A DNA stretch of 26,371 nucleotides, taken from positions 1 through 26,371 of the forward strand of contig JAHLWS010000076.1 of NCBI GenBank assembly GCA_019057795.1, written 5' to 3'. The notes under the pieces are model-generated. The model made no database searches. It saw nothing but the letters and a program-made list of their open reading frames with translations, and had not been told where the DNA came from. The stretch is from Promethearchaeota archaeon (lineage in GTDB: Archaea > Asgardarchaeota > Lokiarchaeia > Sigyniarchaeales > SOKP01). Of this stretch, positions 1 through 26,371 are shown in pieces; the first letter of the stretch is position 1, and each line of letters opens with the position of its first letter. Made by a program: the position numbers and the translations under genes.

Positions 1-567
1 GAAAAAGCGCGTTTAAAATTAGCACGACACTACGATACAATATACAACAGAAAGAAGGATTGGACGCATAAGCTCACCCGAAAATTAGCAGACGCGTTTG
101 ATGCTATTATTTTAGAAAACTTAAACGTGAAGGGAATGCAAAAGTTCAATTCAGGTTTGTCAAAATCGGTTTCATTAGATTTCTCGTGGTATCAATTCAC
201 GACTTATTTAAAATATAAGATGGAATGGTTAGGAAAGCATTTCATCCTCGTAGATAGATTTTTTGCTTCCAGTAAACTCTGTTCACGCTGTGGTTGGAAA
301 AACAACAACCTTACCTTAAAAGAAAGAGCGTGGACGTGTTTGGATTGCGGAGCTACCCATGAGAGAGACGAAAATGCTTCTGTTAACCTGAGAATCGAAG
401 GAATAAGGATCTTAAAAGAAGAGAAATATATCACGATCATCCACGATGATAAAACTACCGTTGGAACGACGGGAAGTTACGCCTTTGGAGATGATGTAAG
501 ACCTAAAGAGATTCCTCAGAATCTTTTCGGGCAGTTTTCGAGGAAGAAGGAATCCATCACCCTTTAG
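1..567 (+). CDS. tnpB: TnpB RNA-guided endonuclease, C-terminal part (5' end lies outside the window)
   Basis: Frame 1 is open from base 1 (EKARLKLARHY...AIILENLNVKGM). It contains the RuvC-II Glu (LENL), zinc finger CSRC...CLDC and RuvC-III HERDENAS. The ORF-track start at 127 is internal. Confidence 0.95.
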   Translation, partial: EKARLKLARHYDTIYNRKKDWTHKLTRKLADAFDAIILENLNVKGMQKFNSGLSKSVSLDFSWYQFTTYLKYKMEWLGKHFILVDRFFASSKLCSRCGWKNNNLTLKERAWTCLDCGATHERDENASVNLRIEGIRILKEEKYITIIHDDKTTVGTTGSYAFGDDVRPKEIPQNLFGQFSRKKESITL

Positions 568-582
568 GGTGTGGTAGTTCAA
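1..582 (+). mobile_element. IS200/IS605-family element, copy 1 (right part)
   Basis: tnpB 3' end followed by the right-end structure GAAT-ccatcaccc-ttta-gggtgtgg-tagtTCAA, ending at about 582. Confidence 0.9.
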
Positions 583-600
583 GAAAATGATGTGGTCTAG
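455..600 (+). ncRNA. Putative TnpB omega/reRNA scaffold overlapping the tnpB 3' end, plus flanking guide (~583-600)
   Basis: Hairpins ccgttg-gaa-cgacgg (458-472) and aagagattc-ctca-gaatctttt (506-527), plus the right-end hairpin (554-574). TnpB guide RNAs are known to derive from the element right end plus flanking DNA. Boundaries are approximate. Confidence 0.7.
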
Positions 601-841
601 TTTTCACATCCCATCTATCATCATAATTATCAAAACGCATTTGATCATCGGGATTAGGAGAATAGATTACACAATATGTATATTCTCCATAGTCATTATA
701 ACGAATATGAAGGATAATTTCATTTTGGAATGTTGCCTCTAGAACGGGGCGATCTTTATGTACAATAATTTCTCTTATAATATCACTAAAATCTTTAATT
801 AGGACATTATATGCTAATTGGAGCTTTCTACGAGAATCCAT
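557..841 (-). pseudogene. DUF6516/TumE-like putative toxin, C-terminus replaced by IS sequence
   Basis: Motif Y-x-Y...RFDN...PHHF resembles the DUF6516 family. After PHHF the frame runs into the IS right end (LELPHPKG is IS-encoded). Confidence 0.6.
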
Positions 842-863
842 TTTGAATATTAATACTCAGTAT

Positions 864-1097
864 TTAAAAATCATTTAAAAGCTCTTGAAATTTAGAATAA
901 TCTAATAAAAACTGCCGTAATTCCACTGCATCTTCTTCTGCATTTTCATATTCTCCAGAACGTGCTTTTTCTAAAAATATTTTTGTAGATGTTTCATTCC
1001 AACGTTTTAAAATTGAGTTTATATATTCTTGGAGGATTCTCATCTTAGAAGTTATGAGATCTTCCGCTACGGCTTTATCTAATTTAACTTGAGTCAT
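864..1097 (-). CDS. Small helical protein, putative antitoxin partner of the TumE-like gene
   Basis: 77-aa charged helical ORF 22 bp upstream of, and co-directional with, the DUF6516-like gene; typical two-gene TA layout. Confidence 0.55.
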   Translation of the reverse strand: MTQVKLDKAVAEDLITSKMRILQEYINSILKRWNETSTKIFLEKARSGEYENAEEDAVELRQFLLDYSKFQELLNDF

Positions 1098-1664
1098 ACA
1101 AATAATTATAAGAAATACATCTAAATTAATCTATCGTACTTAACTAAGTAAGAGAGCCTTTAAAATATGGAAATTAAAGAAAGATCTTACAAATCAGTCC
1201 TCTTTATAGGTACAAATAACTAAAATTTAATATGTAAAACTAAATGGAATTACTTCAATACCATACATTTTATAAAATTGGAAAAAAGTAATGAAGCGTT
1301 TTATTGCCAGATCATTGTGTTCAATTATTTTAACACTAGTTATTTTCATTTCCTTGCATTCCTCGAGCCTTATCATGAAAAACACGAGATGTTCCTCAAA
1401 AAAGTGCTTCACAATAAATTTTTTGAATTAATATGCGGTTTTCATTCAGGATTCGGTTATACTTTTGAAAATATATTTTCTACGGCTCTAATTATATATG
1501 GAAATAAAGCACAAAAAAACACTTCCCTTCCCTTGGATGCATCACTGGTAAAGGGCTTAATGGTTCAAAAAGAAAAGAAAAATTGGTCAAAAATCTCTAA
1601 TTATATGATACAAAAACTTATAGCCCTAACAGATTTATAAGTATAAACCCTTTCTTTATTTATA

Positions 1665-2354
1665 ATGGATTTAATGAACTTTATAAATAATCCTCCTATG
1701 TTGTTCATAAAGGAAGACCTCATTGATCTTCTCAATTTTAAACCGATGAGTTTTGAGTTTTTTCTCAAACAGATCAATATAGGAGATGCTTCTAAAGAAC
1801 AAATAAGAGAGATCTTAGCTGAGGCAAAAAGGATCCCTGCGGCATTAAGAGGGTATCATGGGGGTTATGAAGGAGGTTTGTATGACCATGTCTTATTAGT
1901 TACCAATCTTGTTTTCCAAATACGTAAAAACGCTGATTTCCTGAAAAAATATGTAAATTGGTCAAGAGAAAAACATGTAGCCATATCAGAGAATTATAAC
2001 GAGATTGACTTACCCAAGGCCATACAGACAGCAATTTATCACGACTTTGGTAAAGTTCCTTATTATACTTTTAGATTAGACCTAAAAAACCGCAAAATTT
2101 ACACGAATAGGGTTCAAAAGCAAGAAGCATCTTTAGAAATAACTGAGAAATTTAACTTTGTAGGGTATGATTCTCACGTAGATGAATGTATTGCCGTATT
2201 AAAACGCTACAAGCTTCCGTTTGATGATGAAATATTACAAGCGATTATCTTTCATCATGGTAAATGGTCAAAATATAAACCCTTTGAGCCTACCAAACTC
2301 AGCGAATTAATCCATGTGGCAGATATGATCGCTAGTCGCAAATACGAGATTTAA
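1665..2354 (+). CDS. HD-domain phosphohydrolase (YhaM/Cbf1-like catalytic domain, no OB fold evident)
   Basis: YHGGYEGGLYDH, AIYHDFGK, HHG and HVAD metal-binding motifs. TATA-like TTTATAA at ~1633, about 25 nt before the ATG, suggests a leaderless transcript. Confidence 0.85.
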   Translation: MDLMNFINNPPMLFIKEDLIDLLNFKPMSFEFFLKQINIGDASKEQIREILAEAKRIPAALRGYHGGYEGGLYDHVLLVTNLVFQIRKNADFLKKYVNWSREKHVAISENYNEIDLPKAIQTAIYHDFGKVPYYTFRLDLKNRKIYTNRVQKQEASLEITEKFNFVGYDSHVDECIAVLKRYKLPFDDEILQAIIFHHGKWSKYKPFEPTKLSELIHVADMIASRKYEI

Positions 2355-2359
2355 CGAGT

Positions 2360-4003
2360 TCATTCCTTACTTTTTCTTAAATTATACAAATTTACTTCTC
2401 GTCTTGCGATATCCTCTAATGAATTCAAACCGTTATAGGTGGTATGACAAAACTGTATAATTTCTTCCCAATCGTATTTTTTCCATAACTTCCCCTCAAA
2501 TAATGAGAAAAAGCAATAAATGATAAATTTATTTCTTAGAGCTGAGAATTCTTCTGAGAATTGAATGCCGCGCCTGTATTTTGCGCATGTTAGGATTGTT
2601 TCGTATAAGTATGCGTCTATTTTTTCATCTTTAACCAATTCATTAATTTTTGAAGTGATATCAAATATGGAAGTATATTTGAAAAACTCATCAAAATATA
2701 CACATATTAAAAAGGCAAATTTGAATACCCCCTTGGTGAATTTGTTCATAGACGCTTCCACATTCTTTGGTCTAAAGCAAGTATCAAGGTGATAAAACGC
2801 ACGGCGCAGGAGATCCTCATAATCATAGGGAATGGAATCAAGTTCGGGGAGCTCATCAAATAAAAGTTTCCCATATAGGATTACTGAATTCTGTGGTATC
2901 ATAAAGTCCAATAAAGCCCACTTGTAATTTGCCCAAGATTCTTTTTCATAGACTTCTTTCTGTTTAAGCCCTTCTAACGAATTAAAGAACACATTTGCCG
3001 TATAACGACCTTTTTTATAGTCTAATCTTCTCACGTCCGTCCAATCCTGTAATTTGGGGATTTTATCAATGGATTTCACAATGCAGATAATGTCGATATC
3101 ATTTTTAATCCAATCATCAGGAAGTTTTCTATCAAAAAAGCTCCCTATTCCATAAATGCTGATAATATTTTCTGAGAATCTTTCTACAAGATCTTGAATT
3201 ATCGAGTAAGTTATCCCACATTTTTCCTTATGTTCGTGCCGTTCGCATTCGTATAATAGTTCCGAGAGTTTAACTTCTCTTTTTCCCTGCCAATACTCAA
3301 GTGCCCATTTTAAATCTTGTTTTGCTTTGTTAGAATCAAACTTATAGAGGAAAACGCTTATTTGATCAAACTGAAGCTCTAATTCTTGTTCTTGGATAAG
3401 AGAACTAAGGTCTATTCTCTGGAGAACTTCTCGAGGGATGTTTTTTACTTCATTGCTTTTTTTTGTCATATCCCTTGGGGCTATAATAATCCCATAGCAG
3501 AGTAAATCGGTGTTATACCCTAATTCTTTTAAGATTTGGCAATAGATCTGCGCTTGTACTTTTTGATTAGGAAATGTAGTGGAATACTTGCTAAATTTAT
3601 ACTCAAACAGAAAAATGGGTATTCCTCTTTTGAATACAATCACGTCAGGCTTTCCTACGATAATATCGTCTTGAGATTTCATGAGAAAAGGGGTTTCCAC
3701 AATTACCATTTCCTCTACTTTCGGAATTTTTTCTACCAGCTCTTTAAACGTTATGGCCTCCGCATCTTCAGCCATCCTCTCGTGCAGCTTTGTTCCTTCC
3801 TTTTGCGCTTCAGTCTTTATTTTCCCGAAAATATAATCTAATTCTAATTTCGCCTCAGAATAAAATTGAGACGCTATATCCGACACAATCAAGTATGGAC
3901 GATTGAATTTTAAGTTTGATTTTCCTTTTTTAACGCGCTCAATCAGTTCCTCTCGTAGTTTCACTTGATTCTCAAAAATAGCTTTCCAATTGTCTTGCGG
4001 CAT
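2360..4003 (-). CDS. Fusion of Cas4/Exo5-like PD-(D/E)XK nuclease, Pol-beta-fold nucleotidyltransferase and C-terminal helical (HEPN-like) domain
   Basis: N-half: VSDIASQFYSE, GTKLHE, GKPD, EYK, QAQIY. C-half: SIYGIGSFF...NDIDII (GS-x13-DxD), followed by an all-helical region. Confidence 0.75.
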   Translation of the reverse strand: MPQDNWKAIFENQVKLREELIERVKKGKSNLKFNRPYLIVSDIASQFYSEAKLELDYIFGKIKTEAQKEGTKLHERMAEDAEAITFKELVEKIPKVEEMVIVETPFLMKSQDDIIVGKPDVIVFKRGIPIFLFEYKFSKYSTTFPNQKVQAQIYCQILKELGYNTDLLCYGIIIAPRDMTKKSNEVKNIPREVLQRIDLSSLIQEQELELQFDQISVFLYKFDSNKAKQDLKWALEYWQGKREVKLSELLYECERHEHKEKCGITYSIIQDLVERFSENIISIYGIGSFFDRKLPDDWIKNDIDIICIVKSIDKIPKLQDWTDVRRLDYKKGRYTANVFFNSLEGLKQKEVYEKESWANYKWALLDFMIPQNSVILYGKLLFDELPELDSIPYDYEDLLRRAFYHLDTCFRPKNVEASMNKFTKGVFKFAFLICVYFDEFFKYTSIFDITSKINELVKDEKIDAYLYETILTCAKYRRGIQFSEEFSALRNKFIIYCFFSLFEGKLWKKYDWEEIIQFCHTTYNGLNSLEDIARREVNLYNLRKSKE

Positions 4004-4204
4004 ATTTCACTTAATATTAGGTAATAAGATTATTTAATCCTTGTTGTTTTGAATGAACCTTATTATAAAAGACATAGTAGAGTGAAAATTTTCTTTAAAC
4101 TCATTTTCTTCGTAACTTACTAGTTTAATAAATTAATTAATTCTGAGCGTCTTAAAGGTTTAAATAAGTGATATTTACTATTATTATAGACAAAGAATCT
4201 GTTA

Positions 4205-4235
4205 TTGCAAATATTTGCAAATATTTTTAAATATT
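4205..4235. promoter_or_regulatory. Overlapping palindromes with 10-bp-phased repeats in the divergent promoter region
   Basis: Perfect palindromes TTGCAAATATTTGCAA (4205-4220) and AAATATTTGCAAATATTT (4209-4226). AAATATT recurs at 4209, 4219 and 4229 and overlaps TATA-like TTTTTAAA (4224-4231). Confidence 0.45.
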
Positions 4236-4280
4236 GTGTTTAAGACTAATAAAATGATAAAAGTTTTGTGAAATTGGAAC

Positions 4281-7200
4281 ATGGGAACTGATAAATCAGA
4301 TAAATCTAAGAAAAATAAGTTTGATAAACAAATTTTAACGAGGTTTGTCCAAACAGAATGTGAAAGGCAATTGTTTTTGGATTTAGCTCAAGAAAAGCCA
4401 GATTTGTGGATATCTCCTAATCGACCTACCGAGAAACCAAAAATACGCCGCCATGTTTCAAAATATCTAGAGCAAATGGGTCAGAAATATGAGCAATTAG
4501 TGTACGCTAGGTTAGTTTCTTTAAAACAAGTGAAATACAAAAAAGGGGAAAAGGGTAAAGTTGCAGACTCCTATTTATCACCAAATGCGTTTCTTGAGTT
4601 TTATAACGCTCTTGAACAAAAAAAGAAATCTAACCAACCTCTATTATTATTAGAATATCAGTACGAAAACCCTCGTTCTTTTTTTAAAGAAGTATTTAAT
4701 ATTTCTAGCAGGAAAGAGCCAATACCCGTTGAATATTCAAATCAACGCCCAGATATTTTAATTATTGAAAAATTAAATGACGCTTCTGATGAAGTAAGTG
4801 AATTATTACCCAATAATAAGGTACGAGAAGTTTCAAAAGAAGAACTTAAATCGCGGTATGCGATCTCTGTAATAGATATTAAAAATATTCGCGATATTAA
4901 TGTAGGAAAAAAGCAATTTACTGAGATTTTGTATTACATGCAAACTCTTACTTATTTTCTAAAAGAACACGGTCTTAATAATAAGTTCTTTGTTCAAGTA
5001 AATAAAAACGGAATTTTTCCACAATATAGTGAAGACGAGCTTAATAAAATTAAAAGCTTTGATGATTTTTTTGAATTAGCGATATTCCTCAAGTGGGACG
5101 AATCAAATCAGATTTTTAAAACCCTCGTAAACAAAATACAGCAGCTTTGGAAGAAATGCCCTTGTTCAATTGATTCGATTCCGGTAAATATTCAGGTAAA
5201 TTGTGGATATTGTTATTATATTGAAGATTGTAAAAAAACTTTAGGCATGGATGGAGTAAAACCTCGTAAAGAGTGGTCGTTAAAGCTTATTCCGTATACT
5301 TCTATGTCTATTGCCCAACAATTGCTTGATCGTGGATTCAAGACAATTGGAGACATGGTTGATAACTTGAAGAATGTTAAAGTAGGCAACACGCCCGAAT
5401 CTCTTTACCCCGAATTACCTCTCTTACAATTAAAAGCACAATCTATTTCAGAGAATAAAGTAATTAAACCACGTCCAGGACAAATACACGCGTATTCTAT
5501 TCCTAAATATTCTGCAATTGCTATTAATTTCTCAGTGGAAAGCGATCCGGCTAATCAGAGAGTATTTGCCGCTGGATTGTATTTATACATGTCAGTCTCG
5601 CCTAAAGCTCCTTATAGTTTAGTTTACGAAAATTGGTGGAGGATTTGGAAAGAAGGTTATGAGAAATCTAAACCCCCAAAGGAAATTCAGAAGGAATTGA
5701 ACGAGAATTTAACTCGAGAAATTCCTTTAGAGCATGTCGAAAAATTTTTATATCTTTTAGGAAGGCTTAAAGGGTTTCTTATTTTCTTGAAAGGTGAAAA
5801 AAAGAAGGACGGTTCAATAAGACAACGATCAACTGTAATGTATCAGTTTGCTATGATTAACGAAGGTAGCGAAGACCAAACTGAAGCAAATTTCGTTAGA
5901 AAAGTTATAATTAAACTAAATTATCTTTTAAAACTATGCAACATAATTGAAAATTATTTGGTAACGGACTCTGAAAAAGCTGGAAGGTATTACGGTCCAA
6001 CCACTAGTCTATTTTACTGGTCTCGCAGACAATTGAATAATTTTCAAGAAATGCTTGAAAGAAACCTTGATTTTATTATCAAGGATCGAAAAGCGGCTTC
6101 TGCTTTTGAATCCATTATGACTCTTTTTTCGCCTTCTGAATCTGAAGTAGCACATCCTTACCAACATAAAAAGATGTTTAACATCCAAGATTTTGCCGAA
6201 ACGATTTTTGGTTTTCCGACTATTATTACTTATACATGGCACGAGATCGCCAAACAGAGCTTTGGAACGCAAGTAAGTTTGAGATATTGGATCCCTCATT
6301 TTAATTATATGGATTTTAATAATTGGTACGAATTTCTTGTAGAGAAGGATAATATAAAAAAACAAGAGTTAATACGCCAAATGATGATTAAAGTTCGCAC
6401 GATAAATTGGCTTAGAATGAAATTTCAAGTTGAATTCAGCCAAATAATCTCAAAACATTCGAGAGTTATTAATAAATCAGTTTTTAAAAGCGTTTTTCTC
6501 AATTCAGAATTACATCCAATTTCTCACGTGTGGTATTTATTCTCAAAGTTTACAGGAGCTTTTGACGAATTAGAAACTGAGTATCTTAGGACAACATACC
6601 CTGAATTTAGTATTGGTAAATTAGCTGCCGCTCAAGTTGATAGCTTACAAATTAACGATGGTAACGGAAAAAATGTATTTTGTGCATTTAACTTAATCGG
6701 GCTTTCAAGTAATATGAAATTAAGAGCAGGACAGAGAGTTTATTTAATTCCTAATCAAATACGCGATATGCCCTTAAGTAGAATTGTAGAGATGTATAAA
6801 GTAACCATAGCAGAAATGGTATGGTATTCTAAAATAAAGGGGTACGTCGTAACTACTGAGGAAACAGGCAGTAATTTCTATAAAGATTATCAGGGCAAAG
6901 AAAAAGCCCATACATGGTATCTATATCACACGACAATTGATGCTTGGTCAAAAAAGCTTTATGGGCGGGATGGGCTGCTACAAAGGCATCAATTAGGGAC
7001 TTCGTGGTTAGGTGCCCGGTTAGCCTTTCTGTGGGGGATCCGTTCAACCCCAAAATTGTTCTGGCCACATTCTTGGGAATTTTCTGCCCCCGCTGTATAT
7101 CTTTTTTCTCCAAAATTAGTATTAAATTTAACTAATGAAAAAAAGGTCGAAAAAACAGAACAATTAATCACCCCAATTAGTCCAACTCCTGATTTCTCTC

Positions 7201-8780
7201 AGAAAGCTGCGATTAAACTCGCTTTAAATAACGTTATATCTGGAATTCGAGGGCCGCCTGGAACAGGAAAGTCGCAGACAATCGCCGCTTTTATAGATGA
7301 ATATTACGAGCGTTGTAAAAAACAAGGTCAAAAATCGGTAAAAATTTTAGTTACTTGCTTTTCTTACGCCGCTCTTCGCGTAATAATAGACAAAATTAGG
7401 AATAGTAAAGACAGTTCGAACAAATTAGTTAAATCCGCAAAGCTCCAGATGATCTTTTTAAGGTCTCAATATCAAAAACCCATAGAAAAAAAAGTTGGGT
7501 GTCGAAATGTTGACGATTTAGTTAGGAGGGGTAAAACTTGGAAATTAAACGGTCAAAGCAGATCAGTCACAGCAACTAATATGTTCGAAGAATCACTTGA
7601 AGATAGTTTTATTTTGTTTGCAAACGCTCATCAATTGTTCTATCTACCTGATAGAGTTGACGATAATTTTGCGTTTGACTTGATTGTGGTAGACGAGGCG
7701 AGTCAATTACCAATAGACAACTTTATGTCAAGTTTACAGTTTGTACACGGGCACGATTTTAAAGTAAAGATGCCTGACGATGCGGATATGCCTGGTACGC
7801 AGATTTTAGATAGTAAGCTTATCAAAGATTTAAGTCTTGAGGATGGAGTTAAATATAAGCCCCTTACTAAGGTTGTTATCGTAGGAGATTACAATCAATT
7901 ACCTCCAGTTCAACCAGTTAAGCCTCCAAAAAAATTGGAACGAGTTTTAGACAGTTTATTTAGCTATTACGTTAGAAGACATGGCATTCCTAACGTGCAA
8001 TTAAAAGTAAATTATCGCTCTAACGAGGAGATTATGAATTTTACTTCTATTCTGGGTATTTACGAAGAATTAATTGCCGCGCCAAGTAATGCGTCTTTTA
8101 CTTTAGAAGGAGATATTAATAGAATTAAAGTGAAGTGGGTACAAGAAGTCTTAGATCCAAAAAAAGTTATAGGGACAATTATCCACAAAAGAAAATACGA
8201 AGTAGGCGTGAGCAGTTTAGAGGCGGAATTAGCAGTACAAATAGTAATCAGTTATTATTACATGTGTAATATTAAAAACGAAAAAGAAGAAATAGAATTT
8301 TGGTTGCAAAAATTGGGTGTCGTTGCGCCACATAATGCCCAAGGCCGTTTAATAATACGCCGAATTTTTGACGAAATGACAAAACCAAAGGATCGAATCT
8401 CACACCTTACAAATCCGCTTCTGATGAAATTTATTAGCAATACGGTATACAGCGTCGAAAAGTTCCAAGGTTCCGACAGAGATCTAATTATTTCGTCAAT
8501 AGGGTTATCTGATAAGGATCAATTAAACGCAGAAAGCGAATTTATATACAATTTAAACCGGTTTAACGTTCTCACTTCTAGGGCAAAAGCTAAAATTATT
8601 CTCATTGCCAGTAAACAATTTTTCGAATTTATTCCTATGGATCGAAAAATAATCGAACAATCGGCTCATATCAGAAAATTTGCTATGAATTTTTGTAATA
8701 TAAAACAATCTCTTAAAGTGTTAAATGAAAAACATGAATATGAAAAATTATTATTTAGGTATAGAATTATTAAGAAATAA
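4281..8780 (+). CDS. Fe-S PD-(D/E)XK (RecB/Cas4-type) nuclease fused to DNA2/NAM7/Upf1-type SF1B helicase, with a degenerate TM0106-like RNase H-fold middle region
   Basis: Nuclease motifs RPDILII and IDIK; cysteines C27 and C308-x2-C311-x5-C317. Helicase motifs GPPGTGKS (aa ~991), VDEASQ, VGDYNQLPPV, NYRS, SVEKFQGSDRD, NRFNVLTSRAK. Confidence 0.9.
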   Translation: MGTDKSDKSKKNKFDKQILTRFVQTECERQLFLDLAQEKPDLWISPNRPTEKPKIRRHVSKYLEQMGQKYEQLVYARLVSLKQVKYKKGEKGKVADSYLSPNAFLEFYNALEQKKKSNQPLLLLEYQYENPRSFFKEVFNISSRKEPIPVEYSNQRPDILIIEKLNDASDEVSELLPNNKVREVSKEELKSRYAISVIDIKNIRDINVGKKQFTEILYYMQTLTYFLKEHGLNNKFFVQVNKNGIFPQYSEDELNKIKSFDDFFELAIFLKWDESNQIFKTLVNKIQQLWKKCPCSIDSIPVNIQVNCGYCYYIEDCKKTLGMDGVKPRKEWSLKLIPYTSMSIAQQLLDRGFKTIGDMVDNLKNVKVGNTPESLYPELPLLQLKAQSISENKVIKPRPGQIHAYSIPKYSAIAINFSVESDPANQRVFAAGLYLYMSVSPKAPYSLVYENWWRIWKEGYEKSKPPKEIQKELNENLTREIPLEHVEKFLYLLGRLKGFLIFLKGEKKKDGSIRQRSTVMYQFAMINEGSEDQTEANFVRKVIIKLNYLLKLCNIIENYLVTDSEKAGRYYGPTTSLFYWSRRQLNNFQEMLERNLDFIIKDRKAASAFESIMTLFSPSESEVAHPYQHKKMFNIQDFAETIFGFPTIITYTWHEIAKQSFGTQVSLRYWIPHFNYMDFNNWYEFLVEKDNIKKQELIRQMMIKVRTINWLRMKFQVEFSQIISKHSRVINKSVFKSVFLNSELHPISHVWYLFSKFTGAFDELETEYLRTTYPEFSIGKLAAAQVDSLQINDGNGKNVFCAFNLIGLSSNMKLRAGQRVYLIPNQIRDMPLSRIVEMYKVTIAEMVWYSKIKGYVVTTEETGSNFYKDYQGKEKAHTWYLYHTTIDAWSKKLYGRDGLLQRHQLGTSWLGARLAFLWGIRSTPKLFWPHSWEFSAPAVYLFSPKLVLNLTNEKKVEKTEQLITPISPTPDFSQKAAIKLALNNVISGIRGPPGTGKSQTIAAFIDEYYERCKKQGQKSVKILVTCFSYAALRVIIDKIRNSKDSSNKLVKSAKLQMIFLRSQYQKPIEKKVGCRNVDDLVRRGKTWKLNGQSRSVTATNMFEESLEDSFILFANAHQLFYLPDRVDDNFAFDLIVVDEASQLPIDNFMSSLQFVHGHDFKVKMPDDADMPGTQILDSKLIKDLSLEDGVKYKPLTKVVIVGDYNQLPPVQPVKPPKKLERVLDSLFSYYVRRHGIPNVQLKVNYRSNEEIMNFTSILGIYEELIAAPSNASFTLEGDINRIKVKWVQEVLDPKKVIGTIIHKRKYEVGVSSLEAELAVQIVISYYYMCNIKNEKEEIEFWLQKLGVVAPHNAQGRLIIRRIFDEMTKPKDRISHLTNPLLMKFISNTVYSVEKFQGSDRDLIISSIGLSDKDQLNAESEFIYNLNRFNVLTSRAKAKIILIASKQFFEFIPMDRKIIEQSAHIRKFAMNFCNIKQSLKVLNEKHEYEKLLFRYRIIKK

Positions 8781-8801
8781 AGATAATTAAAGAAAATAAT
8801 A

Positions 8802-10385
8802 GTGAAAGAGATGAAAACAGTAAAGTTTATTCACATAGCGGACCTTCATCTTGGAAAAAGGCAATATAACCTTTCCGAGAGGTATAACGATTATTTTCGC
8901 GCGTTTAAATGGATGTTAAACTTTGCTTTTAACGAGGAGGTAGATTTTTTGTTAATTGCAGGAGATATCTTTGATCATAAAAATATAGGCCCCTCTGTGT
9001 TAAGCGAACTATTTCACATTATTCGAAATTTTAAAGACAAATGTTTCAAGAAATTAAACCGAAATATACCTTTAATATGCATTGAAGGTAATCACGATAA
9101 TCCAGTTTACTCAGAACATTCTTGGATGAGTTTTTTAGCCGATTTAGATTTGGTTGTTTTATTAGCAGGGGAATACAATAAAGAAACTAAAACTTTTAGA
9201 TTTGATCAGTATTCTGATAAAACTCATCGAGGCGGAATGATTGAAATAAACGATATGTGTATATATGGATTACCTTATTTTGGAAGTTTTACGTCCCAGT
9301 TATTTCCAGCAATTAAAAAGGCTATTCCTAAAAGCGAATCTAAATTCAACTTATTAATGATGCATTTTGGAATAGAAGGTCAAGATAAATCAAAGACGGG
9401 CGTTAAAATGACACAATCTCTTAATTTACTGCACGAAAATATCGATTATTTAGCGTTAGGTCATTTTCATAAGCAATACACCCTACCATCTGCAAATCCA
9501 TGGATATTTAACCCTGGAAGTTTAGAAACAAACGATTTATCTGAGCTTTCGTTTACACGAGGAGCTTTTATTGCCGAAATTTCAGGTAAAGAATATTACC
9601 AGCAACAAATAACTTCAATTGAATGCGATAACGGAGATATTGACCCTAGATTTATTCCTAATAGAAAGTTTATTTCTGTATCCTCAATAGATCTTGAAAA
9701 AACAGATAATTTTGATAAATCCATTGATTTAATTTTAACTAGACTTCAGAAGGGGGGTGTACCTTTACACGACACAAAACCCGTTGTGGAGAAAAGCGAT
9801 TTAAATTGTCCAATTGTTTTTTTTAGTATTAAAGGCGTAATAGGATATTCACGATTAGAAATTGATCTAAACAAACTTCGAAACGCAATTAAGAAAAAAT
9901 TCGCTATTTTAGACGTAAGAATATTTACAAAAGAACTATTTTCTAAAATCGATCAGTTACAAGTAGGATTAGACGAAATGACTATAGATGAGATAGAAAA
10001 AGAAGTTATATTCTCGATTATTGAAGAACACAGTCAATTTAATCCTATTAAGAGCGAAATTGTAGCTCTAATGGATGATATTAAAGCTCAACTTACTCAA
10101 AGGAAGCCGAACTATTTAGAATTAAAAGAGCAAATGACCGAATGGTGCATAGCAAATATTGATGGATTTAAAAGACCAAGCAAAATTGATGGCTTTATCG
10201 TAGAAGCAGAAGAGGAAAAAGAGGAAGCTCTGCAACGACTAATTAAAGAAAAACAAAAGGAAGACGAATCCTTGAAAGGGGAAAAAAGCGATGCGGAAAG
10301 TGAATTTAATCCGTTTGACGATTTTAATTTAGATTTAGACGATTACATTGACGATGGAAAAGAAGAGGAGGATAAAACCAAATGA
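8802..10385 (+). CDS. mre11: Mre11/SbcD DNA repair nuclease (calcineurin-like phosphoesterase) with acidic C-terminal tail
   Basis: All five motifs present: HIADLHLG, AGDIFD, EGNHD, MHFG, GHFH, plus PGS. The start could be the ATG at 8811. Confidence 0.93.
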   Translation: MKEMKTVKFIHIADLHLGKRQYNLSERYNDYFRAFKWMLNFAFNEEVDFLLIAGDIFDHKNIGPSVLSELFHIIRNFKDKCFKKLNRNIPLICIEGNHDNPVYSEHSWMSFLADLDLVVLLAGEYNKETKTFRFDQYSDKTHRGGMIEINDMCIYGLPYFGSFTSQLFPAIKKAIPKSESKFNLLMMHFGIEGQDKSKTGVKMTQSLNLLHENIDYLALGHFHKQYTLPSANPWIFNPGSLETNDLSELSFTRGAFIAEISGKEYYQQQITSIECDNGDIDPRFIPNRKFISVSSIDLEKTDNFDKSIDLILTRLQKGGVPLHDTKPVVEKSDLNCPIVFFSIKGVIGYSRLEIDLNKLRNAIKKKFAILDVRIFTKELFSKIDQLQVGLDEMTIDEIEKEVIFSIIEEHSQFNPIKSEIVALMDDIKAQLTQRKPNYLELKEQMTEWCIANIDGFKRPSKIDGFIVEAEEEKEEALQRLIKEKQKEDESLKGEKSDAESEFNPFDDFNLDLDDYIDDGKEEEDKTK

Positions 10386-13090
10386 TAATCACTAAGGTTG
10401 AATTAGAAAACATAACAACTCATAAGAAAACAGTTATAGAGTTTCAAGAAGGGCTTAACATATTAATTGGACAAAATGGTTCAGGAAAATCAACAGTATT
10501 AAATATGATTGGATATAATCTTTTCGATTTTTTGCCAGGGGTCCAAAAGGATTATTTACGGAACCAATCTCGCCCTCAACTTAAATTTGGAACTATAAGC
10601 GTATGGATTGTAGGTTTAAACGACGATCAGTTTATTGTAAAAAGAACTTTAGGAAAACAAAGTAATGATATAATAGTTTCAGATGCTCTCACAGGGTTTA
10701 CAATCTCAGGAGTAAACAATAAAACTAGTTTACAGCAGTGGTTAAAGAGACAAATTTCCTTAAAAGAAGGATTTGATTTAGCTCATGTGTTTAGAACTTC
10801 AATTGGAGTTCCACAAGGAACTTTTACCTCGCCATTTTTACAGACTCCGCAGCATCGAAAAACTTTTTTTGATCCTATTTTGCAAGTTGATATTTACAGA
10901 AAGATATGGAAAAACTTTTTAGAAGTTATTAAATTGATTTCCGAAGATATTCACATTCGCGAACTTAAAGCGAGCGAACTGAAAGGTATTCTTTCACAAT
11001 CGGACGATTTGAAAAAAGAAAATGAAGTAATCAAAAAAGAGATAGATACTTCAAAGAAAAAGGAAAACCAATTACAAATAGATTTAGCGACGACTACCAA
11101 AGAGTATAACGATCTTAAAAAACTAAAAGAACAACTTGAAAAATCAATTAATGCTTACGAAAAGCTTGAATTGAAACGAGAAAGCTTGAATCAAGCACAT
11201 AACCAAATTGATGACGATATTAAAGAAGCAGAAAAAGCTCGGGATATATGCATTAATACTAAAGATAGTTATCTTAAATATGATAATTTAATTCCCGAAG
11301 AAGCTCGCCTTCAAAAAATTAATCAAAATTTACAAGAATATAAAGCCGAAAAAATTGGTTTAGAACATCAATTAACTCTAATTAAAAGCTCCAATAAACA
11401 CATTGCTGAGCAAATTAAAAGCATTGAAGATTCACAAAAAGAATTTAAGATACTTAAGAAGGATTTTCAAAAATCGCAAGATTTTCAAATAGATATAGAA
11501 GACCTACAAAAAAAGATAACGACTATTGGGTCTCAAGAAGAGTTATTAGATGTAAAAGAAGACAATTATATAAAACTTAGTACAAGAATCGATGAAAAAG
11601 AAGGAAAAGTAGAAGAATTACCCGACTTAGAAAAAAAAGCTACGATGCTTGAAAGTCTACGGGACAAACTTCTAAAAATCGAACAACTAAACATAAAGCT
11701 TGAAACTGAAATCACGCAATTTGAGAAAAATAAAGAAGATTCAAAAGGAGGTAATTGTCCTATCTTAAAGACTAAATGTAAGAATTTTGACGGAGCAACG
11801 TTGGAGCAGCATTTTCAAAAATTGATCGTCGAAAACCAAAAAGCCTTGAAACCTATTTTAATCGAAAAAGTTAAGTTTAGCAGAGAAATTGAAAATTTAA
11901 AAAAACTTCAACCTGATTTAGAAAGTTTAAGGGAAATTGAAGTTGAAATTAAAACTTTAAAAGAACAGAGATTGCAAATAGGAAAAGATATTCAAGAATT
12001 ACAGGATATTGTCAAGGATAAACAAACAGAAGAGAAAAGACTAGCCGAATTAAAATCCAAAAAGTTAGCGTTAGAAAAAAAAGTGTCAAATTTCACGATT
12101 TTAAAACATAATATTGATGTGAATTTACCTAAGCTTTACACCCAATTAAAGGAGACGCAACAAGATTTACCTCCAATCGTCAAAAAGTTGAAGCCTGTTA
12201 TAGATAAAATGAAGGGTCTAGAAGATATACCAAATAAGATAAACTCAATTCAAGAAGAGATGAATAAAACTCGAAAAAGCCATTCAGAATATCAAGAGTC
12301 TATAAAAATAGCGGAGAAACTTCCTTCATTAACTAAAAGAATGAATCAAAACAAAAAAGAACAAATACAAATTGAAAAAAAAATAGAAAATGAAGTTTTG
12401 AATAAAAAGAAATTAGAGGACCAATTCGATAACGAGAAATTTCTAAATACTGAAAAGAAAAAAAACGAATTAAACGATTCAATTAAAGTAATAGAAGGCA
12501 CAATTAAAACTCATATGGAAAGAATTAGTGAAATTGATGCGAAATTCAAAATCTTAGACGTTAAAGAGCGGGAATTAAAGAATATAGAAGAAGATATAAC
12601 AAATTTAAGCGATATGAAACAATTTGCTGAGACTATGAGAATTTGGTATAACGAAATGGGACCTAAAATTACCGAAGCTCTACTATCGAAAATCAACGGT
12701 TTGGCCTCTGAAATTTATCGCGATTTAATGGACGCTGAAAACACTCAGCTATTATGGGAAAAAGATTACAATGTAAAAATTTTAACTTCTAATAGCGAAA
12801 AAAGTTTCCACCAATTATCTGGAGGAGAACAAATGGCTGCAGCATTAGCAGTTCGCCTTGCAATTCTTAAAGTTTTAACAAACGTAGATTTTGCTTTCTT
12901 TGACGAACCGACAATTAATTTAGACAAAGAGAGAAGGGTAAACTTAGCTAAATGTATTCAAAATATTAAAGGATTTAGGCAATTATTTGTAATTTCTCAC
13001 GATGACACTTTCGAAGAAAATGCTGAAAATATTATAAAATTTACAAAAGACGAGCGTGAGATAACAACTGTCCAATACTTCAGCAAATAA
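10382..13090 (+). CDS. rad50: Rad50/SbcC SMC-like ATPase
   Basis: Walker A GQNGSGKS, Q-loop PQG, long coiled coils, central CPILKTKC, signature LSGGE, Walker B FFDEPT, H-loop ISHD. ATGA overlap with the mre11 stop. Confidence 0.95.
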   Translation: MIITKVELENITTHKKTVIEFQEGLNILIGQNGSGKSTVLNMIGYNLFDFLPGVQKDYLRNQSRPQLKFGTISVWIVGLNDDQFIVKRTLGKQSNDIIVSDALTGFTISGVNNKTSLQQWLKRQISLKEGFDLAHVFRTSIGVPQGTFTSPFLQTPQHRKTFFDPILQVDIYRKIWKNFLEVIKLISEDIHIRELKASELKGILSQSDDLKKENEVIKKEIDTSKKKENQLQIDLATTTKEYNDLKKLKEQLEKSINAYEKLELKRESLNQAHNQIDDDIKEAEKARDICINTKDSYLKYDNLIPEEARLQKINQNLQEYKAEKIGLEHQLTLIKSSNKHIAEQIKSIEDSQKEFKILKKDFQKSQDFQIDIEDLQKKITTIGSQEELLDVKEDNYIKLSTRIDEKEGKVEELPDLEKKATMLESLRDKLLKIEQLNIKLETEITQFEKNKEDSKGGNCPILKTKCKNFDGATLEQHFQKLIVENQKALKPILIEKVKFSREIENLKKLQPDLESLREIEVEIKTLKEQRLQIGKDIQELQDIVKDKQTEEKRLAELKSKKLALEKKVSNFTILKHNIDVNLPKLYTQLKETQQDLPPIVKKLKPVIDKMKGLEDIPNKINSIQEEMNKTRKSHSEYQESIKIAEKLPSLTKRMNQNKKEQIQIEKKIENEVLNKKKLEDQFDNEKFLNTEKKKNELNDSIKVIEGTIKTHMERISEIDAKFKILDVKERELKNIEEDITNLSDMKQFAETMRIWYNEMGPKITEALLSKINGLASEIYRDLMDAENTQLLWEKDYNVKILTSNSEKSFHQLSGGEQMAAALAVRLAILKVLTNVDFAFFDEPTINLDKERRVNLAKCIQNIKGFRQLFVISHDDTFEENAENIIKFTKDEREITTVQYFSK

Positions 13091-13148
13091 TTAAAAAATT
13101 TTTAACTTTTTTTGAAAATCTATTAAACCTTTCATTAGCGCATTATTT
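13091..13148. terminator. T-rich junction between convergent rad50 and RNase HI genes
   Basis: TTTTTAACTTTTTTT directly after the rad50 stop; oligo-T termination is typical of archaea. Confidence 0.4.
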
Positions 13149-13589
13149 TTAGATTTTAAATCCTTCAGCATCCAATCGTTCATTACACAATTTATCGCAT
13201 TTAGTAATATAAGGATTATTCCTTCCCACATGAAAAAATTCCACCTTTTCGTATTTCTCGCACAACTTATAGACCTCGCCACACATTTTCGATAGGTGCG
13301 GATAGTTGATTTTCCATTTCTTATTGATTTGTTGTATTGCTAAGTTGCTATCAGAATACACTTGAATGTTCCCTCGTGAGAATCGTTCAGCAACTTTTAA
13401 TGCGTTAATTATAGCTATATACTCGGCAGTATTGTTTGTCGCAGTTCCAATAAAATCACATTCATTATGGATAATGTTATCATTATGAACGAATAGAAAT
13501 GCGCTAGCAGCGGGACCGGGATTACCGCGTGAAGCACCATCCACATAAATTTTAAGTTTGTCTCCTTTTTTAACTGGACTTCTATTCAT
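13149..13589 (-). CDS. rnhA: Ribonuclease HI family protein
   Basis: IYVDGASRGNPGPA, TNNTAEY, YSDS and final Asp (CDKLCN) give the complete DEDD set. Confidence 0.92.
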   Translation of the reverse strand: MNRSPVKKGDKLKIYVDGASRGNPGPAASAFLFVHNDNIIHNECDFIGTATNNTAEYIAIINALKVAERFSRGNIQVYSDSNLAIQQINKKWKINYPHLSKMCGEVYKLCEKYEKVEFFHVGRNNPYITKCDKLCNERLDAEGFKI

Positions 13590-13634
13590 AATAAATAGGA
13601 GGGTCTTTTTTAATTTAAATTTATAACAACCTTT

Positions 13635-13805
13635 TTAATAAACGATTTTGTATGGTGTGTTTGGTGTTAAGATTAGAAAAAAATTTAAAAAAAAATAAGA
13701 TTGAAATCTATCTTTTATCTCCTGACTAACTCTTATTTGAAGATGTTTATCTTTTTTGATTTTTGTATTGACTGTATTGACATTTTCTTGATCGCGTATC
13801 GACAT
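13635..13805 (-). pseudogene. Ribbon-helix-helix-like DNA-binding protein remnant
   Basis: KDKHLQIRVSQEIKDRF resembles an RHH beta strand plus helix A, then degenerates into T-rich sequence. AGGTGA SD-like motif lies upstream of the ATG at 13805. Confidence 0.4.
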
Positions 13806-13859
13806 TTTCTTGAATTCACCTTTAAAACATCCCATTTTTCAAACCTCTTTATTTTTGAA

Positions 13860-14216
13860 TTATATTCTTTCAATCATCTCTTTAATTATTGATCTATGAC
13901 AAAACCCAGGGTTTTCACAATAACAAACAAGAAAAACGGTTTTTTTTTCTGCTAAATTTTTTAAGTCTAATAGTTTTGAACAGGCATTTAGATTTGAATA
14001 GATTTCCTCCATGAACCTAATTTTAAATTCCTCGAAACCCATTTTAGGATTCTTGTTACCATTAGGTTTCTTGAAGATTCCTGCATCAATCAATAATTCT
14101 TTACTTGGAGCAAGAGCACTTTTAGAAGTATTCGTTATTACCTCGAAATGAGCATAAGGATACTTTCTCTTAAATTCCTTTAATTTTGCTAAATAACAGT
14201 CTATTCTAATTCTCAT
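13860..14216 (-). CDS. DUF488 family protein
   Basis: LAPS..LL and FLVCYCE..FCHRSII motifs typical of DUF488; GAGG SD upstream. Confidence 0.75.
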   Translation of the reverse strand: MRIRIDCYLAKLKEFKRKYPYAHFEVITNTSKSALAPSKELLIDAGIFKKPNGNKNPKMGFEEFKIRFMEEIYSNLNACSKLLDLKNLAEKKTVFLVCYCENPGFCHRSIIKEMIERI

Positions 14217-14750
14217 TTTATCTAAACCTCACAAATTATTCGTCCCAACTTTCCTCAATTAATCTAACAATAAAGTTCATAGTTTGGGGTACACACACTA
14301 ATTCTAAGAGTATCTCTGCCCTGAAATAATCGCCCGGTTTATCGTCAAAATGAAAATGAAAATACGCATAGAAATATCACCGAACATACTAAACTCCGTA
14401 ATTGAATTGTTCATCCCCCCATAATTAGACATTACATTAGCGGTATCGACATAAATGTCTTTATCCGCTATAGAGTATTTTTTTTCTCTTGTAATGCCCC
14501 ACCCTTTAGATAAAATAAAGATTGTCCCAATAAATCAATCTTAGAAAAAAGAAAATTGTCTTTTGGCTATAGTATTCTATAGATTTCGCCCTATCTCCCT
14601 ATTTTTCTTTAATCTTTTTTATTTAAGGTGCAATAGTTATTAAGAATTTTTTCTTTAAATACTTTTTTGTGATCATATATTTTGAATAATATATGTATTT
14701 ATAAAAATGTAGTTATAATCATAAATAAGGGACTCATTTATTAATTTCTT

Positions 14751-14774
14751 TGATCATATACTATTATAGGATCA
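14751..14774. promoter_or_regulatory. Imperfect 24-bp palindrome, candidate autoregulatory operator
   Basis: TGATCATATACTATTATAGGATCA matches its reverse complement at 20/24 positions. It lies between TATA-like TTTATTAA (14737-14744) and the ATG at 14781. The half-site TGATCATATA also occurs at 14670-14679. Confidence 0.55.
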
Positions 14775-14780
14775 TTTAAT

Positions 14781-15578
14781 ATGCAAGAAAAAAATTGCCA
14801 AATTGTACTGGTAGGACACACTTCTCATAAACTAATCCTATCGATTGATAAAGAAATAACTCATAAGCTCATTTTTATTACAGAAAGAGAGCCACTTCCA
14901 GGAACGCTTGAAGCTAAAAAGATATTAGAAGCACTAAATAAGTATTACGTGGACCGAAGAATTGAGGTGAAAAATGTAATGTTTGATTTTCACATTCAAA
15001 CTAAGCCTATCGCAGAATTAATCCACCTCATTTACCAACAGAAACTACTGAACTACGAGAACATTACTATAAACATATCCGGCGGTTTGCGGTACATGGA
15101 TATTTGGTTCTATATAGCGAGCTCGATTACAAATTCAAGAGTAATCCATGGTGATTTTATTTACGAAAAGAATGAAGAGGTGGGAATTTACTCAAATACC
15201 GATATGCAAACTATTCCATTTCAGTCTCTTACAGATAAACAATTTGAATTTTTAGCGCTCTTTTTTGGCGAATATAATAATTGGATTCACTTTTTTGACC
15301 CGGAATTATCTTTTAACGAAAATCTGTTATTGAATCAAAGGATAACATATCAATCCTTAGAAGAGTTAAAAGCCGCTATGGAAAAAGTAAGGAACGAGAC
15401 GATTTCAAGAGGCGCAATAAACGGTTTTATTCAAAAGTTATCTATAATTTCTGCGTTAAATGTGTATCCAAATCCAATTGATAAAAAAGAGAAATCCATC
15501 GAGATCAGTTATTTTGGTATAGCATATTTCCTCAATAGTTTGTTTCAGAAATATTTAATTAATAAACAAAAATCTTAA
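14781..15578 (+). CDS. CARF-like (DUF6293/Csa3-type) Rossmann domain plus C-terminal winged HTH regulator
   Basis: N-terminal IVLVGH strand, INISGGLR CARF motif, LTDKQFEFL linker helix, and HTH-like ISRGAINGFIQKL...IEISYFG wing. Confidence 0.7.
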   Translation: MQEKNCQIVLVGHTSHKLILSIDKEITHKLIFITEREPLPGTLEAKKILEALNKYYVDRRIEVKNVMFDFHIQTKPIAELIHLIYQQKLLNYENITINISGGLRYMDIWFYIASSITNSRVIHGDFIYEKNEEVGIYSNTDMQTIPFQSLTDKQFEFLALFFGEYNNWIHFFDPELSFNENLLLNQRITYQSLEELKAAMEKVRNETISRGAINGFIQKLSIISALNVYPNPIDKKEKSIEISYFGIAYFLNSLFQKYLINKQKS

Positions 15579-15602
15579 TTTTGGAAGGAGAGGACTCCAT
15601 TT

Positions 15603-15812
15603 TTATAATTTAGAGTCGTTATGGTTATGTCTTAACAACAGTATCATAAGCAGACCAATTCCAACCAGGAGTATGATAAGAGAGATTGGAATTATTTCAG
15701 ATAATCCTTCCAATATTCCAATTTGAATGACTCCAAGAGTTCCAAGCGAGAAAAACAAGAATCCGAAGAGCAAGATTATTTGACCATTAGAGATTTTCCA
15801 TTTGTTTTCTAT
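15603..15812 (-). CDS. Small two-TM membrane protein (69 aa) with ATA at the start position; possibly a pseudogene; not in the ORF track
   Basis: Open frame (I)ENKWKISNGQIILLFGFLFFSLGTLGVIQIGILEGLSEIIPISLIILLVGIGLLMILLLRHNHNDSKL*, preceded by AGGTGA 6 nt upstream and located downstream of the PAP2 gene. Confidence 0.5.
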   Translation of the reverse strand: MENKWKISNGQIILLFGFLFFSLGTLGVIQIGILEGLSEIIPISLIILLVGIGLLMILLLRHNHNDSKL

Positions 15813-15845
15813 ATTTTTTCACCTTTTTCAATGTTTTTTTACATT

Positions 15846-16799
15846 TCATAAATTAACTTTTTTAAAGATAGCAGGCCAAATAGCAATACCTAAGACGAGT
15901 GTTGTGATGTAATGAAGTGCGTTCATCCAGTAAATGTCAGTATCAATTAACAAATAAATTACTAAGTAAACCATAGCGATCAATAATATCCCGATAAGGA
16001 TGCGTATTATTACCTTCCATTTTTTATCAGCGTTTTTATTGACATCGAAATTTACAAATTTCTCTTCAAGGGCGAATCCTATACCAAGTCCAATCATTTG
16101 TCCACCGGGGGTTCCAAAATTATATTCAATTGGAAGAAAAGTTTCGGTAAGTAGCATTGTAACTAATCCTAGTATTGCTAGACCTAAATAGATAATTATA
16201 ATATTATGCCTACTTACAAAATTTTTGATTGGCGTTTCTAAAATTAAGATTACATTCAAAATTATAATTCCAAACAGCCATCCAGTAAGTACATCACCAA
16301 ACCAGTGGACTCCGAGATACATTCTTGATAATCCAACTAAAATAATGATAATGATGGATAAAATCCACATGATAGTCCTTCTGCTCTTGAGTGCTAGATA
16401 TCCCCAGAAAGCACTCGAACTCTGAGCATGGCCACTCGGGGTACTAAGATGTGAAGCGCCAATAAGGAGCCAATTTGATTCAGGAGGTCGTTCTCGTCCA
16501 ATAATGCTTTTTGCGTAGAAATTGACAAAATTTGATGCGACATATACTATTAATAGATTCTTGGCTAAATTCTTGTTTACGCCCCAAAATAGTATGAAGA
16601 AGATAGCTAAATAAATCAGAGTTCCACCAAATTCTGTAATAAATCTGAAAAAATAATCCGTATTGACAAATGTATTCCTCAATATTTCGTTCCAGATAAA
16701 ATTGAAAAAAGTTGGCACAATTAGTATTAAGCTAACTGATATTACACAGATGATTAAAATAAGAAGAGTGATGTACCTAAAACGCTTATTTTCTTCCAT
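15846..16799 (-). CDS. PAP2-family membrane lipid phosphate phosphatase
   Basis: KxxxxxxRP (KSIIGRERP), PSGH and SRMYLGVHWFGD motifs; multiple TM helices. Confidence 0.93.
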   Translation of the reverse strand: MEENKRFRYITLLILIICVISVSLILIVPTFFNFIWNEILRNTFVNTDYFFRFITEFGGTLIYLAIFFILFWGVNKNLAKNLLIVYVASNFVNFYAKSIIGRERPPESNWLLIGASHLSTPSGHAQSSSAFWGYLALKSRRTIMWILSIIIIILVGLSRMYLGVHWFGDVLTGWLFGIIILNVILILETPIKNFVSRHNIIIIYLGLAILGLVTMLLTETFLPIEYNFGTPGGQMIGLGIGFALEEKFVNFDVNKNADKKWKVIIRILIGILLIAMVYLVIYLLIDTDIYWMNALHYITTLVLGIAIWPAIFKKVNL

Positions 16800-16875
16800 T
16801 ACTTATCACTTAATTGATTTTGGGGTTTCATTTATTGTACGATTATAATACTTTATAGTATTTAAGTAACTATGA

Positions 16876-16956
16876 ATGGGTCATTCTTTTAATAAAGAAG
16901 CTCCAGAAGAAATAAATAAAATCATCTGGAATTTTCTACAAAAAGATGTTGATTAA
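16876..16956 (+). pseudogene. C-terminal remnant of an alpha/beta-hydrolase
   Basis: MGHSFNKEAPEEINKIIWNFL* matches the GH..E.P...N..I..FL end of alpha/beta hydrolases; no upstream body. Confidence 0.55.
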
Positions 16957-17063
16957 AAAATTAGGAAAATTACGCCAGTAGGTAGTGTTAGGAACTGAAT
17001 TAGTATTATCATGTAATAATTTTTTTTAAAAAAAATTTTCAAAATAAGAAATGAAGGAGATTT

Positions 17064-17268
17064 CTAAGATTTTGGTTTTAACCTGAATTTCATGCGATCC
17101 CCCACCTAAAATAATTTCTCCGTTAAAAATATCGCTGACACCTTTCAAATATAGTTCTTCAGTTGTTTTATTGGTCAATGGAGGCGTTATATGGACATAC
17201 ACAAGCTTTTTTACGCCTGCTTCTTTTGCTACTCTTGCTGCGACAACAGGATCCATGTGATAATTCTC
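17064..17268 (-). pseudogene. C-terminal remnant of an RNase Z-like metallo-beta-lactamase-fold protein, frameshifted
   Basis: YHMDPVVAARVAKEAGVKKLVYVH resembles the RNase Z C-terminal motifs. An in-frame stop lies just upstream. A G-run frameshift shifts the natural ending (GDRMKFRLKPKS*) to another frame. Confidence 0.65.
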
Positions 17269-17418
17269 TTAAGGTATTAAATAATCAATATAGAGGAGAA
17301 GATAGAAGAAAAGGGGTTAAAGGAAAAAAGCATTTTGATAATTTTGTAAAGTTTTAAATAGATCGTAATTGAAGTTAAATTATCTTTTAAAAAGATTATA
17401 AGAACGTGAATCTAATAA

Positions 17419-18141
17419 ATGGGAAATTTTTGTACAGAATGTGGGAGTGCTTTACAAGCTGAATGGAAAGTTTGCCCCAATTGCGGTGTACCTATCATAA
17501 GTCTTCCTGAGCAGGGCTCTGCCTACAAAGCGAAAACTTTCCAACAACCTGTTCAATACCAATATCCAAAATCACTTGTTACTATAAAAACTTCTAAGCA
17601 GAAATGGGCAGAAAAGAGTTGGATTTTCTCATTAGTAGCTGGGATAATTGGACTAGTTTCATTGTTAACTCCATTTTCTTCAGGGAAATCATATAATCTT
17701 TACGGAGTTTTAGTGTTTTCTTTTGAACAATGGTGGTTCGGCTATAATACGGTATATGATTATGACCTTGGTTATGAATCTTTTTGGATGGAGAACCTTA
17801 GTTTTTTATTGCCTGAATTAATTACCCTTATTATCGTAATTTTTAGTAATTTGTTGATATTAATAATAGCCGCCAGACTACCTAAGAGGGCAAAAAATAC
17901 CTCTAATTGGTTGATTGGAGGTGCAATCGGGCTATTAGGATCTAGTATAGCATTAATTGCGATATTTGAACTACTATTTATGATTGAATCAGATTATTCA
18001 TATTGGCAGATGATGTCACCGGGATTCGCAATAATATGGCAATTTATTGGGTTTGTGTTGGTAATTATTGGATATTCTGTAGGAAAATTGAAATATCCTG
18101 TTCAACAACAACCTCAATATGACCTAGGAGTTAAATCATAA
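17419..18141 (+). CDS. Zinc-ribbon domain membrane protein
   Basis: N-terminal FCTECG...CPNCG, Q/P-rich linker, about four hydrophobic helices. Confidence 0.8.
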   Translation: MGNFCTECGSALQAEWKVCPNCGVPIISLPEQGSAYKAKTFQQPVQYQYPKSLVTIKTSKQKWAEKSWIFSLVAGIIGLVSLLTPFSSGKSYNLYGVLVFSFEQWWFGYNTVYDYDLGYESFWMENLSFLLPELITLIIVIFSNLLILIIAARLPKRAKNTSNWLIGGAIGLLGSSIALIAIFELLFMIESDYSYWQMMSPGFAIIWQFIGFVLVIIGYSVGKLKYPVQQQPQYDLGVKS

Positions 18142-18229
18142 ATAGGAGAAAATTAAATTTTTCTTTATATATTCGACTAGATAAGCGAATATCTGATGAA
18201 ATAATGGTCTATATTCTTGTACTGTAAGG

Positions 18230-18277
18230 GAGACTCATTGAGTTTTTGTTTAATGAATGCGTGCCTTTCTGGTCGCG
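18230..18277 (+). repeat. 48-bp direct repeat, copy A (duplicate of the chrB-like gene 3' region)
   Basis: 47/48 identical to 19559-19606. Confidence 0.9.
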
Positions 18278-18284
18278 GTTTTTA

Positions 18285-18579
18285 GAAATAAAATTCTATC
18301 TGAAACACCTTTAAGGTTTTCAATGTCTACTATTACGCTGGCAATAAGAAAAGTAGGGAATTATAGAAGCTAAAAAATAATAAACCAATCATTGAACCTA
18401 TATCCTAATGTACTAAAAGTTTAACCTATTATTATGCTATATATCATCATTTGAATTGCTAATAATCCAAAAAGGAATAATCCTATACCTGCTAAAAGCA
18501 TCATGAAGAATTTAGAACACCTTGTTGTAATAACTATATATCTTATAATCAAAATAAAAATTAACACGCCAATTGCTAT
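18285..18579 (-). pseudogene. Degraded membrane-protein gene
   Basis: One frame reads IAIGVLIFILIIRY...FFMMLLAGIGLFLFGLLAIQMMIYSIIIG*...FPTFLIASVIVD with three in-frame stops. Confidence 0.4.
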
Positions 18580-18866
18580 ATTTAATTTTAATTTTTAATT
18601 TAATTTAATTTTTTTAATAAACCTAATTTTCATCTCAATTATGAAAGAGCAATTATTTAAATATTTTTATTTTAATGTGGATTTGACCTACAATCTTTCC
18701 TTGAAAGATTTTCAAGGAAGCCAACCAATAATTAATAAAAAAAGCTAAAATATGTACTACTCTCCGATGATTTAATATATTGGAAATATTATTAATATAT
18801 AAGAAATAATTCAATTCTTTATGAATTAAACAATTATCAATTCTTTTAAAAAACGAGGATTTTAAA

Positions 18867-19163
18867 ATGCTACTTGATAAAACCCTTATTCTCAAAGTAC
18901 TAAAAGAAATAAAAAAGGAAATAAAATCTAAATATTGGGTAAAGACTATTGGTTTATTTGGTTCATATGTCAAAGATATGCAAAATGATTCGAGTGACAT
19001 TGACTTTTTAGTAGAATTTGAAAAAGGTGCAGATTTATTCCACTACATGGGTTTAATCTTCTTTCTGGAAGAAAAATTTAATCGAAAGGTTGAAGTAATT
19101 TCGAAACCAGCTTTAAAGGAGGATTTAAGGGAAAATATTCTTCAAGAGGTTATATATGAATAA
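18867..19163 (+). CDS. mntA: Minimal nucleotidyltransferase (MNT) antitoxin
   Basis: GSYVKDMQNDSSDID fits GS-x10-DxD; overlaps the downstream HEPN gene. Confidence 0.9.
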   Translation: MLLDKTLILKVLKEIKKEIKSKYWVKTIGLFGSYVKDMQNDSSDIDFLVEFEKGADLFHYMGLIFFLEEKFNRKVEVISKPALKEDLRENILQEVIYE

Positions 19164-19506
19164 AGATCAATTTAAATATCTTAAAGATATCAAGAAGGCA
19201 ATATTAAGCATAGAATCTTTTGTAGAAGGAATGAATTTTGAAGAATTCAATAATGACGATAAAACTACGAGTGCTGTGATAAGAAAATTAGAAATCATTG
19301 GGGAAGCAACGAAAAGCATTTCTAATACTATCAGGGATAAATACTCTCAAATACCTTGGAAGGAAATGGCTGGTATGAGAGATAGATTGATTCATGGGTA
19401 CTCAGAAGTTGATTTTAATTTAGTATGGGAAACTATACAAAGAAAATTAACTGAATTAAAGTTAGAAATCCAGAAAATTTTGGATGAAGAAAAAGAAGTA
19501 ACATAA
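19156..19506 (+). CDS. hepT: HEPN/DUF86 ribonuclease toxin (HepT-like)
   Basis: EIIGEA and RDRLIHGY (R-x4-H-x-Y) motifs. Confidence 0.92.
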   Translation: MNKDQFKYLKDIKKAILSIESFVEGMNFEEFNNDDKTTSAVIRKLEIIGEATKSISNTIRDKYSQIPWKEMAGMRDRLIHGYSEVDFNLVWETIQRKLTELKLEIQKILDEEKEVT

Positions 19507-19529
19507 ACATAATATCCACATTTAAAAGC

Positions 19530-20087
19530 CTAGGAAAGTGGCCTTTTCGTCGGTAATAGAGACTCGTTGAGTTTTTGTTTAATGAATGCGTGCCTTTCTG
19601 GTCGCGTTTTGATTTTCTCTAATTCATCTTTATATTTTTCACGGATTATTTGTTGTTTAAAGTACGTGTATACGGCGTCGTAAACTGGAAATTCCTTTTC
19701 CAATGCTTCGTGATCTGAATTTACTAAAAATGGGGTTCCAACAGCTACAAGTTCTAAAGCCCACGCGAGAGGTTCCTCGTTTATTCCTCCCGTATCTGCG
19801 GCTCTAACAAGTTTTCTAACTCCTTGCAACGCCTCGTCGCTTTCGAGCTCATATTTTTCCACGATGGCATCAAATGTGCAATGCTTCTCACCGTTGCATA
19901 CATGGTGATCAAGTTCTACTCCCGTACCAGCAGTATCAAATGGAATTGCTCCAGTGTTCGCTACGAAATCGGATATTTCATCTTTTGGGAGGAAAACGAA
20001 TTGAGCGCGTTTATCAACGAATCTTTTGATTAACCAGGGGCTAGCTACCCTATCAATATGTACATAATCTCGGGTTACCCATATCAT
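19530..20087 (-). CDS. Chromate-resistance ChrB C-terminal-domain protein (ChrF-like)
   Basis: WVTR..HIDRVASPWLIKRFVD..A.F, GAIPFD, CTFD, VRAAD and YDA motifs. Confidence 0.85.
   Translation of the reverse strand: MIWVTRDYVHIDRVASPWLIKRFVDKRAQFVFLPKDEISDFVANTGAIPFDTAGTGVELDHHVCNGEKHCTFDAIVEKYELESDEALQGVRKLVRAADTGGINEEPLAWALELVAVGTPFLVNSDHEALEKEFPVYDAVYTYFKQQIIREKYKDELEKIKTRPERHAFIKQKLNESLLPTKRPLS
19559..19606 (+). repeat. 48-bp direct repeat, copy B (inside the chrB-like gene)
   Basis: 47/48 identical to 18230-18277. Confidence 0.9.
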
Positions 20088-20120
20088 TTTTTTATCAATT
20101 TTTATTTAGTTTTACCATAA

Positions 20121-20468
20121 TCAAGGGATTTCTTTTGATAATAAATCATCTATTTGATGTAAAAAATCAGTTAATTCATCTTCAATAATAGCCCAAATTA
20201 TTTCATAATTCACTCCAAAATATTGATGGATAAGTCTATCTCGAATACTAGCAATTTTATTCCAAGGGATTGACTTAGATTTATTTTTTAAATTATCCGG
20301 TAAAAGTTTAACTCCCTCACCAATTATCTCAAAATTCCGTACAACAGCATCCTGAGTTTTTAAGTCTTTTAAAAATTGGTCAAAATTTAGATTTATAACA
20401 TATTTTTTAATTCTGGAAATTACCTCTTTTATATCGCTCAGAATTTCTATTACTCCTCTTTTAGACAT
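20121..20468 (-). CDS. hepT: HEPN/DUF86 ribonuclease toxin (HepT-like), second paralog
   Basis: QDAVVRNFEIIGE and RDRLIHQY motifs. Confidence 0.92.
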   Translation of the reverse strand: MSKRGVIEILSDIKEVISRIKKYVINLNFDQFLKDLKTQDAVVRNFEIIGEGVKLLPDNLKNKSKSIPWNKIASIRDRLIHQYFGVNYEIIWAIIEDELTDFLHQIDDLLSKEIP

Positions 20469-20763
20469 AAATCACACTCATTCTGATTTCTTGGGCAATT
20501 TTTTCTACTCTTATACTTCTAATTCCTTCGGGAGTTAAAATATCTACTTTCTTATTGAATAAATTTTCTAAATAATCAGCCAAATCCATAAAAGCTAATC
20601 CAATTGATTTTTCAAATTCTACAATTATATCAATATCACTATCTTCTTTTGGCTTCCCTTTAGCAAAAGATCCAAAGAGTCCAATTTTTTTAATTCTATA
20701 TTCTTTTTTTAGAAAAGAAAGTTCTTTTCTTAATTTATTAATAACCTCTTCAGTAGTTAACAT
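20461..20763 (-). CDS. mntA: MNT antitoxin, second paralog
   Basis: GSFAKGKPKEDSDID fits GS-x10-DxD; KVDIL third Asp; 8-bp overlap with the HEPN gene. Confidence 0.9.
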   Translation of the reverse strand: MLTTEEVINKLRKELSFLKKEYRIKKIGLFGSFAKGKPKEDSDIDIIVEFEKSIGLAFMDLADYLENLFNKKVDILTPEGIRSIRVEKIAQEIRMSVIYV

Positions 20764-20988
20764 CTTTTTTCATATTGAATATAATTTTGGAAATTAGGAA
20801 GATTCTAATTGTTTTAAAGTCATTATTATCAATAAATAAGATGTTTTTCTCGATATTAATTCTTTATATTCTTATTCTTAAAAAAAATAGTTGATTATTA
20901 ATTTTTAAATAATTTTTTTTTATTTTAATTCTTTTTATTTCAAATGATAATGTATTTATGACCCCAAACATTTAGTTCAAATGTATTT

Positions 20989-21699
20989 ATGATGAAGACA
21001 AAAACAGAAAAAGACGACTATGAGTCGTGCCAATCCACTATAAATCCCAGCGAGTGGAAGGGAAGAACGATAGAAATTGACGATGCTGGGACGGGTGATC
21101 TTGTCGGAAATGCCTTTATTGGCTTTCGGGACACGAACACGGGAAAAATTATTTTTCAATCGGTTCCAGTTGGCCTCTATAACGAAGAGAACAAGGACGA
21201 GGACCAACCGAAGAAACACATTCTAAAAGTAGTTATCAAAGCTCTTAGAGTGCTTAATCACAGCGAGGGTGATAGGATACTCCTATGCCGGGGTAATTGT
21301 TTTGATCTTGTTAGAGAATATTTTGAAGAGAACAAGATATATTACGAGCCGGCAATTGTCGAAGGGGAGCTCCAGGACGCTGTGGAGGACAGATTTATTC
21401 AACACCTCAGAAAATTAGGAGTACGCTCGAACAATCTTACGGTGGACTCAGGTATCCAGAGATACTTTCTCTTGTTTAACTGGGTATGTCGGGACTTCCC
21501 AAATCGGGAACGCTACGTTAAAACTGGCTTCCCATCGTGGAAAAAGAAGTGGCGAAAGATTGCTATGGATAGATACCATAATTCCAAGAGAAGTAAGGTC
21601 CAGAGAAGAGAGTTAATCGAGCGAAGAGCGAATGAAATCTATAGAGTTATGCTTGAGAAACCTATTTCTATAGGAAAGACTGCCTCTGAGAATAGATGA
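20989..21699 (+). CDS. Uncharacterised protein, probable RNase H-like fold (RNase HII/HIII-like first strand)
   Basis: IEIDDAGTGDLVG resembles the RNase HII G-x-DE-A-G-x-G motif; basic C-terminus. Confidence 0.55.
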   Translation: MMKTKTEKDDYESCQSTINPSEWKGRTIEIDDAGTGDLVGNAFIGFRDTNTGKIIFQSVPVGLYNEENKDEDQPKKHILKVVIKALRVLNHSEGDRILLCRGNCFDLVREYFEENKIYYEPAIVEGELQDAVEDRFIQHLRKLGVRSNNLTVDSGIQRYFLLFNWVCRDFPNRERYVKTGFPSWKKKWRKIAMDRYHNSKRSKVQRRELIERRANEIYRVMLEKPISIGKTASENR

Positions 21700-21961
21700 T
21701 ATTCTTGGTATTTAGAGTATAAAGCTTTTCTTTTGTTAGAAAAGCAGTTCTAAAACTTATTTTTTTTTAATTCTTTGAGTATAAAACGATAGTTTATTGT
21801 TTAAATTTTATTCTTATTATCTGAAAACGAAAAACAACAGAAGAGATATTAATTTCTTAATTTCTCGTTTTTCATGCGAAAAAGGGACCGAACTGGGCAA
21901 TTTATAAGCGTAGATAATCATATTTATAACTGGGAAACGAAAAAAGTGTTGTAACCTTAAA

Positions 21962-23134
21962 ATGCCGGATTATGATTATACGTGGAAAATAATGATGTTA
22001 GGAGACCGTAGCGTTCCTAAAACATCGTTAACCATTCGTTATATATCAGGTTTTTTTTTAGATAATTTAAAATTGACAATTGGAGTGGATTTCTATTCTA
22101 AAACAACTGATTTCAGAGGAAAAAGGGTTAAACTACAAATCTGGGACTTTGGAGGCGAAGAGAGGTTCAGGTTTTTACTCCACCAATATTGCATGGGTGC
22201 TAATGGCGCTATGTTTTTATATGACATTACAAATCCCTTAACCCTTGCTCACTTACCAGACTGGATTCAATTGATTAGAGGTCATGCTGGTGATATACCT
22301 ATAATATTAGTAGGGACCAAGCTGCATTTAGAGCGATTTCGAGTCGTTACACGAGAGGAAGGATTAGAATTTGCTCAAAGGTATAATTTATCTTCATTCG
22401 TCGAACTTTCTTCTAAAACCGGGCAAAATGTAGAAAGGGTTTTTGAAGTTATAACAGAAAAGTTATTTGAAAGATATAACAGAAATACGATTAGAAACCA
22501 ACCACATATTCCAATAAATAATTATCAATCAAAGAAAAAGCGGAGAACAGTCAAGAAAGAATTTAAGATTAATAAAAAACTCACAGTAAAATTAGAAAAT
22601 AACCGAACTAATATTTATGTCGATGGTAAACTGTTTAACCAATGTAAATACTTATTATTAAACATATCTACTAATAGAATTAGGGACTACGATATAATAG
22701 CTTCTATAGATGAAGCTGCAGAAAGGTTAGACAGATCTTTGGAGGGAAGAAACTCACATTTCACGATTTCTCCTAAGACTGAATTCTGGGGGCACTGTTC
22801 TAATATTCAGGCGTGGTACGAAAATAATTACGATACTCGCATTCTTCATAGAAATTTAGCATTTCCTCTTTTAAAATCCCTTGCAGCCGCCAACGATGCC
22901 CTCGCTAAAAAAGTCTTTAAAGAGGAGATAGCTTTAAGACTTGAAAGTGGATATCCTTCAGTAGTTTTTTACTTAATTGAAAAGGGATTTTTAAAATTAT
23001 TAACTGAGGAGGAGTTGAATACCATTATAGAAAGCCCTAAATTTTTAGAAAATTTACATAAATGGTTCTCTAATAAGAATGTCCCTGCACAACTCTCTCA
23101 AAAAATCAAGAACAAATTAGATAATATGAATTAA
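21962..23134 (+). CDS. Rab-like small GTPase with degenerate G1/G4 motifs, fused to a ~200-aa C-terminal domain
   Basis: RabF1-5-like motifs IGVDF, KLQIW, RFRFL, YCMGA, LYDIT; G3 WDFGG; G5 SSK; G1 reads GDRSVPKT and G4 reads TKLH. Confidence 0.88.
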   Translation: MPDYDYTWKIMMLGDRSVPKTSLTIRYISGFFLDNLKLTIGVDFYSKTTDFRGKRVKLQIWDFGGEERFRFLLHQYCMGANGAMFLYDITNPLTLAHLPDWIQLIRGHAGDIPIILVGTKLHLERFRVVTREEGLEFAQRYNLSSFVELSSKTGQNVERVFEVITEKLFERYNRNTIRNQPHIPINNYQSKKKRRTVKKEFKINKKLTVKLENNRTNIYVDGKLFNQCKYLLLNISTNRIRDYDIIASIDEAAERLDRSLEGRNSHFTISPKTEFWGHCSNIQAWYENNYDTRILHRNLAFPLLKSLAAANDALAKKVFKEEIALRLESGYPSVVFYLIEKGFLKLLTEEELNTIIESPKFLENLHKWFSNKNVPAQLSQKIKNKLDNMN

Positions 23135-23161
23135 ATTCTATTTAGTTCCTGTTCATCCATA

Positions 23162-23779
23162 TTATTTATTATATCTTAGCATCAACCAGATATCATCATC
23201 AAATTGAGGTAAAGAAATTTGTTCGACCAGTTCAAATCCAAAATGTTCGTACATAGCTAGGTTTCTTTCGTGCGTTTCTAAATAACAGGGTAAACTGTTT
23301 TCATCAAGTTTAGCAAGCATAGGTTTTAATAATCTGCTAGCATAACCATTTCCTTGATGCTTAGGGTCTATCGCAAGATTATACAGATACATGTGAGGAA
23401 AATTAGCATGTTGCTTATGTTTTTTATTAGCTAAGTTGCTATATAGCATAAGTTTTTTTCGACCTTCTTTTTTTGCTCCAATAACTACAGAAAGAGCTCC
23501 ATGTCGTATATAATGCCAATTTGATAGTTTAATTTTATCGTGAGGCAGCCAAGCAGCAACTCCTTCGATATTTTTAGTTGGAGCGTAAACCTTCCCAAAT
23601 TTTAAAGAGATACGAAAAGTTAAATTCATTAATTTTAGTAAAAATTTCATTTGTTTAGAGGAATCTGTAGAAAAATAAGAAAAATCATCAGCTTCAAAAT
23701 ATGCTCTAGCAGCAACTTCTGCTGATAAATGAATATTTGTTTTATCTAATCTAAATAGATTCTCTAGGTCGTTAAACAC
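23162..23779 (-). CDS. GNAT family N-acetyltransferase
   Basis: Motif A LAIDPKHQGNGYAS and motif B YLET..NLAMYEHFGF. Confidence 0.9.
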   Translation of the reverse strand: MFNDLENLFRLDKTNIHLSAEVAARAYFEADDFSYFSTDSSKQMKFLLKLMNLTFRISLKFGKVYAPTKNIEGVAAWLPHDKIKLSNWHYIRHGALSVVIGAKKEGRKKLMLYSNLANKKHKQHANFPHMYLYNLAIDPKHQGNGYASRLLKPMLAKLDENSLPCYLETHERNLAMYEHFGFELVEQISLPQFDDDIWLMLRYNK

Positions 23780-23962
23780 ATATAGAATAATTTTTTATAA
23801 TTTTTAATTTCTTCTAAAATTAGTTTTGACATCCTTTATTCCTTCTAATGTGAAAAAGCTCCATCTTTTCATTGAACTCACAGGATTGATAGAGTTCGCT
23901 ACTATTTTGGATGAAATCAAAATAAGAAAAAAGAAAATTATAACTATTAAAGGTATATTTGT

Positions 23963-25072
23963 TCAATTTAAAGATAGCATTTTATTTTCTCTTGAAGATT
24001 GATAAGCAAGCTCTATAATCTTATGCGCTTTATAGCCAATTTCTAAGCCAGGGTATGGTTTTTCTTCTTTAATAATCGATTCCAAGAAGTGTAGATTTTC
24101 AAAAAAATAAAGTCCTGTACTTGGAGTAATTTGGGGTAAATCTTTTTCTTTTAGGTACTCGTTAATAATCTCATTTAATTTTAGCCTTGTTTTTTTCCTT
24201 CCAATCAAATATTCAAACTTTTTAAAGGAAAATCCGGTATAGCCATCTAAAACAACATATCCATTTTCGAAGAAAATTTCAATCCGTCTCACATCCATTC
24301 TTACTTTATTCCAGATACTTATCAAATCGCCTACGAATCCGTCTTCATATTCGAATTTTATTGTAGCTACATCTTCAAGCCTTTTTTGGGTTAAGGGAGA
24401 AATATATCGAATCTTAGCAAATAATTTCGACAGTTTGGAATCGTTGCCAAAGAGATATTCGAGCATGTCGACATCGTGAATGCTATGTTCAAATAAACAG
24501 CCTGCATGAGCTAAGGACGGATCTTTTCTCCATTCAGACGGATGAATGCGGGATCCTATTGGCCATTCTTGGGCATCTCTAAATATAAATGATAATCTCA
24601 TACCAAAAGCTTCGTTGTTTTCTAATAAAATTTGTTTTAATTTCCAAAGAATGGGGCAGTGTCGTAGTACTAGCCCCACTTGAGTTAGAACGCCCTGCTT
24701 TTTTTCTACTGAAATCATTTCTTTGATATCCTCTAAAGTAAATGCAAGGGGTTTTTCGCAAAAAATATATTTGCCCTCTTCAGCAATTCGTATATAATAA
24801 TCTTTATGAAATTTCGTAGGTGTTGTAATATACATAACATTAATGTTCTTATCTTTGATGATCTCGTCTGGATTAGTTGTAAAATATTCTACATTATAAG
24901 GGTTATTTCTTTTCAAATTGTTTAATTTATTTTCATCAATATCTGCTACTCCGAGTATTTTTATATTAACTCCGTGCTTTGAAAGTAGATTATCTTCTTG
25001 TATTTTTTTCAAGGAAAGTAAATGTACTAATCCAATAGAGCCAGTTCCAATCATTCCTATATTTAAATTCAA
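23963..25072 (-). CDS. Gfo/Idh/MocA family NAD(P)-dependent oxidoreductase
   Basis: IGMIGTGSIG Rossmann motif, TPTKFH, CEKP, and HSIHDVD. Confidence 0.93.
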   Translation of the reverse strand: MNLNIGMIGTGSIGLVHLLSLKKIQEDNLLSKHGVNIKILGVADIDENKLNNLKRNNPYNVEYFTTNPDEIIKDKNINVMYITTPTKFHKDYYIRIAEEGKYIFCEKPLAFTLEDIKEMISVEKKQGVLTQVGLVLRHCPILWKLKQILLENNEAFGMRLSFIFRDAQEWPIGSRIHPSEWRKDPSLAHAGCLFEHSIHDVDMLEYLFGNDSKLSKLFAKIRYISPLTQKRLEDVATIKFEYEDGFVGDLISIWNKVRMDVRRIEIFFENGYVVLDGYTGFSFKKFEYLIGRKKTRLKLNEIINEYLKEKDLPQITPSTGLYFFENLHFLESIIKEEKPYPGLEIGYKAHKIIELAYQSSRENKMLSLN

Positions 25073-25181
25073 CTAAAACACTCTGTTTTTTTAATTCTAT
25101 TTAATGAATAAAATATTTCATTTTTTAAATCCTTCAGCACCTAAGAGTTGATTAAAATTTGTTAAAAATATAAAATTTTAT

Positions 25182-26371
25182 TATGAACGCTTAAGAAAAC
25201 ACCTCCATTTATGGGGGTGATGAATTAAGCACGATCTTTTTTAAAAAAATCAAAAAACCACTATACTTTAATCCATTTAAAGAATGATTCTTTCTTTTTA
25301 GGTATAAATGATTCGAGCTCTCAATGTTCGGATATATCCGAACAAGACGCAACGTACCCAGATTCGCAAAACAATAGGGTGTAATCGCTTCATTTACAAT
25401 CAGATGCTCGTTGAGAGGGAGGAAATCTATGAACGGTTTAAGAACGATAAGGATGCGCTTAAGGAGCACACCTATAAAACAGAAAAGCAATATAAGGTCG
25501 AGTTTCCATTTTTAAAAGAAGCTGATTCCATTGCCTTACAAGCCTCAAGAGAGCATTTGTTTAAGGCATATCAAAACTTTTTTAACGGTTTAAAAAAAGG
25601 TCGTAAGGTCGGCTTTCCAAAATTCAAGTCAAAGAAAGGAAAGGAAACCTATACGACCAAACAAACGAATGGAAACATCAAGATTGATTTTGAAAGAAAA
25701 AAATTAAAGTTACCAAAACTCGGATGGCTTAGATTTAACGATAAGAGGGTGTTTTCCGAATCGATCAAACATGCCACCGTTAAAAAAACGAAATCAAACA
25801 AGTATTTCGTTTCTCTGACCTTAGAAGCGCAGGAGGATGTAAAGGAACTACAAGAGGTACATGAGAAGGATGTTACTGCGTTTGATATGTCAGCAAATAA
25901 TTTTTTGGTGAATGATCTTGTTAAGATGGAGAATCCACGATTCTACCGTTTAGAGCAGAAAAAGACCAAGAAGCTAAGCAAGGAACTTTCGCGAAAGAAA
26001 AAAGGTTCTAAGAATCGAGAAAAAGCGCGTTTAAAATTAGCACGACACTACGATACAATATACAACAGAAAGAAGGATTGGACACACAAGCTCACCAGAA
26101 AATTAGCTGACACGTTTGATGCTATTATTTTAGAAAACCTAAACGTGAAAGGAATGCAGAGGTTCAATTCTGGTTTGTCAAAAACGGTTTCTTTAGATTT
26201 CTCGTGGTATCAATTCACGACCTATTTAAAATATAAGATGGAATGGTTAGGAAAGCATTTCATCCTCGTAGATAGATTTTTTGCTTCCAGTAAACTTTGT
26301 TCATGCTGTGGTTGGAAAAACAACAACCTTACCTTAAAAGAAAGAGTGTGGACGTGTCTGGATTGCGGAAC
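25182..26371 (+). mobile_element. IS200/IS605-family tnpB-only (IS1341-type) element, copy 2 (left part)
   Basis: Left-end hairpin AAAA-cacctcca-ttta-tgggggtg (25196-25219) inside gcttaa...ttaagc, with TTTAT at 25177-25181. Only about 90 bp separate the hairpin from tnpB, leaving no room for tnpA. Confidence 0.85.
25308..26371 (+). CDS. tnpB: TnpB RNA-guided endonuclease (3' end runs off the window; absent from the ORF track)
   Basis: MIRALNVRIYPNKTQ...IGCNRFIYN, GFPKFKSK, LKLPKLG, RuvC-I AFDMS, NPRFY, RKKKGSKN, RuvC-II LENL, and zinc finger CSCC...CLDC; frame open to the end. Confidence 0.95.
   Translation, partial: MIRALNVRIYPNKTQRTQIRKTIGCNRFIYNQMLVEREEIYERFKNDKDALKEHTYKTEKQYKVEFPFLKEADSIALQASREHLFKAYQNFFNGLKKGRKVGFPKFKSKKGKETYTTKQTNGNIKIDFERKKLKLPKLGWLRFNDKRVFSESIKHATVKKTKSNKYFVSLTLEAQEDVKELQEVHEKDVTAFDMSANNFLVNDLVKMENPRFYRLEQKKTKKLSKELSRKKKGSKNREKARLKLARHYDTIYNRKKDWTHKLTRKLADTFDAIILENLNVKGMQRFNSGLSKTVSLDFSWYQFTTYLKYKMEWLGKHFILVDRFFASSKLCSCCGWKNNNLTLKERVWTCLDCG

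Follow-up and report, generated by a model that had tools for sequence, protein, structure and literature searches.

In the Lokiarchaeia, adjoining genes for a nuclease-helicase (NH), Mre11 and Rad50 form an operon that we consider, with moderate confidence, to be an alternative module for resecting the ends of DNA double-strand breaks. The classic archaeal end-resection operon, known from Sulfolobus and Pyrococcus, is herA-nurA-mre11-rad50. The NH-mre11-rad50 trio occupies the chromosomal slot at which relatives carry this classic set, and it is therefore probably an alternative end-trimming machine. Its nuclease-helicase resembles eukaryotic Dna2 in layout without being related to it as an orthologue, and its full-length relatives are bacterial.

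The operon and its three products

In the window, by which we mean the whole 26,371-nucleotide stretch of DNA analysed, the open reading frame (ORF) listing places NH, mre11 and rad50 one after the other on the plus strand (Table 1). NH ends in a TAA codon at 8778-8780 that is followed by a 21-bp gap, and the ATGA at 10382-10385 is shared by the end of mre11 and the start of rad50. An earlier account made from the letters alone (the sequence-only reading) had described three co-directional, tightly coupled genes, and its coordinates, gap and overlap were all verified. The same applies to the genes that bound the operon, a divergent one at 2360-4003 and a convergent RNase H gene at 13149-13589, both on the minus strand. 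The Asgard origin that it had proposed is confirmed by the source names of proteins 82-92% identical to those of the window, which are Promethearchaeota or Lokiarchaeota. The region upstream of NH may act as a promoter, judging by its composition and TATA-like element. The tandem TTGCAAATAT repeat within it is not kept upstream of 17 other trio loci, and a search for a common upstream motif across 18 loci found none. The T-rich stretch beyond rad50 is a likely transcription stop.

Table 1. Features of the NH-mre11-rad50 operon (positions in the window)
Feature	Positions	Strand	Basis or remark
Upstream region, putative promoter	4205..4280	+	AT-rich; TATA-like TTTTTAAATATT; tandem TTGCAAATAT x2 at 4205-4224; read directly
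NH (nuclease-helicase) gene	4281..8780	+	ORF, 1499 aa
Predicted Cas4/PDDEXK_1-type PD-(D/E)XK nuclease, NH residues ~12-330	4314..5270	+	motifs; protein-atlas clusters
Helix-hairpin-helix-like linker, NH residues ~335-400	5284..5480	+	conserved block LIPYTS.SIAQQL..GF.TIGD
DnaQ/DEDD 3'-5' exonuclease fold, NH residues ~410-730	5508..6470	+	AlphaFold2 models and VIA-align
Beta-barrel, Sen1/Setx/Upf1 type, NH residues ~741-909	6501..7007	+	VIA-align Z 9.3-9.5 (Setx, Sen1)
SF1B helicase core, Upf1/Dna2/IGHMBP2 type, NH residues ~965-1465	7173..8675	+	Pfam AAA_11, AAA_12
mre11	8802..10385	+	527 aa; GTG start, ATG at 8811; acidic C-terminal tail; phosphoesterase motifs complete
Mre11 tail motif D-x-D-x-x-I-D-D (DLDDYIDD)	10314..10385	+	D511, D513, I516, D517, D518 invariant, 15 trio loci
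rad50	10382..13090	+	902 aa; full-length archaeal type, long coiled coil; NF003034
Variant Rad50 hook C-P-x5-C (CPILKTKC)	11756..11779	+	C459, P460, C466 invariant, 15 trio loci
T-rich (oligo-T) stretch after rad50 stop, likely transcription stop	13091..13130	+	read directly

NH consists of a Cas4-type four-cysteine nuclease, a helix-hairpin-helix (HhH)-like linker, a domain of DEDD exonuclease fold, a Sen1-type barrel and an SF1B helicase, in this order. The nuclease motifs (C27, E125, R-P-D158, D199-I-K201, E215-x3-Y219 and C308-x2-C311-x5-C317) are kept in 16 Asgard and 8 distant sequences, and C27, D158, D199, K201, Y219, C308 and C311 are invariant, including in bacterial relatives at 21-26% identity. 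The N-terminal PD-(D/E)XK nuclease with a C...CxxC-x5-C pattern picked out by the sequence-only reading is thus real and conserved, and the four conserved cysteines around it (C27, C308, C311 and C317) predict a nuclease of the iron-sulfur type. Motifs and protein-atlas features together point to its fold: the atlas clusters nearest to the domain carry PDDEXK_1 or Cas_Cas4 (score 0.92-0.93). No Pfam model matched the nuclease, or any part of the first 960 residues, at E <= 0.01, and a profile of the N-terminal nuclease had no match among PDB sequences.

About 630 residues separate the nuclease from the helicase, and they contain two more domains that were absent from the sequence-only reading; the stretch of about 400 residues between nuclease and barrel holds the linker and the DEDD-fold domain. 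When the model of the exonuclease-fold domain was compared with known structures by VIA-align, all 50 top matches were DEDD exonuclease domains. The best were exonuclease domains of family B polymerases (Z 13.7 for the whole model and 13.0 for the domain alone), and the alignments covered 168-181 residues at an rmsd of 3.0-3.8. Neither NH model had a significant Foldseek match in the PDB, and the exonuclease fold was found by VIA-align only; Foldseek comparison of the barrel with Upf1 gave a probability of 0.95-0.99 over about 150 columns. Only D422, E535 and E684 of the exonuclease-fold domain are invariant across the NH family. Where bacterial sequences have Y-x-W-D and E-R-x-H-E, the NH of the window has F-Y-W-S and N-N-W-Y-E. 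The Asgard branch shows W-S and W-Y-E in place of W-D and H-E, and in this branch the domain is probably non-catalytic. The helicase is complete, as had been claimed, with matches to both AAA_11 and AAA_12 and with invariant Walker A, DEASQ and Q/R motifs (arginine fingers); its matches among PDB sequences are DNA2, Upf1, Aquarius and Sen1.

Matches to both families confirm the second and third genes as Mre11 and Rad50, with the Pyrococcus furiosus proteins as best solved relatives (1ii7, E 5.8e-24, and 3qku, E 4.9e-24, respectively). Mre11 matches Metallophos at E 3.6e-16 and Mre11_Pyroc at 106 bits, against an NCBIfam equivalog cut-off of 600, and its residues H16, D55, N97, H98, H188, H221 and H223 are invariant across 15 trio loci. 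The tail surrounding its acidic motif is variable. Rad50 aligns with positions 1-867 of the 878 in NF003034 (209 bits, cut-off 700), and its motifs (Walker A, Q-loop, signature, Walker B, D-loop and H-loop) do not vary. The variant hook, which amounts to C-x6-C, is present in 16 of 17 trio Rad50s, from which the canonical C-x-x-C is absent; the sole canonical-type hook among the 17, CPVC, belongs to a Harpocratesius copy. The hooks of the short herA-linked Rad50s read CPTC and CSLC. The C-x6-C variant is worth structural study.

Co-inheritance and the chromosomal slot

The gene order NH-mre11-rad50 is kept in 19 Lokiarchaeial loci from at least eight genera and two families, and NH orthologues in Asgard genomes are 30-92% identical. 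Trees of the three proteins have 11-12 of 12 splits in common, with patristic distances correlated at r 0.92-0.97; this neighbourhood survey shows that the association seen in the window is conserved elsewhere. On a FastTree phylogeny of NH, midpoint-rooted only and computed with long-branch warnings, the trio-linked proteins form one clade (support 97) and the stand-alone Asgard copies branch outside it. The linkage of NH with Mre11-Rad50 (MR) appears to have arisen once, within the Lokiarchaeia. Trio-type Rad50 was found in 12 of 201 genomes, only in those also having NH. The distribution is patchy, the trio being present in 4 of 16 other genomes of the genus and 11 of 40 of the family, and the trio tree splits two genera. 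The annotation of the cultured Lokiarchaeum ossiferum includes an NH relative. Apart from the three genes themselves, none is conserved at every trio locus. Elsewhere the trio has housekeeping or repair genes as neighbours, namely those for ribosomal proteins S15 and S3Ae in one genome and, in two others, two small ORFs followed by an ATP-dependent DNA ligase gene, on the strand of the trio and downstream of it.

Four genomes carry the trio between alba and an aminotransferase gene. The same slot holds herA-(nurA)-mre11-rad50 in two further genomes and on another contig, C47, of the present genome. Orthologous flanks surround trio and herA-linked loci alike (genes for proteins of 320, 192 and 219 aa and Alba on one side, and of 180 aa, the aminotransferase and 122 aa on the other). 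The trio thus replaces herA-linked MR modules in situ at one slot. Both herA and nurA are absent from the operon in the window and from all 19 trio loci, so that the description of the system as one without HerA and NurA holds for the operon. It fails for the genome. C47 carries a separate herA-nurA-mre11-rad50 cluster, and all trio genomes tested retain a lone, syntenic NurA gene, which lies here on contig C82. The native slot is here filled by the herA-nurA module, and therefore the trio in the window is a second MR system; GC content did not separate its contig, C76, from C47. Nine of 14 trio genomes, six of the nine being 94-100% complete, had no other Rad50 when a 46-genome family sample was searched with two short-Rad50 queries and a Rad50 model.

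Proposed function and origin

The in-situ replacement of herA-linked MR modules lends support to a role in end resection. Mre11-Rad50, which is of the canonical archaeal type, would recognise and tether DNA ends and start to process them, after which long-range resection would fall to NH. In this scheme the SF1B motor of NH would run 5' to 3' along the 5'-terminated strand and its N-terminal nuclease, of Cas4/AddB type with an iron-sulfur cluster, would cleave the same strand, so that RadA is provided with a 3' tail. The exonuclease-fold domain more likely holds or guides DNA than cuts it, because most candidate catalytic residues have been lost in the Asgard branch. The acidic motif at the Mre11 C terminus is a candidate docking site. 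All of these activities, the strand polarity, the protein contacts and the division of labour are inferred.

Several observations count in favour of resection: the tight operon, co-inheritance, the shared slot, the sole Rad50 in many trio genomes and the canonical nature of the MR pair, together with a trio-type Rad50 that follows NH, the housekeeping and repair neighbours, and the negative searches for methylases and in viral contigs described below. Counted against it are the patchy spread and the bacterial, methylase-linked and mobile relatives of NH, as well as the swapping of modules at one slot, which is also typical of defence hotspots. For the present copy, its standing as a second MR system, its position on an IS-bracketed 26-kb contig and the 7.5% contamination of the assembly weigh in the same direction. 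The sequence-only reading had proposed a resection machine that works independently of HerA and NurA and parallels the eukaryotic MR-Dna2 pathway. Slot replacement upholds the resection part, whereas the lone NurA in all trio genomes tested puts independence from NurA in question, and the parallel involves no kinship with Dna2.

The trio might instead be an anti-plasmid or anti-virus system in which MR senses free or unusual ends and a restriction-derived NH degrades the invader processively, in the way that RecBCD disposes of linear phage DNA. We regard this as unlikely. The full-length relatives of NH form a bacterial sister clade of the same architecture at 21-26% identity. Of 47 bacterial loci, 41 have an N6/N4 DNA methylase gene next to the nuclease-helicase, and different phyla contain near-identical copies; the neighbours of one stand-alone Asgard copy are a methylase and a subunit of a type III restriction system. 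Being bacterial, methylase-linked and horizontally mobile, these relatives suggest a restriction-like origin, NH having probably come from a family that pairs with DNA methylases in bacteria. The patchy distribution, the disagreement between module tree and genus labels, and the exchange of differing modules at one slot also fit defence. So do the surroundings in the window, where the trio sits between two direct IS copies (95% identical), with a duplicated 58-bp repeat unit and a gene for a Cas4-like fusion protein nearby.

However, a methylase or other self-marking gene stands in no trio locus: tblastn with eight methylase neighbours found none in the window, in 18 trio loci or in 6 stand-alone Asgard loci. 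No NH relative was found on viral contigs. The PADLOC-DB 2.0 models that NH matches (MkoA, DpdJ and PDC-S37) meet only its helicase core, and the scores of Rad50 against LmuB and mad3, which speak for defence, come from partial matches (residues 1-433 and 652-895), so that the matches are limited to generic ATPase and helicase cores; Mre11 matched none of the models. A description of the trio was sought in PADLOC, NCBIfam models and the literature searched, and none was found. In addition, the only Rad50 found in nine genomes is that of the trio, the modules replaced are herA-(nurA)-mre11-rad50, the slot from alba to aminotransferase belongs to the core genome, and the neighbours elsewhere include ribosomal protein and DNA ligase genes. 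The defence option that the sequence-only reading had also entertained is weakened but keeps some probability.

It is more doubtful still that the trio acts on hairpins, stalled or reversed forks or flaps, like SbcCD with a helicase or like replicative Dna2, or that it readies ends for ligation. Mre11-Rad50/SbcCD and Dna2 do act on hairpins and forks, the lone NurA encoded elsewhere could still perform resection, and a DNA ligase gene follows the trio and two small ORFs in two loci. That arrangement is confined to 2 of 19 loci, however, and, since the trio stands where other genomes have complete herA-linked MR modules, a task equivalent to theirs fits better than a different one.

Finally, it is extremely improbable that NH is the archaeal ancestor or orthologue of eukaryotic Dna2 and its operon the direct forerunner of MRN-Dna2. 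The two proteins do share the order of iron-sulfur nuclease and SF1B helicase, and mouse DNA2 is the best PDB sequence match of the NH helicase (residues 1389-1449 only, E 1.5e-6). But the Pfam Dna2 model (PF08696) did not match NH at E <= 0.01 or, in a six-frame search, anything else in the whole genome, whereas it finds ORFs of about 1000 aa in 15 of 121 other genomes of the phylum. These include ORFs of 984-1072 aa above the cut-off in two other Asgard families (9/9 in f5 and 3/3 in f14), and one genome (G089) encodes a PF08696-matching ORF of 1211 aa alongside the trio. Three Asgard Dna2-type ORFs align with NH in the helicase core only (19-22% identity, E 1e-7 to 3e-10). Because PF08696 does not match, the alignment is limited to the core, NH has the extra exonuclease-fold domain and its full-length relatives are bacterial, we rejected Dna2 orthology. 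Comparison with the PF08696-positive Asgard proteins indicates that NH is Dna2-like in layout and not an orthologue; the label "Dna2-like" is thus misleading if read as kinship.

Returning to end resection, we give roughly even chances to a history in which the Lokiarchaeia recruited a restriction-type NH to serve a canonical MR pair, the resulting cassette displacing a herA-nurA-based cassette in situ. If this is true, the union of MR with an iron-sulfur nuclease and an SF1B motor, as in eukaryotes, evolved independently of Dna2 in close archaeal kin. A 2026 review of NurA (PMC13748450) raises the unanswered question of how eukaryotes came to use Exo1 and Dna2 in place of the archaeal HerA-NurA resection system. 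Our results show that within Asgard archaea the HerA-NurA partner is exchangeable, at the same site, for a single-chain NH of Dna2 plan and separate origin. The trio thus offers a natural test of whether such a partner swap works and, at three genes, suits biochemistry.

Comparison with known systems

Like the herA-nurA-mre11-rad50 operon, whose slot it occupies in sister genomes, the trio combines the genes of an archaeal MR pair with coding capacity for a motor and a nuclease. The hexameric HerA ring and NurA dimer are replaced by one chain bearing an SF1B helicase and a Cas4-type nuclease, and the long trio Rad50 (~900 aa, C-x6-C) differs from the short local herA-linked Rad50 (~700 aa, C-x-x-C). 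With eukaryotic MRN/MRX and Dna2 the trio has in common the pairing with MR and the set of iron-sulfur PD-(D/E)XK nuclease, barrel and Upf1-like SF1B motor. Unlike Dna2, in which only a barrel/stalk joins nuclease to motor, NH also has the HhH-like linker and the DEDD-fold domain in between, and its gene shares an operon with those of MR.

The N-terminal domain order of NH looks similar to that of the TM0106 family (TIGR03491), in which a Cas4-like nuclease is combined with a helix-hairpin-helix and a domain of RNase H-like type; in NH a barrel and a complete SF1B helicase follow. One bacterial NH relative matched TIGR03491 weakly and in the linker region only (E 9.3e-7, 28 bits against a cut-off of 97), NH itself did not match the model, and a literature search for TM0106 found no paper. 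Full-length homology, a shared domain order and invariant nuclease and helicase residues link NH to the bacterial methylase-linked nuclease-helicases (e.g., WP_404392278.1 of Pseudoalteromonas phenolica), a widespread family without a name. These proteins have a methylase partner instead of Mre11-Rad50, keep candidate exonuclease residues that are missing from the Asgard branch and are separated from the Asgard clade by long branches.

AddAB, RecBCD and AdnAB are likewise helicase-nuclease resection machines, and AddB also has an iron-sulfur "staple" nuclease. They use SF1A UvrD-type motors and C-terminal RecB nucleases without Mre11-Rad50, whereas the motor of the trio is SF1B and its nuclease N-terminal. 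Lamassu LmuB, MADS mad3 and PARIS AriA resemble the trio in that a Rad50-like ATPase is encoded beside a nuclease. The likeness to these systems lies in a generic ATPase head, whereas the Rad50 of the trio is full-length, closest to that of P. furiosus and encoded with a bona fide Mre11.

Conservation and domain content of the operon

The order nuclease-helicase (NH, 1499 aa), mre11, rad50 is kept in 19 loci, including those of Candidatus Harpocratesius repetitus and of a 3.7-Mb Promethearchaeota scaffold, and no further gene is conserved beside the trio across loci. No description of the trio was found in the literature searched. Trio-linked NH proteins form one clade in a FastTree phylogeny, with the stand-alone Asgard copies branching outside it; the NH, Mre11 and Rad50 trees have 11 to 12 of 12 splits in common, with distance correlations of 0.92 to 0.97, and Rad50 of the trio type was seen in no genome that lacks NH. 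These observations argue that the linkage of NH to Mre11-Rad50 (MR) arose a single time and that the cassette has been inherited as a unit.

In the window, the operon described in the sequence-only reading was confirmed: the three genes are co-directional and tightly coupled, with 21 bp between NH and mre11, an ATGA overlap shared by mre11 and rad50, and an oligo-T run directly after the rad50 stop, and they are bounded by a divergent Cas4-like fusion gene and a convergent RNase H gene (see table). The guess of an Asgard host was also right, as NH relatives at 82-92% identity carry the source names Promethearchaeota or Lokiarchaeota. The Cas4-like protein has no Pfam match; contig C69 of the same genome encodes a protein paralogous to its C-terminal half (43% identity), and the Cas4-like gene does not recur next to the trio elsewhere. 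An exact tandem of TTGCAAATAT immediately before the TATA-like element of the operon is likewise not conserved at other trio loci, and 1.3 kb of the window lies between the two copies of a 58-nt direct repeat (93% identity). Elsewhere, rad50 is followed at three trio loci by a second SMC/Rad50-like gene, and in genome G206 by two small ORFs without family match and an ATP-dependent DNA ligase; the same two ORFs are found in G213, where the examined stretch stops before the ligase position.

Both enzymatic parts assigned to NH from sequence alone were recovered. The nuclease motifs are framed by C27 and C308-x2-C311-x5-C317, and most residues of motifs and frame are unchanged even in bacterial relatives that share 21-26% identity with NH. 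Protein-atlas features group this N-terminal part with PDDEXK_1 and Cas4 clusters, and no Pfam model matches it; the helicase is complete. A DnaQ/DEDD fold is seen in two AlphaFold2 models, one of residues 1-960 (pLDDT 76) and one of residues 396-782. Its best matches are family B polymerase exonuclease domains (Z 13.7 for the first model, 13.0 for the second), and the top 50 structural matches of the domain model are without exception DEDD exonuclease domains. Positions that read W-D and H-E in the bacterial relatives are W-S and W-Y-E in the Asgard branch, so this domain is probably not catalytic in the Asgard proteins.

The second gene encodes Mre11 (Metallophos, E 3.6e-16; Mre11_Pyroc, 106 bits; Pyrococcus furiosus Mre11 1ii7, E 5.8e-24) and the third a full-length Rad50 (end-to-end alignment to NF003034, 209 bits; P. 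furiosus Rad50, E 4.9e-24). All catalytic motifs of both are invariant across 15 trio loci. Two features of the trio MR are unusual, namely a Rad50 hook of C-P-x5-C instead of C-x-x-C (16/17 copies) and a Mre11 tail ending with an invariant D-x-D-x-x-I-D-D motif (15 trio loci).

Features of the window, of NH and of compared loci
Feature	Location	Strand or orientation	Basis or remark
NH ORF	4281-8780	+	ORF reading
mre11 ORF	8802-10385	+	ORF reading
rad50 ORF	10382-13090	+	ORF reading
Cas4-like nuclease fused to further domains, 547 aa	2360-4003	- (divergent, upstream of operon)	PADLOC Cas4 E 2.5e-7 at N-terminus
RNase H gene	13149-13589	convergent, downstream of operon	
Tandem x2	4205-4224		exact
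58-nt direct repeat	18224-18281, 19553-19610		
End repeats	1-300, 26019-26318	direct	300 nt, 95% identity
Transposase-like ORFs	1-567, 25308-26369		5' end open, 3' end open
PD-(D/E)XK nuclease	NH residues ~12-330		E125, D158, D199-x-K201, E215-x3-Y219
Helix-hairpin-helix-like linker	between NH nuclease and exonuclease fold		conserved
DnaQ/DEDD 3'-5' exonuclease fold	NH residues ~410-730		AlphaFold2 models
Sen1/Upf1-like barrel	NH residues ~741-909		structural resemblance
SF1B helicase	NH residues ~965-1465		Upf1/Dna2 type, complete
herA-nurA-mre11-rad50	C47:2415-8832 (L051)		Rad50 697 aa, CPTC hook
Third Mre11 paralogue	C11:12501-13577 (L006 8463-9656)		397 aa
Lone NurA	C82:91218-92099 (L005 9114-10394)		426 aa
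SMC/Rad50-like (~850 aa), ~175-aa gene, MoxR-type AAA ATPase	L052 1850-5950, L055 1760-5840, L056 817-4968	same as rad50	
Two small ORFs, ligase (G206)	L053 1571-4422	same as rad50	199, 235 aa
Two small ORFs (G213)	L054 11617-12663		

A chromosomal slot shared with herA-linked modules

The absence of HerA and NurA noted earlier holds for the operon and fails for the genome: a check for a separate canonical cluster found one on contig C47, and a lone NurA lies on C82. Across 201 genomes of the phylum, the C47-type module turned up in 92, and relatives carry a second, herA-mre11-rad50 type (G057 type, named after a genome; Rad50 707 aa). The lone NurA sits in a conserved run of rRNA adenine dimethylase, methyltransferase, NurA and Rce1-like protease. 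Four trio genomes, each from another genus or species, have it in the syntenic place at 65-69% identity, and no herA lies within ~7 kb of it there; the trio is therefore not necessarily independent of NurA. The third Mre11 paralogue, 35% identical to the window's, is without Rad50 and adjoins a PHP-domain metallohydrolase and a 419-aa protein without family match.

Fourteen genomes of a 46-genome family sample carry the trio; two of them also have a C47-type and three a G057-type module, and in nine no other MR module was found (six of the nine are 94-100% complete). Most trio-less genomes have a herA-linked module. The flanks of trio loci in G083, G174, G202 and G207 are orthologous to those of herA-linked loci on C47 and in G057 and G077, with 320-aa, 192-aa and 219-aa genes and alba on one side and a 180-aa gene, an aminotransferase and a 122-aa gene on the other. 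These shared flanks indicate that the trio and herA-linked cassettes have replaced each other in situ in the core genome, which is the strongest argument for an equivalent function.

We favor the reading that the trio is a DNA-end resection module, and consider it rather likely. Along with the replacement, this reading is supported by the canonical MR with intact motifs, by the nine genomes with trio Rad50 as the only Rad50 found, and by ligase and ribosomal-protein neighbors of the trio elsewhere. That the trio is a defence system seems unlikely: no methylase was seen at trio loci and no copies were found on viral contigs, which favors resection, while the restriction-like ancestry of NH, the patchy occurrence of the trio (4/16 in the genus), genus-incongruent branches in its tree and the IS-bounded setting of the window's copy speak for defence, and swapping at one slot also fits defence hotspots. 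Processing of other DNA structures by the trio is more doubtful still.

The window is an entire contig of 26.4 kb. Its trio is an extra copy, probably acquired, or comes from a second strain, as suggested by the C47 module in the native slot, the IS-like contig ends and the flanking genes, none of which is in common with other trio loci. Since the direct end repeats sit in transposase-like ORFs, two IS copies appear to bracket a 25-kb segment; a circle assembled from strain variants is less likely. An assembly contamination of 7.5% makes a second-strain origin possible.

Dna2 and a bacterial sister family

A 2026 review of NurA describes resection in Asgard archaea as uncharacterised and poses the question of what took NurA's place in eukaryotes (PMC13748450). 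The proposed kinship of NH with Dna2 was not borne out, and its identification as Dna2 was rejected: the Pfam Dna2 nuclease model (PF08696) has no match in NH or elsewhere in the genome. Among 121 genomes of the phylum, 15 have ORFs that match the model. Most of these ORFs are 984-1072 aa long (one has 761 aa, one 1211 aa), and they are present in two other Asgard families (f5, 9/9; f14, 3/3) and in trio-bearing G089. Three such ORFs were compared and are alignable to NH in the helicase core only, at 19-22% identity.

A large bacterial family of identical architecture (1400-1540 aa; nuclease, exonuclease fold, SF1B helicase) can be aligned with NH from end to end; none of the NCBIfam or PADLOC models captures this family. 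Long branches separate the Asgard and bacterial clades, with one myxobacterial sequence at the base of the Asgard clade (FastTree). N6/N4 DNA methylases adjoin the bacterial relatives in 41 of 47 loci (among L060-L118), and near-identical relatives occur in different phyla, e.g., Syntrophaceae and Phycisphaerae. Because of this adjacency and these near-identical copies, the bacterial family looks like an undescribed restriction-modification-like system.
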